Assembly (NCBI GenBank): GCA_045616665.1
Contig: JAZLHE010000044.1
Coordinates: 1,944-65,943 of the forward strand
DNA: 64,000 nt
From: Bacteroidales bacterium
GTDB taxonomy: Bacteria > Bacteroidota > Bacteroidia > Bacteroidales > WCHB1-69
Reading direction: 5' to 3'
Shown: in pieces, positions 1 to 64,000 of the stretch
How positions within the stretch are numbered: the stretch's first letter is position 1
Layout: each line of letters starts with the position of its first letter
Notes under the pieces: model-generated
The model's database searches: none
Told to the model about the DNA's origin: nothing
The model's input: only the letters and a program-made list of their open reading frames with translations
Made by a program: the position numbers and the translations under genes

Positions 1-2261
1 TCTTCACGGAAATACGAAGCGGTATAGCCGTTGAAACGATTACGGACGTAACCGGCGGCAGTCGTTGAACTCAAACCGTTTTCTGCCAATTTGGTACGGT
101 CAAGTAATACTCGCAATTCAGGAGTGTATTCGTCACGGCTGATAACAACTTCCGTACAACCAGGAACCTGTCGCATACGATCGGCCACTTTGGCGGCAAA
201 ATCATCCGTGGTATTGAAATCATAACAATACAATTCTATATCTACCGTTGACTGTCCACCCATATTGCCCTGGCCGGTGGATACAGAATAGGAGTTGATT
301 TCAATATGCTTGCGCATAATTTCACGAATACCGTCCGAAATTTCCGTGATGGATTTGTCACGTTCGGTCTTCTTGCTTAATCTGATGTTGAAAGACAGCA
401 AATGAGTACCATTGTCACGCATTAAGCTGAAGGTGTTGTCTTCGTCAGGTTGACCTACGGAAAAGTTGACACGTCTGACTTCGTTGGGGTAGGCCTCTCT
501 GATTTCCTTTACCAGTTCGTCACCTAAGGCACGAGTGGTTTCGACACGCGTACCCATTGGCAACTTGACAGTTGCACTCAAACGGGCATTATCTTGTGTT
601 GGGAAAAATTCTGTCGGAATAAATTTGATCAGGATGCAACTTGAACCAAAAACGACAATGGCGATGATAACCACGGTCTTACGATGATTGACGCACCAAC
701 GTAACATAGATGCGTAAGCGTCATCCAACCAATTCAAAAATCTTTCAATAGGCGCATAAACGGCAGCAAACCATTTGCTCTTTTTCGGATTCTTTTTCAA
801 CATCAAAGAACAAAGCATAGGTGTCAAGGTCATAGCGGCCATCAGGGAGATGGCGATAACGATGGTGACAATCCAACCCAATTGCTTGAACAAGACACCT
901 GACATACCGGTGATGAAGGTCAATGGCAAGAATACGGCTACAATAACGAGTGTTGATGCCACGATGGAAAGGGAAACCTCGCTGGTGGCAAATACGGAAG
1001 CCGCTTTCGGGTTGGAACCGCGTTCGATATGGGTAGTGATATTTTCCAAAACGACGATGGAGTCATCGACGACCATACCGATGGCAATACTCAATGATGA
1101 CAAAGAGATGATATTCAGTGTGTTACCTGTAATCAACAAATAGATGAAAGAACCAATAAGGGAGACAGGCACTACCACGGCAATGATGATGGTGGCCCTC
1201 CATCGTCCTAAGAAGAAGAGTACGACAACGACTACCAACAACAAGATAATCAAGATGGTTTCTTCCAAACTGGCGATGGTGTTGGTGATGTTTTCGGAGT
1301 TATCTACCAAGATGTCCAATTTTACGTCAGCTGGAAGACTCTTCTTGATTGAAGGAAGTTGGTCTTTCACCTTTTGAGCAATTTCCACGGTGTTGGCATC
1401 GGTTTGTTTTTGGATGATGACCATAGCACCACGGCTGTCGTTGGTGAAAACCTCCTGCATACGTTCTTGCAGGGTATCTTTCACTTGGGCTACATCTTTT
1501 AAATAAATATTCTTATTGGAATAACTGCCTACCACGACATCTTCCATTTCGTATGCGTCTTCAAATTCGCCATCCACACGCAGAGTATAAGTCTTGGATC
1601 CTACGTCCATGATACCCAGGGACACGTTTCTGTTTTCTGCGCCCAAAACGCTGGCAATGCCTTCGATGGTGAGGTTGTAAGCCTCCAATTTGTAAGGATC
1701 GCAATAAACTTGGATTTCGCGTTGAGGTGCACCTGATATAGAAACGGCGCCCACACCGCTGATACGGCTAAGTGGAGAAGCAACTTTGTCGTCCAAAATC
1801 TTGTAAAGGGCCTGGGTGCTTTGGTCTGATTCTACCGAAAGCATTACGATAGGAAGGTCGTCGGCACTAAACTTGAACAAGAACGGCTGGTTGGCTTCGT
1901 CGGGTAATTGGGACGTAACCATATCCAATTTGTCGCGGACATCGTTGGTCTTTTCTTCAATATCCACGCCATATTCAAATTCCAAGTAGATGATAGAATA
2001 GTTTTCCTTTGAGTTGGAAGTGATGTGTTTCATATCACTCAAAGTGTTCAAGACATTCTCCAACGGCTTGGAAACGTTGTCTTCTATATCTTCGGCACTC
2101 GCACCAGGATAAACCGTGAAAACCATAATGGTATTACTGTCCATGTGCGGGAATAAGTCAACGGGAAGTTTGGTCAAGGAAAAAATACCGATAATGACAA
2201 CGGCAACATAAATCAGCCCTGTCATAATCGGACGACTAACGGATTTTTGATATAAACTCAT
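1..2261 (-). CDS. RND (AcrB/HAE1-type) efflux pump permease, C-terminal part cut by window edge
   Basis: Absent from the ORF track because it is open to position 1. My minus-strand translation from ATG at 2261 reads MSLYQKSVSRPIMTGLIYVAVVIIGIFSLTKLPV... and is still in frame at the edge (...ELRVLLDRTKLAENGLSSTTAAGYVRNRFNGYTASYFRE). Last gene of a tolC-MFP-RND operon. Confidence 0.9.
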   Translation of the reverse strand, partial: MSLYQKSVSRPIMTGLIYVAVVIIGIFSLTKLPVDLFPHMDSNTIMVFTVYPGASAEDIEDNVSKPLENVLNTLSDMKHITSNSKENYSIIYLEFEYGVDIEEKTNDVRDKLDMVTSQLPDEANQPFLFKFSADDLPIVMLSVESDQSTQALYKILDDKVASPLSRISGVGAVSISGAPQREIQVYCDPYKLEAYNLTIEGIASVLGAENRNVSLGIMDVGSKTYTLRVDGEFEDAYEMEDVVVGSYSNKNIYLKDVAQVKDTLQERMQEVFTNDSRGAMVIIQKQTDANTVEIAQKVKDQLPSIKKSLPADVKLDILVDNSENITNTIASLEETILIILLLVVVVVLFFLGRWRATIIIAVVVPVSLIGSFIYLLITGNTLNIISLSSLSIAIGMVVDDSIVVLENITTHIERGSNPKAASVFATSEVSLSIVASTLVIVAVFLPLTFITGMSGVLFKQLGWIVTIVIAISLMAAMTLTPMLCSLMLKKNPKKSKWFAAVYAPIERFLNWLDDAYASMLRWCVNHRKTVVIIAIVVFGSSCILIKFIPTEFFPTQDNARLSATVKLPMGTRVETTRALGDELVKEIREAYPNEVRRVNFSVGQPDEDNTFSLMRDNGTHLLSFNIRLSKKTERDKSITEISDGIREIMRKHIEINSYSVSTGQGNMGGQSTVDIELYCYDFNTTDDFAAKVADRMRQVPGCTEVVISRDEYTPELRVLLDRTKLAENGLSSTTAAGYVRNRFNGYTASYFRE

Positions 2262-2291
2262 ATCCTTCTGATTTTCAGATTAGTAGTAAAA

Positions 2292-3302
2292 TTATTTTTC
2301 AATGTCAACTTCCAAACTGTCTTTCAGTCTTGCCAAGCCGGAAGTGGCCAAATAAACACCGTCCTTGATGTCTTCGTTGAGCAATTCGTACTTGGTGTCC
2401 AAGTGACGTCCTAATTGAACCTGCTTGAAGAAAACGCGGCCGTTGTCGTAAACGTAAACATAACGGTTGCCAGAACCTTGCTGTCTGTAAATGGCTTCGT
2501 CGGGAACGACGATGTGGTTGACCATACCAAAGTTGATGGTTACGCGAGCATACATACCCGGACGAACGCGGCGATCACCGTTTGGCAATTGAATTTCCAC
2601 TGGGAACGTGTGGGTCGTACCGTCAATGGTGGGATAAATCAAGCTGACGTTTCCTTTGAAAACCTCACCGTCGTATGCATCAACGAGAATGTCCACCGGC
2701 ATACCGACTTTCACTTTAGTAAATAATGCTTCTGAAATGTTGATGAGCATCTTGACTGGGTTGATTTGCTGTACCTGAACCACGGGAAGTCCGCCGTACA
2801 AGTCTCCGCTATCATAGTTTCTGGCGGTGATGACGCCATTCAACGGACTAAGTAACTGCGTGTTTTCCAATAAGTTGTCGTAAGAAGTCTGGGTAACGTC
2901 CAGATTCGTTTTCATAGCGTCCCAGTCAGATTTTGAAACGCCGCCGACTTTGTAAAGTTCGTCAATACGCTTGAAACTGGTTTTCAAGTTGTCCAATTGG
3001 CTTTTGGTTTGCTTCAGACTGTTTTCGTTCATCTGCACCAAGACCTGACCTTTGGTAACATAGTCACCCACTTCCACGAAAATCTTGTCAATACGTCCGC
3101 CTGTCAAAGGTGCGATGTTGTTTACGGCCTCTGCTTGGATGATGGCAGTGTATTCGTACAACTGTTCCACTTCCTGAATGGCAACCTGTTGTACCTTGAT
3201 TTTGAATTTTTCATCCACGGTGCCGGTGTCGGCTTTCTTGTTAGAGCAGGCGGCAAAAATCATCAAACAGCCCATCAATCCGAATAAAAAGTTTTTTTTC
3301 AT
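2292..3302 (-). CDS. RND efflux membrane fusion (periplasmic adaptor) lipoprotein, HlyD/AcrA family
   Basis: 336 aa. Lipoprotein signal MKKNFLFGLMGCLMIFAAC. Adaptor-like barrel-sandwich/coiled-coil layout. Lies between the TolC-like and RND genes. Confidence 0.85.
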   Translation of the reverse strand: MKKNFLFGLMGCLMIFAACSNKKADTGTVDEKFKIKVQQVAIQEVEQLYEYTAIIQAEAVNNIAPLTGGRIDKIFVEVGDYVTKGQVLVQMNENSLKQTKSQLDNLKTSFKRIDELYKVGGVSKSDWDAMKTNLDVTQTSYDNLLENTQLLSPLNGVITARNYDSGDLYGGLPVVQVQQINPVKMLINISEALFTKVKVGMPVDILVDAYDGEVFKGNVSLIYPTIDGTTHTFPVEIQLPNGDRRVRPGMYARVTINFGMVNHIVVPDEAIYRQQGSGNRYVYVYDNGRVFFKQVQLGRHLDTKYELLNEDIKDGVYLATSGLARLKDSLEVDIEK

Positions 3303-3357
3303 TGTTTATATATTTTAATTTTTATTTCCGAAATTAATAAAGTCAAAGGTTAGGGGA

Positions 3358-4698
3358 TTATTCATTGCCGATTAAAGCGTCCAAAGAAGCTTTTGCCGTT
3401 AAATAGTTAAATAGAGATTGGCAATAGGTAAGACGAGTGGTGGTAAGCATCAATTCGGCGGCGTTGAGGTCAATCCAGGTGTTTAGGCCGACTTCGTATT
3501 GTTTTTGTGCGATTTCGTGTGTCTTTTCTGCCTGTAGCATTGTTTCCTTGTCAGATACAAGGTCTTCCAACGACTGCTGCATATCATTCAGGTAGCTTTG
3601 CGCTCCAAGACGAAGATTGCGTTCCACATCAAGGCGTTGGTCTTCCATATTTTGGATGTTCAGGTTGGTTTGTTTGAGTTGATAGGATGTGGCTGCCCAG
3701 GAAACGATGGGAACAGACAAGCCCAGACCGATGACCGAATACGGAAAATTGTTGAATTCACCGCCAGTGTCACCCATACCGTTATACATTAGACTTCCTG
3801 TAAAGGCCAAATTGGGACAAGCGGAACTCTTGATAATCTTTTTGGATTGCTGCAGTTCCTCGATTCCAAGGTCCAATTGACGCAAGGAACTGTTGTTGTC
3901 CAAACTGATTTGATCCAGCTGCGGAACGAAGGAATTCAAGATTTCTTCTTCATAATCATATAGCTCGCCGTCAAAAATTACAGGTTCATTCACATCCATA
4001 CCCAAAATGATCTTGAGTCTCATATAGGCTAAGGTGGTGGCTTTGGCGGCAGAAGTCACGTCGGGGCGCAAATTCTGTAATGCCACGTCGGAACGGAGTT
4101 TCTCAAAATCGGATACTAAGCCCTGATTGTACTGTTTCGTCACCAAGTCGTTGTTGGCCTTTGAATTTTCGTAACTTTGCAGCAGTACCTCGTGTCCCTG
4201 TTTCGCTACCAGATAAGTGTAATAGGCCTGCTTGATTTGATTGATCAACTCCAATTTGGAGGAACGGGCGGATTCCATAGCCAGTTCCACGTCCATTTGT
4301 GATAATTTCAGACTGGTCCACAAGGCTGGAGCAATGACAGGCAGTGACAAAGATGCGCCTACCGAATAGTTATGGTCTTTACCTACCTTGATATTCATAT
4401 CCTGACCTCCCATGCTCATAGCCATACTCTGTTTTAAAAGGGTGTATTGATAAGAGCCGGACAATGACACATTGGGGAAAAGTGACACAATCTGTTCTTT
4501 CTTGTATTCTTGTTTAATCTGAATGTCTCGTCCCGCAATGCGAATGGAAGGACTTTCGCTGAGTCCTATTTCAATGGCTTTTTGCAAATTGATGTGTACG
4601 GAATCTCTTTTTTCCTGAGCAATGATTAGTCCTGTTGAGAGAAACAGTAGGCTCGCAATCAAGCTGAATCTTGAAATTTTCTTGAGGTAAATTGTCAT
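3358..4698 (-). CDS. TolC-family outer membrane efflux protein
   Basis: 446 aa with a signal peptide and two-repeat OEP-like sequence. First gene of the efflux operon. Confidence 0.85.
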   Translation of the reverse strand: MTIYLKKISRFSLIASLLFLSTGLIIAQEKRDSVHINLQKAIEIGLSESPSIRIAGRDIQIKQEYKKEQIVSLFPNVSLSGSYQYTLLKQSMAMSMGGQDMNIKVGKDHNYSVGASLSLPVIAPALWTSLKLSQMDVELAMESARSSKLELINQIKQAYYTYLVAKQGHEVLLQSYENSKANNDLVTKQYNQGLVSDFEKLRSDVALQNLRPDVTSAAKATTLAYMRLKIILGMDVNEPVIFDGELYDYEEEILNSFVPQLDQISLDNNSSLRQLDLGIEELQQSKKIIKSSACPNLAFTGSLMYNGMGDTGGEFNNFPYSVIGLGLSVPIVSWAATSYQLKQTNLNIQNMEDQRLDVERNLRLGAQSYLNDMQQSLEDLVSDKETMLQAEKTHEIAQKQYEVGLNTWIDLNAAELMLTTTRLTYCQSLFNYLTAKASLDALIGNE

Positions 4699-4778
4699 TT
4701 TTATCTAAAGTTATATATTGTTAATATTCTAATTCATAAATATTTACTCTATATTTATAGGGCAAATTTTTGAATGTG

Positions 4779-4786
4779 CAAATTTA
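4779..4786 (-). promoter_or_regulatory. Bacteroides-type -7 box (TAAATTTG on minus strand) for the efflux operon
   Basis: The reverse complement of caaattta matches TAnnTTTG. It lies about 80 nt upstream of the tolC-like ATG. Confidence 0.4.
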
Positions 4787-4926
4787 CTGATTTTTTAGTA
4801 ATAAAAATGGGTAAAAAAACGATTTTCAATCAAAATGAAAAATACTTCAATGAAAGAGGATTTTTTGCCGATGAAAAATAAGTGGAAAAAAATTTACAAG
4901 ATGGTTCGTATATGAGGAAATATTTG

Positions 4927-4934
4927 TAATTTTG
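4927..4934 (+). promoter_or_regulatory. Bacteroides-type -7 box TAATTTTG for pyrG
   Basis: Matches TAnnTTTG, 20 nt upstream of the pyrG ATG. Confidence 0.5.
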
Positions 4935-4953
4935 CTGATTAAAATTTTATACA

Positions 4954-6561
4954 ATGGCTACAAAATATGTATTTGTCTCAGGTGGTGTGGTATCTGGCTT
5001 AGGAAAAGGTATCACGGCAGCATCTCTTGGTCGTCTATTGAAATCACGTGGCGTGAAAGTGACCATGCAAAAATTGGATCCTTATCTGAATATGGATCCC
5101 GGAACGATGAACCCTTATCAGCACGGTGAAGTTTTTGTTACGGAAGACGGTGGCGAAACCGATTTGGATATCGGTCATTACGAACGGTTCATAGACGAGA
5201 GTCTGAGCAAATATTGCAATGTTACGGCTGGGAAAGTATATTATCAGGTCATCGACAACGAGCGAAACGGTGCCTACGCGGGTTCTACCATTCAGATGAT
5301 TCCTCATATTACCAATATGATCAAGGATAAAATCCGCCTGAATGCGCAATCCAACAATGCTGAAGTGGCTATCGTGGAAATCGGCGGTACCGTGGGCGAT
5401 TACGAAAGTTTGCCATTTTTGGAAGCCATCCGCCAATTTTCCAGCGAGGAAGGCTACGACAATTGTATGTACATTCACGTGGCGCTGATTCCATTCATCA
5501 CGCCGAGCAACGAGTTGAAGACCAAACCGGCACAGCACAGTGTGAAAGAACTGTTGAGCTTGGGTATCCAACCCGATATTCTGGTCTGTCGCTGCGACCG
5601 TCCCCTTGGAAAGGACATCAAGCAGAAATTGTCGCTGTTCTGCAACGTGAAGCTTGAATGCGTTGTCGAAAATACGAATATGCCGTCTTTGTACGAAGTG
5701 CCATTGGCTTTGGAAGAAGAAGGCTTGGCCGAGCAGGTGATTAAGCGTCTGAAGATTCAGTGTCAGGAAAAGAATCTTCAGGATTGGGAAGATATGGTGA
5801 ATCGTAGCAAAAAATTGTCTCATCATAGCAAAATCGGACTGGTGGGCAAGTATATTGAATTGCAAGATGCCTATATCAGCGTAGTGGAAGCTTTGAAACA
5901 TGCTTCAATTTATAACGATACCAAATTGGAAATCAAGTGGATTGATTCGGAAGATATTACCGAAAAGACCGCCGGCACCTTGTTGAATGATGTGGATGCC
6001 ATTATCATCCCTGGCGGCTTTGGATCTCGTGGCGTCGAAGGAAAAATCAATGCGGCCCGCTTTGCCCGTGAAAACAAAATTCCTTATCTCGGTTTGTGTT
6101 TGGGTATGCAAATCGCCATCATCGAATTTGCCCGCCATATTTGTAAGTTGGATAAAGCCAACAGCAAGGAAATCGATTCCAACACGCCTTATCCGGTCAT
6201 CGATTTCTTGCCTGGACAAAATGAATATAGTATGCTGGGTGGAACCTTGCGCCTCGGTAAATATCCTTGTAAGTTGAAAAAAGGTACGAAGGCTTACGAA
6301 GCATACGGCGAAGAGATGATTTCAGAACGTCACCGCCATCGCTATGAAGTGAATAATGATTATCGTGAAGTGCTTTCTCAAAACGGTATGGTGTTCTGTG
6401 GCACTTCTCCCAACGACAGCATCGTGGAGATGATTGAACTGCCCGATCATCCTTGGTTCGTGGCTTGCCAATTCCATCCGGAGTTGAAATCTCGACCCAA
6501 TCGTCCGCATCCGTTGTTTATGGGCTTTATGAAAGCCGCGGTTCAGTTTGCGAAAAAATAG
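4954..6561 (+). CDS. pyrG: CTP synthase
   Basis: 535 aa. N-terminal [10 protein letters not shown] synthase motif and C-terminal GATase GLCLGMQ ... HRHRYE. Confidence 0.97.
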
Positions 6562-6577
6562 TTTAAATAGAGTGAAT

Positions 6578-6612
6578 ATAGGCAGGGTTAATCCTGCCTA
6601 TTTGCTCGTTTT
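6578..6612 (+). terminator. Rho-independent terminator candidate after pyrG
   Basis: Hairpin ataggcagg/gttaat/cctgcctat followed by a T-rich tract. Confidence 0.5.
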
Positions 6613-6692
6613 TCGGACCGATGTTGCCTTCAATAATTCGTTCTGAAAAAATTAATTTTTTATGTTAAAAAAGGTTACTTGCTTAGTCTGAA

Positions 6693-7877
6693 ATGAAAAA
6701 GGTCGTCATACAGAAAGGAAAGGAAAAGTCGTTGCAAAGGTTTCACCCTTGGATATTTTCCGGAGCTATTGCCCGAAAAGATAGTGGAATCGCCGAAGGT
6801 GAAGCGGTGGAAGTCTTTGACGCCCACGATAATTTCCTGGCAATTGGCCATTATCACACCAGTTCTATTGCCGTCCGAGTTTTCAGTTTCGACAGGGTGG
6901 AGGTGAACCGCGACTTTTGGAAACGCAAAATTGAACGGGCCGTTGCTTATCGCAAGATGATTTATCTTTTTGAAAATCCAAATACGACCTTGTTCCGATT
7001 GATAAACGGCGAAGGCGATGGTATGCCCGGACTCATTGCCGATTGGTATGCCGGTCATCTGGTGCTGCAATTCCATTCGTACGGGATGTACCTGATGCGA
7101 GAACTGCTGGTGGATATTTTTAAGGAAGTGCTGGCCGACCGCTTGAAATCGATTTATAACAAGAGTGCAACCACACTTTCTGAATCCAATGCCTTTGTGC
7201 CGTCCAATGAATTGCTTTATGGCAGTTTGGATGATGAGGTGCTGGTGCACGAAAATGGAGTTCCTTTTTATATTGATATTCCTCAAGGACAAAAAACGGG
7301 TTTCTTTATCGATCAGCGGGATAACCGGAAAATGGTTGGCGAGTTCTGTCGCGGCAAGAAAGTGCTTAACCTGTTCTGCTATACCGGTGGTTTTTCTGCC
7401 TACGCGTTGCAGGGTGGAGCAGAATTGGTTCATTCGGTAGATATCTCTAAACGTGCCATTGAACAAACCAATGAAAATATCGCTTTGCTGGGTGGCTTGT
7501 CTCAACATCACGAGGCCTTTGCCGCCAATGTGTTTGATTTTATTGAAGAGATGCCCGACCATTTCTACGATGTCATTGTGGTGGATCCGCCTGCTTTCGC
7601 AAAACATTATAAGGTAAAAGAGCAAGGCATTAAAGGTTACCGTAATATCAACAGGAAGGCGATGGAAAAGGTGAAACCCGGCGGAATGATTTTTACCTTT
7701 TCGTGTTCGCAAGCCATTTCCAAGGAGGATTTTCAGACGATTATCTTTTCTGCCGCGGCTATGGAACATAAAAATATTCGAATAATCAAGAACTTACAAC
7801 ATGCTTTGGACCATCCTGTCAATATTTTCCATCCTGAAGGAAGCTATTTGAAAGGTATGGCCTTGAGTATTGAATAA
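6693..7877 (+). CDS. Class I SAM-dependent rRNA (m5C) methyltransferase, RlmI-like (PUA + MTase)
   Basis: 394 aa. N-terminal PUA-like region, LNLFCYTGGFS SAM-binding region, and VVDPPAFAK catalytic motif. Confidence 0.8.
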   Translation: MKKVVIQKGKEKSLQRFHPWIFSGAIARKDSGIAEGEAVEVFDAHDNFLAIGHYHTSSIAVRVFSFDRVEVNRDFWKRKIERAVAYRKMIYLFENPNTTLFRLINGEGDGMPGLIADWYAGHLVLQFHSYGMYLMRELLVDIFKEVLADRLKSIYNKSATTLSESNAFVPSNELLYGSLDDEVLVHENGVPFYIDIPQGQKTGFFIDQRDNRKMVGEFCRGKKVLNLFCYTGGFSAYALQGGAELVHSVDISKRAIEQTNENIALLGGLSQHHEAFAANVFDFIEEMPDHFYDVIVVDPPAFAKHYKVKEQGIKGYRNINRKAMEKVKPGGMIFTFSCSQAISKEDFQTIIFSAAAMEHKNIRIIKNLQHALDHPVNIFHPEGSYLKGMALSIE

Positions 7878-7893
7878 TTATAATCTTCACCTG

Positions 7894-9942
7894 ATGAAAT
7901 TTGCTAATCCTTTGTTTCTGATTGCTTTAAGCGCTGTCTTGATCCCGATTATCATCCATCTTTTTAATTTTAGAAGATACAAGACGGTTTATTTTTCCAA
8001 TGTTAAAATGTTGGAAGATGTGTTGCTTAAGACAAAGAAGGAATCCCGACTGCAACAATATATTGTGTTGGCATTAAGAGTGTTGGCTATCGCAGCCTTG
8101 GCTATCGCCTTCGCACAGCCGTTTATTCCGAAAAATAATCTCAGTAGTCATAAGGGTAATGTGGTGACGATTTTTGTGGATAATTCATTTTCAATGGATG
8201 CCAATTCCAAGGACGGAACTCTGCTCTATGACGCGGTGGAAGCAGCCAAAAATGTGGTCAATGCTTTTTCATACACTGATGATTTTGTATTGACAACGCA
8301 GGATTTTTCTTCAAAAGAGTCCCATATCTTAAATAAAGATGAAATTTTGTCGATGTTGGATGATATCCAGCCGTCGGCACAAAGCCATACAATGGATGAA
8401 ATAGTTGCTTTCGCACAAAATACGGCTTCCTATTCGCATAAATTAAATCATATCAATTATTTTATTTCTGATTTTCAGAAAAATGCTTTCGATGCTGCTG
8501 CGTTGAAAAGAGATTCTCTGAATCGCAATTTTTTGATTCCGATAGAAGTGAGGCATACCGATAATGTCTCCATCGACAGTTGCTGGTTCTTGACGCCAGT
8601 GTTTAATGTGGGACAAAACGTCACGCTTACGGTGAGAATCCACAATTACGGTACGACGGATGTGAATAAGTTGCCGCTCAAACTGTATGTCAATGATGAG
8701 CAAAAGGCGCTGGCAGCAGTGGATGTGAAGGCGGAAAGTTATGCCGATTATCAGATGAACTATACGATAACCGGGGATGGAGTTCAGTGCGGTGTGGTGC
8801 GGATAGAAGACAGTCCTATTGTTTTCGACGATGAGCTTTTCTTCGTTTATACCGTGGCTTCTGCCAATAACATTATTGTGGTGAATGCCAAGGAAAATCG
8901 TTATCTGAAGGCAATGTACGGTTTGGATTCCCTGTTCGTTTATCAGGAAATGAATGAAAAACGAGTCAACTATTCGCAATTTAAGACTTGTAATCTTTTG
9001 GTTCTGGACCAGCTTCAAAGGATTTCTTCGGGAATGGCCTCTGAAGTGGAAAAATATGTCAACGCAGGTGGAACTTTGCTGGTTTTTCCCGCTGAAGAGA
9101 TGGATGAGTCGGTCAATGGCTTCTTGGCTCAGTTGGGTGTAGGTCAGTATGGAAAGTTGGTTCAAACCAAGATGAAAGTGGGAAAGGTTAATTTGGAGAG
9201 TGTTTATTTCAGCGGAGCGATACAATCTTCTTCCGAAAGAATGACGATGCCAATGTTGACACAGTATTTCCCTATTGTCAGCACTGCCGGTACTACAGCG
9301 ATGGAAGAGGTAATGTCCTTGGAAAACGGAAGTCCGTTTTTAACTTCTTATCCTTGTGGTCAAGGACGTGTTTTGCTGTCTGCCGTGCCGTTGAGCGACC
9401 AGTTTGGTGATGCCCAGCGCAATGCCATCGTCTTCGTTCCGCTGCATAATGCCGCCATTATGAATGTCAAGCAGAACCGTCTGTATAATGTACTGGGTCG
9501 CGATGAGCAAGCGGCAGTACCCAATCAGTACACCTCGGGCGAAAAGGTGTTCTCGCTGAAATCGCAGGACAAATCTATTGATTTTATTCCTGAACAGCGT
9601 CCTTTGGGCAATGAAATTATGTTGTATTTCCATTCACAGATCACAAAATCTGGAATTTATGACGTCTTTTTAGATGATGTGAAGATCACTTCCTTGGCAT
9701 TCAATTTCAACAGAAATGAATCCGATTTGGATTATTATGATGCAGGTGATTTGAAGGATTTGGTGGGTGATGATGTGCAGGTTTTGGATGCTCAGACTAA
9801 GGATTTATCCAAGAACATTGCAGATAGTTTTAATGGCATTCCGTTATGGCGTTATTTTGTTTTGTTTGCCTTGTTGTGCATCATCGCGGAAATCTGTGTG
9901 TTGCGTTTTTGGAAAGTTTCCGCTAAAGTCGAAACCAAATAA
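7894..9942 (+). CDS. BatA-like N-terminal double-TM domain membrane protein
   Basis: Start chosen at MKFANPLFLIALSAVLIPIIIHLFNFRR, the typical aerotolerance-operon BatA-type N-terminus. A C-terminal TM helix is present. The rest is uncharacterised. Confidence 0.6.
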   Translation: MKFANPLFLIALSAVLIPIIIHLFNFRRYKTVYFSNVKMLEDVLLKTKKESRLQQYIVLALRVLAIAALAIAFAQPFIPKNNLSSHKGNVVTIFVDNSFSMDANSKDGTLLYDAVEAAKNVVNAFSYTDDFVLTTQDFSSKESHILNKDEILSMLDDIQPSAQSHTMDEIVAFAQNTASYSHKLNHINYFISDFQKNAFDAAALKRDSLNRNFLIPIEVRHTDNVSIDSCWFLTPVFNVGQNVTLTVRIHNYGTTDVNKLPLKLYVNDEQKALAAVDVKAESYADYQMNYTITGDGVQCGVVRIEDSPIVFDDELFFVYTVASANNIIVVNAKENRYLKAMYGLDSLFVYQEMNEKRVNYSQFKTCNLLVLDQLQRISSGMASEVEKYVNAGGTLLVFPAEEMDESVNGFLAQLGVGQYGKLVQTKMKVGKVNLESVYFSGAIQSSSERMTMPMLTQYFPIVSTAGTTAMEEVMSLENGSPFLTSYPCGQGRVLLSAVPLSDQFGDAQRNAIVFVPLHNAAIMNVKQNRLYNVLGRDEQAAVPNQYTSGEKVFSLKSQDKSIDFIPEQRPLGNEIMLYFHSQITKSGIYDVFLDDVKITSLAFNFNRNESDLDYYDAGDLKDLVGDDVQVLDAQTKDLSKNIADSFNGIPLWRYFVLFALLCIIAEICVLRFWKVSAKVETK

Positions 9943-9992
9943 CCTCATTTGAAAATTAGTGATTAAATTAAGTTAACATATTGATAATTAGT

Positions 9993-11369
9993 ATGAAGAA
10001 AATAATTTTAACATTATTCTCATTGCTTTGTTTGTGGCAGTTGTCAGCACAGCGTGTGGAAGCGGATTGGGAATCCATCAAGACCAATCATCCCTATCCT
10101 CAATGGTTCAAGGATGCCAAATTGGGCATTTTTATCCATTGGGGTGTTTATTCTGTCCCTTCTTATTGCCATTCGGATGGTTATGCTGAATGGTATTATC
10201 GTGGATTGATGACCAATGACAGCAATCGTTTGGCATTCCAAAAAAAAAATTATGGAGAAAATTTCCAATACCGTGATTTTGACCGATTGTTCAAAGGGGA
10301 GTTGTTCAATGCCGATGAATGGGCAGATTTGTTTCAGCGTGCGGGAGCAAAATATGTGATTTTGGTGACAAAACATCACGATGGATATTGTATGTGGGAC
10401 AGTCGCTATGCAAAAAATTGGAATAGCGTGGAAGGCGGTCCCAAGCGCAATGTGGTGTCGGAAGTAACGGATGCGGTGCGTGCCAAGGGAATGAAGATGG
10501 GCTTTTACTATTCTCTGCCAGAATGGACCAATCCTTTGCATATTTGGTATGAAGACCCTAATGATTCCATTGGAAAATATGTGGAACAACATATGATTCC
10601 ACAGTTCAAAGAGCTGGTGTCTCGCTATAAACCCTCTTTGATTTTTGCAGATGGTGAATGGTTTAATTCTGCAGAGCAGTGGCACGCCAAGGAGTTGATT
10701 GCCTGGTATTACAATTTGGTCGGTTCAGAGGCTATTGTCAATGACCGTTGGGGTAGTGGAGCAGATTATGGTTTCAAAACCCCCGAGTATAAAGGTGCCA
10801 TTATGGACACGACACGTCCGTGGGCGGAATGTCGTGGTCTGGGACGTTCGTTTGCGCTAAATCGTGGTGAACCTATTGAAAATTACCTGACTTCTGATCA
10901 GCTGATTCGGCATTTTGTAAAGTTGGTGGCTGCCGGTGGCGGTATGACGTTGAATGTCGGACCAGCCGCGGATGGACAGATTCCGCTTTTACAGCAAGAA
11001 CGTTTGTTGGATTTGGGTAATTGGTTGGAAATCAACGGTGAAGCTATATATGGATCAAGACCTTATCAAAAAATGTATGAGAGTCGTGAAGTACAGGTTC
11101 AGGATGCGGATACCGTTAGAACCGTGTCAGAACCTTACGTTTGTTACACCACTCAGTTCGACGCATTGTATGCCATTGCTATGGAATATCCTGATGACCA
11201 GTTGGTTTTGAATATTCCTTCTCCTGCAAAAAATGCTAAAGTCGTTTTATTGGGTTGCGACAAGCAGTTGCGCTGGAAATACAAGAACCATCAGATGATT
11301 ATTGATACAAAGCCATTGAAGTATAGTGATTTGCATAGCACCGCTGCTTGGGTATTTAAAATATTTTGA
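9993..11369 (+). CDS. alpha-L-fucosidase (GH29)
   Basis: Signal peptide MKKIILTLFSLLCLWQLSAQ. GH29-like FIHWGVYSVP and KHHDGYCMWDS motifs. Confidence 0.85.
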   Translation: MKKIILTLFSLLCLWQLSAQRVEADWESIKTNHPYPQWFKDAKLGIFIHWGVYSVPSYCHSDGYAEWYYRGLMTNDSNRLAFQKKNYGENFQYRDFDRLFKGELFNADEWADLFQRAGAKYVILVTKHHDGYCMWDSRYAKNWNSVEGGPKRNVVSEVTDAVRAKGMKMGFYYSLPEWTNPLHIWYEDPNDSIGKYVEQHMIPQFKELVSRYKPSLIFADGEWFNSAEQWHAKELIAWYYNLVGSEAIVNDRWGSGADYGFKTPEYKGAIMDTTRPWAECRGLGRSFALNRGEPIENYLTSDQLIRHFVKLVAAGGGMTLNVGPAADGQIPLLQQERLLDLGNWLEINGEAIYGSRPYQKMYESREVQVQDADTVRTVSEPYVCYTTQFDALYAIAMEYPDDQLVLNIPSPAKNAKVVLLGCDKQLRWKYKNHQMIIDTKPLKYSDLHSTAAWVFKIF

Positions 11370-11390
11370 CCAGAAAATATTCCCCTTAAA

Positions 11391-12665
11391 TCACGGTTTC
11401 AAACAGGCAATAGGTACAACAAAAATTCCGTCTTTTCGTTGATAGGCGTATTGACCAACGGCAGTGACAATCATACAAAAGGCCGGTTCATTCATTCGTT
11501 GGGTATCAATGATTGACTTCAAGGAGTTGATGGAATGGGCGGCTTCCTCAATTTTGGTGTTACCGCCCAATTTGATTTCAATTAAGGCGTATTGTCCGTT
11601 GCGGCGGTGCAGTACTGTGTCGCATTCCAGTCCGTTGCTGTCGCGGTAATGATACAGTTTGCCATCTAATTTGTCGGCATAGACTCTTAGGTCGCGTACG
11701 GCCAAGTTCTCAAAAAACATACCGCAGGCTTTGAGGTCGTTTTTCAAGTCGTTAGGACCAATGCCTAAAGCAGCCGTGGCAATGCTGGGATCCATAAAAT
11801 ATCTATTGTCAGATGTGCGAATGATGGTTTTACTGCGAAGATTGGGGTTCCAGGAGGGCATATCCTCAATGGTGAATAATTTTTTTAAGGCATCTACGTA
11901 GTCTTTAACTGTTTCATCAGAAATATTTTGATTGTCATTGCTCTTGATATCTTGGCAAATGGTGCTGTATGGCACTTGGTGTCCTAAATTTCGTGCATAG
12001 GAATGTAAGATCAGCTTTGCACGTTCCGGACTTCTACGCGTATTGTCAACCCGCTTTATATCTACTTCTGTAATTGCGTCGTAGTAGTCCAATGCTTGGT
12101 CCAATGCAATTTTTTCGGACAAGAATGTGGCAGACGGCCATCCGCCACGGCAGATTAAAAAGGTAATGGCATCCAAGTCCAATTCGTTGGGAATGACATC
12201 AATGTCGCATCCGTCAAATAAGTCGCCTAAACTGACTTTTCCATTAGATTCTCCTGATTCAAAAAGACTCATTGTGCGCATTTTAAGGCGACTGATTCGG
12301 CCAGTTCCGCTGTGGACGGTTTTATAGGCTTCGGGCAAAACCGAAGATCCGGTTAGGATGAATTGTCCAGGATCACCCCGTTCATCCACTTCACTTCGTA
12401 TCATATCCCAAATTTCCGGAATGGTTTGCCATTCGTCAAATAAGCGCGGAACGGCTCCAAGTAGAATTTGTTCCGGGGCAACGTCTAAAGCATCAAGAGT
12501 ATTTAGTAAAACAGAAGTTTTGCCTAACATCAAGGTGCTTTTGGCTATCCGTTTGGCCGTGGTAGTTTTGCCGCACCATTTGGGTCCGTCTATCAATACG
12601 GCGCCTTTCCCTTCCAATTTTCGCAGTAGCATTTCGTCGGAAATTCGATACTTGTATGCTTTCAT
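11391..12665 (-). CDS. Orphan AAA+ ATPase (AAA_14 + DUF4143-type)
   Basis: 424 aa. Walker A GPKWCGKTT, Walker B-like LFDEWQ, FILTGSS and SGRISRLKMRTMSLFE motifs typical of this family. AT-rich relative to its neighbours. Confidence 0.75.
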   Translation of the reverse strand: MKAYKYRISDEMLLRKLEGKGAVLIDGPKWCGKTTTAKRIAKSTLMLGKTSVLLNTLDALDVAPEQILLGAVPRLFDEWQTIPEIWDMIRSEVDERGDPGQFILTGSSVLPEAYKTVHSGTGRISRLKMRTMSLFESGESNGKVSLGDLFDGCDIDVIPNELDLDAITFLICRGGWPSATFLSEKIALDQALDYYDAITEVDIKRVDNTRRSPERAKLILHSYARNLGHQVPYSTICQDIKSNDNQNISDETVKDYVDALKKLFTIEDMPSWNPNLRSKTIIRTSDNRYFMDPSIATAALGIGPNDLKNDLKACGMFFENLAVRDLRVYADKLDGKLYHYRDSNGLECDTVLHRRNGQYALIEIKLGGNTKIEEAAHSINSLKSIIDTQRMNEPAFCMIVTAVGQYAYQRKDGIFVVPIACLKP

Positions 12666-12689
12666 TTTCTTGATGATTTAAAATTTCTG

Positions 12690-12697
12690 CAAAAGTA
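12690..12697 (-). promoter_or_regulatory. -7 box (TACTTTTG on minus strand) for the DUF4143-type ATPase
   Basis: The reverse complement of caaaagta matches TAnnTTTG, about 25 nt upstream of the ATG at 12665. Confidence 0.5.
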
Positions 12698-12735
12698 CTA
12701 AAAATAAATGATATAAATGATAAAATAAATAAATT

Positions 12736-13004
12736 TTCGGTAATTTATAGATGTTTTATTCGGTAAATTGTAGAGATTACATTCGGTAAAATATAGTAGA
12801 TTTGTTTGGTAAATTGTAGCGTATTTAGTCGTTAAATTATAGCAATTACATTCGGTAAAACATAGTGAATTTATTCGGTAAATTGTAGCGTGTTTATTCG
12901 GTAAATTATAGCGATTACATTCGGTTAAATATAGTGAATTTATTCGGTGAAATATAGTGAATTTATTCGGTAAATTGTCGTTTTGTTGTTTGGTAAATTG
13001 TACC
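12736..13004. repeat. Tandem array: 11 full + 1 partial copies of a degenerate 23-bp unit (TTCGGTAAAWTRTAGYGAWTTWM) with 69-bp higher-order periodicity
   Basis: Unit starts read off the sequence at 12736, 12759, 12782, 12805, 12828, 12851, 12874, 12897, 12920, 12943, 12966 and 12989, an exact 23-bp spacing. Units at 12759, 12828 and 12897 share the ...attaca ending. Confidence 0.9.
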
Positions 13005-13219
13005 TGGCGATTTAAAGAAATCGTATCGAAAAGTTGTCTAAAGATTAAGCCGATAGAGAGTTGTTCGCTTAGAAAGTCCACTGTCAGCAGCGGTAAAATC
13101 AATTGTCGTTCTTCGTGAAATGCAATGGCTTAGAACGATAAAAGTCCCTCGCACTTGTCTTATGCCTTATATTCTTTGCTCTTTCAAGTTTTGCAAGTGA
13201 CACATCACGGGAATGCCGT

Positions 13220-13945
13220 TTATTTTAAATATTTTTTGGAAAAGATGTTGTATTTCAAAATGCAGTAAATGGCTCGAAATCCGTCTTTCCATCCAATTTT
13301 TTTGCCTTCTTCGTAAGTTCTACCATAATAGGAAATCCCTACTTCGTAAATTCTAATTCCTTTGAAACGTGCGATTTTTGCCGTTACTTCCGGTTCAAAA
13401 CCGAATCTGTTTTCCTGAAAATAGATGCTTTTGATAATGTCGGCGCGAAATAACTTGTAGCAGGTTTCCATATCGGTGAGGTTCAGATTGGAAAACATAT
13501 TGGAGAGAAAAGTGAGGAAACGGTTGCCGTGAGAATGCCAGAAAAAGAGAATGCGATGGGCATTTCCACCCAGATAGCGCGAACCGTAAACCACATCGGC
13601 AAATCCGTCAACGACTGGCTTGAGTAACAAGTTGTATTCCTCTGGATCGTATTCAAGGTCGGCATCTTGCACGATAACGTAGTCACCGGTGGCTTCATTG
13701 AAACCACGGTGCAGTGCCGCCCCTTTCCCCATATTGCGTGCTTGTTCGTAATAATGCATTTCGACATCCTGATGAGCGGAAATGTAGTCGGCAATGACTT
13801 GCTTGGATTGGTCTTTTGAACCGTCATCCACCAAGATTATCTCTTTGGTAAAGCCATCTATTAGGTTGACAGCTAATATTTTATCAAGTATTAGGTGGAT
13901 GGTTTTTTCTTCATTGTAAACAGGAATGACGATGGATAATTTCAT
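13220..13945 (-). CDS. Family 2 glycosyltransferase (polyprenol-phosphate sugar transferase-like)
   Basis: Start at [13 protein letters not shown] (ATG 13945), 18 nt after a -7 box. DxD-type QDADLEYDP motif. Confidence 0.8.
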
Positions 13946-13962
13946 AAAAAGCAATTTGTGGA

Positions 13963-13970
13963 CAAAGGTA
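13963..13970 (-). promoter_or_regulatory. -7 box (TACCTTTG on minus strand) for the GT2 gene
   Basis: The reverse complement of caaaggta matches TAnnTTTG. Confidence 0.45.
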
Positions 13971-13983
13971 CGAATATTTTTTG

Positions 13984-13991
13984 TATTTTTG
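13984..13991 (+). promoter_or_regulatory. -7 box TATTTTTG for tRNA-Pro
   Basis: Matches TAnnTTTG, about 30 nt upstream of the tRNA 5' end. Confidence 0.5.
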
Positions 13992-14020
13992 CAGCGTCAT
14001 TTGCGAACGTAAATGCTTTT

Positions 14021-14093
14021 CGGGGTGTAGCGCAGTTGGTAGCGCGCTACGTTCGGGACGTAGAGGCCGCAAGTTCGAGTCTTGTCACCCCGA
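14021..14093 (+). tRNA. tRNA-Pro (anticodon CGG)
   Basis: Cloverleaf folded by hand: acceptor cggggtg/caccccg, D-arm gcgc-agttggta-gcgc, anticodon arm ctacg-ttCGGga-cgtag, T-arm gcaag-ttcgagt-cttgt. No encoded CCA. Confidence 0.9.
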
Positions 14094-14098
14094 CAAGC

Positions 14099-14130
14099 AA
14101 AAAAGGGAAGGTTCAAACCTTCCCTTTTTA
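14099..14130. terminator. Bidirectional terminator hairpin between tRNA-Pro and hbd
   Basis: aaaagggaaggtt...aaccttccctttt palindrome flanked by A- and T-runs. Confidence 0.6.
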
Positions 14131-14132
14131 TA

Positions 14133-14969
14133 TTAGTATTTGTAGAAGCCTTCGCCAGTTTTTCTACCGAGCAAACCGGCACGGACCATCTTTCTCAACA
14201 GGGGATGCGGACGGTATTTTGGATCGCCAAATTCATTGTAAAGAACTTCCATAATCGCCAAGTTGACATCGTTGCCGATAAGGTCTGCCAATGCCAATGG
14301 ACCCATTGGGTGGTTGGCCCCTAACATCATACATTTGTCAATGTCTTCGGCAGAAGCAATGCCATCAGCCAAGATGCCAACGGCTTCGTTAATCATAGGA
14401 ATTAAGATGCGGTTTACGACAAAACCAGGAGCTTCGTTGACCAAAACGGGAGTCTTGCCGATTGAAGTGGCCAAATCGACGATTTGCTTGCAAACGTCTT
14501 CTGAAGTAACTTGGCCTTTGATCACTTCAACCAATGCCATACGGTCGGCTGGATTGAAGAAGTGCATACCGATGAACTGGCTTGGACGAGAAGTGCAAGC
14601 TGCGATTTCGGTGATAGATAAAGAAGAAGAGTTGGTGGCGAAAATGGTTTCGGCTTTGCAAATCTTGTCTAATTCGGTGAAAACATCCTTTTTCAACTGC
14701 ATATCTTCAACAGCCGCTTCGATAACTAAATCGGCATCAGCAAAAGCAGCATAGTCGGTTGTCGTGGTGATGTTTTTCATGATGGCATCAACGGCGTCTT
14801 GGGTAAGTTTGCCTTTTTCAACCAATTTTGCGTATCCTTTTGCAAAAGAAGCCATTGCTTTGTCCAAGCTGGCTTGTGTTCTACTTTTCATAACAACGGG
14901 CATTTTGGCGGCGAAAGCCTTTACGATACCTTTTGCCATAGTTCCGGTTCCAATAACACAGATTTTCAT
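14133..14969 (-). CDS. hbd: 3-hydroxybutyryl-CoA dehydrogenase
   Basis: 278 aa. N-terminal GTGTMAKG Rossmann motif and 3HCDH N- and C-domain-like sequence. Adjacent to crotonase. Confidence 0.9.
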
Positions 14970-15088
14970 AGTAATATATTTTTTAAGGTTGTAATTAATA
15001 TTTGTGATAAGTTTATAAATGATTGTCTTTTCAGTGTTTTATTTTGAATAATAAACTGAATTCTCTTTTCGGTCTGCCTTTTGCAGTA

Positions 15089-15865
15089 TTATTCATTAAT
15101 AAATTCGGCTGGACGTTTGGTAAGGAAGGCTGTCATTCCTTCTTTCTGGTCTTTGGTGGCAAAGCATTGTCCGAACATTTTATTTTCGTATGCGATGGCG
15201 TCGTCGGCATTGAGGTCATATTCGGCATTGATACATTGTTTGGCATATTTGATGGCGATTGGTGCCATTGCACAAATTTTACCTGCCATCGTTTGGGCGG
15301 CCGTCATCAGTTCTTCGCGAGGATAAACGGCATTTACCAAACCAATGCGCAAGGCTTCATCTGCGCGGATGGCTTTGCCCGTGTAAATCATTTCCTTGGC
15401 ATAGCCCATTCCTACCAATTTGGCTAAACGGTAAGTGCCTGAAAAACCTGGAATAATGCCCAAACCAACTTCTGGTTGGCCGAACTTGGCATTGTCGGAA
15501 CAGATCCGGATGTCACAAGCCATAGCCAGTTCGCAGCCGCCACCCAGGGCAAATCCATTAACAGCAGCAATGACGGGAATGGGTAAGGTTTCGATTTTAC
15601 GGAACACTTGCGCACCCAAACGACCAAAATTTTCGCCTTCCGAGGCATTAAGATTTTGCATTTCACTGATGTCGGCCCCTGCCACAAACGATTTTTCGCC
15701 ATCTCCCGTGATGATTAAAACTTTAATTTGTGAATCGATATGATCAACGAAATCACCCAATTCTCTCAAAATGGTGGAATTAAGTGCGTTTAATGACTTT
15801 GGCGCAGAAATAGTGAGCGTGCAAATCTCCTTTTCCGTATTGATTTTTAAAAAATTATATTCCAT
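15089..15865 (-). CDS. crt: Short-chain enoyl-CoA hydratase (crotonase)
   Basis: 258 aa. ECH-family GGGCELAMACD motif. Upstream of hbd on the same strand. Confidence 0.88.
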   Translation of the reverse strand: MEYNFLKINTEKEICTLTISAPKSLNALNSTILRELGDFVDHIDSQIKVLIITGDGEKSFVAGADISEMQNLNASEGENFGRLGAQVFRKIETLPIPVIAAVNGFALGGGCELAMACDIRICSDNAKFGQPEVGLGIIPGFSGTYRLAKLVGMGYAKEMIYTGKAIRADEALRIGLVNAVYPREELMTAAQTMAGKICAMAPIAIKYAKQCINAEYDLNADDAIAYENKMFGQCFATKDQKEGMTAFLTKRPAEFINE

Positions 15866-15893
15866 AAAATGATTAGTTTTAAATTTTCAATCT

Positions 15894-15901
15894 GCAAATT
15901 T
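15894..15901 (-). promoter_or_regulatory. -7 box (TAAATTTG on minus strand) for crt-hbd
   Basis: The reverse complement of caaattta matches TAnnTTTG, about 30 nt upstream of the crt ATG. Confidence 0.5.
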
Positions 15902-16000
15902 ACGCAAAACTTTTGGATTATTCATCGACATAAAGAAAAAAATAACTTTAGGCAGATTCAATTAGCAAGCACGACAAAATTACAAAAGAAACACTTCCCG

Positions 16001-16025
16001 GCTGACTTCGGTCAGCTTTTTTTTT
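16001..16025 (+). terminator. Orphan terminator-like hairpin + T9 run in a divergent intergenic region
   Basis: gctgac-ttcg-gtcagc followed by ttttttttt. No plus-strand CDS lies upstream of it. Confidence 0.4.
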
Positions 16026-16108
16026 CTTCTTTTTTATAACTTTCTTAGTTGAACTTATGAAGGAATATGTCATAACAGGACGAAAAGGGATAATTCCGAA
16101 AAAAATTG

Positions 16109-16116
16109 TATTTTTG
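16109..16116 (+). promoter_or_regulatory. -7 box TATTTTTG for the nucleotidyltransferase gene
   Basis: Matches TAnnTTTG, 22 nt upstream of ATG 16138. Argues against the longer ORF-track start at 16057. Confidence 0.5.
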
Positions 16117-16137
16117 CAAATTAAACTTATAAAAGTT

Positions 16138-17010
16138 ATGAAACCGACTTTATTGATACTTGCTGCCGGAATGGGCAGCCGATACGGAGGATTGAAACAA
16201 TTGGACCATCTCGGGTCCAACGGAGAAACCATTATGGACTATTCGGTCAGCGATGCCATAGCGGCAGGTTATGGCAAGGTGGTTTTCGTCATCCGAAAAA
16301 GTATGGAAGATGATTTTAAGAAGTTTATTCTCAGCAAATACTGCGACAAAATAGCCACGGACTATGTCTTTCAGGAATTGGATGCTTTGCCAGATGGATT
16401 TTCGGTTAACCCGGAACGTGTAAAGCCGTACGGTACCGCACACGCTATCCTGATGGCAAAAGATGCCATCCACGAACCGTTTACTGTTATTAATGCGGAC
16501 GATTTTTATGGTAAAAACAGCTTTAGGACGATGTCCCAATTTTTACTGCAAAAGCAAGATTGCGATCGTCCACAATTTTCAATGGTGGGTTACCAACTTC
16601 GCAATACGCTGTCAGAACACGGATCGGTTTCGCGCGGGGTTTGCCAAACCGACAATCAGCATAATTTGATAGGCATTACCGAAATGACCAAAATCAGTCG
16701 TACGGCAAACGGTATTCAGAATGTTGACGATAACGGAATCACAGACTTGGCCGAAGATACGATCGTTTCGATGAATTTCTGGGGATTTACCCCCTGTTTT
16801 TTCGAATGCCTTCAGGATATGTTCATCGATTTTCTGAAGAAAAACAATGACAATCCGAAGTCTGAATTTCAGATTCCGACAGTGGTTAACCATTTTTTGC
16901 AGAGTAAGACAGCGGATATCAAGGTTTTGGTTACCGATGCCCAGTGGTTCGGCGTTACTTATCAGGAAGATCGTCCTCTCGTGGTTGAAAAATTAAAAAA
17001 TCTCCGATAG
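16138..17010 (+). CDS. Sugar-phosphate nucleotidyltransferase family protein
   Basis: Start at MKPTLLILAAGMGSRYGGLKQLD, a G-rich NTP-transferase signature LxxAGxGxR. Confidence 0.75.
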   Translation: MKPTLLILAAGMGSRYGGLKQLDHLGSNGETIMDYSVSDAIAAGYGKVVFVIRKSMEDDFKKFILSKYCDKIATDYVFQELDALPDGFSVNPERVKPYGTAHAILMAKDAIHEPFTVINADDFYGKNSFRTMSQFLLQKQDCDRPQFSMVGYQLRNTLSEHGSVSRGVCQTDNQHNLIGITEMTKISRTANGIQNVDDNGITDLAEDTIVSMNFWGFTPCFFECLQDMFIDFLKKNNDNPKSEFQIPTVVNHFLQSKTADIKVLVTDAQWFGVTYQEDRPLVVEKLKNLR

Positions 17011-17013
17011 TCG

Positions 17014-17775
17014 ATGCGATACTTTATGCGATTGGCATTCAACGGCACTCCTTTTTTTGGTTGGCAAATGCAACCGAAAAATGTCAGCGTGCAGGGAACT
17101 ATCGAAAACGCCTTGAGTCTGTTGTTGCAAGTCCGCGATGAACAGGGACAGTGTGAACGTGTTGCCATCACGGGGTGCGGCCGTACCGACACAGGTGTGC
17201 ACGCCCGTGACTATACGGCTCATTTTGATTGTCCCTTCGAGCTGGAGGCGGACCGATGTCGCCAATTGGTCAACAAACTCAACAGTTTTTTGCCCAAGGA
17301 AATCGTCATTTTTGATATTTTCCCGGTGGCGGACACCGCTCATGCCCGCTTTGATGCCATAGACCGTACCTATCGCTATTATGTCAACATCAAAAAAGAC
17401 GCTTTCTCTTTTCCTTACGCCTATCGCGTTTTTGAAAAATTAGATGTCGAAAAAATGAACGAAGCGGCTCAACTGCTTCTTCAAAACGAAGATTTCACAA
17501 GTTTTTCAAAAGTCCACACGCAAGTCAACAATATGCGCTGCAAAGTGACACGGGCACAATGGCTGCAAAAGGACGGTCAACTTGTTTTTGAAATTACGGC
17601 CAATCGTTTTCTTCGTAATATGGTTCGGGCCATCGTTGGCACACTGCTGCAAGTGGGGAAAGGCCGTCTGTCTGTAAATGATTTTCAACAGATTATACTC
17701 AAAAAAAATCGATGTGAAGCAGGTGATTCTGCACCTGCTCACGCACTTTTTTTAGAAAATGTCCGTTATGAATAA
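17014..17775 (+). CDS. truA: tRNA pseudouridine(38-40) synthase
   Basis: 253 aa. Catalytic GCGRTDTGVHA motif. Confidence 0.93.
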   Translation: MRYFMRLAFNGTPFFGWQMQPKNVSVQGTIENALSLLLQVRDEQGQCERVAITGCGRTDTGVHARDYTAHFDCPFELEADRCRQLVNKLNSFLPKEIVIFDIFPVADTAHARFDAIDRTYRYYVNIKKDAFSFPYAYRVFEKLDVEKMNEAAQLLLQNEDFTSFSKVHTQVNNMRCKVTRAQWLQKDGQLVFEITANRFLRNMVRAIVGTLLQVGKGRLSVNDFQQIILKKNRCEAGDSAPAHALFLENVRYE

Positions 17776-17800
17776 GGCATAACCATTAACTTTGTCCGAT

Positions 17801-19216
17801 ATGACGAAAAAGATCGCTTATTATATTTTGGGATTAATTTTACTTGGCGGAATGCCCTGGGGATGCAACAAACCTGTTTTTGACGAAGTTCAACTGCAAT
17901 TTTCCACATCCTTTATCACTTTTGACACGGTTTTTACCACTTTGGGTTCCACGACCCGACAATTTACCGTTTACAATCCTTCTGAGCAGGATTTGAAAGT
18001 GGATGTCTTTTTGGGCGGTGGCAACCGATCTTCTTACAGTTTAAATGTCAATGGGGTGGCTGGAAACCAACAACAAGGTGTCGTCATTCCCGCCAAAGAC
18101 AGCATTTTTGTCTTTGTCAAAGTCACCATTAATCCAGGCAATGTCAATCAACCGTTCTTGGTCAGCGACTCCATTGTATTTCAAAACGGCCAAATTCAAC
18201 AGCAGGTCAATTTAACGGCATACGGACAAGATGCTCATTTTATCGTTGCAGATCCGGCTTCCGGTATCAAGGTGGTGGCTGCCGAGGGTGAGATTGTCAC
18301 GTGGCACAACGATAAACCCTACGTGGTTTTTGGCGGGTGGGCTGCTGTCGATTCCTTGGGCACCCTGAATATTGAGCCTGGAACGCGAATCTATTTCCAC
18401 AAAGGTAGCGGACTTTTGGTTTGGCGCTATGGCAACATCCACGTCAACGGCACCAAAGAGCATCCGGTGATTTTCAGAGGGGATCGCTTAGAAGCCCAAT
18501 ACGATGCCGACTGTAATCAATGGGACCGTATCTGGATTCTGGAAGGAAGTGAGGAAAACACCATCAATTACGCCGTTATCAGCAATGCTTTTGTCGGACT
18601 ACAAATCGAGCCTTGGGGCGGTTACGACGAAATTACCGTCACAGGCAACCGTACCGTCATCACAAACACCATCATCAAAAGCACCTTGAACAGCGGCATT
18701 GTGGCACGATATTCTAATATTGAAGCCACCAACTGCGTCATTGCCAACAACGGCAGCTGCAGTTTGCAGTTGGAGGGCGGTGAATACGACTTCAAACACG
18801 TCACTGTCGGCAACTACTACAACGGAACTCCCGCCCGCAAAAATCCGGGACTTTACCTTAGCAATACAACTCAACTCTATGGCGCACCAATGGAAACTTC
18901 GGCCAATTTTACCAACTGCATTATTTACGGCAATATCAGTTCAGGCGAAGAAATCGTTGTCGCCGAAAACGATGCGGTTCCTTTCCACTATAACTTTGAA
19001 CACTGTCTGGTCAAGTCAAGTATTGCCAATGACCGTTTTGTCAATTGCCACACGGGAGATCCATATTTTGTCAATCCAAGCCAAAACGATTACCATCTGA
19101 GAGCACTTTCGTACGCCATTAATCGAGGCAAAATCAATATCGGCGTTTATGACGACTTGGACGGTAATCTTCGTTCAAATATTCCCGACATTGGTGCCTA
19201 CGAATATGTACCATAA
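17801..19216 (+). CDS. Lipoprotein with right-handed beta-helix-like repeats (function unknown)
   Basis: ATG at 17801 (MTKKIAYYILGLILLGGMPWGC lipobox). Repeated N/G/I-rich beta-helix-like segments. Confidence 0.5.
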   Translation: MTKKIAYYILGLILLGGMPWGCNKPVFDEVQLQFSTSFITFDTVFTTLGSTTRQFTVYNPSEQDLKVDVFLGGGNRSSYSLNVNGVAGNQQQGVVIPAKDSIFVFVKVTINPGNVNQPFLVSDSIVFQNGQIQQQVNLTAYGQDAHFIVADPASGIKVVAAEGEIVTWHNDKPYVVFGGWAAVDSLGTLNIEPGTRIYFHKGSGLLVWRYGNIHVNGTKEHPVIFRGDRLEAQYDADCNQWDRIWILEGSEENTINYAVISNAFVGLQIEPWGGYDEITVTGNRTVITNTIIKSTLNSGIVARYSNIEATNCVIANNGSCSLQLEGGEYDFKHVTVGNYYNGTPARKNPGLYLSNTTQLYGAPMETSANFTNCIIYGNISSGEEIVVAENDAVPFHYNFEHCLVKSSIANDRFVNCHTGDPYFVNPSQNDYHLRALSYAINRGKINIGVYDDLDGNLRSNIPDIGAYEYVP

Positions 19217-19230
19217 AACACAACTGACCT

Positions 19231-20025
19231 ATGAAAAAAATCTATATTTTTATCTTGTTGGCAGTTATATTGTCCGCCTGTCATCGAAAAGAAGAAAATC
19301 AAGACTTAAAGCAAGAAGAAATGATAAACGAAGAATGCCTTATTTGTAAAGAACATCTTATTTATTTAGAAAAAGAAGAAATGATGGAATGTGCCGTTTG
19401 CCACCAACAATTCAGCAGCAAGACACGTTGTGCCAACGGACATTTCGTCTGCGATGATTGTCATAGGTCAGGTATTGATTCGATTTTCCAATTTTGTCTT
19501 CAGGAAACCTCGAAAAATCCCGTTGAAATCTTGGAAAAGATGATGAAAATGTCCTTTTGCCACATGCACGGTCCCGAACATCATATATTGGTCGGTTCTG
19601 CGTTGCTTACCGCTTATAAAAATGCCGGTGGCGACATTGACCTTTCGGATGCTTTACTTGAAATGATGAAACGTGGAAAACAAGTACCTGGCGGAGCCTG
19701 TGGTTACTGGGGTGCTTGCGGTGCCGGCATCAGTACGGGAATGTTCGTCTCCATCATCAGTAAAGCCACTCCGATGAGTGAAGAGTCCTGGGGACTTTCC
19801 AACCTGATGACTTCGCAGGCATTAGAGAGATTGGGTTCCATTGGTGGTCCACGCTGCTGTAAACGAGATTCATATCTTTCTATTTTGGCAGCCATTGATT
19901 TTGTCAAAGAACATTTCAATGTTGAAATGGAAAAGAACGAAATTCACTGCAGTCGTCATCAACTCAACAATCAGTGCATTGGCAGTCGCTGCCCTTTTAA
20001 TCCTGAGTATAAAGGAGAAAAGTAA
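19231..20025 (+). CDS. Cys-rich putative metal/Fe-S-binding lipoprotein (DUF5714-like?)
   Basis: Lipobox LLAVILSAC. CxxC-x19-CxxC-x10-CxxxxxCxxC cluster, later GGACGYWGACGAG and GPRCC motifs. The family name is from memory only. Confidence 0.4.
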   Translation: MKKIYIFILLAVILSACHRKEENQDLKQEEMINEECLICKEHLIYLEKEEMMECAVCHQQFSSKTRCANGHFVCDDCHRSGIDSIFQFCLQETSKNPVEILEKMMKMSFCHMHGPEHHILVGSALLTAYKNAGGDIDLSDALLEMMKRGKQVPGGACGYWGACGAGISTGMFVSIISKATPMSEESWGLSNLMTSQALERLGSIGGPRCCKRDSYLSILAAIDFVKEHFNVEMEKNEIHCSRHQLNNQCIGSRCPFNPEYKGEK

Positions 20026-20206
20026 AGATCTGGGGTTCTTTCATATCGCTTCCGACATCAGTCTCGGCGAACAATTCAGAATAACTTGTATGAGACTATA
20101 AGTGCTTTGTCGTCCGCGGGTGTTGAATCTGCCCTTTTTTAGAAAAATAAGTCCAATTATGGTCTAATGTAAAAGTTTTTGTATCTTTGCATTTTAAATG
20201 TATAAG

Positions 20207-21097
20207 ATGAAAAAGAATCTGTTTACGATAGCATTAAAGTGGGGCGCACTCTTGGGGATTACCCTCGCAGGTTGTGAAGTGGTTAAGATGATGGCTCGAA
20301 ATATCAATTATGATGCCGGTGCGATCTTCAGCATTTTGCTCCTTATCGTGCTGATCCTTTTCCTTTATGGCGCTGCCAAGGAATTTCGTGACGATTTGCA
20401 AGAGGGGTATATTCGCTTCCCGAAGGCTTTCGGCGTTGGCGCCGTGACCATTGTCGTCACCTTCGTCCTGATGTTCGCATATATGCTCGTTCATTATCAG
20501 TTTATTGATAAAAATGGACTTGAACAAATCAATGCGAAAAATGTCGAAAGATTTTATCAACGTACCGAGGAAGAAGTGATTTCGGACGAAATGGTTGCCG
20601 TCTATTTGTCCCAAACCGATTCGATAGTGCGAAAAAATTATCAGTCGCTCGTTGAAAACGGTAATATTCAGTCTTCCTGTGCCGATTTTACCCGCGAAAA
20701 TATAGAGGTGATTCTTAAGGCCTACCACGAACGGGTTACCCTCAAGTCAAAAGTGGATACCATCCATTTTACTTATAAAAATTTCCCCGAATTCGCCCAA
20801 CTGACTTATATGGACGTATATCAGAAACTGTTGTCCAACGCCAACCAAAGCGACAGTTGCTTTAAGGATTTGTCAGTTCTGGTCAACAACTCACATAACG
20901 AAATGACACAAGTCAACATCGTGGATTACGTTTATCAGCAGAGCAAAGACAAGGTTCCCCATTACACATCCATCTTGCCTGTGTCTCTGTCATACGCCTT
21001 CTCGGTGTTGCTGTATGGCTTGTTCGTCAATATCTTTGTGGCTTTGTATGTGGCCAAACGACGTGAAATCGATAACGATACTCTGCCCAAAGATTAA
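20207..21097 (+). CDS. Multi-pass membrane protein (DUF4199-like N- and C-terminal TM regions with a soluble insert)
   Basis: Start at MKKNLFTIALKWGALLG, downstream of the -7 box TATCTTTG at 20182-20189. Precedes a GT2 gene, as DUF4199 genes often do in Bacteroidota. Confidence 0.45.
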   Translation: MKKNLFTIALKWGALLGITLAGCEVVKMMARNINYDAGAIFSILLLIVLILFLYGAAKEFRDDLQEGYIRFPKAFGVGAVTIVVTFVLMFAYMLVHYQFIDKNGLEQINAKNVERFYQRTEEEVISDEMVAVYLSQTDSIVRKNYQSLVENGNIQSSCADFTRENIEVILKAYHERVTLKSKVDTIHFTYKNFPEFAQLTYMDVYQKLLSNANQSDSCFKDLSVLVNNSHNEMTQVNIVDYVYQQSKDKVPHYTSILPVSLSYAFSVLLYGLFVNIFVALYVAKRREIDNDTLPKD

Positions 21098-21128
21098 ATT
21101 TTTACAGATAATTAAAATTGAAAATAAA

Positions 21129-22097
21129 ATGAATATTTCCGTCATTGTTCCTTTGTTGAATGAAGCTGAATCATTGCCAGAATTAACCTCTTGGATTGAG
21201 CGTGTGATGAATGAAAATCATTTTTCATACGAAGTGCTGATGATTGATGATGGCTCTACTGACGATTCCTGGAAGATTATTGAAGAACTAAATGCTAAAA
21301 ATCCAGCTCTTCGTGGTATCAGATTTAGAAGAAATTACGGCAAGTCCGCTGCCTTGAATGTGGGCTTTGAGGCCTGTGGCGGCGACGTGGTGATTACAAT
21401 GGATGCCGATTTGCAGGATAGTCCCGATGAAATTCCCGACTTGTACCAGATGATTACAAAAGAGGGTTACGATTTGGTTTCTGGCTGGAAAAAGGTGAGA
21501 TATGATTCCAAATTGGCAAAAAATATTCCGTCTAAGTTTTTTAACTGGACGACACGGAAAATGTCGGGAATTAAACTCCACGACTTTAATTGCGGCTTGA
21601 AGGCTTATCGTAAGGATGTGGTAAAGTCTATTGAAGTTTATGGCGAAATGCACCGTTATATTCCTGTAATCGCAAAATGGGCAGGCTTTGCCAATATCGG
21701 TGAAAAGGTCGTTCATCACCAGAAAAGAAAATATGGCGTTACCAAATTCGGTTGGGATCGATTTGTCAATGGTTTCTTGGATTTACTGACGATTTCTTTC
21801 GTGTCAAAATACGGGAAAAAACCTATGCACTTTTTCGGTCTGCGCGGAACCTTGGCTTTCTTGGTAGGTGGTGTGATCGTCCTTTGGCTGATTATCCAGA
21901 AGTTGGTCAACCTGCACAATCACGTGGCCAATTTCCGTCAGGTTACCGATCAGCCGTTGTTCTATATCGCCCTTTTGGCTATGGTTTTGGGTATGATGCT
22001 GTTCCTGGCCGGTTTCCTCGGTGAAATGATTGCCCGTTCTTCTTCAGATAGAAATAAATACCAGATTTCAACCCGCTTGGGCTTAGATAAAAAATAA
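21129..22097 (+). CDS. Family 2 glycosyltransferase (membrane-anchored, polyprenol-phosphate glycosyltransferase-like)
   Basis: Start at MNISVIVPLLNEAESL. DADLQD motif. Two C-terminal TM helices. Confidence 0.85.
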   Translation: MNISVIVPLLNEAESLPELTSWIERVMNENHFSYEVLMIDDGSTDDSWKIIEELNAKNPALRGIRFRRNYGKSAALNVGFEACGGDVVITMDADLQDSPDEIPDLYQMITKEGYDLVSGWKKVRYDSKLAKNIPSKFFNWTTRKMSGIKLHDFNCGLKAYRKDVVKSIEVYGEMHRYIPVIAKWAGFANIGEKVVHHQKRKYGVTKFGWDRFVNGFLDLLTISFVSKYGKKPMHFFGLRGTLAFLVGGVIVLWLIIQKLVNLHNHVANFRQVTDQPLFYIALLAMVLGMMLFLAGFLGEMIARSSSDRNKYQISTRLGLDKK

Positions 22098-22098
22098 A

Positions 22099-22473
22099 AT
22101 GAAAGCATCTCACTTGTCTGGAATGGTGGTGCGCGGATTGCAGAATGGCCGGCGTTTTGGCTTCCCAACCATCAATGTGAGGCTGAATGCCGATTGCTGT
22201 TGGGACGAGGTGGGCGTGTTTGCGGCTAAAGTGGTGTTGCAGGGCCAAAGCTATAACGGGATGATGTATGTCGGAACCCGTCCAACGCTCAACCTGACAG
22301 AAAAAACCATCGAGATTAATCTCTTTGATTATGATGGGGATTGCTATGATGAACAGGTGGATGTTTGTGTGGGACAGAAAATCAGGGGAGAGCAAAAATT
22401 CGCTTCGATAGATGAACTGATTCTTCAGTTGAAACAAGATCAAAATGAAATTCTTCAATTACTTCATAAGTAG
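22099..22473 (+). CDS. Stand-alone riboflavin kinase domain protein
   Basis: 124 aa. GRRFGFPTINV, GMMYVGTRPT and EINLFDYDGDCY motifs matching the RibF C-terminal kinase domain. No FAD-synthetase domain. Confidence 0.7.
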   Translation: MKASHLSGMVVRGLQNGRRFGFPTINVRLNADCCWDEVGVFAAKVVLQGQSYNGMMYVGTRPTLNLTEKTIEINLFDYDGDCYDEQVDVCVGQKIRGEQKFASIDELILQLKQDQNEILQLLHK

Positions 22474-23077
22474 TTTTTTAGCAGTGTTGTTGCTATGTAA
22501 CGGCAGCGTTTCGGCGCAAAAAGTCCGTTATGCCTACGACTCTAACGACGATGGAACGGTTTACAAATCATTGGAAGAGGCCTTGGCCAATCCAGACAAG
22601 GTCTATCGTCTGAAATTAGTGAATAAACGTCGAATGGATTCGCTGCCGGAAAAGATTTTCCAACTGAAAAATCTGCGCGAGTTGACGGTCAAGGGTTGTA
22701 AATTAAATGTGCTGAATCAACACATAAGCCAATTGTCAAAATTGATTTATCTGAACGTGAGCTGCAATCATCTGGTGCGTTTGCCGCAAACCATTGGCGA
22801 TATGACGCAGCTGAAAGGTTTGGTCATCAGCAGAAATAAGATTTATGAGTTGCCGGAAACAATGGGCACGATGAGAAGTCTCGAAATCTTGGATGCTTGG
22901 GACAATCCCTTGTATGTCTTGCCGGAATCGATATCCCAATTGTCTGAAAGTCTGAAGATTTTTGACTTGCGGCAGGTGGCTGTGCGGGAAGAAGAACTGG
23001 AAAAAATGGAAAAATTATTGCCCAAAACCAATATTCTGACGACTTCCTATTGCGATTGCTCCAAAGGCGATAGATAA
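22445..23077 (+). CDS. Secreted leucine-rich repeat protein
   Basis: Signal peptide ending SVSAQ. Several LxxLxxLxLxxNxL repeats. Overlaps the previous gene by 29 nt. Confidence 0.75.
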   Translation: MKFFNYFISSFLAVLLLCNGSVSAQKVRYAYDSNDDGTVYKSLEEALANPDKVYRLKLVNKRRMDSLPEKIFQLKNLRELTVKGCKLNVLNQHISQLSKLIYLNVSCNHLVRLPQTIGDMTQLKGLVISRNKIYELPETMGTMRSLEILDAWDNPLYVLPESISQLSESLKIFDLRQVAVREEELEKMEKLLPKTNILTTSYCDCSKGDR

Positions 23078-24268
23078 TCAGTAAAGAAAATTATTGTACG
23101 GATAAATCTGAATGTGCAATTTCTTCACTTCCTCGTAAAGCAAATTTCTGAATTCATCGATATTGTCCTTTTCGGTAGCCGAAATGAAGATTGTCTTGTT
23201 TTTGCTTTTGGCCATCCAGGTGGCTTTCAATTCTTCTAACGTGATATTGCTCTTGTCTTTGGGCGTGAGATCATCGGGTTCTTTTTCAACCCAATGATAA
23301 TTGTCTATCTTATTGAAAATTAATATCATAGGTTTCCCTCCGGCATTAAGTTCCTCTAAGGTTTGATTAACGACGGCAATCTGTTCCTCAAACTCGGGAT
23401 GGCTGATGTCCACGACGTGCAGCAGCAAGTCGGTTTCTCGGATTTCATCCAAAGTGGATTTGAAGGATTCAACCAAGGTGTGGGGCAGTTTGCGGATAAA
23501 GCCAACCGTGTCGGAAAGCAGGAAAGGCAGATTGTTGATGACCACTTTGCGGACGGTGGTGTCGAGCGTGGCAAAAAGCTTGTTTTCGGCAAAAACGTCC
23601 GATTTGCTGATGAGGTTCATAATGGTCGATTTGCCTACGTTGGTGTAACCCACAAGGGCGACACGAACAAATTTCTCACGGTTTCCACGCTGTGTAAACT
23701 TTTGTCTGTCAATGTCTTTTAGCTTCTCTTTCAGAAGAGAAATCCGGTCGCGGATAATACGGCGGTCGGTTTCGATTTCCTTTTCTCCAGGTCCACGCAT
23801 TCCGATGCCGCCTCGTTGTTTCTCCAAGTGCGTCCACATACCGGTCAAACGGGGTAGAAGATATTGATACTGAGCTAATTCAACTTGAACCTTGGCGTGT
23901 GCCGTTTGGGCTCTTTTGGCAAAAATATCCAAGATGAGGTGGGTGCGGTCCATAATCTTACAACCCAGCACCTTTTCGATGTTGCGGTTCTGCGAAGGTG
24001 TCAGTTCATCGTCGAAGATGGCAAGGTCTATTTTATGTTCAGACACGTAATCGCGCACTTCGTTTAATTTGCCGCTGCCCAAGTAGGTTTTGGGGTCGGG
24101 GTAGGGCAGGTTTTGGGTAAAGTGCTTATCGGGAATCCCGCCGGCAGTATCCACCAAAAATGCGAGTTCTGTAAGATACTCTTCCACTTTTTCAGCCGTT
24201 ACGGAAGGTGTGCAAACACCAACGAGGATGGCGGTTTCTTGTTTGATATCGGAGGGTTGTATAGGCAT
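23078..24268 (-). CDS. hflX: GTPase HflX
   Basis: G1 GYTNVGKST, G3 DTVGF, G4 NKID. Start moved to MPIQPSDIK (ATG 24268) because a -7 box lies at 24314-24321, inside the longer ORF. Confidence 0.9.
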   Translation of the reverse strand: MPIQPSDIKQETAILVGVCTPSVTAEKVEEYLTELAFLVDTAGGIPDKHFTQNLPYPDPKTYLGSGKLNEVRDYVSEHKIDLAIFDDELTPSQNRNIEKVLGCKIMDRTHLILDIFAKRAQTAHAKVQVELAQYQYLLPRLTGMWTHLEKQRGGIGMRGPGEKEIETDRRIIRDRISLLKEKLKDIDRQKFTQRGNREKFVRVALVGYTNVGKSTIMNLISKSDVFAENKLFATLDTTVRKVVINNLPFLLSDTVGFIRKLPHTLVESFKSTLDEIRETDLLLHVVDISHPEFEEQIAVVNQTLEELNAGGKPMILIFNKIDNYHWVEKEPDDLTPKDKSNITLEELKATWMAKSKNKTIFISATEKDNIDEFRNLLYEEVKKLHIQIYPYNNFLY

Positions 24269-24313
24269 TTTTCGCTTGCTTTTTGACGGTTTTGTTCTTC
24301 CGTAATGAAAGTG

Positions 24314-24321
24314 CAAAATTA
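24314..24321 (-). promoter_or_regulatory. -7 box (TAATTTTG on minus strand) for hflX
   Basis: The reverse complement of caaaatta matches TAnnTTTG. Confidence 0.45.
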
Positions 24322-24553
24322 ATAAAAATTGAAGACTCTACATCTGTCGGCACTAAATTTCGCAGCCATCCGCTTTGATTTATCACACCTTCGCTTGATA
24401 GGCGAAGAATATAGGCATTCTTCGTTCTTAATCTCTTAGTTTCTTAATTTCTTAATTATGTATATAATTTTGCGAACGAATAGATATAATTTTGTTGCTT
24501 TTTTGTATAAAAAGGAATATCTTTGCAGCATCAATAAAGTATATTGAAATTTT

Positions 24554-25087
24554 ATGAATTTTGAAGAGAAAATACATCAGGATCTGCATCACTTTTTGTT
24601 GATGGAAGGGGAAGTGGGTGAACGTTTGTCCGAAAGCCCCGATATCAACGACAAGTGGTCCTCTGTTGCCGAGTCTTATCTTCCCGATGGATTACGAGAG
24701 TTTCGTGATTATCCGGCTGTGAGTCTAGGATGGATGATGTATGTCGGAATGGCGGTAGCCCAGTGTTGGGATGAAGATTGGCAAATTTATGGCAATATGC
24801 CAGATCTCTATACTTATCTGCGTGATAAAGAAGGATTTGACCTTATGGATGAATATGTCCGTCGAACCGTGTTACGCTTGAAAACGCCTGCCTACGACGA
24901 AACGGAACAGTTGGTGCAGCAGTGTGCCGAAAGAACTTTGTCGGCCTTACGTCGCGAACCGTTGGAGTCTGGTACCAAAGAAGCCTTCGACGCGTATGTG
25001 GCTTGCCTTAGGCAACTCTACCAAATGGGAGCTGCCGTTCAATTACATCGGCTGAATTATCGAATGGAAAATTTATGTCTGTGTTAA
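24554..25087 (+). CDS. Hypothetical protein (177 aa, acidic, no recognised motif)
   Basis: Clean ORF preceded by the -7 box TATCTTTG at 24518-24525. Confidence 0.5.
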   Translation: MNFEEKIHQDLHHFLLMEGEVGERLSESPDINDKWSSVAESYLPDGLREFRDYPAVSLGWMMYVGMAVAQCWDEDWQIYGNMPDLYTYLRDKEGFDLMDEYVRRTVLRLKTPAYDETEQLVQQCAERTLSALRREPLESGTKEAFDAYVACLRQLYQMGAAVQLHRLNYRMENLCLC

Positions 25088-25123
25088 AATTTTTATTAAC
25101 TTTGTCGAAAACAAATTTATTAT

Positions 25124-26155
25124 ATGAAAAAGAAAATTATTGTCACTGGTGGTACGGGTTATATTGGTTCACATACGTTGATAGAACTGATCAAAAATGA
25201 TGAGTTTGAACCGATTGCGGTGGATAGTTGCGTCCGTTCTACTCCTGAAACAATTCAAAGGGTGGAGGCCATTACGGGTGTGCGTGTGAAACATTATCAG
25301 GTGGATATTTGTGATAAAAATGCTTTTTTTAATGTTTTTGAAGAGGAAAAAGAGGTGGTAGGCATCATTCATTTCGCGGCTTTTAAATGCGTGCCCGAGT
25401 CGGTTGAAAAACCACTGATGTATTATCATAATAATTTGCAATCTTTGGAAAATGTGTTGGAGGCCTGCGAAAAATTTCAATTGCAATATCTCATTTTCTC
25501 TTCGTCTGCTTCTATTTACGGCGATGTCAAGGAGTTGCCTGTCACGGAAAATACGCCGGTGGGAACCCCGTTCTGTCCATACGCCCATACCAAGCAAATC
25601 GGTGAGCAGATGATCCGTTTCTTTACACAGCAACATCCTCGCTTGCAAAGCGTTATCCTTCGCTATTTCAATCCTGTAGGTAACGATATGAGTGGTCTTA
25701 ATGGTGAATTGTCTCCCGATAAGCCCAATAACCTAATGCCTATTGTTACGCAGGTCGGCATTGGAAAAATGAAACAGTTGACGGTTTTTGGAATCGATTA
25801 CGATACTCGTGATGGTTCTTGCATTCGTGACTATATTCACGTTTGCGATATTGCCGATGCCCACGTGAAGGCCTTGCTTTTCCTTGAAAATCAGAAAAAT
25901 ACAAGTCGTTGTGAAACATTCAATCTGGGTAGCGGCAACGGCGTTTCCGTATTGGAAATGATTGATGCCTTTGAAAAGGTCAATGGAGTCAAACTTAACT
26001 ATGTTTTAGGCGAACGTCGTCCCGGTGATGTGCCGGCTATCTATAGTGACAGCAGTCGCGCCAATCAATTGCTTGGTTGGAAATGCCGATACGGTATCAA
26101 TGAGATGGTGGAGTCGGCCTGGAAGTGGGAAAAGCATTTGGCACAGGAACATTAG
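25124..26155 (+). CDS. galE: UDP-glucose 4-epimerase
   Basis: GGTGYIGSH Rossmann motif and YAHTK (YxxxK). -7 box TAACTTTG at 25097-25104. Confidence 0.92.
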   Translation: MKKKIIVTGGTGYIGSHTLIELIKNDEFEPIAVDSCVRSTPETIQRVEAITGVRVKHYQVDICDKNAFFNVFEEEKEVVGIIHFAAFKCVPESVEKPLMYYHNNLQSLENVLEACEKFQLQYLIFSSSASIYGDVKELPVTENTPVGTPFCPYAHTKQIGEQMIRFFTQQHPRLQSVILRYFNPVGNDMSGLNGELSPDKPNNLMPIVTQVGIGKMKQLTVFGIDYDTRDGSCIRDYIHVCDIADAHVKALLFLENQKNTSRCETFNLGSGNGVSVLEMIDAFEKVNGVKLNYVLGERRPGDVPAIYSDSSRANQLLGWKCRYGINEMVESAWKWEKHLAQEH

Positions 26156-26177
26156 AATTCTATTCATAGGAAGAAAA

Positions 26178-27281
26178 ATGAAAATTAAGGAAGTTAAAAC
26201 TCCTAAAGAAATTCGTGAATTTATTCGATTTCCGAAAGAATTGTACCATCATTGTCCGTATTATGTGCCGCCTTTGGATCAGGGAGAGTACAATACGCTG
26301 ACTAAGCATCCTGCTTTGTCGTTTTGTGAACTGAAAATGTGGTTGGCCTATCAAAACGGCAGAGTGGTAGGTCGAATCGCAGGCATTATCAATCGTAAGT
26401 GCAACGAAATCAAGCAACAGCAGCGAATCCGTTTCGCTTGGTTTGATGTCGTGAACGATCTGGAAGTGGCCCGTGCTTTGTTCCAAAAGGTGGAAGATTG
26501 GGGACGGCAAAACCGTTTGACGGAAATTTGTGGTCCTTCGCGTTTCTCCAATATGGAAAAACAAGCTATGCTTATTGACGGTTTTGACCATACCGTTTCT
26601 ATTGGCGCGGATTATAATTTCCCGTATTATCCCCAACTGATTGAGCAACTTGGATTTGAAAAAGAAGTGGATTACATACAATATAGAGTGAAAGTGGGAC
26701 AAATTCCCGAAAAATTTTCAAAATTGGCCACGCTTTTGTCTGAAAGATACAATGTCCGGTTGCGAAAATTTAAAAATAAACAGGAGTTGAGACAATGTGG
26801 AATGGAATATTTCCAGTTGATCAATCAAAGTTACGTTGATATTTTTAATTTTATTCCTCTGACAGATGAAGAGATAAAATGGACTATTAATGAGAATTTT
26901 CAGGTGGCGAATGTCGATTTGTCATCGGTGTTGGAAGATGAAAACGGACGTGTCGTTGGCTTTGCTTTCTGTTTGCCTTCTTTGAGTGAAGCCTTTCAAA
27001 AAGCGAAGGGAAAATTATTTCCGTTGGGTTGGCGTCATATATATAAGGCATTGAAAAAGAATAAGTTGGTAGATATGTATATTACGGGTGTATTGCCGGA
27101 ATATCTACATTCGGGCATACACGCCATTTATCATCGTCAGTTACACGAGAATTTCTTGAAAATGGGTTTCGAGTATGCGTTGGCTTCTCAGCAATTGGAA
27201 ACTAATGTGGCAGCTCGCATCTGGAATAAATATGATTCTGAACCTTATTTTAAAAGACGTTGTTATAAGAAGGAATTGTGA
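26178..27281 (+). CDS. Conserved hypothetical, possibly GNAT-fold acyltransferase
   Basis: Start at MKIKEVKTPKEIREF (ATG 26178). The longer ORF-track start overlaps galE. The family assignment rests on weak recollection only. Confidence 0.4.
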   Translation: MKIKEVKTPKEIREFIRFPKELYHHCPYYVPPLDQGEYNTLTKHPALSFCELKMWLAYQNGRVVGRIAGIINRKCNEIKQQQRIRFAWFDVVNDLEVARALFQKVEDWGRQNRLTEICGPSRFSNMEKQAMLIDGFDHTVSIGADYNFPYYPQLIEQLGFEKEVDYIQYRVKVGQIPEKFSKLATLLSERYNVRLRKFKNKQELRQCGMEYFQLINQSYVDIFNFIPLTDEEIKWTINENFQVANVDLSSVLEDENGRVVGFAFCLPSLSEAFQKAKGKLFPLGWRHIYKALKKNKLVDMYITGVLPEYLHSGIHAIYHRQLHENFLKMGFEYALASQQLETNVAARIWNKYDSEPYFKRRCYKKEL

Positions 27282-27349
27282 TGTCCATCTGAAATTATCG
27301 TTGCCTTTTCAAGATTTAAGTCAACCGGCATTTAAAGTTTGCGCAGTGA

Positions 27350-28024
27350 TCAAAACAAATGAAGGAGGAGTGTACTTTTGTATCCCATCCATACCGAAAA
27401 TGCGACAAACAGCAAAGCCCAAAGGAAAGCCGGAGTATGGGTGAATTTGGCCAAGTTGGTTGCGTCACCGGCAGCATTGGAATCCTTGATGCTTAAAAAC
27501 AAAAGGATAAAGGAGGATGACACGGCTTCCATCATAATGACAATGGCGTAAAAAAGTGCGGCTAAGTCGATGTACTGCGACTGATTGGCGTAAATGATCC
27601 AGCCGTTGAATCCGCAAAACAGTAAAATCCAGACCACGCCGTAGCCGTTTCTGATCCAAAACACCAGCATAAGCAAGAATAGTACCGAAAGTCCCACGAT
27701 TAAACCATATTGATAGCCGACTTCATTGAGATAACAGCAGAAATAGCCGACGGCTGCGGCGAAGGGATAACCGGCCAACGATACCAGGATATTGCCCAAA
27801 AGGTTAGGACATTGGGTGACGGTGTTACCTGAAGTGTCCTTCATTAATTCGATTTTTTTGACTTTACCCTGCATTAACAAGGCAAAGATGGCGTGTCCGA
27901 ATTCGTGGATGGCGGTGTTGATGATGTTGAAAAACTTTCCTATGACCGGAATTCGGGGTAAAATTAAAGCAATACCTATAAAAATATAGACTACAGGAAT
28001 ACCGTAAAAGTTTAAGTTTTCCAT
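27350..28024 (-). CDS. M50-like membrane metallopeptidase (DUF3267-type)
   Basis: 224 aa, multi-TM, with HEFGH zinc motif in the first TM region. Confidence 0.65.
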   Translation of the reverse strand: MENLNFYGIPVVYIFIGIALILPRIPVIGKFFNIINTAIHEFGHAIFALLMQGKVKKIELMKDTSGNTVTQCPNLLGNILVSLAGYPFAAAVGYFCCYLNEVGYQYGLIVGLSVLFLLMLVFWIRNGYGVVWILLFCGFNGWIIYANQSQYIDLAALFYAIVIMMEAVSSSFILLFLSIKDSNAAGDATNLAKFTHTPAFLWALLFVAFSVWMGYKSTLLLHLF

Positions 28025-28050
28025 TATTTTCTCCTTAGAATAGATGCCGC

Positions 28051-30357
28051 CTAATCAAAATTCAGTTCTTGGCGTTTTTCTTGGGCGGCTTGGTCTTCGC
28101 AACCGGTGGCCGCATCTCCTCTAAATGCTTCTGGGACAGTAAAATGGTATCCTTGTGACTGCTTTTCCGCAATTTTCTTGTAAGGAAGTTCCGAATCGGC
28201 ATAACATTTTTGCATAAACAAGCCAAAAACAGGCAATGCGGTTCGTGCTCCTTGGCCTAATGCGGTGGAACGGAAATGAGCAGAACGGTCTTCACAACCC
28301 ACCCAAATTCCACAGGTGAGCACAGGTGTATAACCGACAAACCATCCGTCGGATTGGTTGTCGGTGGTTCCTGTTTTGCCGCCGAGCGGGAAAGTGAGTT
28401 TGTATTGACCTCTCAAACGTCCGCCCGTACCAAAGTCAACCACGCCTTGCATTAATCTCACGGTCTTGAAGGCGGTAATTTGGTCAATGGCTTCGTTGGT
28501 CTTCGGAACGTAGGTGAAAATCACATTGCCTTCCTTGTCGCAAATTCTGGTGATAAAAGTGGGTTCCACATAAACTCCTTGGTTGGGGAAGCAGTTGATG
28601 GCGCCGACCTGTTCGTACAAGGATAATTCGCAGGCACCAAGACAGATGGCCGGAACGGCCGGAATTTCGGAGGTCATACCCATACGGCGAACCAATTCGA
28701 TAACGGCATCAGGACCATATTGCTTCATAATATAGGCGGAAACCTGGTTGAGTGATTGTGCTAAGGCCTCGCGCAGCGGCATCATCTGGCCTTCTTTGTA
28801 ATGCCCCGAGTTGCGCGGCGTCCACGTGTTGCCGTCAGGCAGGTGGATGGTGACCGGAATGTTGGGAACCATTGTGCAGGGCGAGTAGTCACCGGTGGAC
28901 ATGGCCACGGTATAAACGTAGGGCTTGAACGTGGAACCAACTTGTCGGCGCGACAATTTCACGTGGTCATATTGGAAATACTTGTAATTCGTTCCGCCAA
29001 CGTATGCCTTGACGTGTCCTGTGTTGACATCTACCGCCATCAAACCGCAATGCAGGAAGGACTTGAAGTAGCGAATGGAATCCATCGGCGTCATCACGGT
29101 GTCTTTCATCCCTTCCCAGGAAAAAACGGTCATTCGTACTTTTTTGTTGAAAGCGGCTATGATTTCCTCTTCGGAGGCACCGGCATCTTTCATCCGCTGG
29201 TAACGGTCGGAGCGTCTCATCGCAGCATAGAGAATCTTGTTGGTTTCTTCTTCGCTCAGATTGACAAACGGTGCATTGTTTTTACCACGGATATGCTCGA
29301 AAAACATTGGCTGCAGGTATTTGCAAACGTGTTCATAGACGGCTTCTTCAGCGTGTTTCTGCATTCTGGAGTCAATGGTGGTGTAGATACGAAGACCGTC
29401 GCTGTAAATGTCGTAATGCGAACCGTCGGGTTTGGGATTGTTTTTGCACCATTCGGTAAGGTACAATCTCAAGTATTCTCTGAAGTAAGTGGCACTTCCC
29501 GCCGTGTGGTCTTGTACCAGGAAATTGGACATATCGATATTCAATTGCTGCAATGAATCGCATTCGCTGTCGGTGATGAAGTCGTATTTGTTCATTTGCG
29601 ACAAGACAGTATTGCGGCGTTCCTTGGAAGCGTTGGGATTTCTAACAGGACTGTATTTGGTAGGGGCTTTGAGCATACCGACCAAAAGAGCCGACTCTTC
29701 CGCGCTCAAGTCAATAGGTTCTTTGTTGAAGTAAGTCTTGGAGGCAGATTTGATGCCCATTGAGTTGTTACCGAAATCAACCGTGTTGAAATAAAGGGCC
29801 ATGATTTCGTTTTTCGAAAATTCGCGTTCCAGTTTCACGGCCACCACCCATTCCTTGAATTTGGTAAGGACTAATTTCAGTTTGTTGGCCTTGGGATCAC
29901 GCGGAAAGAGGTTCTTGGCCAATTGCTGGGTGATGGTACTGCCGCCGCCTTTGTGGTTGGATGTCAGCACGCCAAATCCCACGCGGAAAAGGGCACGGAA
30001 ATCAATGCCGGAATGTTTGTAAAAACGAGCGTCTTCGGTAGCTATCAGCGCGTTGACAAGGTTGGGCGATATTTCGTCGAATTTACAGCTGGTGCGGTTT
30101 TCAAAGTAATATTTGCCTAATACAACACCATCTTCGGAATACACTTCCGTGGCCTGATTAGTCTCAGGATTCTCTAAATCGGCAAAAGAGGGCATAAATC
30201 CCAGCCAACCTAATGAAATTAAGGCAAAGATAATGAAAATGACGCCTGTGCAAGAACCGTAAAAAATCCAAAATGGCTTAATCCACTTGCTTTTGGGCCA
30301 AGAGGATTTGTTTGATCTGCTGCCTTTGGAACTTTTCTTATTTCCGCTATTATACAT
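28051..30357 (-). CDS. mrcA: Penicillin-binding protein 1A (bifunctional transglycosylase/transpeptidase)
   Basis: GT51 motifs EDARFYKHSGID and GGSTITQQ. Transpeptidase STFKP, SLN and KTGT motifs. Confidence 0.92.
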   Translation of the reverse strand: MYNSGNKKSSKGSRSNKSSWPKSKWIKPFWIFYGSCTGVIFIIFALISLGWLGFMPSFADLENPETNQATEVYSEDGVVLGKYYFENRTSCKFDEISPNLVNALIATEDARFYKHSGIDFRALFRVGFGVLTSNHKGGGSTITQQLAKNLFPRDPKANKLKLVLTKFKEWVVAVKLEREFSKNEIMALYFNTVDFGNNSMGIKSASKTYFNKEPIDLSAEESALLVGMLKAPTKYSPVRNPNASKERRNTVLSQMNKYDFITDSECDSLQQLNIDMSNFLVQDHTAGSATYFREYLRLYLTEWCKNNPKPDGSHYDIYSDGLRIYTTIDSRMQKHAEEAVYEHVCKYLQPMFFEHIRGKNNAPFVNLSEEETNKILYAAMRRSDRYQRMKDAGASEEEIIAAFNKKVRMTVFSWEGMKDTVMTPMDSIRYFKSFLHCGLMAVDVNTGHVKAYVGGTNYKYFQYDHVKLSRRQVGSTFKPYVYTVAMSTGDYSPCTMVPNIPVTIHLPDGNTWTPRNSGHYKEGQMMPLREALAQSLNQVSAYIMKQYGPDAVIELVRRMGMTSEIPAVPAICLGACELSLYEQVGAINCFPNQGVYVEPTFITRICDKEGNVIFTYVPKTNEAIDQITAFKTVRLMQGVVDFGTGGRLRGQYKLTFPLGGKTGTTDNQSDGWFVGYTPVLTCGIWVGCEDRSAHFRSTALGQGARTALPVFGLFMQKCYADSELPYKKIAEKQSQGYHFTVPEAFRGDAATGCEDQAAQEKRQELNFD

Positions 30358-30472
30358 TTTTACTGCTAATTTAGTTAAAAAACAAAATTAACTATATATA
30401 GCATATAAGTTTTGGAATATGAATATTATTTTTCAACAGCTAAAAGTGCATTATGTGGAACTGAAAAATGAA

Positions 30473-31729
30473 TTATTTTGTTTTTTCCAAATAGTGTTTT
30501 ATCAACGCTTTGTCTTTCCTTGATTCCGTGATCATTCGCAGTGCTTTGTTCACTTCGTCAACGGTGCCCACGCACTCAAAGGGCTTGTTGGGCGCAATGC
30601 CGGTGAGTTCGTCAAAGTATTGACGCAATTCGATTTTGTTGAGCAGGTCTTCACCAAAAATCTGTATCATCGTGGCATCATCGATGAACGGTGACAGGAT
30701 GATGTAGGCAAATAAACATTTGGAACAGTTGCAGCACCATTTGTTTTCCTTGCTTCCAGCGTTGCAACTTTTGAAAACAGGAAAATATTGTGGATGGCGG
30801 GCAAACATCTCAGCGATCTGCAACTCGGTATAAGGTCGTAAATGGCTGTAGTAGTGGTTGCAATCGTTGAGGAAGGTTTTGACGTAATATCTGAAATCTT
30901 CTTCGTATTCCAATGTCTTTGAATATTGGTGGTTGATTTTGGTTCCGGGAATGGTCGGTTCGTTGGCACTGGATTCGTTTGACAAGGCAACTTGTCGCGT
31001 GTTGGTGGCGTAACTGACTAATAATGAGTAGAAACTGAGCATAGCCGAAAAAGGTGTGTGTCCGTTCAAAAAACCTTCCTTGTTGAGACTTAGCAGTTGC
31101 GGCGCGATTTCCCTATGCAGTACGACAATGTCTTCGACATTGGGAAAACCGGCAATGCGGGCACAGTCTAACGTGGCGCCGCGCGGATTGATGATGAACG
31201 GAATGATGTCCTTCGTTTGCCTCAAATCCTCTAAAGTTACCACAGAATCCTTGCCGCCGCCAATAGGAACAATAACGTGCCGAGTGTCGCTAACTTGCGG
31301 ATAAACCAATTCGTCGCACTGACGGCTGTCGTCGGAGAATTGAAAATGAACGAATTCTTCTTGCGTTGTCTCGATTTTATTCTGATAGAAAAATTCTCCT
31401 AATCCGTTGAAATATAGTTTCTTCCACCAATCCTGCATTTCTTTTGTCAAATGATAGGGGTGAACGAGAAGGGTGGCTGAACAACAGCATTTCCAATAAC
31501 TGATTAACTCAATGAGTCCAATTTGGAAAACAAGTCCATTGACATAATTCTCTTCGATGTGATTAATGCCGTATTTTCCTAAAGACAACTTCATTTTAGG
31601 TTGAAATTCGTAAGATCCAACGGCAAAGAAAAATTGAATATCTATCTCGTTACCCTTGATGTTAAAATCATATTTTTGATATTCGAATACTGGAAAATCT
31701 TTGCGTAATTGTTCGTATTTTTCGTTCAT
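30473..31729 (-). CDS. Uncharacterised PP-loop (adenine nucleotide alpha-hydrolase-like) protein with C-terminal Cys cluster
   Basis: 418 aa. VPIGGGKDS resembles the SGGxDS PP-loop. SCN...WCCNCSKC cluster. About 150-aa N-terminal domain of unknown type. Confidence 0.5.
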   Translation of the reverse strand: MNEKYEQLRKDFPVFEYQKYDFNIKGNEIDIQFFFAVGSYEFQPKMKLSLGKYGINHIEENYVNGLVFQIGLIELISYWKCCCSATLLVHPYHLTKEMQDWWKKLYFNGLGEFFYQNKIETTQEEFVHFQFSDDSRQCDELVYPQVSDTRHVIVPIGGGKDSVVTLEDLRQTKDIIPFIINPRGATLDCARIAGFPNVEDIVVLHREIAPQLLSLNKEGFLNGHTPFSAMLSFYSLLVSYATNTRQVALSNESSANEPTIPGTKINHQYSKTLEYEEDFRYYVKTFLNDCNHYYSHLRPYTELQIAEMFARHPQYFPVFKSCNAGSKENKWCCNCSKCLFAYIILSPFIDDATMIQIFGEDLLNKIELRQYFDELTGIAPNKPFECVGTVDEVNKALRMITESRKDKALIKHYLEKTK

Positions 31730-31915
31730 CTTTAATTTTTTATCTTAATTCAAAATGTTATTTTTCTTTGTGGTGAATAAATGTCTTGGCTAAAATCCTT
31801 TAACCCAAGTGCTTTCGCGTTTTCTGATTTTTAGTTTCTATTTAAGATTTTCAGTTTAAAAAGCGTATTTTTGCAATGTGAAAATCATCTTACAAAAATA
31901 AGAAAAATCTACATT

Positions 31916-32497
31916 ATGATTGCGGCTGATGAATTTTTTGATGTTAAACCTACGGAATTTGCTTTGTCGGCAGGAAGAATCTTGATTTCCGTTCCCTTTT
32001 ACAATGATCCGTTTTTCAATCATTCGGTGGTTTTGATGACGGATTATGAGGAAAATTCCTGTGCCGGTTTGGTGTTGAACAAGGCATCTCGACTGTCGGT
32101 CCGGAAGTTGACGAGTGAGATCAAGGTGGATGATAAAATGTTTATCGGAGGACCTGTTTTGCCCGATGGTATTTTTTGTGTGCATAATTTTGAAAATTCC
32201 AAATCGGCCAATAAGTTGTTGCCTGGAATTTATATCGGTTCGGATGAAATCCTGCTGTCGTTGATTGAACATCACGCCATTCCAACTTTGAAGTATCGTT
32301 TCTTTGTCGGCTATGCGGGGTGGTCTCCAGGACAGTTGGAAGGTGAGTTGAGGGAGAATATGTGGGTGATTGGCGCGGCCACTCCGGAATTGGTTTTTGA
32401 CACACCAGCCCATTTGATTTGGGAAACAGCTGTCCGCAATTTGGGTGAATCCTATCAACATTGGCTGAAACTTCCTCGCAATATTTCCAATAATTAA
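31916..32497 (+). CDS. YqgE/AlgH family (UPF0301) protein
   Basis: ATG 31916, downstream of the -7 box TATTTTTG at 31866-31873. GRILISVP...FNHSVVLM...GLVLNK family signature. Confidence 0.8.
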   Translation: MIAADEFFDVKPTEFALSAGRILISVPFYNDPFFNHSVVLMTDYEENSCAGLVLNKASRLSVRKLTSEIKVDDKMFIGGPVLPDGIFCVHNFENSKSANKLLPGIYIGSDEILLSLIEHHAIPTLKYRFFVGYAGWSPGQLEGELRENMWVIGAATPELVFDTPAHLIWETAVRNLGESYQHWLKLPRNISNN

Positions 32498-32705
32498 CAA
32501 CGCGTTCGTTTGGGATGTTTGCTGACTATTGCGGCAAAAGTCGTTTGTTTTGTCACAAATGGTTTTACATTGGCAAAATACTTCTTTTGCTGTCTTAAGA
32601 AAACAATTAAAACGAAATCCATATTCTTTAAAAGTGATGTTTTTAAAATAATGGGAATAATTTTGAAAAATAAGCCAAGAAAGAGGGTTGTTTAAATAGT
32701 TTTTG

Positions 32706-32713
32706 TATTTTTG
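32706..32713 (+). promoter_or_regulatory. -7 box TATTTTTG for lpdA
   Basis: Matches TAnnTTTG, 37 nt upstream of the ATG. Confidence 0.5.
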
Positions 32714-32749
32714 CAGATTGAAGTAAATTAAGGAATAAAGTATATAACT

Positions 32750-34141
32750 ATGAATTACGATTTGATTGTTGTCGGGAGCGGTCCCGGAGGTTATGTGGCG
32801 GCTATTCGTGCCAGCCAGTTGAATATGAAGGTTGCGGTTGTTGAACGTGCCGAAGTGGGTGGCATTTGCCTGAATTGGGGTTGTATTCCCACCAAGGCTT
32901 TGCTGAAGTCGGCACAAGTGTTTAACTATGCCAAACACGCGGCCAACTATGGCATTTCCGTGGAAGGCGTGACTGCCGATTTTGAAGCTGTGGTCAAACG
33001 TAGCCGTACCGTGGCCGATATGATGAGCAAGGGGGTTCAGTTCTTGCTGAAAAAGAACAATGTGGAAGTCATTAACGGCTTCGGTAAAATTGTCAAAGAC
33101 AAAAAAGTGGAAGTGACGAAAGCCGACGGCAGCGTGGAGTTGTTTGAAGCCAGTCATATCATCTTGGCAACTGGCGCACGTTCCCGTTCTCTGCCCAATG
33201 TACAGCAGGATGGAAAGAAAATTATCGGTTATCGTGAAGCACTGACTTTGCCCAAATTGCCTGAAACAATGGTGGTTATGGGTTCTGGTGCCATCGGTAG
33301 CGAGTTGGCGTTTTTCTATGCTTCTATGGGTACGAAAGTCACTATTGTGGAATATATGCCCAATCTGGTTCCCGTTGAAGACGAGGAGATTTCCAAACAG
33401 TTGGAACGCTCTTTCCGCAAGGCCGGCATCAAGACGATGACTTCCGCCGCTGTGGAAAGTGTGGATACAACAGGTGACCTATGTAAGGTCTCCGTCAAAG
33501 ATGCCAAAGGCAATATGGTCGAACTGGAATGCGAGATCGTTTTGTCTGCCGTTGGCGTAATCACCAATTTGGAAGGCATCGGCCTGGAAGAATATGGTGT
33601 CGCTACAGAACGCGGTAAGGTGGTGGTGGACGACTACTATCGCACCAATCAGGATGGAATTTATGCCATTGGTGACATCGTTCACGGTCCCGCTTTGGCA
33701 CACGTGGCTTCTCACGAGGCTTTGGTCTGTGTAGAGAAAATCGCCGGTTTGAATCCTACTCCGGTAGATTATGGCAATATTCCGGGCTGTACATACACTA
33801 CGCCTGAAATTGCTTCGGTGGGTTTGACCGAACGCAAGTGTGTGGAACAGGGCCGCGAGGTACTGATCGGAAAATTCCCATTCACGGCTTCCGGTAAGGC
33901 AACGGCTTCCGGCAGCCGTGACGGTATGGTGAAGTTGATTTTTGATAAAAATACGGGTGAATGGCTCGGCTGCCATCTGGTTGGCGATAATGTGACCGAA
34001 ATGATCTCGGGTGCCGTGCTGGCTCGCAGTATGAAGGTGACAGGTCCTGATATTATCCACGCTGTACATCCTCACCCCACGCTTTCTGAGGCTATAATGG
34101 AAGCCGCAGCCGCTGCTTACGGCGAATGTGTTCATTTATAA
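32750..34141 (+). CDS. lpdA: Dihydrolipoyl dehydrogenase
   Basis: GSGPGGY FAD motif, redox-active GGICLNWGCIPTK, and C-terminal HPHPTLSE. Confidence 0.93.
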   Translation: MNYDLIVVGSGPGGYVAAIRASQLNMKVAVVERAEVGGICLNWGCIPTKALLKSAQVFNYAKHAANYGISVEGVTADFEAVVKRSRTVADMMSKGVQFLLKKNNVEVINGFGKIVKDKKVEVTKADGSVELFEASHIILATGARSRSLPNVQQDGKKIIGYREALTLPKLPETMVVMGSGAIGSELAFFYASMGTKVTIVEYMPNLVPVEDEEISKQLERSFRKAGIKTMTSAAVESVDTTGDLCKVSVKDAKGNMVELECEIVLSAVGVITNLEGIGLEEYGVATERGKVVVDDYYRTNQDGIYAIGDIVHGPALAHVASHEALVCVEKIAGLNPTPVDYGNIPGCTYTTPEIASVGLTERKCVEQGREVLIGKFPFTASGKATASGSRDGMVKLIFDKNTGEWLGCHLVGDNVTEMISGAVLARSMKVTGPDIIHAVHPHPTLSEAIMEAAAAAYGECVHL

Positions 34142-34161
34142 TCGAAATGTGACCAGTTTTT

Positions 34162-35103
34162 ATGGCAATGATGAAGAAAATTTTGCTGTTTTCATTGATA
34201 CTTCTGATTGGTGCTACGGGATTCTCTCAGGAATGGAAGAAAAACCATCATCGCGAGTCGTACGAAAAAAACAATAAGGGACGAAATTTCGGTGATGACG
34301 TAGAAGATCAGGGTTTCAATTTTATCATTGCCGGTGGTTGCTATTTCGGTTCCAAATACAATGCTCAATACTATAACGGAAGTCTTGAAAACGAGAATAA
34401 TCTCGGCTATATTTTCGGTAACAAGTATTGGTATGATGAAATCAACCGGACGATTCAGAACTATTATCCCTATATCAGCGATTCGGTTTATCTGGGTGGT
34501 CCGTTGGGCAATATGAGTTACAAGGTCAGCGTGTTTGTCCAGTTGGGAGTGAAGTACCGCTTGACGAAAAACTGGGGCATACAGTTAACCTATTCTTACG
34601 CCCATTTGATTGCGAATGGCGGTTTTAGATTGTTGTATAATGCGCCTTCTGGAAACATCGGTAACCGGACGGGAATGCTCGACAATCAGTATATGGTCGG
34701 GCGCGAAGATCGCTCTATGTTTGATTTGTCTGCTTGCTATGTGTTTACTACCAAGTCAATTGTGAAACCGTATTTGGAAGCCGGGCTGCAATTCAATTTT
34801 GTGCGCGTCAAGAAGATGGAGGCTTATTTTTATGATGACAATAAAAATAAGATCTTGACTTTCGATGTCTTAAATAATTATCAGCAGAATATTCCAGGAG
34901 TGCAATCCGATGGATCTAAAGTGCGTTATGGCGGTCCGGGTTTTGGCTTTTCTGCTTGCGCAGGCCTAAAAATCGCCTTTAACAAGGTGATTTCCATTGA
35001 TCCTAATTTCTATTTTTCTGCCAGCAAATTTGGTCTGGAAGGTTACAAGGATAAGTTCTCGTGCAATTTCGGCGTGCTTATTCGATTCGTTTTTAATTCA
35101 TAA
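34162..35103 (+). CDS. Putative outer-membrane beta-barrel protein
   Basis: Signal peptide and alternating aromatic/Gly-rich strands. No named family recognised. Confidence 0.4.
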   Translation: MAMMKKILLFSLILLIGATGFSQEWKKNHHRESYEKNNKGRNFGDDVEDQGFNFIIAGGCYFGSKYNAQYYNGSLENENNLGYIFGNKYWYDEINRTIQNYYPYISDSVYLGGPLGNMSYKVSVFVQLGVKYRLTKNWGIQLTYSYAHLIANGGFRLLYNAPSGNIGNRTGMLDNQYMVGREDRSMFDLSACYVFTTKSIVKPYLEAGLQFNFVRVKKMEAYFYDDNKNKILTFDVLNNYQQNIPGVQSDGSKVRYGGPGFGFSACAGLKIAFNKVISIDPNFYFSASKFGLEGYKDKFSCNFGVLIRFVFNS

Positions 35104-35123
35104 AATCAATTAAACTTCAAAAT

Positions 35124-37415
35124 ATGAAAAAAGTTGTCTTGCTGTCTATATTGCTATGGCCGTTGTTCTGGTTTAATGTCCAGGCCCAGCCGATAACGAC
35201 TATCCCGGTAAACGGAACGTCTCCCAATGCGTTGATAAATGGTTATTTGGCGGCGGAAGGCGTGACTTTGCACGATTGTAAGTTCAATTGGAGTGCCAAT
35301 AATATCAATGGTTCACAAGTGGGGCGCTTTACCAATACGAGTGCATCTTTCCCTTTTCAGTCCGGTATTATTTTGACAACGGGAAATATTAATGTGGCAC
35401 CAGGACCAAATAGTTCGGGGAGTGCGAGTTCCACGACCGGTGTGAATCACGCTGCTATCGATCAAGATCTGCAAGGTTTGGTGTCTGTGCCTTTGAATAA
35501 TGCATCTGTTTTGCAGTTTAATTTCAATTGTTATCTTACGCCCTCGTTTTCTTTTAAGTACATTTTTGGTTCTGAAGAATACCCTGAATATGTCTGCTCA
35601 GAATTCAATGATGTTTTTGGATTCTTTCTGACGGGTCCCGATGCGATTACGCAACAAGTGGTTACCAAGAATGTGGCTATTATTCCGGGTTCCGGGAATA
35701 TCCCCGTGAGTATCAATGCGGTTAATTCGGGAAGTCCTGGAGGTAACTATTCCGCCGATGATTGTACTTCTCTGGCCTATAGTCATTTTTATGTCAATAA
35801 CTCAGGTGGACAAGTTTTAGAATATGATGGCTATACTACAGAATTGGAAGCATCGCAGTCGCTTTGTCCCTGTTCAGAATATCAAATGAAGATTTCTATT
35901 GCCAATGCTTCCGATGATGGGTATGATTCGGGAGTGTTTCTGAAGCAAGGTAGTTTCTTGGTTCCATCGTTCTTTTTTGAACAAGAAATGAGTATGGATA
36001 ATGATACGATTATCAAAAACTGCAATTATGCCAATGTAAATTTGCGTTATCAGGGAATTTTAGAATATGCCGTTTCGGTAAATTTGGTTTCCTCTGGGGG
36101 AACGGCGATTAATGGTGCGGATTTTTATGTGTTGCGTGATCGTTCCAATGGTCAGGTGGACACCATCAGAGACAATGTCCCCTTTATTTTCTATGAAGGT
36201 GACACTGCCGTCAATATGCGTGTGGAATGCGCGCAATCAGCCCATTTCAATCCGGGAGAGGTGAAGACGGTGAAGTTGGTTTACGAAACCATCATTTGCG
36301 AGCAGTTCCGCTATCTTGATGGCACGACAAGCAGATATTCGCAATTTGATTCCTTGGAATTTGTTATGGTGGATAATAATTTGTTCACCTTGACCAGCGA
36401 CAGCATCTTCTACTGTGACCGCTGTAATCACGTGGCTTTGCAGATGACCGGCGGTACGGAACCATTGACATACAATTGGACGCCGTCGGCTCCGTTGAAC
36501 AATGCGCACGCCCGTGAAACCGATGCCAATATTACGGAAAACACGACTTTTATGATTGCCGTCAGCGACCGTTGGGGTTGTTTGGTCGATACCGCCTATC
36601 ATACGGCTTTGATTACAGGAACGCCTACCATCCAAGGTCACTATAGTATCGCTCCAAACAATATCTGTGTGCCAGAAGAAGTGACTTTCTCTTCAACGGC
36701 CACACCTGCATCGACACATAAGTGGATTATTTCTTCACCGACGATGTGTGATACCATTTATGGCGATCACCAAACCTATACTTTTACCGACCCCGGCCAC
36801 TATTCTGTGTATTATCAGGCCTACGAAGCGTTGGCTTGTGCGGCGGAGATTAATTTGTCAAATTATATTACGGCAGGAATGAAGCCGACGGCCGATTTTA
36901 CGCTTGAACCTTTGGAGGCGGAAGTTGGTCAAAACGTGTATTTTACGAATAATTCTATCGGAGATAACGTGAATTATCATTGGGGGTTTGGCGACGGTTC
37001 AGTGAGCACAGAGGAAAATCCTTCACATATTTACACCAACGAAGATTCCTATAATGTGGTATTGTCGGTGACGGATCGTGATAATACGGTTTGTGAAGAT
37101 TCTCATACCGAAACGGTGCAGGTGGTCGATAACCACGTGCTTTATGTTCCCAATTCGTTTACTCCCAACGATGATGGGTTGAATGACGTGTTCTTGCCGG
37201 TGGTGACGAATGTGGCCAAGTATTCCATTTCTATCTTTGATAGACACGGCACCCTTGTGTTTACTTCGGATAACACGGAACAAGGTTGGGACGGTACGAA
37301 TTTTAATGGGAAACCATGTCCTTCTGGAATCTATACCTATTTTATTCAATATGTTAGATATAATAATTTAACTCAAGACCTTCTAAAACGGGGATCCGTG
37401 ACCCTTGTTCGCTAA
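35124..37415 (+). CDS. Cell-surface protein: choice-of-anchor L domain + PKD-like domains + T9SS type B C-terminal sorting domain
   Basis: Signal peptide. The N-terminal GIILTTGNINVAPGPN region is typical of choice-of-anchor L. FGDGS PKD motif. The C-terminus LYVPNSFTPNDDGLNDVF...GIYTYFIQY matches the gliding-motility/T9SS type B CTD. Confidence 0.8.
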   Translation: MKKVVLLSILLWPLFWFNVQAQPITTIPVNGTSPNALINGYLAAEGVTLHDCKFNWSANNINGSQVGRFTNTSASFPFQSGIILTTGNINVAPGPNSSGSASSTTGVNHAAIDQDLQGLVSVPLNNASVLQFNFNCYLTPSFSFKYIFGSEEYPEYVCSEFNDVFGFFLTGPDAITQQVVTKNVAIIPGSGNIPVSINAVNSGSPGGNYSADDCTSLAYSHFYVNNSGGQVLEYDGYTTELEASQSLCPCSEYQMKISIANASDDGYDSGVFLKQGSFLVPSFFFEQEMSMDNDTIIKNCNYANVNLRYQGILEYAVSVNLVSSGGTAINGADFYVLRDRSNGQVDTIRDNVPFIFYEGDTAVNMRVECAQSAHFNPGEVKTVKLVYETIICEQFRYLDGTTSRYSQFDSLEFVMVDNNLFTLTSDSIFYCDRCNHVALQMTGGTEPLTYNWTPSAPLNNAHARETDANITENTTFMIAVSDRWGCLVDTAYHTALITGTPTIQGHYSIAPNNICVPEEVTFSSTATPASTHKWIISSPTMCDTIYGDHQTYTFTDPGHYSVYYQAYEALACAAEINLSNYITAGMKPTADFTLEPLEAEVGQNVYFTNNSIGDNVNYHWGFGDGSVSTEENPSHIYTNEDSYNVVLSVTDRDNTVCEDSHTETVQVVDNHVLYVPNSFTPNDDGLNDVFLPVVTNVAKYSISIFDRHGTLVFTSDNTEQGWDGTNFNGKPCPSGIYTYFIQYVRYNNLTQDLLKRGSVTLVR

Positions 37416-37416
37416 T

Positions 37417-38658
37417 ATGCCGCTTCAATTTAAAAGACACCTGCTTTCCAACGGTCTTCGCCTGATTGTTCATGAAGACCATACGACACCATTGGCTTCT
37501 TGCAACGTGGTGTATAATGTCGGTTCGCGTGACGAATCGCCCGAAATGACCGGTATGGCCCATCTCTTTGAACATTTTATGTTTACCGGTTCCAAAAATA
37601 TCGAGGATTATGATGCCCAACTCCAAAAAGTAGGTGCCATCAATAATGCCTATACCACCCAGGATATCACGCATTATTATATTACGTTGCCGGCCGTGAA
37701 TATCGAACACGCTTTGTGGTTGGAATCCGACCGGATGATGGAATTGGCTTTCCAACAATCCAAGTTGGATGTGCAAAAACAAGTGGTCATTGAAGAATTT
37801 AAAGAGAATTTTCTAAATCGTCCATACGGCGATATGTGGATGCTTTTCAATGAATTCTTTTTTCAGCAACATCCCTATCAATGGTTGCCTATTGGTAAGG
37901 AAATCAGTCATATAGAAAAAGTAACGATGGAAGATATGAAGAAGTTTTTCTATCATTTTTATCGTCCGAATAATGCGGTGCTGACGGTGTCTGGGAATGT
38001 CTGTTTTGAAGAAATTGTTCCTTTGGTTGAAAGGTGGTTCGGGGATATTCCATCCGGAGTTCCCGTGCATAAAAATTTCCCGAAAGAACTGCCGCAGTCA
38101 CAAAGCCGCTTTATGGAAGTGTCTCGAGATGTTCCTGCCGATATGCTCTTTAAGGCTTGGCCTACTTGCGGCCGTTTAGACCGGGATTTTTATGCATACG
38201 ATTTGTTGTCGGATCTGTTTGGTAGCGGACAGTCTTCATTTTTGTATAAAGAGCTGGTTCTTCAAAAGCATATTTTTACAGATATCAGTGCCTATGTGAC
38301 AGGAACACTTGATCCGGGCGCATTTGTCGTGGGCGGTCGGCCGGATGAAAATGTCAAAATTGAAGATGCAGATCAGATTTTGTGCGATTATTTGTATCAG
38401 CTTCCTGAAGATTATATTCAATCCGGGGATTTACAAAAGGTAAAGAATAGGGTAGAGTCGATTATTTTACAGAATGATATTAAGATTGAAGATCGTTCTT
38501 CATCGTTGGCCGTGTCGGAATGTTTCAGTTGTGTGGAGGATTTTAATGATGAAACGCAAAGATATTTTGCCGTGAGCGACGAACAGATCAATCATTTGTG
38601 TCGGCAATTGTTCCGGAAAGAACAGGAAACGACAATGTATTATCGAGGAAAGTCATAA
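37417..38658 (+). CDS. M16 family (pitrilysin/insulinase-like) peptidase
   Basis: ATG 37417. Inverted zinc motif HLFEH (HxxEH). Confidence 0.85.
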   Translation: MPLQFKRHLLSNGLRLIVHEDHTTPLASCNVVYNVGSRDESPEMTGMAHLFEHFMFTGSKNIEDYDAQLQKVGAINNAYTTQDITHYYITLPAVNIEHALWLESDRMMELAFQQSKLDVQKQVVIEEFKENFLNRPYGDMWMLFNEFFFQQHPYQWLPIGKEISHIEKVTMEDMKKFFYHFYRPNNAVLTVSGNVCFEEIVPLVERWFGDIPSGVPVHKNFPKELPQSQSRFMEVSRDVPADMLFKAWPTCGRLDRDFYAYDLLSDLFGSGQSSFLYKELVLQKHIFTDISAYVTGTLDPGAFVVGGRPDENVKIEDADQILCDYLYQLPEDYIQSGDLQKVKNRVESIILQNDIKIEDRSSSLAVSECFSCVEDFNDETQRYFAVSDEQINHLCRQLFRKEQETTMYYRGKS

Positions 38659-38692
38659 ATAATCGGAATCGTTTTGAAATTCGTTAAACATA

Positions 38693-38739
38693 GATACTGG
38701 GCAAAAGTTGTGTTTTTTTTCAAACTTTTGCCCAGTATC
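38693..38739 (+). repeat. 47-bp hairpin element, copy 1 (17-bp perfect stem, T8-containing loop)
   Basis: gatactgggcaaaagtt-gtgttttttttca-aacttttgcccagtatc. Identical to 40223-40269. Confidence 0.95.
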
Positions 38740-38746
38740 CATGTTT

Positions 38747-40171
38747 TTAGTTGAATATATCATTCAGATTTACAGTATGTTGGGCTAAATTGCTATATGA
38801 ATTTTCTATTAATCCAAATGTTGTAATGACGACAAACTGTATTCCCTTTTTGGAAGCGCTTTCTTCTTGAAAAACGTTACCTCTATTGATAATTTTGAAA
38901 TATTCGTTTTTCTTTAAAGAATAGAGTCCGTGTGAATATTTCATCTCGCAAATGTTGCAAATGTTATCTGCACGATCTATGACGAGGTCAATTTGAGCGC
39001 CGTGTTCGCTGTCTTTGCTTCGCCATGAATAATATTCAGAATGGATTCTATCGATGCCCAATGCTTTTTTGATTTGCCGGATGTGTGCCATGCATACTCT
39101 TTCGAATGCCAGTCCGTACCAATTGTTTTGTTTGGAACTGAGAAGTCCGTCTGACCAGAAATGGGCGTTTGTGCTTTTTTGTTTTGCGAAAGTCAGATAG
39201 AAAATGGTAAAAAAGTCAATGATTTGGTATAATCCTCCGTTGACCTTCGCTACTTTGCTAAAAGTGTTATATTGTCGAATAAATCCGCAGTTTTCCAAGT
39301 CTGAAAGCACGTTCCCAAAATGTCCGTTGTCCTTGAGTTTCAGTTTGTAGGCTAATTCTTTTCTGGAAATTCCGCTTTGACATTTGGCCAAAGTTTCTAC
39401 AACGTTGATGTAATGTTCTGGATTTTTGAATAGGGAGGCGTACAGCCGATTGTATTCCTGTTTTAATTCGGCATCTTCTGAAAAAAACAACTGGTCGATA
39501 TTGATGGCGGGACTTAATTTGACGTTTAGCAGACTTAGGTAATAGGGGATTCCGCCTAATGCCATATAGATGTGCAGAATATTGAGCCGACTCCATCTGG
39601 CTCCTTTACTTTTCAAGTATATTTCCGTTTCGCGAAGCGTGAAGGGGTGAAGACGTATCTCGTGGGTGAGCCGATTGTGTAGGCCACCGTGGTTGTTGAT
39701 GATGTTGCGCATAATCCACGAAGTGGCGGAACCGCATATAATGAAAAAGATACGGTTTTGTTTTGATGCCCAGCTGTTCCAAAAATAATCCAATGCGTGG
39801 ATAAATCCGGATTTTGTCGTGTCGAAGCATGGCAGTTCGTCAATAAATATGACACAACGTTTTTTTCCTCGTTTTAATTTTTCGGTAAGGAGCTCCCGCA
39901 AAGCACCGAAAAGTCCCATCCAGGTTTTCGGACAACTCTTTTTATAACCGTACATAACCAACGAAGTGTAAAAAGCCTCAACTTCTTCTTCTTTTTTTCC
40001 TCCGATGATGCCGGAAGTGGAAAACGCATAGTTGCATTTGAAAAAAGAGTCTATCAAAAAAGTTTTTCCCACACGTCTGCGCCCGTAAACAGCGACAAAT
40101 TCGGCCTTGCCAGACTGCATGTATTGAGTCAGTTTGTCCTGTTCCCCACTACGTCCTATTAGTTGATTCAT
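38747..40171 (-). CDS. Orphan ATPase (archaeal-type AAA ATPase + DUF234-like C-terminus)
   Basis: Start at MNQLIGRSGEQDKL (ATG 40171), 20 nt after a -7 box. Walker A GRRRVGKTF and Walker B VIFIDELP. AT-rich. Confidence 0.75.
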   Translation of the reverse strand: MNQLIGRSGEQDKLTQYMQSGKAEFVAVYGRRRVGKTFLIDSFFKCNYAFSTSGIIGGKKEEEVEAFYTSLVMYGYKKSCPKTWMGLFGALRELLTEKLKRGKKRCVIFIDELPCFDTTKSGFIHALDYFWNSWASKQNRIFFIICGSATSWIMRNIINNHGGLHNRLTHEIRLHPFTLRETEIYLKSKGARWSRLNILHIYMALGGIPYYLSLLNVKLSPAINIDQLFFSEDAELKQEYNRLYASLFKNPEHYINVVETLAKCQSGISRKELAYKLKLKDNGHFGNVLSDLENCGFIRQYNTFSKVAKVNGGLYQIIDFFTIFYLTFAKQKSTNAHFWSDGLLSSKQNNWYGLAFERVCMAHIRQIKKALGIDRIHSEYYSWRSKDSEHGAQIDLVIDRADNICNICEMKYSHGLYSLKKNEYFKIINRGNVFQEESASKKGIQFVVITTFGLIENSYSNLAQHTVNLNDIFN

Positions 40172-40190
40172 ATTTGTATATTTGGTGACG

Positions 40191-40198
40191 CAAAAATA
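40191..40198 (-). promoter_or_regulatory. -7 box (TATTTTTG on minus strand) for the DUF234-type ATPase
   Basis: The reverse complement of caaaaata matches TAnnTTTG. It lies inside the region bracketed by the 47-bp repeats. Confidence 0.5.
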
Positions 40199-40222
40199 CA
40201 AATTAATCCGTATAAAAACTAC

Positions 40223-40269
40223 GATACTGGGCAAAAGTTGTGTTTTTTTTCAAACTTTTGCCCAGTATC
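40223..40269 (+). repeat. 47-bp hairpin element, copy 2
   Basis: Base-for-base identical to 38693-38739, in the same orientation (the asymmetric loop reads the same). Confidence 0.95.
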
Positions 40270-40365
40270 TGGAAAATAAATTTGCATATTTTGTTGATTT
40301 ATAGTATTTTATGATTTTTTGAAATTTTAAAATCAAATATCGAAAATCAAACAAAATTAGTCTTG

Positions 40366-41469
40366 TCATATTGATAAAATCTCATTGACGATCAAATCAA
40401 TAGCATCTGGTTTGGCCAATTTGAGAATGTTTTCTCCCAAACTTTGGCATTTGGCCTCATCCTGGATTAACGCAAGCAATTGATCCATAAGTTGGGTTTC
40501 CGCCTGACTGTCTGGAATCAAGATGGCCGCATCCTTATCTACCAACGCCTGCGCATTTTTTGTCTGGTGGTCTTCGGCCGCGAAGGGGAACGGCACTAAA
40601 ATCGTAGGAGCTCCCACAACGCATAATTCGGCAATGGCCAAGGCACCGGCGCGGGAAACAATGATGTCGGCCATACTGTAGGCGTCGTTCATATTCTTGA
40701 TGAAAGGCACGATTTTGATGCGTTCGTTTTGGCGGGCCAGCAGTTCGGGTGAAATGGTTTTGTAGAACAATTCTCCCGTTTGCCACAGAACCTGTACGCC
40801 CATTTGGTCCAGTCGGTCCAGACCTTTTTCCATACACTTGTTGATGGTTTTGGCGCCGAGACTTCCGCCGACGACTAAAATAGTCTTTTTTTCTTTAGAA
40901 AAGCCAAAATACTCGTATGCTTTGTCGTCTTTGCGTTTCATATTCAAGATTTCGGCACGAATGGGATTCCCGGTCATTACGATTTTGTCGGCTGGGAAGT
41001 ACTTGTCTAAGCCATCGTATGCAACACAAATCTTTTTTGCTTCTTTAGCCAAGATCTTATTGGTTACGCCAGGATAGGAGTTCTGTTCCTGCAATAGGGT
41101 GGGAATGTCTAAGCTGTTGGCGGCTTTCAAGGCAGGACCGCTGGCAAATCCACCAACACCGATAGCCATATCGGGTTTGAAGTTGCGGATGATTTCCTTG
41201 GCGTGGCGCAAAGTCTTGAGCAACAAAAATGGAAGCTTGATATTGCTCAGAACGGCTTTGGGCGAGAAACTCCGGTTGATACCGTAAACATCCAACCCTT
41301 CGATGGGATAGCCGGCTTCCGGCACGCGTTTCATTTCCATTTTTCCATTGGCGCCGATGAACAGGATGTCGGCATCGGGGATGGCTTTCTTTAATCCGTT
41401 GGCAATGGCGAGGGCTGGAAATATATGGCCGCCGGTTCCGCCACCTGATATGATAAATCTCTTTTTCAT
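40366..41469 (-). CDS. murG: Undecaprenyldiphospho-muramoylpentapeptide beta-N-acetylglucosaminyltransferase
   Basis: Start at MKKRFIISGGGTGGHIFPA (ATG 41469). GT28 N- and C-domains. The longer ORF would overlap guaA. Confidence 0.88.
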   Translation of the reverse strand: MKKRFIISGGGTGGHIFPALAIANGLKKAIPDADILFIGANGKMEMKRVPEAGYPIEGLDVYGINRSFSPKAVLSNIKLPFLLLKTLRHAKEIIRNFKPDMAIGVGGFASGPALKAANSLDIPTLLQEQNSYPGVTNKILAKEAKKICVAYDGLDKYFPADKIVMTGNPIRAEILNMKRKDDKAYEYFGFSKEKKTILVVGGSLGAKTINKCMEKGLDRLDQMGVQVLWQTGELFYKTISPELLARQNERIKIVPFIKNMNDAYSMADIIVSRAGALAIAELCVVGAPTILVPFPFAAEDHQTKNAQALVDKDAAILIPDSQAETQLMDQLLALIQDEAKCQSLGENILKLAKPDAIDLIVNEILSI

Positions 41470-41530
41470 TGTTCTTTTTACTAAATATGAATATTTAGGA
41501 TAGTTAAAGTATAAGCGAAAAGGCAGGAGT

Positions 41531-43135
41531 TTACTCCCACTCAATTGTTGCGGGTGGTTTGGAACTGATGTCGTAGCATACGCGGTTAACGCCTTTCACC
41601 TTGTTGATGATGTCGTTTGACACCTTGGCCATAAATTCGTAGGGCAGGTGAGCCCAGTCTGCGGTCATCGCATCGGTGCTGGTAACGGCACGCAGGGCAA
41701 CGGCACGTTCGTAGGTGCGTTCGTCTCCCATCACGCCTACACTCTTGATGGGCAGCAAAATCACACCGGCTTGCCAGATCTGGTCGTACAACGAAACCTC
41801 AATTTCGCCATTGGTCATATTGGCGGGAACACCGGCAGCCAAAACCTTGCGGGCTTCTTCACCGCTCAACTTGATTTTCCAGTCGCGAAGACCCTGGATG
41901 AAAATATCGTCGGCATCTTGCAGTACGCGGACTTTCTCTCGGGTGATGTCGCCCAGAATTCTTACGGCCAAGCCGGGACCTGGGAACGGATGCCGGGTGA
42001 TGAGATGTTCAGGCATACCCAATTGGCGACCCACACGGCGAACTTCGTCCTTAAACAGCCATTTTAACGGCTCGCATAATTTCAAATTCATCTTTTCGGG
42101 AAGGCCTCCCACGTTGTGGTGGCTTTTGATGACCATGCCGGTGATGCTCAAACTCTCAATCCTGTCGGGATAGATAGTTCCTTGGGCCAACCACTTGGCA
42201 TCGGTGATCTTTTGGGCTTCGGCATTGAAAACGTCGATGAAGCCAGCTCCGATGATTTTGCGCTTGCGTTCGGGATCGGTAACGCCTTCCAATTCCTTGA
42301 AGAATTTCTCGGAAGCGTCAACGCCAATGACATTGAGTCCGAGGCATTCGTAATCGCGCATCACGTTCTCAAATTCGTTTTTGCGCAACAGACCGTGATC
42401 GACGAAAATACAAGTCAGGTTCTTGCCGATGGCTTTGTTGAGCAGGACTGCGCAGACGGATGAATCCACGCCGCCGCTCAAACCTAATATTACGCGGTCG
42501 TTGCCGATTTGAGCTTTGAGTTCTGCAACCGTGGTTTCCACGAAGGAGGCAGGACTCCAACTTTGATGTCCACCGCAAATATCTACCACGAAATTTTTCA
42601 GCAGCAGGCTTCCCTGTACGGAGTGGAAAACTTCGGGATGGAATTGCACACCCCATACTTGTTCTCCGTCAAACTGGTAAGCGGCAAATTCCACCTTGTC
42701 GGTGGAGGCAATCTTGTGGCAGTTGGCAGGCAGTGCGGTAATGGTGTCGCCGTGGCTCATCCAAACTTGTGAATGGGCATTGAAACCCTTGAAAAGCGGA
42801 TTGTCTTGTTCAAAATAGCTCAGGTTGGCACGACCGTATTCGCGGCTGCCGGCGGGTTCAACCTTGCCGCCGTTGGTGTGCGACATATATTGGGCTCCGT
42901 AGCAAATGCCTAAAATAGGATATCTGCCGCGAATCTTGGACAAGTCGATGTGAAACGCCTTTTCGTCATAAACGCTGAAAGGCGAACCGCTCAGAATCAC
43001 GCCGATGATGTCGGGATCGTTTTCTGGAAATTTGTTGTAAGGAACGATTTCGCAGAACATATCCAATTCGCGAACACGCCGTCCGATAAGCTGAGTGGTC
43101 TGTGAACCGAAGTCGAGAATGATGATTTTCTCCAT
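41531..43135 (-). CDS. guaA: GMP synthase (glutamine-hydrolysing)
   Basis: Start at [12 protein letters not shown]. GATase ICYGAQ, PP-loop SGGVDSS, and C-terminal ...PPATIEWE. Confidence 0.96.
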
Positions 43136-43262
43136 ATAGATTGTATTATAATTTATACTAAATAACAAATTACAAATATACGGAATTTTTTTAGACTTGA
43201 TATACTTTTGATTTTTTTTCGATAATTCCGAATCCGTATCTTGTCAATTGAAAAAAAAGTTG

Positions 43263-43270
43263 TATTTTTG
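43263..43270 (+). promoter_or_regulatory. -7 box TATTTTTG for tRNA-Leu
   Basis: Matches TAnnTTTG, 14 nt upstream of the tRNA 5' end. Confidence 0.5.
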
Positions 43271-43283
43271 CACCCGCATTTAA

Positions 43284-43365
43284 GCCCGGGTGGCGGAATT
43301 GGTAGACGCGTACGTTTCAGGTGCGTATATCGCAAGATGTGCAGGTTCAAGTCCTGTTCCGGGCA
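43284..43365 (+). tRNA. tRNA-Leu (anticodon CAG), long variable arm
   Basis: Hand fold: acceptor gcccggg/tccgggc, anticodon arm tacgt-ttCAGgt-gcgta, long variable arm tatcgcaagatgtgc, T-arm with ggttcaagtcc. Confidence 0.88.
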
Positions 43366-43370
43366 CTTAA

Positions 43371-43409
43371 AAAAAAGAAGGATTCGCTGATGAATCCTTC
43401 TTCTTTTTT
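43371..43409 (+). terminator. Terminator hairpin after tRNA-Leu
   Basis: gaaggattc-gctgat-gaatccttc followed by ttcttttttt. Confidence 0.6.
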
Positions 43410-43411
43410 AC

Positions 43412-43450
43412 AAAAAAAAAAGCTGCCTCGAAAGACAGCTTTTTCTTTTT
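43412..43450 (-). terminator. Terminator hairpin after the HU gene
   Basis: On the minus strand: gctgtc-tttcga-ggcagc followed by a T10 run. Confidence 0.55.
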
Positions 43451-43468
43451 TTGTTTAATCTCTGCTTA

Positions 43469-43732
43469 TTAGAGAGCCATTTTTGAGCCAGCTTTGAATT
43501 TGGCAACTTTCTTTGCAGCGATCTTGATGGTCTTGCCAGTTTTTGGGTTGCGGCCTTTTCTTGCAGCACGTTGCATTGATGAGAATGTACCAAAACCAAT
43601 CAAAGTAACTTTGTCACCTTTTTTCAAAGTGTCGATAGTGGTTTCCATCATAGCTTCTAATGCCTTGCCAGCGTCAACTTTTGTTAAACCAGCTTTTTCA
43701 GCCATAGCGTCGATTAATTCTGCTTTGTTCAT
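43469..43732 (-). CDS. hup: HU family DNA-binding protein
   Basis: 87 aa. MNKAELIDAMAEKAGLTK...GFGTF...RNPKTG signature. Confidence 0.93.
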   Translation of the reverse strand: MNKAELIDAMAEKAGLTKVDAGKALEAMMETTIDTLKKGDKVTLIGFGTFSSMQRAARKGRNPKTGKTIKIAAKKVAKFKAGSKMAL

Positions 43733-43774
43733 AGTCTAAAAATTTTTAGGGTTAGTGAATAATTAATTACACTG

Positions 43775-43782
43775 CAAAAATA
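43775..43782 (-). promoter_or_regulatory. -7 box (TATTTTTG on minus strand) for HU
   Basis: The reverse complement of caaaaata matches TAnnTTTG. Confidence 0.45.
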
Positions 43783-43863
43783 GTTATTTTTAGATAAATA
43801 GCAAGTCTTTTTTGAAAAAAAACACTTAAAATCGCATTTTTTACATATATTTAACTATTTTTC

Positions 43864-44334
43864 TTAGTTTTTGCGGATATTGCAGCTCCCGTGATTGCCC
43901 GAACAACCCGATTTATGGTGTCCACAGTGGTCGTGATCACAGCCGTCGCCGTGGGCGGCTTTCTTCTCAACTTGGCAGCAGGCGGGCAGTTTCGCTCTCG
44001 CGGCGGCATCGGCTTTGACATTGTCGGCGTTGTATCCTAATTTGCTAATCTGTTGACGAAGTTGGTCGGGACTGGTTTTCTTGGAGTCGTAGGTGATCGT
44101 CATCTTTGATGTCTTGCTGTCGTATGAATAGTCCTTCACTCCTTTGAAAAATGGAACGTTCTCCCTGAACAGGTTCTCGCATTTCTCGCAAACCCCGTTG
44201 GTCTGGATAACTACTTTCTGAATGGTCGTGGTCTGTGCCGACTTGCTTTGTACGTTGCCAGCTGTCTTTACATTTTGTGCACCAGCAGTCATTCCCATAA
44301 TGACGGCTAAAACTAAAATTGCTAATTTTTTCAT
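43864..44334 (-). CDS. Secreted heavy-metal-associated (HMA)-like protein with Cys/His-rich C-terminal tail
   Basis: Signal peptide. NGVCEKC (CxxC) in a ferredoxin-like HMA context. Tail LPACCQ...HGDGCDHDHCGHHKSGCSGNHGSC. Confidence 0.7.
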   Translation of the reverse strand: MKKLAILVLAVIMGMTAGAQNVKTAGNVQSKSAQTTTIQKVVIQTNGVCEKCENLFRENVPFFKGVKDYSYDSKTSKMTITYDSKKTSPDQLRQQISKLGYNADNVKADAAARAKLPACCQVEKKAAHGDGCDHDHCGHHKSGCSGNHGSCNIRKN

Positions 44335-44377
44335 TTTTTTTGTTTTAAGTTGATATTGTTGTTTAATATTATATTGT

Positions 44378-46681
44378 TTATTTCATTGAATATCTAAATC
44401 CTATATAGCCCATAATGCCGGTAATGGGGCTGTGGATGATGGAGGCATCGAAATATTCTCCGTAGGGATTATCGGCGGAAATGATGGGGTTGGCTTGCTT
44501 TTGGTTCGCCAAATTCTCTCCTCCGATATAGAATTCCCACGATTTGTATTTCTTGGTGATTTGCGCATTCAGCATAAAGTAACCTTTCGATGGCGTCGGT
44601 TGGTATTCAACAGAATTCGAACTCATATCGGGCAGACGCATTTTGCTATGATACTGTAAACTCACGTTGAATTTCCACTTGTCGTACTTCGTGGCATAAC
44701 TTAAACTGATAAGGGCTTTGTGGGGACTGGTGAGGGCCTTGTCTTGCAAAATGTGATTGGTGGTCTGTTTTACCAGATTGTATCTATAGGCCAAGATGAT
44801 TTCAAATCGCTGGATGGGATTCAGGATAAGTTCGGCTTGGGCTGAATGAGAATACGACTTGTTGCCTTTGCCGTTGAAATTACCGTTGAGGTTATAGACG
44901 TGAATGCTGTGAATGTCCTGATCCATATCGATGATGGTCTGATTGATAAAATGAGTATAATAGTAGTCTATGCTGAAAGTGGATTTGCCACCCGGCATAT
45001 CAAAGCTTTGCACGAAACTAACCCCGGCGTTGTAGGCTTCCTCGGGAAGGAGGCCTTTGTTGAGGTCGGCCTTGTCGCCCTGGGCATCGTCAAAGACAAA
45101 GTCGCGGTTGCTGATAAGCAGGGATTGGTTTTCGGTGATGACATTGGAAACGCGATAGCCCTTGCCAGCCGAGAAACGGAAGGAACTGTTCTTGCTGGCT
45201 TGCCACTTGATGTGTAAGCGGGGCGTCCAAAAGAGCTTGTTGTAGGCAACATTGTAATCCAAGCGAATGCCGGGCATCACCACGAGTTTGTCTTCAATAG
45301 AGTAGGAGTATTCGGCAAAAATACCCGGAACCAATTCGTTCCGTTTGATGTTCTGACTTGCGGCGGCTTGGTCGGCAAGGAGTCTCGTGGATAAAAATTC
45401 GTTTACAAAATCCATCTGGAAACTTGCGCCTGCAGTGAGCTTGCTGCGCTCCAACGCACCAAAACGGTTGGAATACAGTATGTTGGCGTATCCGCTGATT
45501 TGTCTTCCCTTGTAGGGACGGTCGCCAAATTGGGAAACGTTGTCGTGAAAGGTGAATGACAGGATGGTACCGATGCTTTCGTGTTCGCCGGCCAATAAGA
45601 ATCCGTTTTTCGTCGTAATATCCAATTTATTGGTCTTGATGCGCATACCCCAAAGTCCTTCAGATAGGGTTTCACCGATGCTTTTCTTCGGATCGAAGTG
45701 CATTTGTCCGCCTATGCGGTCTTCAAACAGGTAGCTAATCCAGGTCCTGCCTTCAAATTTGCCGGGAACATCGTAATCCCAGCGGTTCATCAGGTTGATT
45801 TGGTAGTTTTGCGGAACATCCATAAATCCGTCCTTGTTCATATCGACCTTGGCAAATTGTCCTTCGCCGTGGGCTAAAATCATAGAAGACGCGTGACCGG
45901 ATTTGCCCACATTGAATCGGCTGTTGAGGTTGAATTCGCCTTTGCCCATCGTGTTGCCAAAAAGATTGACGAACAGTCGTTCACGGTTGGTTTCAGGCTT
46001 TTTGTATTCTACGTCAATCTGTCCCGAAATGGCTTCATAGCCGTTGGTGACGGAAGCAACGCCTTTGGATACGCTAATGCTTTCCATCCAGGTGCCGGGA
46101 ACAAAACCCAAACCGAATTGGTTGGAAAGCAGACGCACGAAAGGTACGTTTTCCAGCAAGATCTGCGAATAGATGCCGGCTAAACCCAACATCGAAATTT
46201 GCTTGGCGCCTGTGACCGCGTCTGAATACTCCACGTCAACGGCTACCGTGCTTTCAAAGCTCTCTGCCAGGTTGCAGCAGGCAGCCTTGCGCAATCCTTG
46301 CGTCGTGATGACGGTGGTGAGAATCGGCTTGACGGAAACATACGAACCGTCGTGGGCACTCACATTGACAGCGGCGAGGTTATGGGCGGAAGATAAGACA
46401 ATGTTGAGTTCCTTTTGATCCTTGGGAACGTAAATGGTGTCGTTGTCGTAGGCTTGGTAAATCACTAATAACGTGTCGGTTTGGGAACTTCTGGCCAAAG
46501 TGAATTGTCCTTCGGCATTGGTGGTGGTACCTAAATCCGTGCCTTTCCACTGTAAAATGGCCCCAATTATCAAACTCTCCTGCTGGTTGTCATCAATTTC
46601 CTTGACATAACCGGTAAGTTCCTGTGCCGAAATTTGGCATAGGGTAAAGATCAGGAGAAATATAATTGAAATTTTTTTCAT
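44378..46681 (-). CDS. TonB-dependent receptor (CarboxypepD_reg + plug + barrel)
   Basis: 767 aa with a signal peptide, an N-terminal carboxypeptidase-regulatory-like domain, and plug/barrel-like sequence. Confidence 0.85.
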   Translation of the reverse strand: MKKISIIFLLIFTLCQISAQELTGYVKEIDDNQQESLIIGAILQWKGTDLGTTTNAEGQFTLARSSQTDTLLVIYQAYDNDTIYVPKDQKELNIVLSSAHNLAAVNVSAHDGSYVSVKPILTTVITTQGLRKAACCNLAESFESTVAVDVEYSDAVTGAKQISMLGLAGIYSQILLENVPFVRLLSNQFGLGFVPGTWMESISVSKGVASVTNGYEAISGQIDVEYKKPETNRERLFVNLFGNTMGKGEFNLNSRFNVGKSGHASSMILAHGEGQFAKVDMNKDGFMDVPQNYQINLMNRWDYDVPGKFEGRTWISYLFEDRIGGQMHFDPKKSIGETLSEGLWGMRIKTNKLDITTKNGFLLAGEHESIGTILSFTFHDNVSQFGDRPYKGRQISGYANILYSNRFGALERSKLTAGASFQMDFVNEFLSTRLLADQAAASQNIKRNELVPGIFAEYSYSIEDKLVVMPGIRLDYNVAYNKLFWTPRLHIKWQASKNSSFRFSAGKGYRVSNVITENQSLLISNRDFVFDDAQGDKADLNKGLLPEEAYNAGVSFVQSFDMPGGKSTFSIDYYYTHFINQTIIDMDQDIHSIHVYNLNGNFNGKGNKSYSHSAQAELILNPIQRFEIILAYRYNLVKQTTNHILQDKALTSPHKALISLSYATKYDKWKFNVSLQYHSKMRLPDMSSNSVEYQPTPSKGYFMLNAQITKKYKSWEFYIGGENLANQKQANPIISADNPYGEYFDASIIHSPITGIMGYIGFRYSMK

Positions 46682-46777
46682 CGCATTAATATATAATATT
46701 GACTATAATTGATATAAAATGTTTAATGGTTGTCATTTTTTTTATGATGATAACTCGGATAAAATCAATTTTATCAA

Positions 46778-47149
46778 TTAGATACGATGAACGGAAATAA
46801 AATTGAAAATGTTTTGGTTTTCTATAAGCAGTGGCGGCGGAAAATGGTCGCTATAACGGATGATATTCGTAATATGGAGGGTTTGACAAAAGTCAATGAG
46901 TCCGATCGATGGGGTGAAAAGGCAAATGACAGCAGCGGAAGCCACCTGTTGGATGTCACTGATATCGTAATTGTCGGTGATTTTGAAAAAATAGGTGTTC
47001 TCGTGACAATGTCTGTGATCGTTGGTGGCGTGATGATGAGCGTGGCAGCAGTGGTGAACGGTGATGACCAATCCCGAGGAATAGACGAGAAATAATGTCA
47101 TTATGAGTAGGGTGGTTACGCTCTTAAAAATCCACTGTTTCATATTCAT
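46778..47149 (-). CDS. Small membrane-anchored His/Cys-rich protein
   Basis: 123 aa. One N-terminal TM helix, then VHHCCHAHHHATNDHRHCH. First gene of the TonB-receptor cluster. Confidence 0.55.
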   Translation of the reverse strand: MNMKQWIFKSVTTLLIMTLFLVYSSGLVITVHHCCHAHHHATNDHRHCHENTYFFKITDNYDISDIQQVASAAVICLFTPSIGLIDFCQTLHITNIIRYSDHFPPPLLIENQNIFNFISVHRI

Positions 47150-47277
47150 TGAAAATGATGGGGCAAAGATACGAAAAAAATGGGAAATGGAGATTATTTG
47201 TCCTATTACTAGTTGAATCTAAATCTATATACTCATCTATCCGAAGTGAAAATGTGTTGTCTTATAAGAATTTTTAT

Positions 47278-47285
47278 TATTTTTG
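47278..47285 (+). promoter_or_regulatory. -7 box TATTTTTG for the HExxH protein gene
   Basis: Matches TAnnTTTG, 22 nt upstream of ATG 47308. Argues against the ORF-track start at 47149. Confidence 0.5.
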
Positions 47286-47307
47286 TAAAAAAATAGATGT
47301 CGTGTCT

Positions 47308-49491
47308 ATGAAAAATATTGTATTAACGATTTTCCTGCTAATTCCTTTCTTGCTGTGGGCTCAGTACCGTAGTTGGGACGGGGTGCGTCTTTCACCTCAA
47401 TCCAAAATCCATAGTCTTAATGTCTTTATTAATGTTATTTATGATGTAAATCCGGATAAGAATGTTTTTGCCAATGAAGATTATTGGCCTCGCGTGGTTG
47501 ATCCGTATCTTGCAGGTGTTAACAATACGGCTATTCCAAATTACCTGCTGGACTGGATGGATTTAACCTATAATTCTAAGCGCTTGCACGGAACTTGCAC
47601 GCGGATTTATGGGGAATCGTCGTTTGACAATCTTCAAGTCACGGGTGATTTTATCGTGGTCAACGTCCGGGAGAGTGCCGTTTTACAGAAAGGATTTTTT
47701 TCGGAGGCCAATGTGGTTAGGGCGGCTTTTGATATGATTAGTCGTGATGGTTTCCATACGGTGTATGGGGATGACAATATTGAGAATTTCGATGCCAATC
47801 ACGATCATCGTTTGGATTATGTCAATGTGATGATTCGGAATATCACCCGTGCGTATGGTGGCGATAATCCGGGAAGTGGTGTGAGTGGTTGCGTGGGAAC
47901 CTTGTCGATTAATGGGGAAAATTACTTGTGCGAAGCCGGTACCACGCAGTGTGTGGGCGATGGCGACTTCTTTGCCAATCCCAGCAGTATTGTAATTCAC
48001 GAGATTTCGCACGCACTTTTTGGCGGCAATAATTTCCATACGTCAGGCGGCAATCATCGTGGTTCTCGAGAAACGATGGCCTTTTTAAATATTCAAAGCG
48101 GTTATGGGTTGATGGGTGCAGCGGGCTCCGGTCTGGTGAGCTGCAACGGCTACGAACGCTGGCGAATGCATTGGAAACATCCGCAATCTGTTGATTATAT
48201 TGCGGCTTTGGATGCGCAAACTTCCGTTTCCGTGCCGTCGGACGTCTCGATGGATGACGGGCCAGTGGCTTTTGTTTTGCGCGACTTCGTGACGTATGGG
48301 GATGCCATACGCATCAAATTGCCCTATAAGGATGCGGAGAGTTCTGAAAATCAATATATCTGGTTGGAAAATCATCAGGTGGGGAAAAACCGAAAGCTGG
48401 ATTATTTGCAATTTTCCAATACCTATTCTTGTCGTCCTTGTGGTGCGCCTGGAATTTATGCCTACTATCAGGTGGGTAGGGATGTTTTGGAAGGAGACTA
48501 TAAGGAAGTTTGGGACAATAACAGTCGTGATAATTTGAAAGTCATTCCTGCCGAGGGCTATTATGATTACGAATTTGTTCCGGAAAGCCATAATCTGGAA
48601 TGTGTGAGTTATCAAACACACGACTATGCCCTTCGTAGAGGGGATGCCAATGCCTTTTGCGGCGGACAAGACCAGGAAAGCCAATTTTTTCCGAAGGAAA
48701 ACGACACCGTGTTGTATGTGAATCGTGAGATGGCAATGTGGCGAAAATTGATGGGGCGGCGTATCGACGACCATCTTCCTTCCTTAGGTGATGAGTTGGA
48801 TGCTTTTGGCTCTTACGCGAAGATCAATATGGGGACGAATCCAAGTACTTGCAACACTAAAACGTATCATAGCCAGAATGGTTCGGGAAACCCTGCTAAA
48901 ATTATGGCCGCCAAGTCGGAAATGAATACGCGAACTACTTATTTGACCGGTTTGGGAATCGAGATGATTCGACAAAAAAAGAATAATGTCCTGGTTAAGA
49001 TTCGTTGGGATGATTATGAAATTGTCAATGATGGCCGCTGGACAGGAAGGATTGTCTTGAAGGATACTGCCATTTTGACGGCTTCCCATACGATTACCCT
49101 GGCGCAGAATCGGACGGTGAGTTTGCCGTATCGAAATCCGGAAACGGGTTTGTTTGCCGAAAGAACGCTGTGGGTTTGTGAGTCGGGTTCCTATTTTCGA
49201 CAGGACAGTGCTTCCACTCTTTCGCTGACGGAGAATAGTTCTTTGCAATTGCAAGCGGGCAGCAGATTTGAACAAACGCCAACCGCTGCTTTGCATTTGC
49301 AGTCCAATTGTAAGGTGTTGGTTGAGGAAGGAGCAATATTTGTGGTAGAGGGCATTTTGGAAATTGAGGAAAATGCCGTCGTCGTGGTTCAGGGAACGTT
49401 GGTTTTGGGAGCTTCTTCGAAGTTGGTTGTGCATCCTGGCGCTCAATTGATTACGGATGGGGGAGAGGTAAGAAAAATCGCGATCCCGTAA
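47308..49491 (+). CDS. Secreted putative zinc metalloprotease (HExxH) of unrecognised family
   Basis: Start at MKNIVLTIFLLIPFLLWAQ (signal peptide). SIVIHEISHALFGGNNFH motif. The C-terminal third looks like beta-helix repeats. Confidence 0.5.
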   Translation: MKNIVLTIFLLIPFLLWAQYRSWDGVRLSPQSKIHSLNVFINVIYDVNPDKNVFANEDYWPRVVDPYLAGVNNTAIPNYLLDWMDLTYNSKRLHGTCTRIYGESSFDNLQVTGDFIVVNVRESAVLQKGFFSEANVVRAAFDMISRDGFHTVYGDDNIENFDANHDHRLDYVNVMIRNITRAYGGDNPGSGVSGCVGTLSINGENYLCEAGTTQCVGDGDFFANPSSIVIHEISHALFGGNNFHTSGGNHRGSRETMAFLNIQSGYGLMGAAGSGLVSCNGYERWRMHWKHPQSVDYIAALDAQTSVSVPSDVSMDDGPVAFVLRDFVTYGDAIRIKLPYKDAESSENQYIWLENHQVGKNRKLDYLQFSNTYSCRPCGAPGIYAYYQVGRDVLEGDYKEVWDNNSRDNLKVIPAEGYYDYEFVPESHNLECVSYQTHDYALRRGDANAFCGGQDQESQFFPKENDTVLYVNREMAMWRKLMGRRIDDHLPSLGDELDAFGSYAKINMGTNPSTCNTKTYHSQNGSGNPAKIMAAKSEMNTRTTYLTGLGIEMIRQKKNNVLVKIRWDDYEIVNDGRWTGRIVLKDTAILTASHTITLAQNRTVSLPYRNPETGLFAERTLWVCESGSYFRQDSASTLSLTENSSLQLQAGSRFEQTPTAALHLQSNCKVLVEEGAIFVVEGILEIEENAVVVVQGTLVLGASSKLVVHPGAQLITDGGEVRKIAIP

Positions 49492-49551
49492 TGCTATTGT
49501 GTTTTCGTTTTGATAGGATGACGTAAGAAAGTCGTATGTTTGCGTTTATAC

Positions 49552-49581
49552 AAAAAGGCTCCGGTTTTCCGGAGCCTTTTT
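49552..49581. terminator. Bidirectional terminator between the HExxH gene and hutH
   Basis: aaaaaggctccgg-tttt-ccggagccttttt perfect palindrome. Confidence 0.7.
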
Positions 49582-49599
49582 CAGAAATATCAATGTAAA

Positions 49600-51096
49600 T
49601 TATTGAAGGTCGATTTCAATTCCTTGGATAAATTCCTGGGCTTTCACCATCAATTCGTGCATATATCGGTCGTTTTCGACAAATGGAACGGTTTTGCGGA
49701 AACTGGCGACGAAATCTTCAATGAAAGGAGAAGATTTCAACGGTCTTCGGAATTCGAAAGCTTGGGCGGCGTTGAACAGTTCAATGGCCAGGATTTTTTC
49801 CACGTTGTTCATTACCAAATAGCACTTGGTGGCAGCGTTGGCACCCATACTAACGTGGTCTTCTTGACCTTGTGATGATTCAACGGAGTCGGTTGAGCAC
49901 GGCATCGTGAAGGCCTTGTTTTGGTTTACGATAGAGGCGGCCGTGTATTGAGGAATCATAAATCCGGAATTCAGTCCTGGATTCTTTACCAAGAAGGAAG
50001 GGAGTTCGCGTTTGCCGGAAATCAATTGGTAGATACGACGTTCGGAGATGTTGCCCAATTCGGCCATCGCCATCGTGAGGAAGTCCAAAACCAATGCCAA
50101 CGGTTGTCCGTGGAAGTTGCCGGCAGAAATGATGAGGTCTTCGTCTGGAAATACGGTTGGATTGTCGGTAACGGAGTTGATTTCGGTTTCAACGACATCT
50201 CTAACGTGCTGGATTGAATCCTTGGAAGCACCGTGAACCTGCGGCATACAGCGGAATGAATAAGGATCCTGAACGTGTTTCTTTTCGCGTTTGATGATTT
50301 CGGAACCTTCCAACATATTGCTGATATGCGTAGCGGTAAGGATTTGTCCAAGATGAGGTCTAACCAAGTGTACATTTAAGTTGAAAGGTTCGATGCGGCC
50401 GTCGAAAGCTTCCAGAGAAACGGTGCCGATGATGTCGGCCAACCAAGAAAGTTTTTCAGCCTTCATCAACAACCAAACGGCATAACTGCTCATAAACTGT
50501 GTGCCATTCAGCAGGGCCAAACCTTCTTTGGACTTGAGGGTGATGGGTTTCCAACCGAATTTCTTGTTGATTTCTTCGGCAGCGTATTTTTTGCCGCGAT
50601 AATAAACTTCACCCATTCCAATTAAAGGTAGTGACAAGTGTGCCAATGGAGCCAAGTCGCCGGAAGCTCCCAACGAACCTTGCTGATAAACAACGGGATA
50701 TACGCCATTGTTGAAGAAGTCGATCAATCTTTGAATGGTAACCAGTTGTGCGCCTGAATGACCGTAAGACAAGGACTGAACTTTGAGCAGAAGCATAATT
50801 CTGACGATTTCTTGAGGAACTTCTTCTCCAAAACCGCAAGCGTGTGAAAGAACGAGGTTGCGTTGCAGGGTGGATAAGTCTTCGCTTGAAATGCTCTTGT
50901 TGCATAAAGAACCGAAACCCGTGGTTACGCCGTAAACGGGAACCTTGCTGTTTTTCATCTTTTCATCGAGGTAGTTGCGGCATTTTTCAATGGCCGCAGT
51001 GGCTTCGTCTGAAAGTTCCAATTTGATTTTTTTGTCCAGAATTTTCTTGATAATGTCAAGACTGATTAACTCTGATGAAATCTGATGTTTTTTCAT
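49600..51096 (-). CDS. hutH: Histidine ammonia-lyase
   Basis: 498 aa. MIO-forming GSLGASGDLAPL motif. Confidence 0.93.
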   Translation of the reverse strand: MKKHQISSELISLDIIKKILDKKIKLELSDEATAAIEKCRNYLDEKMKNSKVPVYGVTTGFGSLCNKSISSEDLSTLQRNLVLSHACGFGEEVPQEIVRIMLLLKVQSLSYGHSGAQLVTIQRLIDFFNNGVYPVVYQQGSLGASGDLAPLAHLSLPLIGMGEVYYRGKKYAAEEINKKFGWKPITLKSKEGLALLNGTQFMSSYAVWLLMKAEKLSWLADIIGTVSLEAFDGRIEPFNLNVHLVRPHLGQILTATHISNMLEGSEIIKREKKHVQDPYSFRCMPQVHGASKDSIQHVRDVVETEINSVTDNPTVFPDEDLIISAGNFHGQPLALVLDFLTMAMAELGNISERRIYQLISGKRELPSFLVKNPGLNSGFMIPQYTAASIVNQNKAFTMPCSTDSVESSQGQEDHVSMGANAATKCYLVMNNVEKILAIELFNAAQAFEFRRPLKSSPFIEDFVASFRKTVPFVENDRYMHELMVKAQEFIQGIEIDLQ

Positions 51097-51128
51097 TGTA
51101 TATATTTTTTGATAATTATTTTCGCTTG

Positions 51129-51136
51129 CAAAGATA
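51129..51136 (-). promoter_or_regulatory. -7 box (TATCTTTG on minus strand) for hutH
   Basis: The reverse complement of caaagata matches TAnnTTTG. Confidence 0.45.
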
Positions 51137-51252
51137 ATATTTTTTCGTCCCCAATATGCCGAAATTATTGACTTTTTTTGAAATTTGCAAAAAATAATGG
51201 ATTTTTTTTGTCTTTTTTTTCATTAAAACGCTTGTTATTTAAAAAATATGCT

Positions 51253-51260
51253 TATTTTTG
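51253..51260 (+). promoter_or_regulatory. -7 box TATTTTTG for the four-helix-bundle gene
   Basis: Matches TAnnTTTG, 30 nt upstream of the ATG. Confidence 0.45.
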
Positions 51261-51289
51261 TCAAATAATTTTAACGAAAACAAAACGAC

Positions 51290-51733
51290 ATGAGTGAACA
51301 GGAAAATCAGGTAAGTTTCTTTAGATTTGAGGATCTGAGAATTTACGACAAGGCTATGGACTATATCAGCTGGCTGTATAGCACTACTTCAACTTTCTCT
51401 TCGGAAAACAAAGAATGTGTTGTTGATATGTTTTTGAAGGCATCGCATTCTATTGCGTTGCATTTGGCAGAAGGTTCGTCACGCAACAAGGCCCAGTTTG
51501 TCTATTTTCTGAAAATGGCAAAAAGTTCCGTTAGGGAATGTGTTGTCTATACGGAAATTGCTTTTAAGGTCGGTTTGATGAACGACGATCATCGCGAATA
51601 TTCGAGAACCCAATTAATGGAGTTGACCAAGATGATTGGTTCGTTGATTGCTTCTTTGCAACGCAACAATGCTCGAACGGCTCATAGTGGTGATTATGAA
51701 GATATGGGTGAGAATGACAATGATATTATGTAA
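51290..51733 (+). CDS. Four-helix bundle protein (23S rRNA intervening-sequence protein family)
   Basis: FRFEDLRIYDKAMDY...ASHSIALHLAEGSSR...FLKMAKSSVRE matches the pattern of that family. Confidence 0.7.
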   Translation: MSEQENQVSFFRFEDLRIYDKAMDYISWLYSTTSTFSSENKECVVDMFLKASHSIALHLAEGSSRNKAQFVYFLKMAKSSVRECVVYTEIAFKVGLMNDDHREYSRTQLMELTKMIGSLIASLQRNNARTAHSGDYEDMGENDNDIM

Positions 51734-51769
51734 TGTTTAATTACATAAGTCTTTTTCTCATTCTGTCTT

Positions 51770-52951
51770 TTATTTTCTGAAAATTTCTGTTGCACGGTGA
51801 AAAATTCCTGTGCAATAAGAAATTGTCATTCCATAATTGCTTACGGGGATTCCTTGTTCTATAATAGTTTTGATTCTGTTGGAAAGTTGTTTTTTGCTTA
51901 CCATACATCCGCCGCATTGGATAGCCATTTTGATGTTGTCCAATGGCGGAAGTGGCGACAATGCCGATACAAATTCAAATTGGAGTTGTTTTTTTGTGAA
52001 TTTTTGTATGAGTTTAGGCAATTTCTTTCTTCCAATGTCCTCGCAAGAAGAAATATGGGTGCAGGATTCCAGGATAAGAACGGTGTCGCCGTCTTGAAGT
52101 TGTTCAAGAAATGATGTTCCTTTGAGATAGTTTTCAAAATTGCCTTTGGATCGTGCCAAAACGATGCTGAAACCTGTCAATGGAATGTCGGTTGGTACAA
52201 CAGCTTCGACTTCCGCAAATACTTGGCTGTCGGTGATGATTAGGTTGGGTTGGTGGTGTTCGAGATAGCCGGCCAGTTCATTTGGCTGTAGGCAAACGGC
52301 TACGGCGTGGTTGTCCAGAATGTTGCGGATGACTTGCACCTGCGGCAGAATGAGTCTGCCTTCTGGGGCTTCCGAATCCTGCGGCATCACCAGCACGATG
52401 GTTTCGCCGGCGTGGATGAGGTCGTCTAATAGAATTTCTTTGTGGTATGCCGATTCGGGAATGATTTTGGCAAGTTCTTTAACCAGTTTGTCAATGCCTT
52501 GCTTTTGTTGCGCGCCGCAGTCGATAATGGGCATTCCGTAACTTTCCAATGCGGTTTTGGAGCTTTCACGCAAAGGTTGAATATCAGATTTGTTATGTGC
52601 GATGACAAAGGGAACGTCAAATTTCTTGAGCTGACGGATGATGTCCTTTTCGGCATCATCCCATTCGTTATGGCTGATGACTAAGATGGCGGCATCAATG
52701 GTTTGAAGGGTTTCGATAGTTTTGGCCACTCGTTTCTCTCCGACTTCGCCTTGGTCGTCCAGTCCGGCGGTGTCAATCAGCACGCAGGGACCGATGCCGA
52801 AAATCTCAATGCTTTTCTTGACGGGGTCGGTCGTGGTGCCGGGCGTGTCCGACACAATGGCAATTTCTTGTCCTGCAATCGCATTAATCAGTGCACTTTT
52901 CCCTTGGTTTCGTTTCCCGAAAATGCCGATGAATATTTTGTTGCCTGCCAT
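51770..52951 (-). CDS. hydF: [FeFe]-hydrogenase H-cluster maturation GTPase
   Basis: G1 GKRNQGKS, DTAG, NKSD. C-terminal Fe-S ligands CTH...C and CGGC. Confidence 0.85.
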   Translation of the reverse strand: MAGNKIFIGIFGKRNQGKSALINAIAGQEIAIVSDTPGTTTDPVKKSIEIFGIGPCVLIDTAGLDDQGEVGEKRVAKTIETLQTIDAAILVISHNEWDDAEKDIIRQLKKFDVPFVIAHNKSDIQPLRESSKTALESYGMPIIDCGAQQKQGIDKLVKELAKIIPESAYHKEILLDDLIHAGETIVLVMPQDSEAPEGRLILPQVQVIRNILDNHAVAVCLQPNELAGYLEHHQPNLIITDSQVFAEVEAVVPTDIPLTGFSIVLARSKGNFENYLKGTSFLEQLQDGDTVLILESCTHISSCEDIGRKKLPKLIQKFTKKQLQFEFVSALSPLPPLDNIKMAIQCGGCMVSKKQLSNRIKTIIEQGIPVSNYGMTISYCTGIFHRATEIFRK

Positions 52952-52992
52952 ATCCCTGGTTTAGTTGTTTATATGTTTAGTTGTTTATATGT

Positions 52993-54555
52993 TTAGTTGT
53001 TTTCTGTGTCAATTATCTCCATAGCGGTTTTGAGGCCGTCGAGGGCGGCACTGACGATGCCTCCCGCGTAGCCCGCGCCTTCGCCCACGGGATAGATGCC
53101 TTTGATGTTGCATTGTCGTTTTTCATCACGCAAAATCCGTACCGGCGACGACGACCTGCTTTCAATGCCGGTCATCACGGCGTCCGGGTCGTTGAAGCCG
53201 TGCATCTTCTTGTCCAGAAGAGGCAGTGCTTCCCGTAATGATTGCGTTACGTAGGCGGGAAGACAGCGTTCCAACTCGCAAAAAACGACTCCGTGAGGGT
53301 AGGAGGGGTTGACGCTTCGTGCCTGTGTTGCCACTTTTTTCCTCAAAAATTCGCCCACCAAGTTGGCGGGAGCCCGGTAGTCGCCAGCAATTTGAAATGC
53401 CTTTCGTTCGTAATCTTCTTGAAATTTCAGTCCATCCAAAGGATTGTCAACGAAAAAGTCTTCAGGATTGATACCCACGAGCAAGGCACTGTTGGCATTG
53501 GCTTTGTCGCGTTTTTTCTCGCTCATTCCGTTGGTGACGATGCTTTCCTTTTCGCTGGCGGAAGCCATCACGGTGCCGCCCGGGCACATACAGAAGGTAT
53601 AGACGCTGCGATTGGCCAAATGGACTACGCCGCGGTAGGAGGCGGCGGGCAGGAAACGGGCGCTTTTGCCGTATTGCATTTGGTTGATCTTGCTTTGCAG
53701 ATGTTCGATGCGAACGCCAATGGAGAATGCTTTGGGTTCCATCTTTAGTCCCTTGTTATACAAATGTCTGATGGTGTCGCGAGCCGAATGTCCCAGACAA
53801 AGCAGCAAATGTTCTGTCTGAAGGATTATTCCGCCATCGCAAAAGACACTGATGACATTGCCTTCTGTGGAAAAGTCGGTGAACCGGCAGTTGAAGTGAA
53901 ATTCGCCGCCCAGACTGATGATTTCTTCACGGATGTTGCGAACTACTTTTTCAAGATAGTCGGTGCCTACGTGCGGATTGGCGGAGTAGCATACATCTTC
54001 TGTGGCGCCGTGTTTATAAAATTCATCAAGAATAAATTGGATGAATTCGTCGTTGACGTTGGTGGAAAGCTTGCCGTCAGAAAAAGTGCCGGCACCGCCT
54101 TCTCCAAACTGGATGTTGGAGTTCTCGTTGAGTTTTTTGTCGGTCAGAAAGTCGGCCACGTCTTTTTTGCGTTGTTCGATACTGCCGCCTCGCTCAATGA
54201 TGATGGGGCGGGCGTGGCAGCGTGCCAAATAGAGGGCCGCAAACATTCCGGCGGGACCGAAACCCACCACGACGGGCTGGTGCGGAAAATTCCACTCTTC
54301 ATATCGCATTTCTTTTTTGGGCTTAAAAAGGCTGACATTGTCGAATTGCAGCAAATCCTCATTTTCATTTTTTAAATGAAGATAAATTTGATAAAGATAG
54401 AAAACGTGGTCTTTCTTGCGTGCGTCGATAGATTGTCTCAGAATCTTAAAATCCACGATATCTTCCATCGCGATATTATACTCTTTCGTCACCCTTGATT
54501 TCAGGTCAACTTTCTGTTCAACAGGTATCTTGATGTTTGAAATCTTAATTTTCAT
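52993..54555 (-). CDS. FAD-dependent oxidoreductase (COG2509-like)
   Basis: 520 aa. GFGPAGMFAA dinucleotide motif and C-terminal GEGAGYAGGI. Confidence 0.7.
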   Translation of the reverse strand: MKIKISNIKIPVEQKVDLKSRVTKEYNIAMEDIVDFKILRQSIDARKKDHVFYLYQIYLHLKNENEDLLQFDNVSLFKPKKEMRYEEWNFPHQPVVVGFGPAGMFAALYLARCHARPIIIERGGSIEQRKKDVADFLTDKKLNENSNIQFGEGGAGTFSDGKLSTNVNDEFIQFILDEFYKHGATEDVCYSANPHVGTDYLEKVVRNIREEIISLGGEFHFNCRFTDFSTEGNVISVFCDGGIILQTEHLLLCLGHSARDTIRHLYNKGLKMEPKAFSIGVRIEHLQSKINQMQYGKSARFLPAASYRGVVHLANRSVYTFCMCPGGTVMASASEKESIVTNGMSEKKRDKANANSALLVGINPEDFFVDNPLDGLKFQEDYERKAFQIAGDYRAPANLVGEFLRKKVATQARSVNPSYPHGVVFCELERCLPAYVTQSLREALPLLDKKMHGFNDPDAVMTGIESRSSSPVRILRDEKRQCNIKGIYPVGEGAGYAGGIVSAALDGLKTAMEIIDTENN

Positions 54556-54734
54556 ACCGAAACAATCCGAATGCGATTTTGTCGGTGCAAAAATACAAAA
54601 TTTATGCTCATAACTGAAACTTTTGCTTGCCTGCCGATCTCGTCATAGTTTGATTTTTTTTTTAGGGCGTTCCGGCGCCCTGCGGTCGCCGTCGGGCTTT
54701 CCGCACTAACTTCGGGCTCGTTCCTCGCCCTCGT

Positions 54735-54827
54735 AAATGTGCTCCAATCCCTAACGCAAAGAAGGGGATAGGTGCATACGATATTATTACGGTTTTCTCG
54801 TAGGAACGGCGTACACACCGTTCCTAC
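54735..54827 (+). repeat. Intergenic repeat element, copy 1 (33-bp box + 10-bp-stem hairpin)
   Basis: aaatgtgctccaatccctaacgcaaagaagggg (54735-54767), then the hairpin gtaggaacgg-cgtacaca-ccgttcctac (54800-54827). Confidence 0.8.
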
Positions 54828-54848
54828 AAAGAAGGCCGTTTGTATCAT

Positions 54849-55136
54849 TCAAACCTTTCTTTTCGGATTCTTGGGAAACCAGCCGCGCTGCACGCGTTTG
54901 CGCTGATGAAAAAGCTCGAGAATGCTCCACAACCACGAGCAGCCAACGACGCCTGCGAGAGTGCTGATAACGGGGTTGGCGACAAACAGTGACGCGCCGA
55001 TGAATGCTAGTCCCAAAATTAGAAACACCCACCAAACCTTCACGCCGAAGTGATACTCGGATTTGATGACGATGGGGTGGAAAATGCCAATGATAATGAA
55101 GGTGGCGATGGCGGTGATGAGACCGATGAAATTCAT
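54849..55136 (-). CDS. Small integral membrane protein (DUF4491-like)
   Basis: 95 aa with three predicted TM helices. The family name is from memory only. Confidence 0.5.
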   Translation of the reverse strand: MNFIGLITAIATFIIIGIFHPIVIKSEYHFGVKVWWVFLILGLAFIGASLFVANPVISTLAGVVGCSWLWSILELFHQRKRVQRGWFPKNPKRKV

Positions 55137-55203
55137 GTGCTTTTAATGGTTGTTATAACTGATAAAAAATGTCAAAGGACAAAAAACATTTTAGTTATCT
55201 TCA

Positions 55204-55914
55204 TTAAACGGTTCCTTTCAAATAGGCCTTTCGTTCTTCTTCGGGGAATTTTTCAATGGCGTATCGCAGCATTGTGCGCGGCATCGTCTGGTAGCGCGTG
55301 GACAAAAACTTCCGGAGTCGTGCGGAATCTTGCTTGTAAGTTTCGCGCAGCAGCCAGCCAACAGCTTTCTGGATGAGGTCGTGCGGGTGGTGCAGCAGGA
55401 TGTCGGCGATGGCAAAGCTGTCGTCCAGTTGACCGTGACGCACGAACTGCATTGTGCTGACGATGGCGATGCGCTGTTCCCAAATGCTTCTGCCGTGTTT
55501 GGCAAACTGATAAAGCAAGGTCCGGTCTTTGTCCAGCAACCAGGTTCCTAAAATCTCATAGCAGCTCAAATCCACCAGATCCCAGTTGTTGATGCACGCG
55601 GTATGAGACAAATAGAAATCCACGCACTGCTGTTGCATTTCTGGAGAACGCTTTGCTTTGTGAAAAATCTTCACCAGCGTGAGCAGTGCGGCCAAGCGCA
55701 CTTCGTGATATTCCGACGCGATGCACGCTTTGAGGTCATCAAAAGTGACGTTCTGCCATTCTTGTTTGACGACGGCGCGGGTTATAGGCACTTTGATGCC
55801 CAAAAACAGATCGCCTTCTCCGTATTGTCCTTTTCCGGTTTTGAAAAAGCGGGACAGATTCGCCACTTGCGATTCGTCTTGCTGTGCCATTATGGCTTGT
55901 AACAGTCTGTTCAT
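55204..55914 (-). CDS. DNA alkylation repair protein (AlkD/AlkC-like HEAT-repeat glycosylase family)
   Basis: 236 aa. LSRFFKTGKGQYGEGDLFLGIKVP and NNWDLVD motifs typical of this family. Confidence 0.8.
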   Translation of the reverse strand: MNRLLQAIMAQQDESQVANLSRFFKTGKGQYGEGDLFLGIKVPITRAVVKQEWQNVTFDDLKACIASEYHEVRLAALLTLVKIFHKAKRSPEMQQQCVDFYLSHTACINNWDLVDLSCYEILGTWLLDKDRTLLYQFAKHGRSIWEQRIAIVSTMQFVRHGQLDDSFAIADILLHHPHDLIQKAVGWLLRETYKQDSARLRKFLSTRYQTMPRTMLRYAIEKFPEEERKAYLKGTV

Positions 55915-55990
55915 TTGTTATTTGAATATTTGTGACGTGTGGTTTTGGTATTCACTTTGGTGATGGTGTCTTGCTTGGCGAAGTTGCTTA

Positions 55991-56065
55991 AAATGTGCTC
56001 CAATCTCTAATGCGAAGAAAGGACCCCAAATTGTTGTAGAGACGTTGCACGCAATATGCTTCGAC
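55991..56065 (+). repeat. Intergenic repeat element, copy 2 (box + degenerate GTAGAGACGT hairpin remnant)
   Basis: aaatgtgctccaatctctaatgcgaagaaagg differs from copy 1 at about 4 positions. It is followed by gtagagacgttgcacgcaatatgcttcgac. Confidence 0.75.
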
Positions 56066-56090
56066 AATTTTTTCATCTTGCCGACAATAA

Positions 56091-57914
56091 TCACAAACAA
56101 TAATAATATTTCTTAATTAAATTCGTCATTTTTGTGCGACGCATCTCAAGAAATTCATCATATTGCGTATGATCCATCTTCAAGATTTCTGCTGGGATAC
56201 AGTTGTCTTCCAAATTCTTCAAAAACTCATCCTCGGATTTGACAGCCTTGAATGATGACTCCGTTTGCTTTTGGATCTCCATCAGAGCATCATTAAAATA
56301 TTCGCTGGGCGCCTTTTTCCCAATTTTAATATTGACGGGCGTATCCAGATAGGCGTAATTGGCTACCTGATTGTATTGATTTTTCTCATACCCATTGTCC
56401 ACTAGATATTTTTTGGGGAAAATGTGATGGATGTCACCACCTAAATTCACCAATTCACTTACGGGAATGTGAGACAGCAGAGAATCTCTCTTGAAGAAAA
56501 TCTGTGCAGCCAAAAATACCTGATAAGTCGGATTGATGGAGGAAACGTATGTCAGATTCTGGTTCAGTTGGATGTTCCAGAAATTGTCTGACAGGTTGGC
56601 ATCTTCGATGGATTTCAGAGTGGCCTTAACACCGATTTCTCCAATCAGACGGATGTCTTTGGCAAAGGCAGTTTCAGGTGAAGAACTATAACGGCCCGTG
56701 AGGACGGAGAGCACGTACCAGCGCTGTACCAAGCTCTTGATTTCGTCCACCGGAACTTCCTTCGTTTCTTGAAGAATTAGATACACGGCGTATGCGAAAT
56801 CAATGGCCATAACGGAATTGACCAGCTTTTTTGATATAAAGCCAGCGGAACGAATAGCCAGCATAAACTGAGTGAAATTGTATTCGTCGATTACATTTTT
56901 CACCCCCGACTTAAGATTCGTATAGGTCTGTTCTACAATCTCTTCTTTGAATTCTTTGGTTTCGAAATCGCGGCCAGAAAGCATAGCCACCAAGTCGCCG
57001 AGTTTGGCGCGCTTGCATTTGTGCATAAACGCCACACGCAGCACGTCGTCGCACTCGGGATCATACACGGTTTCTTTGTCATCCTTCAGCCAACGCAGAA
57101 TGTCAAGGTACTCCGTAGCGGCAAAGACAGCATCGTTTCCCTTAATTTTATTGAAGAAAGTCCCGTCCTTACAGAGATGGGAAAAGTAATCGACCACTTT
57201 CCTAAGGGTATTGCCACCGTGAATTTCATCGGCCGCTATTTTTGACATCACGAAGTCGCCCTGACTGAGTGCCGTTCCTTTGGAATTGATACGGATGAAA
57301 ATATCGGTCACGATGTCAATGTCCAGACTGGCATCAAGTTCGATGACACCGATGTTGCAGTGTTGCAAGTTTTTGAGTCCTTCGATGATGCGGTGCAAGT
57401 CTTCCTGGTCCATTTCCGGATTATCCTCTACATATTTCCCGATGAATTTGAAACTGGAAAAGTCAGACTTGAAAATCTCGGAAATATCTGGAATCCAACG
57501 CTTACTCTTGATATGGGCAGGAGTTTGCACAGCGAAGATTTCAGCATCGGTGCTGTCAGACATTGCGGCAAATGGATCGAAAGCGATTTTCACGCGGCCT
57601 TCACTATAGTCGCTGAAAACCACGTTCTTGCCAGCGATAGCGGTCATCAGAGCCGTGATACGTTGCTGACCGTCGATGAGCACTTTCTTGCCCTCCGACA
57701 GCTGTCCGGTTTTGAGTTTTACGGTAGGATTTTTCCAGATGATGATGTAGCCGGTAGGATAACCCTTGTAAAGAGAATCCATCAAATCTCGCACCTGCGA
57801 TTTCCTCCAAACAAACGGTCTTTGAATTTCCGGAATGGCTATGTCGTTGGCCTCAATCAGACCCAAAATCTGGCTGATAGTCAGTGGATAGTTGTTGTAT
57901 TTCTGTTTATCCAT
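56091..57914 (-). CDS. DUF262 + DUF1524-type (GmrSD-like) nuclease, putative modification-dependent restriction/defence enzyme
   Basis: Start at MDKQKYNNYPL (ATG 57914). N-terminal IPEIQRPFVW and DGQQR (DUF262/ParB-like). C-terminal GDIHHIFPKKYL...NYAYLDTPVN (His-Me finger-like). Confidence 0.8.
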   Translation of the reverse strand: MDKQKYNNYPLTISQILGLIEANDIAIPEIQRPFVWRKSQVRDLMDSLYKGYPTGYIIIWKNPTVKLKTGQLSEGKKVLIDGQQRITALMTAIAGKNVVFSDYSEGRVKIAFDPFAAMSDSTDAEIFAVQTPAHIKSKRWIPDISEIFKSDFSSFKFIGKYVEDNPEMDQEDLHRIIEGLKNLQHCNIGVIELDASLDIDIVTDIFIRINSKGTALSQGDFVMSKIAADEIHGGNTLRKVVDYFSHLCKDGTFFNKIKGNDAVFAATEYLDILRWLKDDKETVYDPECDDVLRVAFMHKCKRAKLGDLVAMLSGRDFETKEFKEEIVEQTYTNLKSGVKNVIDEYNFTQFMLAIRSAGFISKKLVNSVMAIDFAYAVYLILQETKEVPVDEIKSLVQRWYVLSVLTGRYSSSPETAFAKDIRLIGEIGVKATLKSIEDANLSDNFWNIQLNQNLTYVSSINPTYQVFLAAQIFFKRDSLLSHIPVSELVNLGGDIHHIFPKKYLVDNGYEKNQYNQVANYAYLDTPVNIKIGKKAPSEYFNDALMEIQKQTESSFKAVKSEDEFLKNLEDNCIPAEILKMDHTQYDEFLEMRRTKMTNLIKKYYYCL

Positions 57915-57948
57915 ATTTGGATTATTTATAAAATTTCTAATATCTATT

Positions 57949-58926
57949 TTATTCTTTTTCCTCCCCTCTGTCAACAACTTCCCAGTGGCCGCCGCGGTTA
58001 GCACCTATGCGGATAATCACGCCATCGTTAACCAATTGGTTGATATGCTTTTGGGCGTTCCTCTTATTCATTCCCAGGGCTTCTGCCATTTGTTCTACTG
58101 TTACTTTGGCATCTAAGGCAATTAATTCAAGGACGATGTCTTTTGGTGTCTTTTTTGGTGTCTTTTTTGGTGTCGCAATTTTATCTATGGTGTTCAGGAT
58201 ACATTGGAGCATAAACAGGATAAACGTCGAGCTGTTGCCTGCCTTGTCGCTGGAAGCAATCGCCTCGTAGTATTCTTGCTGATGTTCTTTTACCATCGAC
58301 TCTATAGGAATCCATGCGAAAATTGGTCGCCATTGTGCCAGCAAGGCCGTTTGCCACAATCGACCCATACGCCCATTTCCATCGGCAAACGGATGGATAA
58401 ACTCAAATTCGTAATGGAACACGCAGGAACTGATTAGTGGGTGTGTCTTGGTACTTTTTATCCATTCAAATAGATCTCCCATCAACTCAGGCACTCTCAT
58501 TGCTGGAGGAGCGAGGTGCACGCATCCCTGCTCGCCGAACACTCCGACGCCCGAGGTACGCCAACGACCAAATTCCTTTACCAAGCGCTGCATCATCACA
58601 CCATGTGCTTTTAGCAAATCCCTATAATTCAAAGGATCGATATCCGCCAGCAAGTCGTATGCGGCAATAGCGCCTTTCACTTCCTGTATTTCATTCTGAG
58701 GCCCCAATACACGCTTTCCTTCCATAATGGCAGTCACCTGCTCTATGCTCAAGGTGTTGTTCTCTATTGCCAAAGAGGATTGGATGGTCTTGATCCTGTT
58801 TTCTTTGCGCAGCATCGGATGAGGCATTTGATTCGTCATCATCACATTCAGGCCGCCTATCTTTTCGGATATTTCGGCCACGAAAGTCAGCATTTCATCG
58901 GATATGGTAAAAGGCGGTTGATACAT
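57949..58926 (-). CDS. Fic family protein (class II, N-terminal auto-inhibitory helix) with C-terminal winged-helix domain
   Basis: Fic motif HPFADGNGRMGR. Inhibitory motif SLAIEN, which fits [ST]xxxE[GN]. TPKK linker, then a wHTH-like tail. Confidence 0.88.
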   Translation of the reverse strand: MYQPPFTISDEMLTFVAEISEKIGGLNVMMTNQMPHPMLRKENRIKTIQSSLAIENNTLSIEQVTAIMEGKRVLGPQNEIQEVKGAIAAYDLLADIDPLNYRDLLKAHGVMMQRLVKEFGRWRTSGVGVFGEQGCVHLAPPAMRVPELMGDLFEWIKSTKTHPLISSCVFHYEFEFIHPFADGNGRMGRLWQTALLAQWRPIFAWIPIESMVKEHQQEYYEAIASSDKAGNSSTFILFMLQCILNTIDKIATPKKTPKKTPKDIVLELIALDAKVTVEQMAEALGMNKRNAQKHINQLVNDGVIIRIGANRGGHWEVVDRGEEKE

Positions 58927-59014
58927 AATCGCTTGCTATTAGGCTTATTTTTTCAATAATAATAATCGAATCACTTTTTTATAGAAATCCTATTTTCTTT
59001 TTGTTATTGAAGTG

Positions 59015-59022
59015 CAAATATA
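59015..59022 (-). promoter_or_regulatory. -7 box (TATATTTG on minus strand) for the Fic-DUF262 operon
   Basis: The reverse complement of caaatata matches TAnnTTTG. It is embedded in a promoter module paralogous to the cstA promoter. Confidence 0.5.
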
Positions 59023-59079
59023 CGCTTTTTTACCTTATCTTTCCACGATATTTTTCGTATTTATTCACGCCTTGCCGCC

Positions 59080-59108
59080 CACGTCTCTACCAATGGGCAC
59101 GTCTCTAC
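59080..59108 (+). repeat. Direct repeat 2 x CACGTCTCTAC (18-bp spacing), upstream of the Fic promoter and overlapping the cstA stop
   Basis: cacgtctctac at 59080-59090 and 59098-59108. A related cacgtctct lies at 60708-60716, and the reverse complement is at 56036-56046. Confidence 0.8.
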
Positions 59109-60559
59109 CTCCGGATTTTCATCCATCTGCAGAACCAGGCGACAAGCGTTATGGTGGCGACGGCGGCTATCGTTTGTGCAATCCAGGGCGTAAGGCCTTT
59201 GCCTGGGATGTAGGCTCCTGTCGGAGCTTCGAGAATGAACGAGATGGTGACGAAACTCATGAATATGGCGAGAATGAACGACACGAAGTAGTTCTTGCCC
59301 CGTTGGGAGAGATAGACCGTAATGGCCCAGAACGTGAATGCCGCCATGACCTGGTTGCTCCAGGTGAAATAACGCCACACGATGGCAAAATTCTTGGTGT
59401 CGCCTAAACTGAAAACGAGGAATGCGGCACAGACGGCAAAGATGGGAATGCAGATGAGCATGCGGTTACGTATGCTTTTCTGTTCGATATGAAAAGTGTC
59501 GGCCACGATGAGACGCGCTGCACGCAGCACCGTGTCGCCCGTGGTAATGGGAGCGAACACCACGCCGAGGATGGCGAGTACGCCACCGAAAACACCCATC
59601 CAGTTGTGGCAAATGAAATTCACCACCTGCCCTTGGGTGAAGGCCGTTCCGTTGTCCTGATAAAAAGCCGTTGCTGCCGCGGCCCAGATGAGTGCCACGA
59701 TGCCTTCGGCAATCATGGCGCCATAGAACACCGGCTTGGCATGCCTTTCGTTTTTCAGGCAGCGCGCCATCAGGGGCGACTGCGTGGCATGGGAACCGCT
59801 GACGGCACCGCAGGCTATCGACACGAACATCATAGGGAATATGGGCGAAGGGTCGTATTTCGTACCAAAGCTCTCCCACATTTCGGGCAGTGCCGGCCAT
59901 CGCACCAGCAAAGCCACCAGTATCACGATGGCCATGAGGAACAGGCAAATGGCGAAAATCGGGTAGATTTTGCCGATGATCTTGTCAATCGGAAACAGCG
60001 TGGCGACAAGATAATAGCAGAAGATGACGGCGACCCAGAAATAGACATTCATGTAGAATGGCAGTGACGCACTTCCGGCAGTTGCTTCGGTCGCATTCAG
60101 CGAGCCGACGATGATGCTGGCCGGCTGCGAGACGAAGACCGCACCTGCCAGCGTAAGGAAAAGCAGCACGAAGACAATCATCACTTTCTTGACATTCTCG
60201 CCGAGGTAACGGCCAATGAGTTGCGGCAGACTCTCACCATCGTTGCGCAACGACATGACACCCGATATGAAGTCGTGGACGGCGCCTCCGAAAATAGTAC
60301 CGAACACAATCCAGAGATAAGAGGCTGTGCCGAACTGCGCGCCCATGATGGCACCGAAGATTGGACCGAGACCCGCGATGTTGAGGAACTGAATCATGAA
60401 GACTTTCCAAGTGGGCATGGGAACGAAATCGATGCCGTCGGTCCGTGTAAGGGCTGGCGTAGGATTCTGCGGGTTGATGTCAACGATGCGGGCAATGTAA
60501 GCCCCATAGATAAAGTAACCCACGATGAGGATTACTATGGCGATGATGAATGTGTACAT
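59105..60559 (-). CDS. cstA: Carbon starvation protein A (peptide/pyruvate transporter family)
   Basis: 484 aa, polytopic. CstA-like N-terminus MYTFIIAIVILIVGYFIYGAY and conserved FGxIxGG regions. Visibly GC-richer than the flanking genes. Confidence 0.88.
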   Translation of the reverse strand: MYTFIIAIVILIVGYFIYGAYIARIVDINPQNPTPALTRTDGIDFVPMPTWKVFMIQFLNIAGLGPIFGAIMGAQFGTASYLWIVFGTIFGGAVHDFISGVMSLRNDGESLPQLIGRYLGENVKKVMIVFVLLFLTLAGAVFVSQPASIIVGSLNATEATAGSASLPFYMNVYFWVAVIFCYYLVATLFPIDKIIGKIYPIFAICLFLMAIVILVALLVRWPALPEMWESFGTKYDPSPIFPMMFVSIACGAVSGSHATQSPLMARCLKNERHAKPVFYGAMIAEGIVALIWAAAATAFYQDNGTAFTQGQVVNFICHNWMGVFGGVLAILGVVFAPITTGDTVLRAARLIVADTFHIEQKSIRNRMLICIPIFAVCAAFLVFSLGDTKNFAIVWRYFTWSNQVMAAFTFWAITVYLSQRGKNYFVSFILAIFMSFVTISFILEAPTGAYIPGKGLTPWIAQTIAAVATITLVAWFCRWMKIRR

Positions 60560-60597
60560 ACTTTATGTCTTTAAGACTGTTCTCTTTTTTCAACTTG

Positions 60598-60605
60598 CAA
60601 AGATA
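60598..60605 (-). promoter_or_regulatory. -7 box (TATCTTTG on minus strand) for cstA
   Basis: The reverse complement of caaagata matches TAnnTTTG, about 40 nt upstream of ATG 60559. Confidence 0.5.
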
Positions 60606-60866
60606 CGTTTTTTCTCCTTTTCATTCCTACGATAGGTTCCGCATTTATTTGCGCCTTTTCGCCGATGCGAAAGGTTGGAGAAGATTGTGGCAGGGATTGG
60701 CTGGCGCCACGTCTCTGCGGGAATCTCCCAGCAGGTTTAACGCGTGGGATTTTCCATAGGATTTTTTGCAGGGAGGAAGACGTATTACTGGTTAGAATAA
60801 GAGGATAAGGGTGAGCGGAAAGTAGTTGGTATATAGCTCAAATAAGATGTTTTTTGTCGTAAGAAG

Positions 60867-61376
60867 TTATATAGGCAGTGAAAGTCTTCTCTGTATATAA
60901 AGTACCATGCCATTAGTGTCTTTCTTGAATTGTTTTATTTGTTGCCAATAATTCTGATTCGTCAACTGCTTATTACAAATCCATGCTCTGACTTTCTCAA
61001 ATTCATTTTTGCTGTGGTTTTCAAAGAAAAACAACATAGTCTCTTTAATTTGCTCGTCAGCATCTTTTATCCATTCGGATGGGACGAGTTTACGGTCTTT
61101 TAATTCCACAAAAATAATATTCCTTATATTGTCATAACTCAAAATTCCCTCGCAGCGACGTGCATTTGAGTCGTCTTTTCTCTTGACTACAATGCAATTG
61201 TCAACAGGGTAAAATGCGATTTCGAGACCTTGGTTATTTTCAATTATCCCAATCCATTTCCCCTTATTATCAGCGTTAATATATGCTGGCTTCTTATCAT
61301 TGTCGTCGCACAATCCAAATTCGGTAATTTTCGTGGATTGCTTGTTCTCATTTTTGAAATAATCTGTTGCCAGCAT
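60867..61376 (-). CDS. Hypothetical 169-aa protein with candidate PD-(D/E)xK nuclease motif; partner of the upstream ABC-type ATPase
   Basis: Its ATG overlaps the ATPase stop (TAATG). FYPVD(59) ... IIFVE(91)LK(93). No family recognised. Confidence 0.6.
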   Translation of the reverse strand: MLATDYFKNENKQSTKITEFGLCDDNDKKPAYINADNKGKWIGIIENNQGLEIAFYPVDNCIVVKRKDDSNARRCEGILSYDNIRNIIFVELKDRKLVPSEWIKDADEQIKETMLFFFENHSKNEFEKVRAWICNKQLTNQNYWQQIKQFKKDTNGMVLYIQRRLSLPI

Positions 61377-62596
61377 TAGTCTTCGAGTTCTAAAAGTTGA
61401 GAAAACAGTTCGTTTGTTTTACCGAGTTCGTTGTTTAAATAATGCTCGTCTGATGGCAAGTCATTCAAATGCTCTAATTGACCAATCACACCATTCTCGT
61501 CAAGTTCATAAATAACGACGTCTTTTGCGGCAACCAGAGATTTTTCAGGAACGATATTGAATATTTTGTTTTGAACTTCCGTTTTCCCTTTTGTCTGAAG
61601 TTTGGTTTCATTAGCTTGAATAGCCAATGTCAAATAACTGATCATGTATGGGCTGTGTGTCGTAACAATCAGGTTGCAACCTTTGGACGCATTGTTGAAT
61701 TCAAGCAAACTGTACAACATTTGCTGTTGTGAAGTGGGAAACAGATTTTGTTCAGGTTCTTCAACGATGTTTATGATTCTCTTTATGTTGAATTGTGCTG
61801 CCAGATTCGAAAGGAGAATTCTTTTTTGTTCTTCGGTATAGGTAGAGTCTTTAAATATTTTAGCCGATTCTTTTTTGAAAGTCTCTCTTTGTTGCTCGTC
61901 CATTTTCTGTTCGTTCTTCAACAATGTCGTGATATAGCGTCCTACCACATACAAAGGAACAAATGATTGAAATCCGCTGGCTGAATCTGAGAGTTGAATT
62001 TTGTAGTCACCACCCTTAACATACAGAATGTCATTAAGTTTGTTGTATTCAAGAGCCGCATTGCTGATAGGCAGCTGTATGTTTTCTTTTTCTTTAAAAT
62101 TCTCCTTTGCTTCCTGAAATGTTTCTTTGAATTCCTGAAGGGATTGTGACCATAATTTCAAATTGAGATTCCCTTTGGATTTTTTCACTGAAGATACAAA
62201 ATTTCTTTCTGCAGGATAATAAGTGATTTTAGGTAACTGATAAGACGAACCCTCTTTGGTTTTTATCTCTAAATTATGACCGTGTTTGTATGTGATGAAA
62301 TAAGCATCTCCTTCATATTCAATTTCCGTTTCGGTTTTTAAGTATGTGACTATTCGATGATATTCCAGATATTTTTTGAATATTCTTTCCTGTTTTCTGA
62401 ATCTTTGCGTAGAACCATCACTGCGGAACAGATCTTTTTCAATCCACGACAAAGTTGATATAAGTTTGGCAACCGTGCTTTTCCCTGATCCTTGATTTCC
62501 AATCAGCACAGTCACTTTCTTGATATCCATCCAGCCACCATTTTCCTTGAAGCCTTCCTTTATGGGACCGAAATTTTTGATTTTTATCCTACTCAT
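61376..62596 (-). CDS. ABC/SMC-like ATPase (AAA_15/AAA_21-type)
   Basis: Start at MSRIKIKNFGPI (ATG 62596), because the TTG start in the ORF track overlaps the -7 box. Walker A GNQGSGKST, signature-like LSDSASGFQS, Walker B IINIVEEPEQNL, H-loop IVTTHSP. Confidence 0.8.
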   Translation of the reverse strand: MSRIKIKNFGPIKEGFKENGGWMDIKKVTVLIGNQGSGKSTVAKLISTLSWIEKDLFRSDGSTQRFRKQERIFKKYLEYHRIVTYLKTETEIEYEGDAYFITYKHGHNLEIKTKEGSSYQLPKITYYPAERNFVSSVKKSKGNLNLKLWSQSLQEFKETFQEAKENFKEKENIQLPISNAALEYNKLNDILYVKGGDYKIQLSDSASGFQSFVPLYVVGRYITTLLKNEQKMDEQQRETFKKESAKIFKDSTYTEEQKRILLSNLAAQFNIKRIINIVEEPEQNLFPTSQQQMLYSLLEFNNASKGCNLIVTTHSPYMISYLTLAIQANETKLQTKGKTEVQNKIFNIVPEKSLVAAKDVVIYELDENGVIGQLEHLNDLPSDEHYLNNELGKTNELFSQLLELED

Positions 62597-62626
62597 AGCT
62601 GCGTACAATTCTTCAAAATTAATCTG

Positions 62627-62634
62627 CAAAAGTA
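62627..62634 (-). promoter_or_regulatory. -7 box (TACTTTTG on minus strand) for the ATPase/small-protein pair
   Basis: The reverse complement of caaaagta matches TAnnTTTG, 31 nt upstream of ATG 62596. Confidence 0.5.
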
Positions 62635-62707
62635 CTAATTTTTACATTATGTTTTCCACCATATCAAATTTTCCTTTCTAACTTTTTCCCATCTTCCTTC
62701 CCTCCCT

Positions 62708-64000
62708 TTACACCTCCACTTGCCCGTTCATCAACAACGGAAGTAGCTCGTCGCGCTGGTTGGAAAGGTGTTCATTCTCATCAAAAATTTGATGTTGTTT
62801 GCCAATTATGTTATTCATTGCTTTGTCAAATTCTTTTAAAACATCATTGGCAGGCAATAAAATGTCAATTCCTTTTAAGGTTTCCATTCTAATACCTAAA
62901 AATATGCTTCCTGTTGCAGACTTTTCTGCTTTTTTTACAAATTCTTGGCTTTTTAAGAATAGATACAAGTACTTTCCGCTGATTTCATCAGCATTTGGTC
63001 TTATTGCAAAAACAGATTCGTTTATATCCCATCCACTGGGTTCTTGGTCAATGTAAAAACATCTTCCTAATGGTGAGATGCTTGCAAACAGGACATCACC
63101 TTTTTGAATGTTTGAACGATTATGAACTTTTGCTAAAGCTTCTTCATCAATTGTGTCGCACGAAGTGAAATCAATATTTCCTTCAAGAGTAAGGTTTTTT
63201 ACCGTGATGTATTTTATATCACCACCACCCAATTTGAAATTATCTCTTGGATTAAGTCCCGTATTGATATGAGTGACAACATTTTTAACCTTTTTCACTT
63301 CCCACCCCGCTGGCACCTCTCGCTTCAACACCGGGTTGTAAACCATCTTGCCACCGCTGCTCTTGTACGGACGGCCGTGCTCGTCGGGAAAGTGGCTTTG
63401 CCCGTTTCCGTCGTCGGTTCGGGATAGTTCGGGCAAGTCCGACTCTCCACTCACACTCATAGGAAACTCAAACTGCACAAACCAATAATCATACACCTCC
63501 TTCGCCATCCGCTCCAACTCCTCGTTGATGGAACGGTTTAACGAGATTTTTGAATTGATGGAATCAAGAAACTTACCTATTTTTCGTTGTTTCAAAATGT
63601 CGGGAAAATTCAACTCTAAATCTCCCAAATCGCTTGGATTCAAAGAAGGATATGCAGAAACGGCATTTTGGGCAATAGAGTGAAGAGTATTTGTTAATGA
63701 TTCTTGAGTAAGCCAATAAAACAAATATAGAGGGTCAACAATGTCTTTATTAATAACATCAATAGTTGCGAAACCTGTAGAAACTATTAAATTTTCAGGT
63801 GGATTCTTCAGTATGCCATAGTGTTTTAAATTTGGTCGCACTAATGAATACAAGATGGTCATATCTTGTACTTTGCGCTGAGCTCGACTAGGTGCTTCGA
63901 ATAAATTTATGCCCTGAACATTGGAAATTGTATTTTCCGTAATACTGCTCGTGTCCAAATACAAAATCTTACAATTTCCAGTTTGTCTTGAAATTGTGGA
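62708..64000 (-). CDS. hsdS: Type I restriction-modification specificity subunit, N-terminus beyond window edge
   Basis: The frame stays open upstream of the ORF-track TTG to position 64000 (...STISRQTGNCKILYLDTSS). Two TRD-like halves (SRAQRKVQDMTILYSLVRPNLKHY; GDVLFASISPLGRCF) are separated by a coiled-coil conserved region, with a C-terminal conserved helix ...RDELLPLLMNGQVEV. Confidence 0.85.
   Translation of the reverse strand, partial: STISRQTGNCKILYLDTSSITENTISNVQGINLFEAPSRAQRKVQDMTILYSLVRPNLKHYGILKNPPENLIVSTGFATIDVINKDIVDPLYLFYWLTQESLTNTLHSIAQNAVSAYPSLNPSDLGDLELNFPDILKQRKIGKFLDSINSKISLNRSINEELERMAKEVYDYWFVQFEFPMSVSGESDLPELSRTDDGNGQSHFPDEHGRPYKSSGGKMVYNPVLKREVPAGWEVKKVKNVVTHINTGLNPRDNFKLGGGDIKYITVKNLTLEGNIDFTSCDTIDEEALAKVHNRSNIQKGDVLFASISPLGRCFYIDQEPSGWDINESVFAIRPNADEISGKYLYLFLKSQEFVKKAEKSATGSIFLGIRMETLKGIDILLPANDVLKEFDKAMNNIIGKQHQIFDENEHLSNQRDELLPLLMNGQVEV

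Follow-up and report, generated by a model that had tools for sequence, protein, structure and literature searches.

Plasmid iterons, such as those of RK2 (TrfA), pSC101 (RepA) and F (RepE), are direct repeats of about 17–22 bp that recur at a spacing of about 22–23 bp beside the gene that encodes their binding protein. A winged helix reads these repeats, their copy number varies and they double as an autoregulatory operator. In the centromere or operator arrays of partition and regulator systems (R1 parC–ParR and the pSM19035 Omega heptads), short direct repeats at a promoter are cooperatively bound by the product of the adjacent gene, and autorepression is an additional role of these repeats.

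Here we describe a tandem array from a 64-kb stretch of DNA (the window; 64,000 nucleotides of a MAG contig from an uncultured Bacteroidales bacterium) and compare it with these systems. Like iterons, it is made of tandem direct repeats at 23 bp upstream of the gene of a putative binder, but it lies at a single chromosomal gene that lacks a replicon context, DnaA boxes and a conserved unwinding element, and the putative binder is an AAA+ ATPase–nuclease rather than a WH1–WH2 Rep protein. A replication origin was rejected for want of supporting features (no Rep domain, a chromosomal location and no conserved unwinding element). Short direct-repeat runs at a promoter beside the putative binder's gene are shared with parC–ParR and Omega, whose small ribbon-helix-helix binders, 7–11-bp units and partition ATPase are all absent from the window locus. 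STAND/AAA+ regulators (MalT on MalT boxes, SARP/AfsR) and Orc1/Cdc6 resemble the locus in joining an NTPase and a helical lid to a winged helix or HTH (8bob, 2qby, 2qen, 2fna), which in the window protein is a predicted DNA-binding domain, and in having multiple directional sites, putative ones at the window locus, beside a promoter or origin. MalT, however, has a LuxR-type HTH and activates other operons, and Orc1 marks replication origins, whereas the window protein has a C-terminal PD-(D/E)xK nuclease and sites before its own gene. ToxIN likewise has a short tandem array immediately upstream of a defence or toxin gene, but the ToxI repeats function as a transcribed RNA that is paired with an endoRNase toxin; at the window locus, the promoter is downstream of the array and the protein is of the AAA_14/DUF4143 type.

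The window protein matches the models and the ATPase plus PD-(D/E)xK architecture of PDC-S01 (PMC12988326, PMC3424549), and DUF4143 is listed in the PD-(D/E)xK superfamily (PMC3424549). PDC-S01 is a phage-defence candidate that has yet to be validated experimentally (PMC12988326); of the PADLOC candidates, 145 went untested in the study that first presented them (bioRxiv 10.1101/2024.01.29.577857). PDC-S01 is very abundant, with approximately 39,000 instances in one survey and the rank of most frequent single locus in rumen genomes in another (PMC12988326, PMC13356809). In the searchable literature, in which papers cover protein abundance and domains, we found no published description of an upstream repeat array at DUF4143, COG1373, PDC-S01 or AAA_14 genes. 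From sequence comparison, the array in the window is most likely an expanded member of a conserved set of putative, iteron-like operators that is tied to PDC-S01-type genes.

The array and its gene

The features of the locus, in window coordinates, are as follows.

11391–12665, minus strand: ATPase gene, 424 aa, AAA+ ATPase, winged helix and PD-(D/E)xK nuclease (AAA_14 + DUF4143; PDC-S01), from Pfam, PADLOC, AF2 and Foldseek
11796–12029, minus strand: predicted winged-helix domain, residues 213–290, from AF2 secondary structure and co-variation
11880–11918, minus strand: predicted recognition helix, residues 250–262, from AF2 secondary structure
12690–12697, minus strand: Bacteroidetes-type −7 promoter box TACTTTTG, read from the sequence, with the ATG about 25 nt downstream
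12698–12735, minus strand: AT-rich promoter spacer from the last site to the −7 box, spanning the −33 region, from sequence and TRF
12736–13002, minus strand: putative binding-site array of 12 units, each made up of a 14-bp site and an A-rich spacer of 9 bp, in a register common with other loci
12698–13102, minus strand: 134-aa open reading frame (ORF) through the array, judged spurious (without a family match and open across the array in the window strain only)

A first-pass annotation of this DNA had claimed a strict 23-bp array of 12 units, and the register is indeed exact, with starts at 12736, 12759 and so on to 12989 (12736–13011) and zero indels. The pattern TTCGGTAAATTRTAGYG, at three mismatches or fewer, has 12 matches in the 64-kb window, every one of them within the array; shuffles of the window gave a mean of 0.74 matches and a maximum of 3. 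Read in the orientation of the gene, the site is TAYAATTTACCGAA, and on the plus strand it occupies the first 14 nt of each unit (12736–12749, 12759–12772 and so on to 12989–13002). The window units and those of 76 other loci fall into the common register nnCAAnTnnCnGAAyrAAAnnnn. When all unit consensuses are aligned, information content sits mainly in CAA, in C-N-GAA and in the A-run that comes after them. The site is asymmetric and 14 bp long, with the general form CAA-N4-C-N-GAA. The orientation of the array relative to the gene is constant across loci. The units abut and the 9-bp stretch between sites is itself repeated, instead of forming the unique spacers of a CRISPR array, in agreement with the annotation's judgement that this is not CRISPR.

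The Bacteroides −7 box has the consensus TAnnTTTG. In the window, 38 bp separate the TACTTTTG box from the first unit at 12736 (an earlier estimate was about 40 bp), and a Bacteroidetes-type −7 box likewise follows the array in loci L007, L014, L046, L058 and L072. A 9-bp repeat, ATAAATGAT, recurs 3.7 times at 12704–12734 within the promoter spacer, the sequence of which is identical in the close relatives L001–L006 and L228. The locus is chromosomal and flanked by a fucosidase gene and a GT2 gene. Just past the array-flanking GT2 gene is a tRNA-Pro(CGG) gene (14021–14094), at which we saw no sign of integration of the module. Elsewhere in the window, TRF reported two perfect short tandem repeats, GTTTAGTTGTTTATAT ×2.8 (52959–53002) and TTTTGGTGTCTT ×2.8 (58141–58174).

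Although initially described as an orphan, the ATPase matches the phage-defence candidate PDC-S01 (PADLOC PDLC04790, E = 2.5e-58, residues 4–422), as well as AAA_14 (E = 7e-13) and DUF4143 (E = 6e-33) in Pfam. Its Walker A and B and PD-(D/E)xK catalytic residues are intact, and none of G27/K33, D77/E78, E319, D349 and E363-x-K365 varies among 82 sequences that reach as low as 19% identity. An AF2 model from an 82-sequence alignment (pLDDT 92.6; an alignment of 13 close sequences gave only 45.7) predicts an AAA+ core, a helical lid, three helices plus a wing (213–290) and a PD-(D/E)xK domain. The winged helix is placed between the AAA+ lid and the nuclease, and a two-helix insert (residues 50–68) between strand 2 and Walker B. 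The best Foldseek matches were archaeal AAA+/winged-helix ATPases (2qen, 2fna), NB-ARC proteins, MalT, ORC and Orc1/Cdc6 on origin DNA, with probabilities of 0.99–1.0 for 2qen, 2fna, NB-ARC, 2qby and 8bob; Card1 and Cdn1 were also among the matches. The region of a paralogue that is equivalent to the winged helix matches the Fur winged-helix family. A search of PDB sequences returned no match. In one 507-aa homologue (P0028), an internal stretch of about 83 residues that spans the lid and the beginning of the winged helix is duplicated in tandem (PQAIDMRDEIALDQ... twice).

Conservation of the layout across homologues

We collected 80 species-representative loci (503 kb) with an ATPase 55–66% identical to that of the window, from Bacteroidales, Prevotella, Muribaculaceae, Paludibacteraceae, Treponema, Sphaerochaeta, Clostridia, Dialister, Selenomonas and Verrucomicrobia. 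Across these loci, TRF placed 73 arrays of period 23 within 400 bp upstream of the gene, against 4 in the other approximately 470 kb. A site-chain detector, which calls at least three similar 14-bp sites just upstream of the promoter, was positive at 69 of the 75 loci that have enough upstream DNA, compared with 1 of 638 control segments. The spacing between sites is rigid, being exactly 23 bp in 247 of 249 cases. Three sites per locus is the commonest number (34 loci), followed by four (25 loci); the maximum, 12, occurs in the window and in one close relative.

The layout extends beyond this set. It is found in an ATPase clade that is only 29–31% identical and includes Chlorobi, Desulfobulbaceae and two GC-rich genomes (sites TGGCGAAAYGGTA), upstream of a Gardnerella homologue and on a Bacteroides ovatus plasmid (ATPase identity, 51%). 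On viral contigs, the 13–14-bp sites are conserved but the spacers are not. At 22–27% identity, the promoters of ATPase family members have palindromes, or repeats at other spacings, in place of the 23-bp layout. The array layout is kept in at least eight phylum-level groups. A search of relatives for the 23-bp unit, which had been suggested as a check, finds the layout upstream of homologous ATPase genes in many phyla, and the proposal of an iteron-like protein-binding array is strongly supported by the 23-bp spacing across phyla together with the co-variation of site and protein described below. Searches with exact patterns were negative: the two-unit pattern had no match in a collection of genome contigs to which the window's genome does not belong, and the promoter-flank pattern had none in metagenome contigs.

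A homologue with 82% amino acid identity (L007) is preceded by three units and lies beside a type III restriction-modification system. DNA homology between this locus and the window extends from the array to near the gene's end, and the neighbourhoods differ; the mobile unit is therefore the array, promoter and gene together.

The arrays also leave traces in sequence records. Database homologues P0006, P0009 and P0095 (63–65% identical) have false N-terminal extensions (TEQNRHNSP...) that are translated similar repeats. Many 438-aa entries are likewise extended, as gene callers run the ATPase ORF upstream through the A-rich array and produce 23-aa repeats. In locus L025, the ATPase start is preceded, at a distance of 71 bp, by a 174-nt run of N (420–593; about 7.5 × 23 bp), exactly where an array is expected, and the position of the array is therefore masked in the genome record. 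Locus L011 has two different 23-bp arrays before one gene: five CGCCACAATCTTCCGGTTAAAAT units (2530–2650) upstream of a TAATTTTG box, and a second array (2736–2797) with the spirochaete-like GCCAAAT between that box and the ATG. In Gardnerella vaginalis (L106), two convergent AAA_14–DUF4143 genes are side by side (1501–2775 and 3222–4275).

Co-variation of site and protein

When the distance between sites was correlated with the distance between proteins, with overall divergence controlled, the partial correlation peaked at residues 43–66, 220–240 and 244–264; other, equally variable regions of the protein had no such peak. We then ranked all 424 columns over 460 pairs of proteins that are at least 72% identical. 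Residue 251 was the best column, with a different site core in 120 of 120 pairs in which it differs and in 30 of 340 pairs in which it is the same; the pairs are non-independent, which inflates p-values, and only the ranking of columns is informative. The next-best columns were 233, 195, 254 and 264, and four of the top five fall in the predicted helix-turn-helix. Residue 251 is at the start of the predicted recognition helix, and residues 233, 251 and 254 of the winged helix track the site sequence. At position 251, D accompanies a CCGA or CCAA core, E accompanies CGGA, N accompanies CTGA and K accompanies GGAA. The protein motifs and site cores pair as follows.

LDEDTVADY: site core ACCGAA
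LDENTV(F/V/M)DY: site core ACTGAA
I(S/T)YETVSDY: site core TTGCGGAA
DDKT: site core TTTGGAA

From this correspondence we infer that the sites are bound by the winged helix of the ATPase itself, a conclusion that is indirectly well supported.

The co-variation bears on another explanation, in which a host factor reads the sites, or the sites are intrinsically curved A-tract DNA that boosts the promoter, and the ATPase takes no part. In its favour, one strand of the units is rich in A, with runs of A about 11–12 bp apart, and arrays persist without the gene; in L031, L217 and L169, an array and promoter precede other genes. However, a host factor is very unlikely because the site type changes between close relatives in one host group (ACCGAA, ACTGAA or TTGCGGAA), tracking one residue, and because the layout is maintained across at least eight phylum-level groups, which would not share a single host factor. 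The layout is also kept in GC-rich genomes with sites that are not A-tracts.

Position of the array relative to promoters

In spirochaetes, the TTGCCA of the last unit is itself the −35 hexamer of a TTGCCA-17-TATAAT promoter (11 of 12 consensus positions in L070), and the ATG is 6–7 nt past the −10 box. In Clostridia, Dialister and Verrucomicrobia, the array ends a few base pairs before a good −35 element; in L084, the promoter has 10 of 12 consensus positions and a terminator precedes the array. In Bacteroidales, the array ends about 38 bp before the TAnnTTTG box. As exceptions that count against an operator, L052 and the second array of L011 have a likely promoter upstream of the array.

These positions can be read as activation or as repression. 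Under activation, the ATPase would oligomerize on the array when triggered and switch on its own promoter, so that the cell responds to infection by feed-forward control. The fold resembles STAND/NB-ARC proteins and MalT in Foldseek, the last site in Firmicutes and Bacteroidales is just upstream of the −35/−33 element, where activators bind, and MalT or the SARP/AfsR-type STAND regulators, which act on direct repeats upstream of −35, offer a precedent. The promoters, however, are already near consensus (L070 and L084), which suits repression better than dependence on an activator. The last spirochaete site covers the −35 element and the promoter spacer, and the arrays of L052 and L011 are downstream of the likely promoter, and an activator would need a fixed stereospecific position. 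We therefore regard activation as improbable.

The same positions argue against a role for the array as RNA (a ToxI-like antitoxin or a structured leader) or as the source of a 134-aa repeat peptide. Short tandem repeats immediately before a defence gene that is probably toxic do recall type III toxin–antitoxin systems, and the minus-strand ORF at 12698–13102, which the first-pass annotation read as 23-aa repeats, exists and is open. But the promoter is either on the gene side of the array or overlaps its last unit, and in most loci the gene's own promoter therefore does not transcribe the array; in L084, the terminator comes before the array. Predicted folding of the array RNA is no better than that of shuffled sequence (z = +1.04 sense, −0.72 antisense), the ATPase is no RNase of the ToxN type and Rfam had no match for the array. 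The ORF is broken by stops in the nearest relatives (L001, L002 and L006) and belongs to no family. We accordingly rejected a ToxI-like RNA antitoxin because of where the promoter lies and because the RNA shows no structure signal, and a repeat peptide for want of conservation of the ORF; taken together, we consider any such role extremely improbable.

Copy number in close relatives

Relatives with the same synteny have 12, 11, 10 or 9 units between identical flanks, as anticipated by the suggestion that copy number might vary between strains. Three short-read contigs end within the array. Across copy numbers of 9–12, a constant 70 bp separates the last site from the ATG, and the promoter does not change. 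The idea of a phase-variable element thus stands for the variation in length but not for a switch: with the last site fixed at 70 bp from the ATG, a change in length cannot turn the promoter on or off in the classical way, as at contingency loci in which copy number alters promoter spacing or frame.

The first-pass annotation also proposed a true period of 69 bp from an ...ATTACA ending shared by every third unit, which is present at 12759, 12828 and 12897. TRF fits the array to a 23-bp period (11.5 copies, 70% matches) and gives a better score to a 69-bp period (3.5 copies, 83% matches, score 326). Among units 1–10, unit-to-unit identity is 0.82 at lag 3, compared with 0.72, 0.71 and 0.72 at lags 1, 2 and 4. 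The longer period is real in the window strain, but the nearest relatives show a weak 46-bp alternation, and 69 bp is not supported as a conserved functional period. It is best read as the amplification, in the window lineage, of an ancestral block of three sites, and as such would record the history of that lineage.

Solo and flanking arrays

Metagenomes scanned for two adjacent sites of the Bacteroidales type yielded 120 loci, of which about 108 were assessable.

47 loci: ATPase start 38–139 bp downstream of the array
10 loci: only a C-terminal fragment of the ATPase downstream of the array
51 loci: no such ATPase downstream of the array
12 loci: not assessable

Four solo loci were matched to occupied loci, three of them at the base level. 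The gene is absent from the solo locus in each of the latter (L192 versus L033, L227 versus L046 and L169 versus L223), and the boundary of the loss changes from case to case. In L169, the leftover array and promoter drive the next gene. In the fourth (L108 versus L191, compared by BLAST blocks only), the ATPase is missing and a neighbouring YhcG-type gene is kept. Because the boundaries differ and ten arrays precede C-terminal fragments, many solo arrays look like deletion relics, and we read the pattern as fast gene turnover that leaves relic arrays behind. Site-specific excision was rejected, as deletion boundaries differ between cases. The frequency of solo arrays leaves room for a function in trans, as a scaffold or otherwise independent of the gene in cis. 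Some arrays of the solo type are near distant paralogues with a different recognition helix (L113, L133 and L206).

Some loci have a direct second copy of the array just downstream of the ATPase gene (L014, 4697–4760; L031, 4575–4678; L061, 1780–1837). We found no second ATPase copy behind these downstream arrays and no inverted repeats flanking the module. By eye, the second array and promoter of L031 precede an 841-aa gene that resembles gyrA/parC in its N-terminal sequence, and the array of L217 precedes an apparent BASS-type transporter gene. In L169 and L205, the array precedes a 78-aa ORF. A possible partner gene follows some ATPases, either a YhcG/DUF1016 PD-(D/E)xK nuclease (L191/L108) or the 78-aa ORF (L223/L169), and it remains behind the array when the ATPase is lost (L108 and L169).

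Such loci raise the possibility that the array is more than an operator. As a docking track, it would let the AAA+ nuclease polymerize with one protomer per 23 bp, parking or licensing the nuclease, and recombination between arrays would let the gene come and go as a cassette. A 23-bp step would turn each protomer by about 60–70 degrees round the DNA, which would fit a five- or six-fold AAA+ spiral, and this idea, if true, would account for both the flanking copies and the many solo arrays; we nevertheless think it unlikely. Closely related is the proposal that the array is a scaffold for an Orc/DnaA-like nuclease spiral (for parking or licensing) or a recombination site for a gene cassette. 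In its favour, the protein resembles DNA-bound Orc1/Cdc6 in Foldseek, and co-variation also peaks in the two-helix insert (residues 43–66). The initiator-specific motif occupies this place, between strand 2 and Walker B. Array copies downstream of the gene in L014, L031 and L061, the occurrence of the array–promoter–gene module in unrelated contexts and the commonness of solo arrays are also consistent with it. By contrast, the three base-level comparisons have different, untidy boundaries, as would arise from random deletions, and flanking copies occur in just 3 of 80 loci. Integrase and transposase genes are absent, as are terminal inverted repeats, and no AT-rich unwinding element is conserved across clades. 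A scaffold or cassette site is, on balance, quite unlikely.

Proposed mechanism

We favour, with a probability of roughly 0.6, a reading in which the units of the array serve as successive operators for the ATPase encoded next door and mediate autoregulation, probably repression. In this autoregulatory scheme, the winged helix would read one site, with the start of the recognition helix (residues 250–254) on the variable core. Protomers would line up head-to-tail, one per 23 bp, probably aided by contacts between AAA+ domains. The last site abuts or overlaps the −35/−33 element of the gene's own strong promoter, and an occupied array would therefore repress, holding down the transcription of a potentially self-toxic nuclease by negative autoregulation. 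The comparisons show directly a conserved anatomy, the placement of the array at the promoter, the domain architecture, the co-variation of protein and site and a polymorphism in copy number; binding of the sites by the ATPase, cooperativity and repression are what we infer. The ancestral and usual state would be three or four sites, which the window lineage may have amplified to 9–12 by unequal recombination or slippage, leaving the 69-bp higher-order period.

Implications for PDC-S01

PDC-S01 has been reported among the commonest candidate defence genes of prokaryotes. The array accounts for assembly breaks within it and for the false N-terminal extensions that gene callers give to the ATPase. 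It may also serve as a sequence signature with which to find or date PDC-S01 loci, including places from which the gene has been lost. The rigid spacing and the correspondence between residues and bases give a PDC-S01 protein a concrete candidate DNA target, and the array implies a likely regulatory circuit for this family.

What the first reader, a model, noticed from the sequence alone, without database searches (positions are those of the whole stretch)
38693..40269. Promoter-bearing orphan ATPase gene bracketed by two perfect 47-bp hairpin copies: looks like a cassette inserted into a terminator hairpin
GATACTGGGCAAAAGTT-GTGTTTTTTTTCA-AACTTTTGCCCAGTATC occurs at 38693-38739 and, base-for-base identical and in the same orientation, at 40223-40269, which is 1,530 bp apart. 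Between the copies lie only the AT-rich DUF234-type ATPase gene and its own TAnnTTTG promoter. Deleting one copy plus the intervening DNA would leave the convergent M16 peptidase and murG genes separated by a single hairpin, a normal bidirectional terminator layout. A 47-bp perfect duplication is far longer than typical target-site duplications. It resembles cassette capture at a palindromic site (attC-like logic) or recombination between REP-like hairpins. No recombinase is present in the cassette.
Basis: partly seen in the sequence, partly recalled or inferred. Interest (0 to 1): 0.6.

Follow-up and report, generated by a model that had tools for sequence, protein, structure and literature searches.

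The report
Defence-gene cassette flanked by cognate palindromes
The two identical 47-bp hairpins are real, but rather than a host terminator they are the DNA site that the enclosed ATPase-nuclease (an untested anti-phage candidate, PDC-S27) appears to recognise, and the gene plus one hairpin comes and goes as a 1.5-kb unit between related strains.

Summary
Observation confirmed. The 47-mer occurs exactly twice in 64 kb, 1,530 bp apart, around one promoter-bearing gene.

Interpretation partly right. Related strains carry the predicted empty site with a single hairpin. The insert's synonymous divergence (dS 0.25-0.32) is well below that of its flanks (0.45-1.7). So it has moved between lineages into the same site.

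The hairpin is probably not a resident terminator:
- The nearest outgroup has a bare 22-nt M16/murG junction.
- The gene is PADLOC PDC-S27: a STAND/ORC-like AAA+ ATPase, a winged helix and a PD-(D/E)xK nuclease.
- In about 150 homologous loci, 71-79% have a palindrome of the same geometry just upstream of their own promoter. The half-site is GC[G/C]AAA at a fixed distance from the dyad.
- At least 13% carry a second cognate copy at the stop codon, often as an exact 45-58-bp direct repeat.
- The variable half-site bases covary best with residues 281-284, at the start of the predicted winged-helix recognition helix.

Best reading: a single-gene cassette with a cognate protein-binding palindrome, gained and lost by recombination between palindrome copies. 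The enzyme responsible is not identified. I found no description of this architecture. Interest is moderate to high.

The parts
40223..40269 (.). Palindrome copy on the 5' side of the ATPase gene (upstream of its promoter). It has 17-bp arms and a 13-nt centre; the half-site is CTGGGC-AAA.
   Evidence: Exact match and inverted repeat I8. This is the position where 60/76 and 49/69 homologous loci carry a palindrome.
40172..40222 (-). Cassette leader, with the Bacteroidetes-type -7 box TATTTTTG at 40191-40198 (minus strand), 19 nt before the ATG.
   Evidence: Sequence. TAnnTTTG lies 15-30 nt before the ATG in most of the 125 of 152 homologous loci that have the box, against a background of 0.03 per 70 nt.
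38747..40171 (-). PDC-S27 gene, 474 aa. It encodes a STAND/ORC-like AAA+ ATPase (Walker A G30-T37, Walker B D111-E112), a winged helix (about residues 263-317) and a C-terminal PD-(D/E)xK nuclease motif (E357, D395, E409-x-K411).
   Evidence: Pfam. PADLOC PDC-S27, E 7.7e-184, full length. Invariant columns. AlphaFold model with pLDDT 85.8. Foldseek hits to 2qen, Apaf-1/CED-4/NLR, Avs3 and ORC/Cdc6. dN/dS about 0.05-0.08.
39290..39334 (-). Codons for residues 280-294, covering the predicted winged-helix recognition helix (model helix 283-294; sequence KDNGHFGNVLSDLEN).
   Evidence: Residues 284, 282 and 281 rank 1, 2 and 4 of 338 variable residues for covariation with the palindrome half-site. 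A control with 231 other traits put these residues in the top three only 8 times.
38693..38739 (.). Second, identical palindrome copy. It starts 7 nt after the ATPase stop codon and 34 nt after the M16 stop codon.
   Evidence: Exact match. A cognate 3' copy is present in at least 19 of 145 homologous loci, often overlapping the stop codon.
38740..40222 (-). The 1,483-bp segment that, together with one palindrome copy, is absent from the solo-palindrome alleles of related strains.
   Evidence: Junction comparison of occupied (L001, L004-L007, L010) and empty (L002, L003, L011, L012) contigs.
38659..38692 (.). A 34-nt spacer between the M16 stop codon and the palindrome. It is part of the roughly 155 nt that are absent from the pristine junction of the nearest outgroup.
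   Evidence: L178 junction: M16 stop, 22 nt, murG stop. L178 is an outgroup by M16 and murG divergence.
40270..40343 (.). About 74 nt between the 5' palindrome copy and the ancestral 22-nt spacer. On the + strand it holds a -7-like box (TAAATTTG, 40277-40284) and a dead ATG. It may be the remnant of an older cassette leader.
   Evidence: Absent in L178 but present in the solo-palindrome alleles. The remnant reading is an inference.
37417..38658 (+). Flanking M16 peptidase gene (host).
   Evidence: Pfam. P0121 is 100% identical.
40366..41469 (-). Flanking murG gene (host).
   Evidence: Pfam Glyco_transf_28 and Glyco_tran_28_C.

Best explanation
The 1,530-bp unit is a single-gene cassette of the PDC-S27 family, an uncharacterised 'phage defence candidate'. 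Its protein combines a STAND/ORC-like AAA+ ATPase, a winged helix and a PD-(D/E)xK nuclease.

The 47-bp palindrome is not a host terminator. It is the family's cognate cis-element: a two-fold symmetric site (half-site nnnGC[G/C]AAA at a fixed distance from the dyad). The winged-helix recognition helix of the cassette's own protein most likely binds it.

One copy sits just upstream of the cassette's own promoter (40223-40269), where it most plausibly acts as an autoregulatory operator or insulator. A second copy follows the stop codon (38693-38739).

The two direct copies are the substrate and the product of the recombination that removes and adds the cassette. Recombination between them deletes the gene and leaves the solo palindrome seen in related strains. 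Re-acquisition happens at a solo palindrome, helped by flanking homology.

Shown: the repeat, the empty and occupied alleles, a cassette younger than its flanks, the family-wide palindrome and its geometry, cassette boundaries at the palindrome, and covariation between protein and site.

Inferred: physical binding, operator function, which recombination pathway acts (RecA-type between 47-bp repeats, or catalysis at the palindrome), and the defence role.
For: Repeat and hairpin.

Empty versus occupied alleles in one species, with the predicted single hairpin.

Absence in outgroups:
- The nearest outgroup L178 has a 22-nt junction without a hairpin.
- L013/L014 and L015 also lack it.

The cassette is younger than its surroundings:
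- ATPase dS is 0.25-0.32, against 0.45-0.71 (window vs L004) and 1.2-1.7 (vs L001) for flanking genes.
- Nucleotide identity jumps at the left palindrome.

Family identity and fold.

Family survey:
- An upstream palindrome is present in 60/76 and 49/69 loci, against a background of 0.057-0.058 per 200 nt.
- Motif spacing peaks sharply at 21-26 nt upstream, while the background is flat.
- The half-site GC[G/C]AAA lies in register with the dyad.
- 95% Watson-Crick symmetry with all four pair types at every position.
- A promoter box follows the palindrome in 125/152 loci.

Second cognate copy:
- 19 pairs.
- Exact flanking direct repeats of at least 20 bp in 29 of 151 loci, several of them hairpins of 45-58 bp.
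- Arms diverge less than centres, 7.2% against 18.2%, p = 2e-5.

Cassette limits: homology between related cassettes in different contexts runs from the palindrome's outer edge to the stop codon or to the 3' palindrome.

Cognate recognition:
- Residues 284, 282 and 281 are the top covarying positions.
- The signal is specific when compared with 231 control traits.
- Relatives 87-89% identical differ by K/R at residue 284 and by C/G in the site.
Against: - No binding, cleavage or excision has been observed.
- Covariation is partly confounded by shared ancestry.
- This particular cassette (more than 90% identity) was found only at the M16/murG site, so its movement here could be ordinary homologous exchange between lineages.
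- In L001 the boundary pattern points to import of a chromosomal fragment rather than of a circle. The outer arm of the 3' copy is diverged, while the 5' copy and about 130 bp beyond it are conserved.
- How the palindrome first reached a site without one is unexplained.
- A PD-(D/E)xK nuclease is not a recombinase.
- Palindrome symmetry fits a DNA/RNA hairpin as well as a dimeric protein site, so a terminator or RNA-stability role is not excluded.
- The background used for hairpin frequency is mostly coding DNA.
- Cognate pairs were selected on arm similarity, which biases the arm-versus-centre comparison.
Confidence: 0.6

Rival explanations
1. M16 and murG originally shared a bidirectional terminator hairpin. 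A promoter-bearing cassette was captured at it by attC-like recombination or by a transposition that duplicated the 47-bp target.
For: Empty alleles have exactly one hairpin between the convergent genes. The copies are identical direct repeats. The hairpin is stable and sits after three stop codons.
Against: - The nearest outgroup and more distant relatives have no hairpin at this junction.
- The same kind of palindrome accompanies the gene family in unrelated contexts, even where there is no 3' copy.
- There is no T-tract after the stem and no call by the terminator scan.
- In other loci the direct repeats extend 15-25 nt beyond the hairpin, or include only part of it, which is unlike a fixed target duplication (L049, L021, L093).
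- Some up/down pairs have flipped centres (L045).
- No attC features are present, and there is no integrase or transposase in the cassette or among the immediate neighbours.
Confidence: 0.1
2. An autonomous selfish element. The ATPase-nuclease recognises its own palindrome, perhaps extruded as a cruciform, and cuts there. This would drive either excision and integration of a gene-plus-palindrome circle, or homing into solo-palindrome alleles. Staggered cuts at the base of the palindrome would explain exact duplication of the whole palindrome.
For: - The protein's recognition helix covaries with the site.
- The nuclease motif is invariant.
- Recurrent exact 45-58-bp repeats bracket the gene in many independent cassettes.
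- Cassette ends lie at palindromes, and the stop codon abuts or overlaps the 3' copy.
- The cassette is less diverged than its flanks, at the same site, in three lineages, with apparent co-transfer of adjacent DNA.
- One 1,531-nt contig is circularly permuted: leader, gene, palindrome, promoter (L097).
- L109 shows a reciprocal-hybrid pattern at symmetric positions.
Against: - There is no biochemical evidence.
- Both copies stay intact in occupied alleles, so the element would have to avoid cutting itself.
- This cassette was not found at any second locus.
- Most family members have only the upstream copy.
- The permuted contig is a single case and could reflect a tandem array or assembler behaviour.
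- STAND-like ATPase plus nuclease is a typical immune-effector architecture.
Confidence: 0.15
3. There is no mobility beyond deletion. The gene with two regulatory or terminator hairpins was inherited from the clade's ancestor. The empty alleles are simple deletions between 47-bp direct repeats. The low divergence of the insert reflects constraint or gene conversion.
For: A 47-bp perfect direct repeat is enough for recombinational or slippage deletion. All three lineages with the hairpin also have the gene at the same site. Strong purifying selection acts on the protein.
Against: - Synonymous divergence of the ATPase is 2- to 5-fold lower than that of five flanking genes, and it is star-like rather than following the host tree.
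- Related cassettes occur in different genomic contexts, with homology ending at the cassette edges.
- Occupied and empty haplotypes differ more next to the site than in the neighbouring genes (versus 99.4% identity).
Confidence: 0.1
4. A mini-replicon remnant. The ORC/Cdc6-like ATPase with winged helix acts as initiator, and the A/T-centred inverted repeat next to its gene acts as its origin, as in archaeal origin-initiator pairs. In this model an excised circle would replicate.
For: The fold resembles ORC/Cdc6. Inverted half-sites flank an A/T-rich centre directly upstream of the gene. Site and protein covary as cognate partners.
Against: The similarity is to the general STAND/ORC AAA+ plus winged-helix fold, not to ORC specifically. 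The best match is the uncharacterised PABY2304. The fusion to a nuclease and the single-copy chromosomal context are unlike initiators. There is no evidence for free circles.
Confidence: 0.03

Closest known systems
PADLOC 'phage defence candidate' PDC-S27 (an ATPase fused to a PD-(D/E)xK domain; predicted by gene embedding in defence systems; bioRxiv 10.1101/2024.01.29.577857; surveyed in PMC12988326 and PMC13356809)
   Same: The protein matches the PDC-S27 model over its full length, E 7.7e-184. It shares the domain content and the abundance in rumen and gut Bacteroidales.
   Different: The papers I read treat it as a protein family only and report no experimental test. I found no description of flanking palindromes, of the cassette structure or of presence/absence alleles in the passages read.
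Integron gene cassettes with attC sites
   Same: It is a compact single-gene unit whose ORF ends at or inside a palindromic site. Sites vary in sequence between cassettes but keep their structure. Some loci hold adjacent cassettes each with its own site (L043). Empty and occupied states differ by one unit.
   Different: - The palindrome lies mainly at the 5' end, upstream of an internal promoter.
- It is a perfect palindrome without extrahelical bases or GTTRRRY core sites.
- There is no IntI/attI platform, and the cassettes sit between housekeeping genes.
- The site covaries with the cassette's own protein.
REP/REPIN-RAYT systems (REPtrons)
   Same: A gene is flanked by palindromic repeats whose sequence is specific to that gene copy, which implies recognition by the encoded protein.
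   Different: The encoded protein is an AAA+/winged-helix/PD-(D/E)xK fusion, not a Y1 HUH transposase. The palindromes are not dispersed: there are 2 copies in 64 kb, and they occur only next to the genes in the flanks surveyed.
Archaeal Orc1/Cdc6 with their adjacent origins (inverted ORB elements around an A/T-rich centre)
   Same: An AAA+ plus winged-helix protein is encoded next to an inverted-repeat site with an A/T-rich centre. The fold is similar, and paralogue-specific pairing of site and protein is implied by covariation.
   Different: No evidence for replication. A C-terminal nuclease is present. These are bacterial chromosomal intergenic sites. The half-site and geometry are different.
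Free-standing homing endonuclease genes
   Same: A nuclease gene with presence/absence polymorphism at one intergenic site. It is less diverged than its flanks across lineages, with apparent co-transfer of adjacent DNA.
   Different: The recognised site is not disrupted by the insertion; it is duplicated instead. A large ATPase module is present. Cleavage was not tested.
STAND-type antiviral NTPases (Avs) and autoregulated defence genes
   Same: A STAND-like NTPase is fused to a nuclease effector. A palindromic site sits upstream of the gene's own promoter, as expected for autorepression of a toxic gene.
   Different: There is no C-terminal sensor repeat domain. The second site lies at the 3' end, and the gene behaves as a cassette.

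Membership tests
PADLOC PDC-S27 (candidate defence gene) | Full-length match to the PDC-S27 profile | tested here: met
   PDLC04984, E 7.7e-184, residues 1-473 on profile positions 1-473 of 474.
PADLOC PDC-S27 (candidate defence gene) | ATPase domain fused to a PD-(D/E)xK nuclease domain | tested here: met
   Walker A and B motifs and E357/D395/E409-x-K411 are invariant in 29 sequences. The model shows an alpha/beta C-terminal domain. PMC12988326 describes the same fusion.
PADLOC PDC-S27 (candidate defence gene) | Protects against phage | not testable with these tools
Integron gene cassette / attC | Imperfect palindrome with R''-L''/L'-R' boxes, extrahelical bases and a GTTRRRY core | tested here: not met
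   The site is a perfect 17-bp inverted repeat with no bulges. By inspection of the 47-mer, no GTTRRRY is present on either strand.
Integron gene cassette / attC | Located in an array next to intI/attI; usually promoterless | tested here: not met
   The neighbours are M16, a PKD/CHU_C protein, murG, guaA and HU. The cassette has its own TAnnTTTG box.
Intrinsic (bidirectional) terminator | G+C-rich stem with a short loop, followed by a T-tract | tested here: not met
   Not called by the scan. The loop is 13 nt, the T-run lies inside the loop, and the flanks after the stem are not T-rich.
Intrinsic (bidirectional) terminator | Terminates transcription in vivo | not testable with these tools
   Needs Term-seq or 3'-end mapping. 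A stable hairpin 7 nt and 34 nt after two stop codons could still affect 3' ends.
Transposon with target-site duplication | Transposase gene and terminal inverted repeats; a short duplication of fixed length from arbitrary target sequence | tested here: not met
   The single ORF has no transposase domain. The duplicated sequence is a conserved family element rather than arbitrary target. Repeat length varies from 20 to about 80 nt between loci.
REP/RAYT (REPtron) | Y1 HUH transposase (RAYT) flanked by REPs that are dispersed through the genome | tested here: not met
   No HUH domain. Only two copies in 64 kb. Extra palindromes in surveyed flanks sit next to extra ATPase paralogues.
STAND / ORC-Cdc6-like AAA+ with winged helix | AAA+ core followed by a helical lid and a winged-helix domain | tested here: met
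   Foldseek, probability 1.0, to 2qen, 6mfv, Apaf-1, CED-4, NLR resistosomes, Avs3 and ORC/Cdc6, using a model with pLDDT 85.8.
Homing endonuclease gene | Nuclease that cleaves the empty allele at or near the insertion site | not testable with these tools
   Only indirect evidence: an invariant nuclease motif, same-site spread and a low dS.
Site-specific integrated element (attL/attR) | Identical direct repeats at both ends and one copy at the empty site | tested here: met
Site-specific integrated element (attL/attR) | A dedicated tyrosine or serine recombinase, in cis or in trans | tested here: inconclusive
   None in the cassette or its immediate neighbours. The rest of the genome was not available.

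The most novel reading that the evidence does not exclude
PDC-S27 genes (and perhaps the related, very abundant PDC-S01 ATPase-nucleases) are not only immune genes. They would be a previously unrecognised class of single-gene mobile elements. In this reading the AAA+/winged-helix/PD-(D/E)xK protein recognises its own palindromic end, possibly as a cruciform, and cuts there to excise, integrate or home the gene-plus-palindrome unit. That would explain the exact duplication of a whole palindrome, and why these genes are so often found embedded inside other loci.
Probability: 0.15. Interest if true: 0.85.

Novelty: new variant of a known kind. Interest (0 to 1): 0.66.

Why it matters
PDC-S27 and its relatives are reported among the most abundant predicted defence genes in rumen, gut and archaeal genomes, yet nothing is known about how they work or spread.

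This locus, together with about 150 homologous loci, gives the family three things:
- A defined cis-element.
- A predicted protein-DNA recognition code that can be tested with a few point mutants (for example N-G-H with GGGC, N-G-K with CTGC, N-G-R with GTGC).
- A natural pair of occupied and empty alleles.

This turns an anonymous 'ATP-binding protein' into a tractable system for asking two questions: how a single-gene defence candidate is regulated, and how it moves. It also suggests that being 'embedded' in other loci, the very criterion used to predict these genes as defence candidates, may partly reflect cassette-like insertion.

Tried and rejected
- Searches for the 47-mer (exact in species-representative genomes; arms fixed with a free loop in JGI metagenomes and IMG/VR) found nothing. 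Dispersal of this particular palindrome therefore could not be assessed outside the window's own clade.
- Exact-protein look-ups of the window's ATPase, MurG and M16 (P0121) failed. Relatives had to be reached through homologues.
- NCBIfam gave no family, and the PDB sequence search gave none.
- Rfam gave only sub-threshold matches to generic miRNA hairpins.
- The sigma-70 and terminator scan was uninformative for a Bacteroidetes genome and did not call the palindrome.
- Target-site duplication was rejected. The repeat is a conserved family element with variable limits.
- A generic abundant terminator motif was rejected. There are two copies in 64 kb, and the motif is specific to the gene family.
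- Assembly artefact was rejected, because independent assemblies show the same structure.
- A tyrosine-recombinase (Xer/dif-like) site was considered unlikely. The half-sites are about 27 bp apart, not 6-8 bp; this rests on general knowledge and was not tested.
- Searches of plasmid and phage records found only distant homologues (26-42% identity) annotated as 'ATP-binding protein'. They add breadth but no mechanism.
- Literature searches for DUF4143, DUF234, COG1672, COG1373 and PDC-S27 found no description of the palindromes.
Full report
**1. The observation**

The 47-mer GATACTGGGCAAAAGTTGTGTTTTTTTTCAAACTTTTGCCCAGTATC occurs at 38693-38739 and 40223-40269. Both copies are on the same strand and have no mismatch. 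No further copy appears in the 64-kb window even with three mismatches allowed, and none is expected by chance.

Each copy is a perfect 17-bp inverted repeat around a 13-nt centre. It folds far better than shuffled sequence (-32.5 kcal/mol, z = -9.2).

The 1,483 bp between the copies contain one long ORF on the minus strand (38747-40171). It encodes 474 aa with ATPase_2 and AAA_14 matches and a weak DUF4143 match. A Bacteroidetes-type -7 box (TATTTTTG, 40191-40198) lies 19 nt before the ATG. The flanks are convergent M16 peptidase and murG genes. The description is accurate.

**2. Related strains: occupied, solo-palindrome and pristine sites**

Homologues of the M16 protein led to contigs of three lineages that share this locus. 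Four complete contigs (L001, L004-L007) carry the ATPase between two hairpin copies, and L010 is cut inside the cassette after the first copy.

Contigs L002, L003, L011 and L012 are more than 99% identical to L004-L007 in the neighbouring genes where compared (L002). They carry exactly one hairpin between the same left and right flanks. One and the same M16 protein (P0124) is encoded on both kinds of contig.

The nearest outgroup is L178, with M16 dN of 0.11-0.12 to the clade against 0.05-0.07 within it. It joins the two stop codons by 22 nt that match the last 22 nt of the window's spacer. It has no hairpin and no gene. More distant relatives have an unrelated 75-nt spacer (L013/L014) or overlapping genes (L015).

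The solo-palindrome allele is thus not the ancestral state. It carries about 155 nt of extra DNA with the palindrome in the middle.

**3. The cassette is younger than its surroundings**

| Comparison | Insert | Flanking genes |
|---|---|---|
| Nucleotide identity between lineages | 93-94% | 79-90% |
| Synonymous divergence (dS) | 0.25-0.32 for all three pairs | 0.45-0.71 (window vs L004); 1.2-1.7 (either vs L001), five flanking genes |

The ATPase dN/dS is about 0.05-0.08. The cassette's divergences are star-like and do not follow the host tree. The gene has therefore spread between lineages after they split, always to this site, and it is under purifying selection.

The identity profile rises abruptly at the left palindrome and decays only gradually about 130 bp beyond the right one. 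In L001 the outer arm of the M16-side copy is as diverged as host DNA (4 of 17 positions), while everything inward is cassette-like.

For this transfer, that pattern fits import of a chromosomal fragment, with one crossover inside the palindrome and one in the murG-proximal flank. A free circle is not required.

**4. What the gene is**

The protein matches PADLOC's PDC-S27 model over its full length (E 7.7e-184). PDC-S27 is a 'phage defence candidate' predicted from gene embedding in defence systems. It is described as an ATPase fused to a PD-(D/E)xK domain and is abundant in archaea and rumen MAGs. I found no experimental test of it, and validation is described as pending for most PDCs.

In an alignment of 29 homologues, the Walker A and B motifs and E357, D395 and E409-x-K411 are invariant.

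An AlphaFold model (pLDDT 85.8, pTM 0.86) shows an AAA+ core, a lid, a winged helix (helices 270-276 and 283-294, followed by a beta wing) and an alpha/beta C-terminal domain. Foldseek places the first roughly 350 residues with PABY2304 (2qen), the STAND NTPases (Apaf-1, CED-4, NLR resistosomes, Avs3) and ORC/Cdc6.

**5. The palindrome is a family trait**

I collected 80 loci from species-representative genomes (L016-L095). As an independent replicate I collected 80 more from metagenome contigs (L098-L177). All encode homologues 42-57% identical to the window's protein.

| Measure | Genome set | Metagenome set |
|---|---|---|
| Hairpin (stem ≥10, ≤1 mismatch, loop 7-22) within 200 nt upstream of the ATG | 60/76 | 49/69 |
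| Hairpin within 200 nt downstream of the stop | 25/76 | 22/69 |
| Background per 200 nt elsewhere in the same loci | 0.057 | 0.058 |

Further features:

- The arms differ between loci but stay complementary. Watson-Crick pairing is 95%, against 31% when partners are shuffled, and all four pair types occur at every stem position. The hairpins were selected for pairing, so this shows diversity rather than discovery.
- Aligned on the dyad, the half-site is GC[G/C]AAA at positions 15-10 from the centre, preceded by variable bases.
- An unbiased scan for a GC-containing 5-mer plus AA and its reverse complement gives a sharp peak at spacings 21-26 nt in the upstream regions. There are 202 hits in 12.5 kb upstream, against 27 hits at those spacings in 339 kb of background.
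- The palindrome's inner edge lies mostly 36-64 nt before the ATG.
- A TAnnTTTG box follows in 125 of 152 loci, in most cases 15-30 nt before the ATG.
- Extra palindromes of this type in the flanks sit in front of extra paralogues.
- Homologues at 37-41% identity on a Butyrivibrio plasmid and an Emticicia plasmid have the same arrangement.

The window's hairpin (half-site CTGGGC-AAA, 25 nt between the 5-mers) is a typical member.

**6. The second copy is also recurrent**

An exact direct repeat of at least 20 bp lies within 400 bp on both sides of the gene in 18 of 78 and 11 of 73 loci. The median longest shared word was about 10.

Many of these repeats are the palindrome itself: L021 (45 bp), L071 (46 bp), L098 (55 bp), L099 (58 bp), L143 (54 bp) and L049 (about 80 bp with one mismatch). 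At least 19 loci have a cognate palindrome on both sides.

The 3' copy often starts at or overlaps the stop codon. In the 17 pairs that are not identical, the arms differ at 7.2% of positions and the central 15 nt at 18.2% (Fisher p = 2e-5). This suggests that both copies are maintained, although the pairs were chosen on arm similarity.

A 1,544-nt Logan contig of a 57%-identical homologue begins and ends in the same palindrome (L096). This is expected when a repeat longer than the assembler's word size (probably about 31 nt) brackets the gene.

**7. Cassette limits**

Related cassettes were found in different surroundings. In these pairs, nucleotide homology starts at the outer edge of the outermost upstream palindrome. 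It ends at the stop codon or at the outer edge of the 3' palindrome. The pairs are L059/L073, L075/L079, L026/L030, L028/L033, L024/L033, L018/L041 and L029/L031.

The unit is therefore: palindrome, promoter, gene, and sometimes a second palindrome.

**8. The palindrome is most likely the protein's own binding site**

For 83 loci I paired the half-site with the encoded protein and computed mutual information for every variable residue.

- Residues 284, 282 and 281 rank 1, 2 and 4 of 338. They form the start of the predicted recognition helix of the winged helix.
- Residues 279-294 as a group score higher than the rest (Mann-Whitney p = 0.002).
- The pattern reads like a code:

| Residues 282-284 (or surrounding) | Half-site bases |
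|---|---|
| N-G-H | GGGC (30 loci) |
| N-G-K | CTGC |
| N-G-R | GTGC |
| S-G-S | TTTCC |
| S-N-G-A | TGCC |

- Proteins 87-89% identical differ by K/R at residue 284 and by C/G in the site.
- With 231 control traits taken from other protein columns, these residues reached the top three only 8 times, and the median rank of residue 284 was 39.

Shared ancestry inflates such scores in general. It does not explain why the signal localises to the recognition helix.

**9. Synthesis**

The finding is a real, discrete, horizontally exchanged cassette, and the empty-site prediction holds. The hairpin, however, is the cassette family's cognate palindrome and not a captured host terminator.

- The copy at 40223-40269 occupies the canonical position upstream of the cassette promoter. 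I infer an operator or insulator role there.
- The copy at 38693-38739 is the recurrent 3' copy.
- Two direct copies allow loss of the gene, leaving a solo palindrome. A solo palindrome offers a landing site for regaining it.

Whether that recombination is ordinary homologous exchange or is promoted by the ATPase-nuclease at its own site is open. I put 0.6 on the overall model and 0.15 on the stronger claim that the protein mobilises its own gene.

Points against over-reading:
- This cassette is known from one locus only.
- The L001 pattern looks like fragment import.
- First arrival at a site without a palindrome is unexplained.
- No biochemistry exists.

**10. Novelty**

The protein family is known, but only as an untested candidate. 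In the searchable literature I found no mention of its palindromes, its cassette structure or a site-protein code. Rfam has nothing matching.

I classify this as a new variant of a known kind: a mobile, probably autoregulated, defence-gene cassette. Its logic resembles integron cassettes, REP-RAYT pairs, origin-initiator pairs and free-standing homing endonucleases. It fails the defining tests of each family that could be tested.

Noticed in passing
window 40270-40343 (+ strand), especially 40277-40284: Seven nt after the murG-side palindrome, on the + strand, lies a -7-like box (TAAATTTG). It is followed about 25 nt later by an ATG that runs straight into a stop. This is the layout of a cassette leader pointing the other way. 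It may be the remnant of an older, oppositely oriented cassette. The segment is absent from the pristine junction in L178.
   Followed up: partly
L097 (ENA contig, 1,531 nt; homologue P0011): The contig is circularly permuted. It starts 15 nt before the ATG and ends with the stop codon, the palindrome, a -7 box and 11 more nt. Joining the ends would recreate a normal leader. This suggests a cycle in the assembly graph, meaning either a circle or a tandem array. It is a single case.
   Followed up: partly
L023, L026, L030: L023 and L026 are 99.2% identical through the upstream flank and the cassette, but diverge 18 nt after the stop codon. L030 shares the cassette and downstream flank with L023 but not the upstream flank. 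The breakpoints lie at the cassette edges. This is either real rearrangement or MAG chimeras at a repeated element.
   Followed up: partly
L023, L026, L030, L050, L061, L062, L077, L081, L086, L093 (upstream regions): Two or three tandem copies of the palindrome lie upstream of the promoter. Simple integration at a single site would not produce this, and it is unexplained.
   Followed up: no
L045 (also L034 and L079 by eye): The upstream and downstream palindromes have the same arms, but the asymmetric centre is inverted ('flip/flop').
   Followed up: partly
L109: The upstream copy has A..A and the downstream copy T..T at symmetric outer positions. This is the pattern expected for the two reciprocal products of a crossover between an A..T and a T..A palindrome.
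   Followed up: no
L099, about 4430-4560: The 3' palindrome copy is followed directly by the -7 box and start of a resident lipoprotein-like gene. The 58-bp repeat ends just before the -7 box in both copies. The neighbouring gene therefore appears to use the same palindrome-promoter layout.
   Followed up: no
L181 (Wolbachia phage WO, MN180249.1), L179 (Butyrivibrio plasmid pNP243), L180 (Emticicia plasmid pEMTOL01): Distant homologues (37-41% identity) outside the Bacteroidales also have palindromes upstream. L179 and L180 have GGCGGAAT..ATTCCGCC. The phage WO copy has tandem units containing CCGCGGTAT, lies between head-tail connector genes and other phage genes, and is annotated 'archaeal ATPase fused to DUF234'.
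   Followed up: partly
L043, L044, L077, L085: A second paralogue lies within 3 kb, in tandem in L043, and those of L044 and L077 were seen to have their own palindrome of a different specificity. This hints at small arrays.
   Followed up: partly
L004-L006 versus L002/L003/L011/L012: In the occupied alleles the two copies differ at loop position 18 (G on the M16 side, A on the murG side), while the empty alleles have A. Next to the site, occupied and empty haplotypes differ at about 4% of positions, although the neighbouring genes are more than 99% identical.
   Followed up: partly
window 43369-43449: Two adjacent A/T-flanked hairpins lie just downstream of the HU-like gene. They look like ordinary tandem terminators and are unrelated to the 47-mer.
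   Followed up: no
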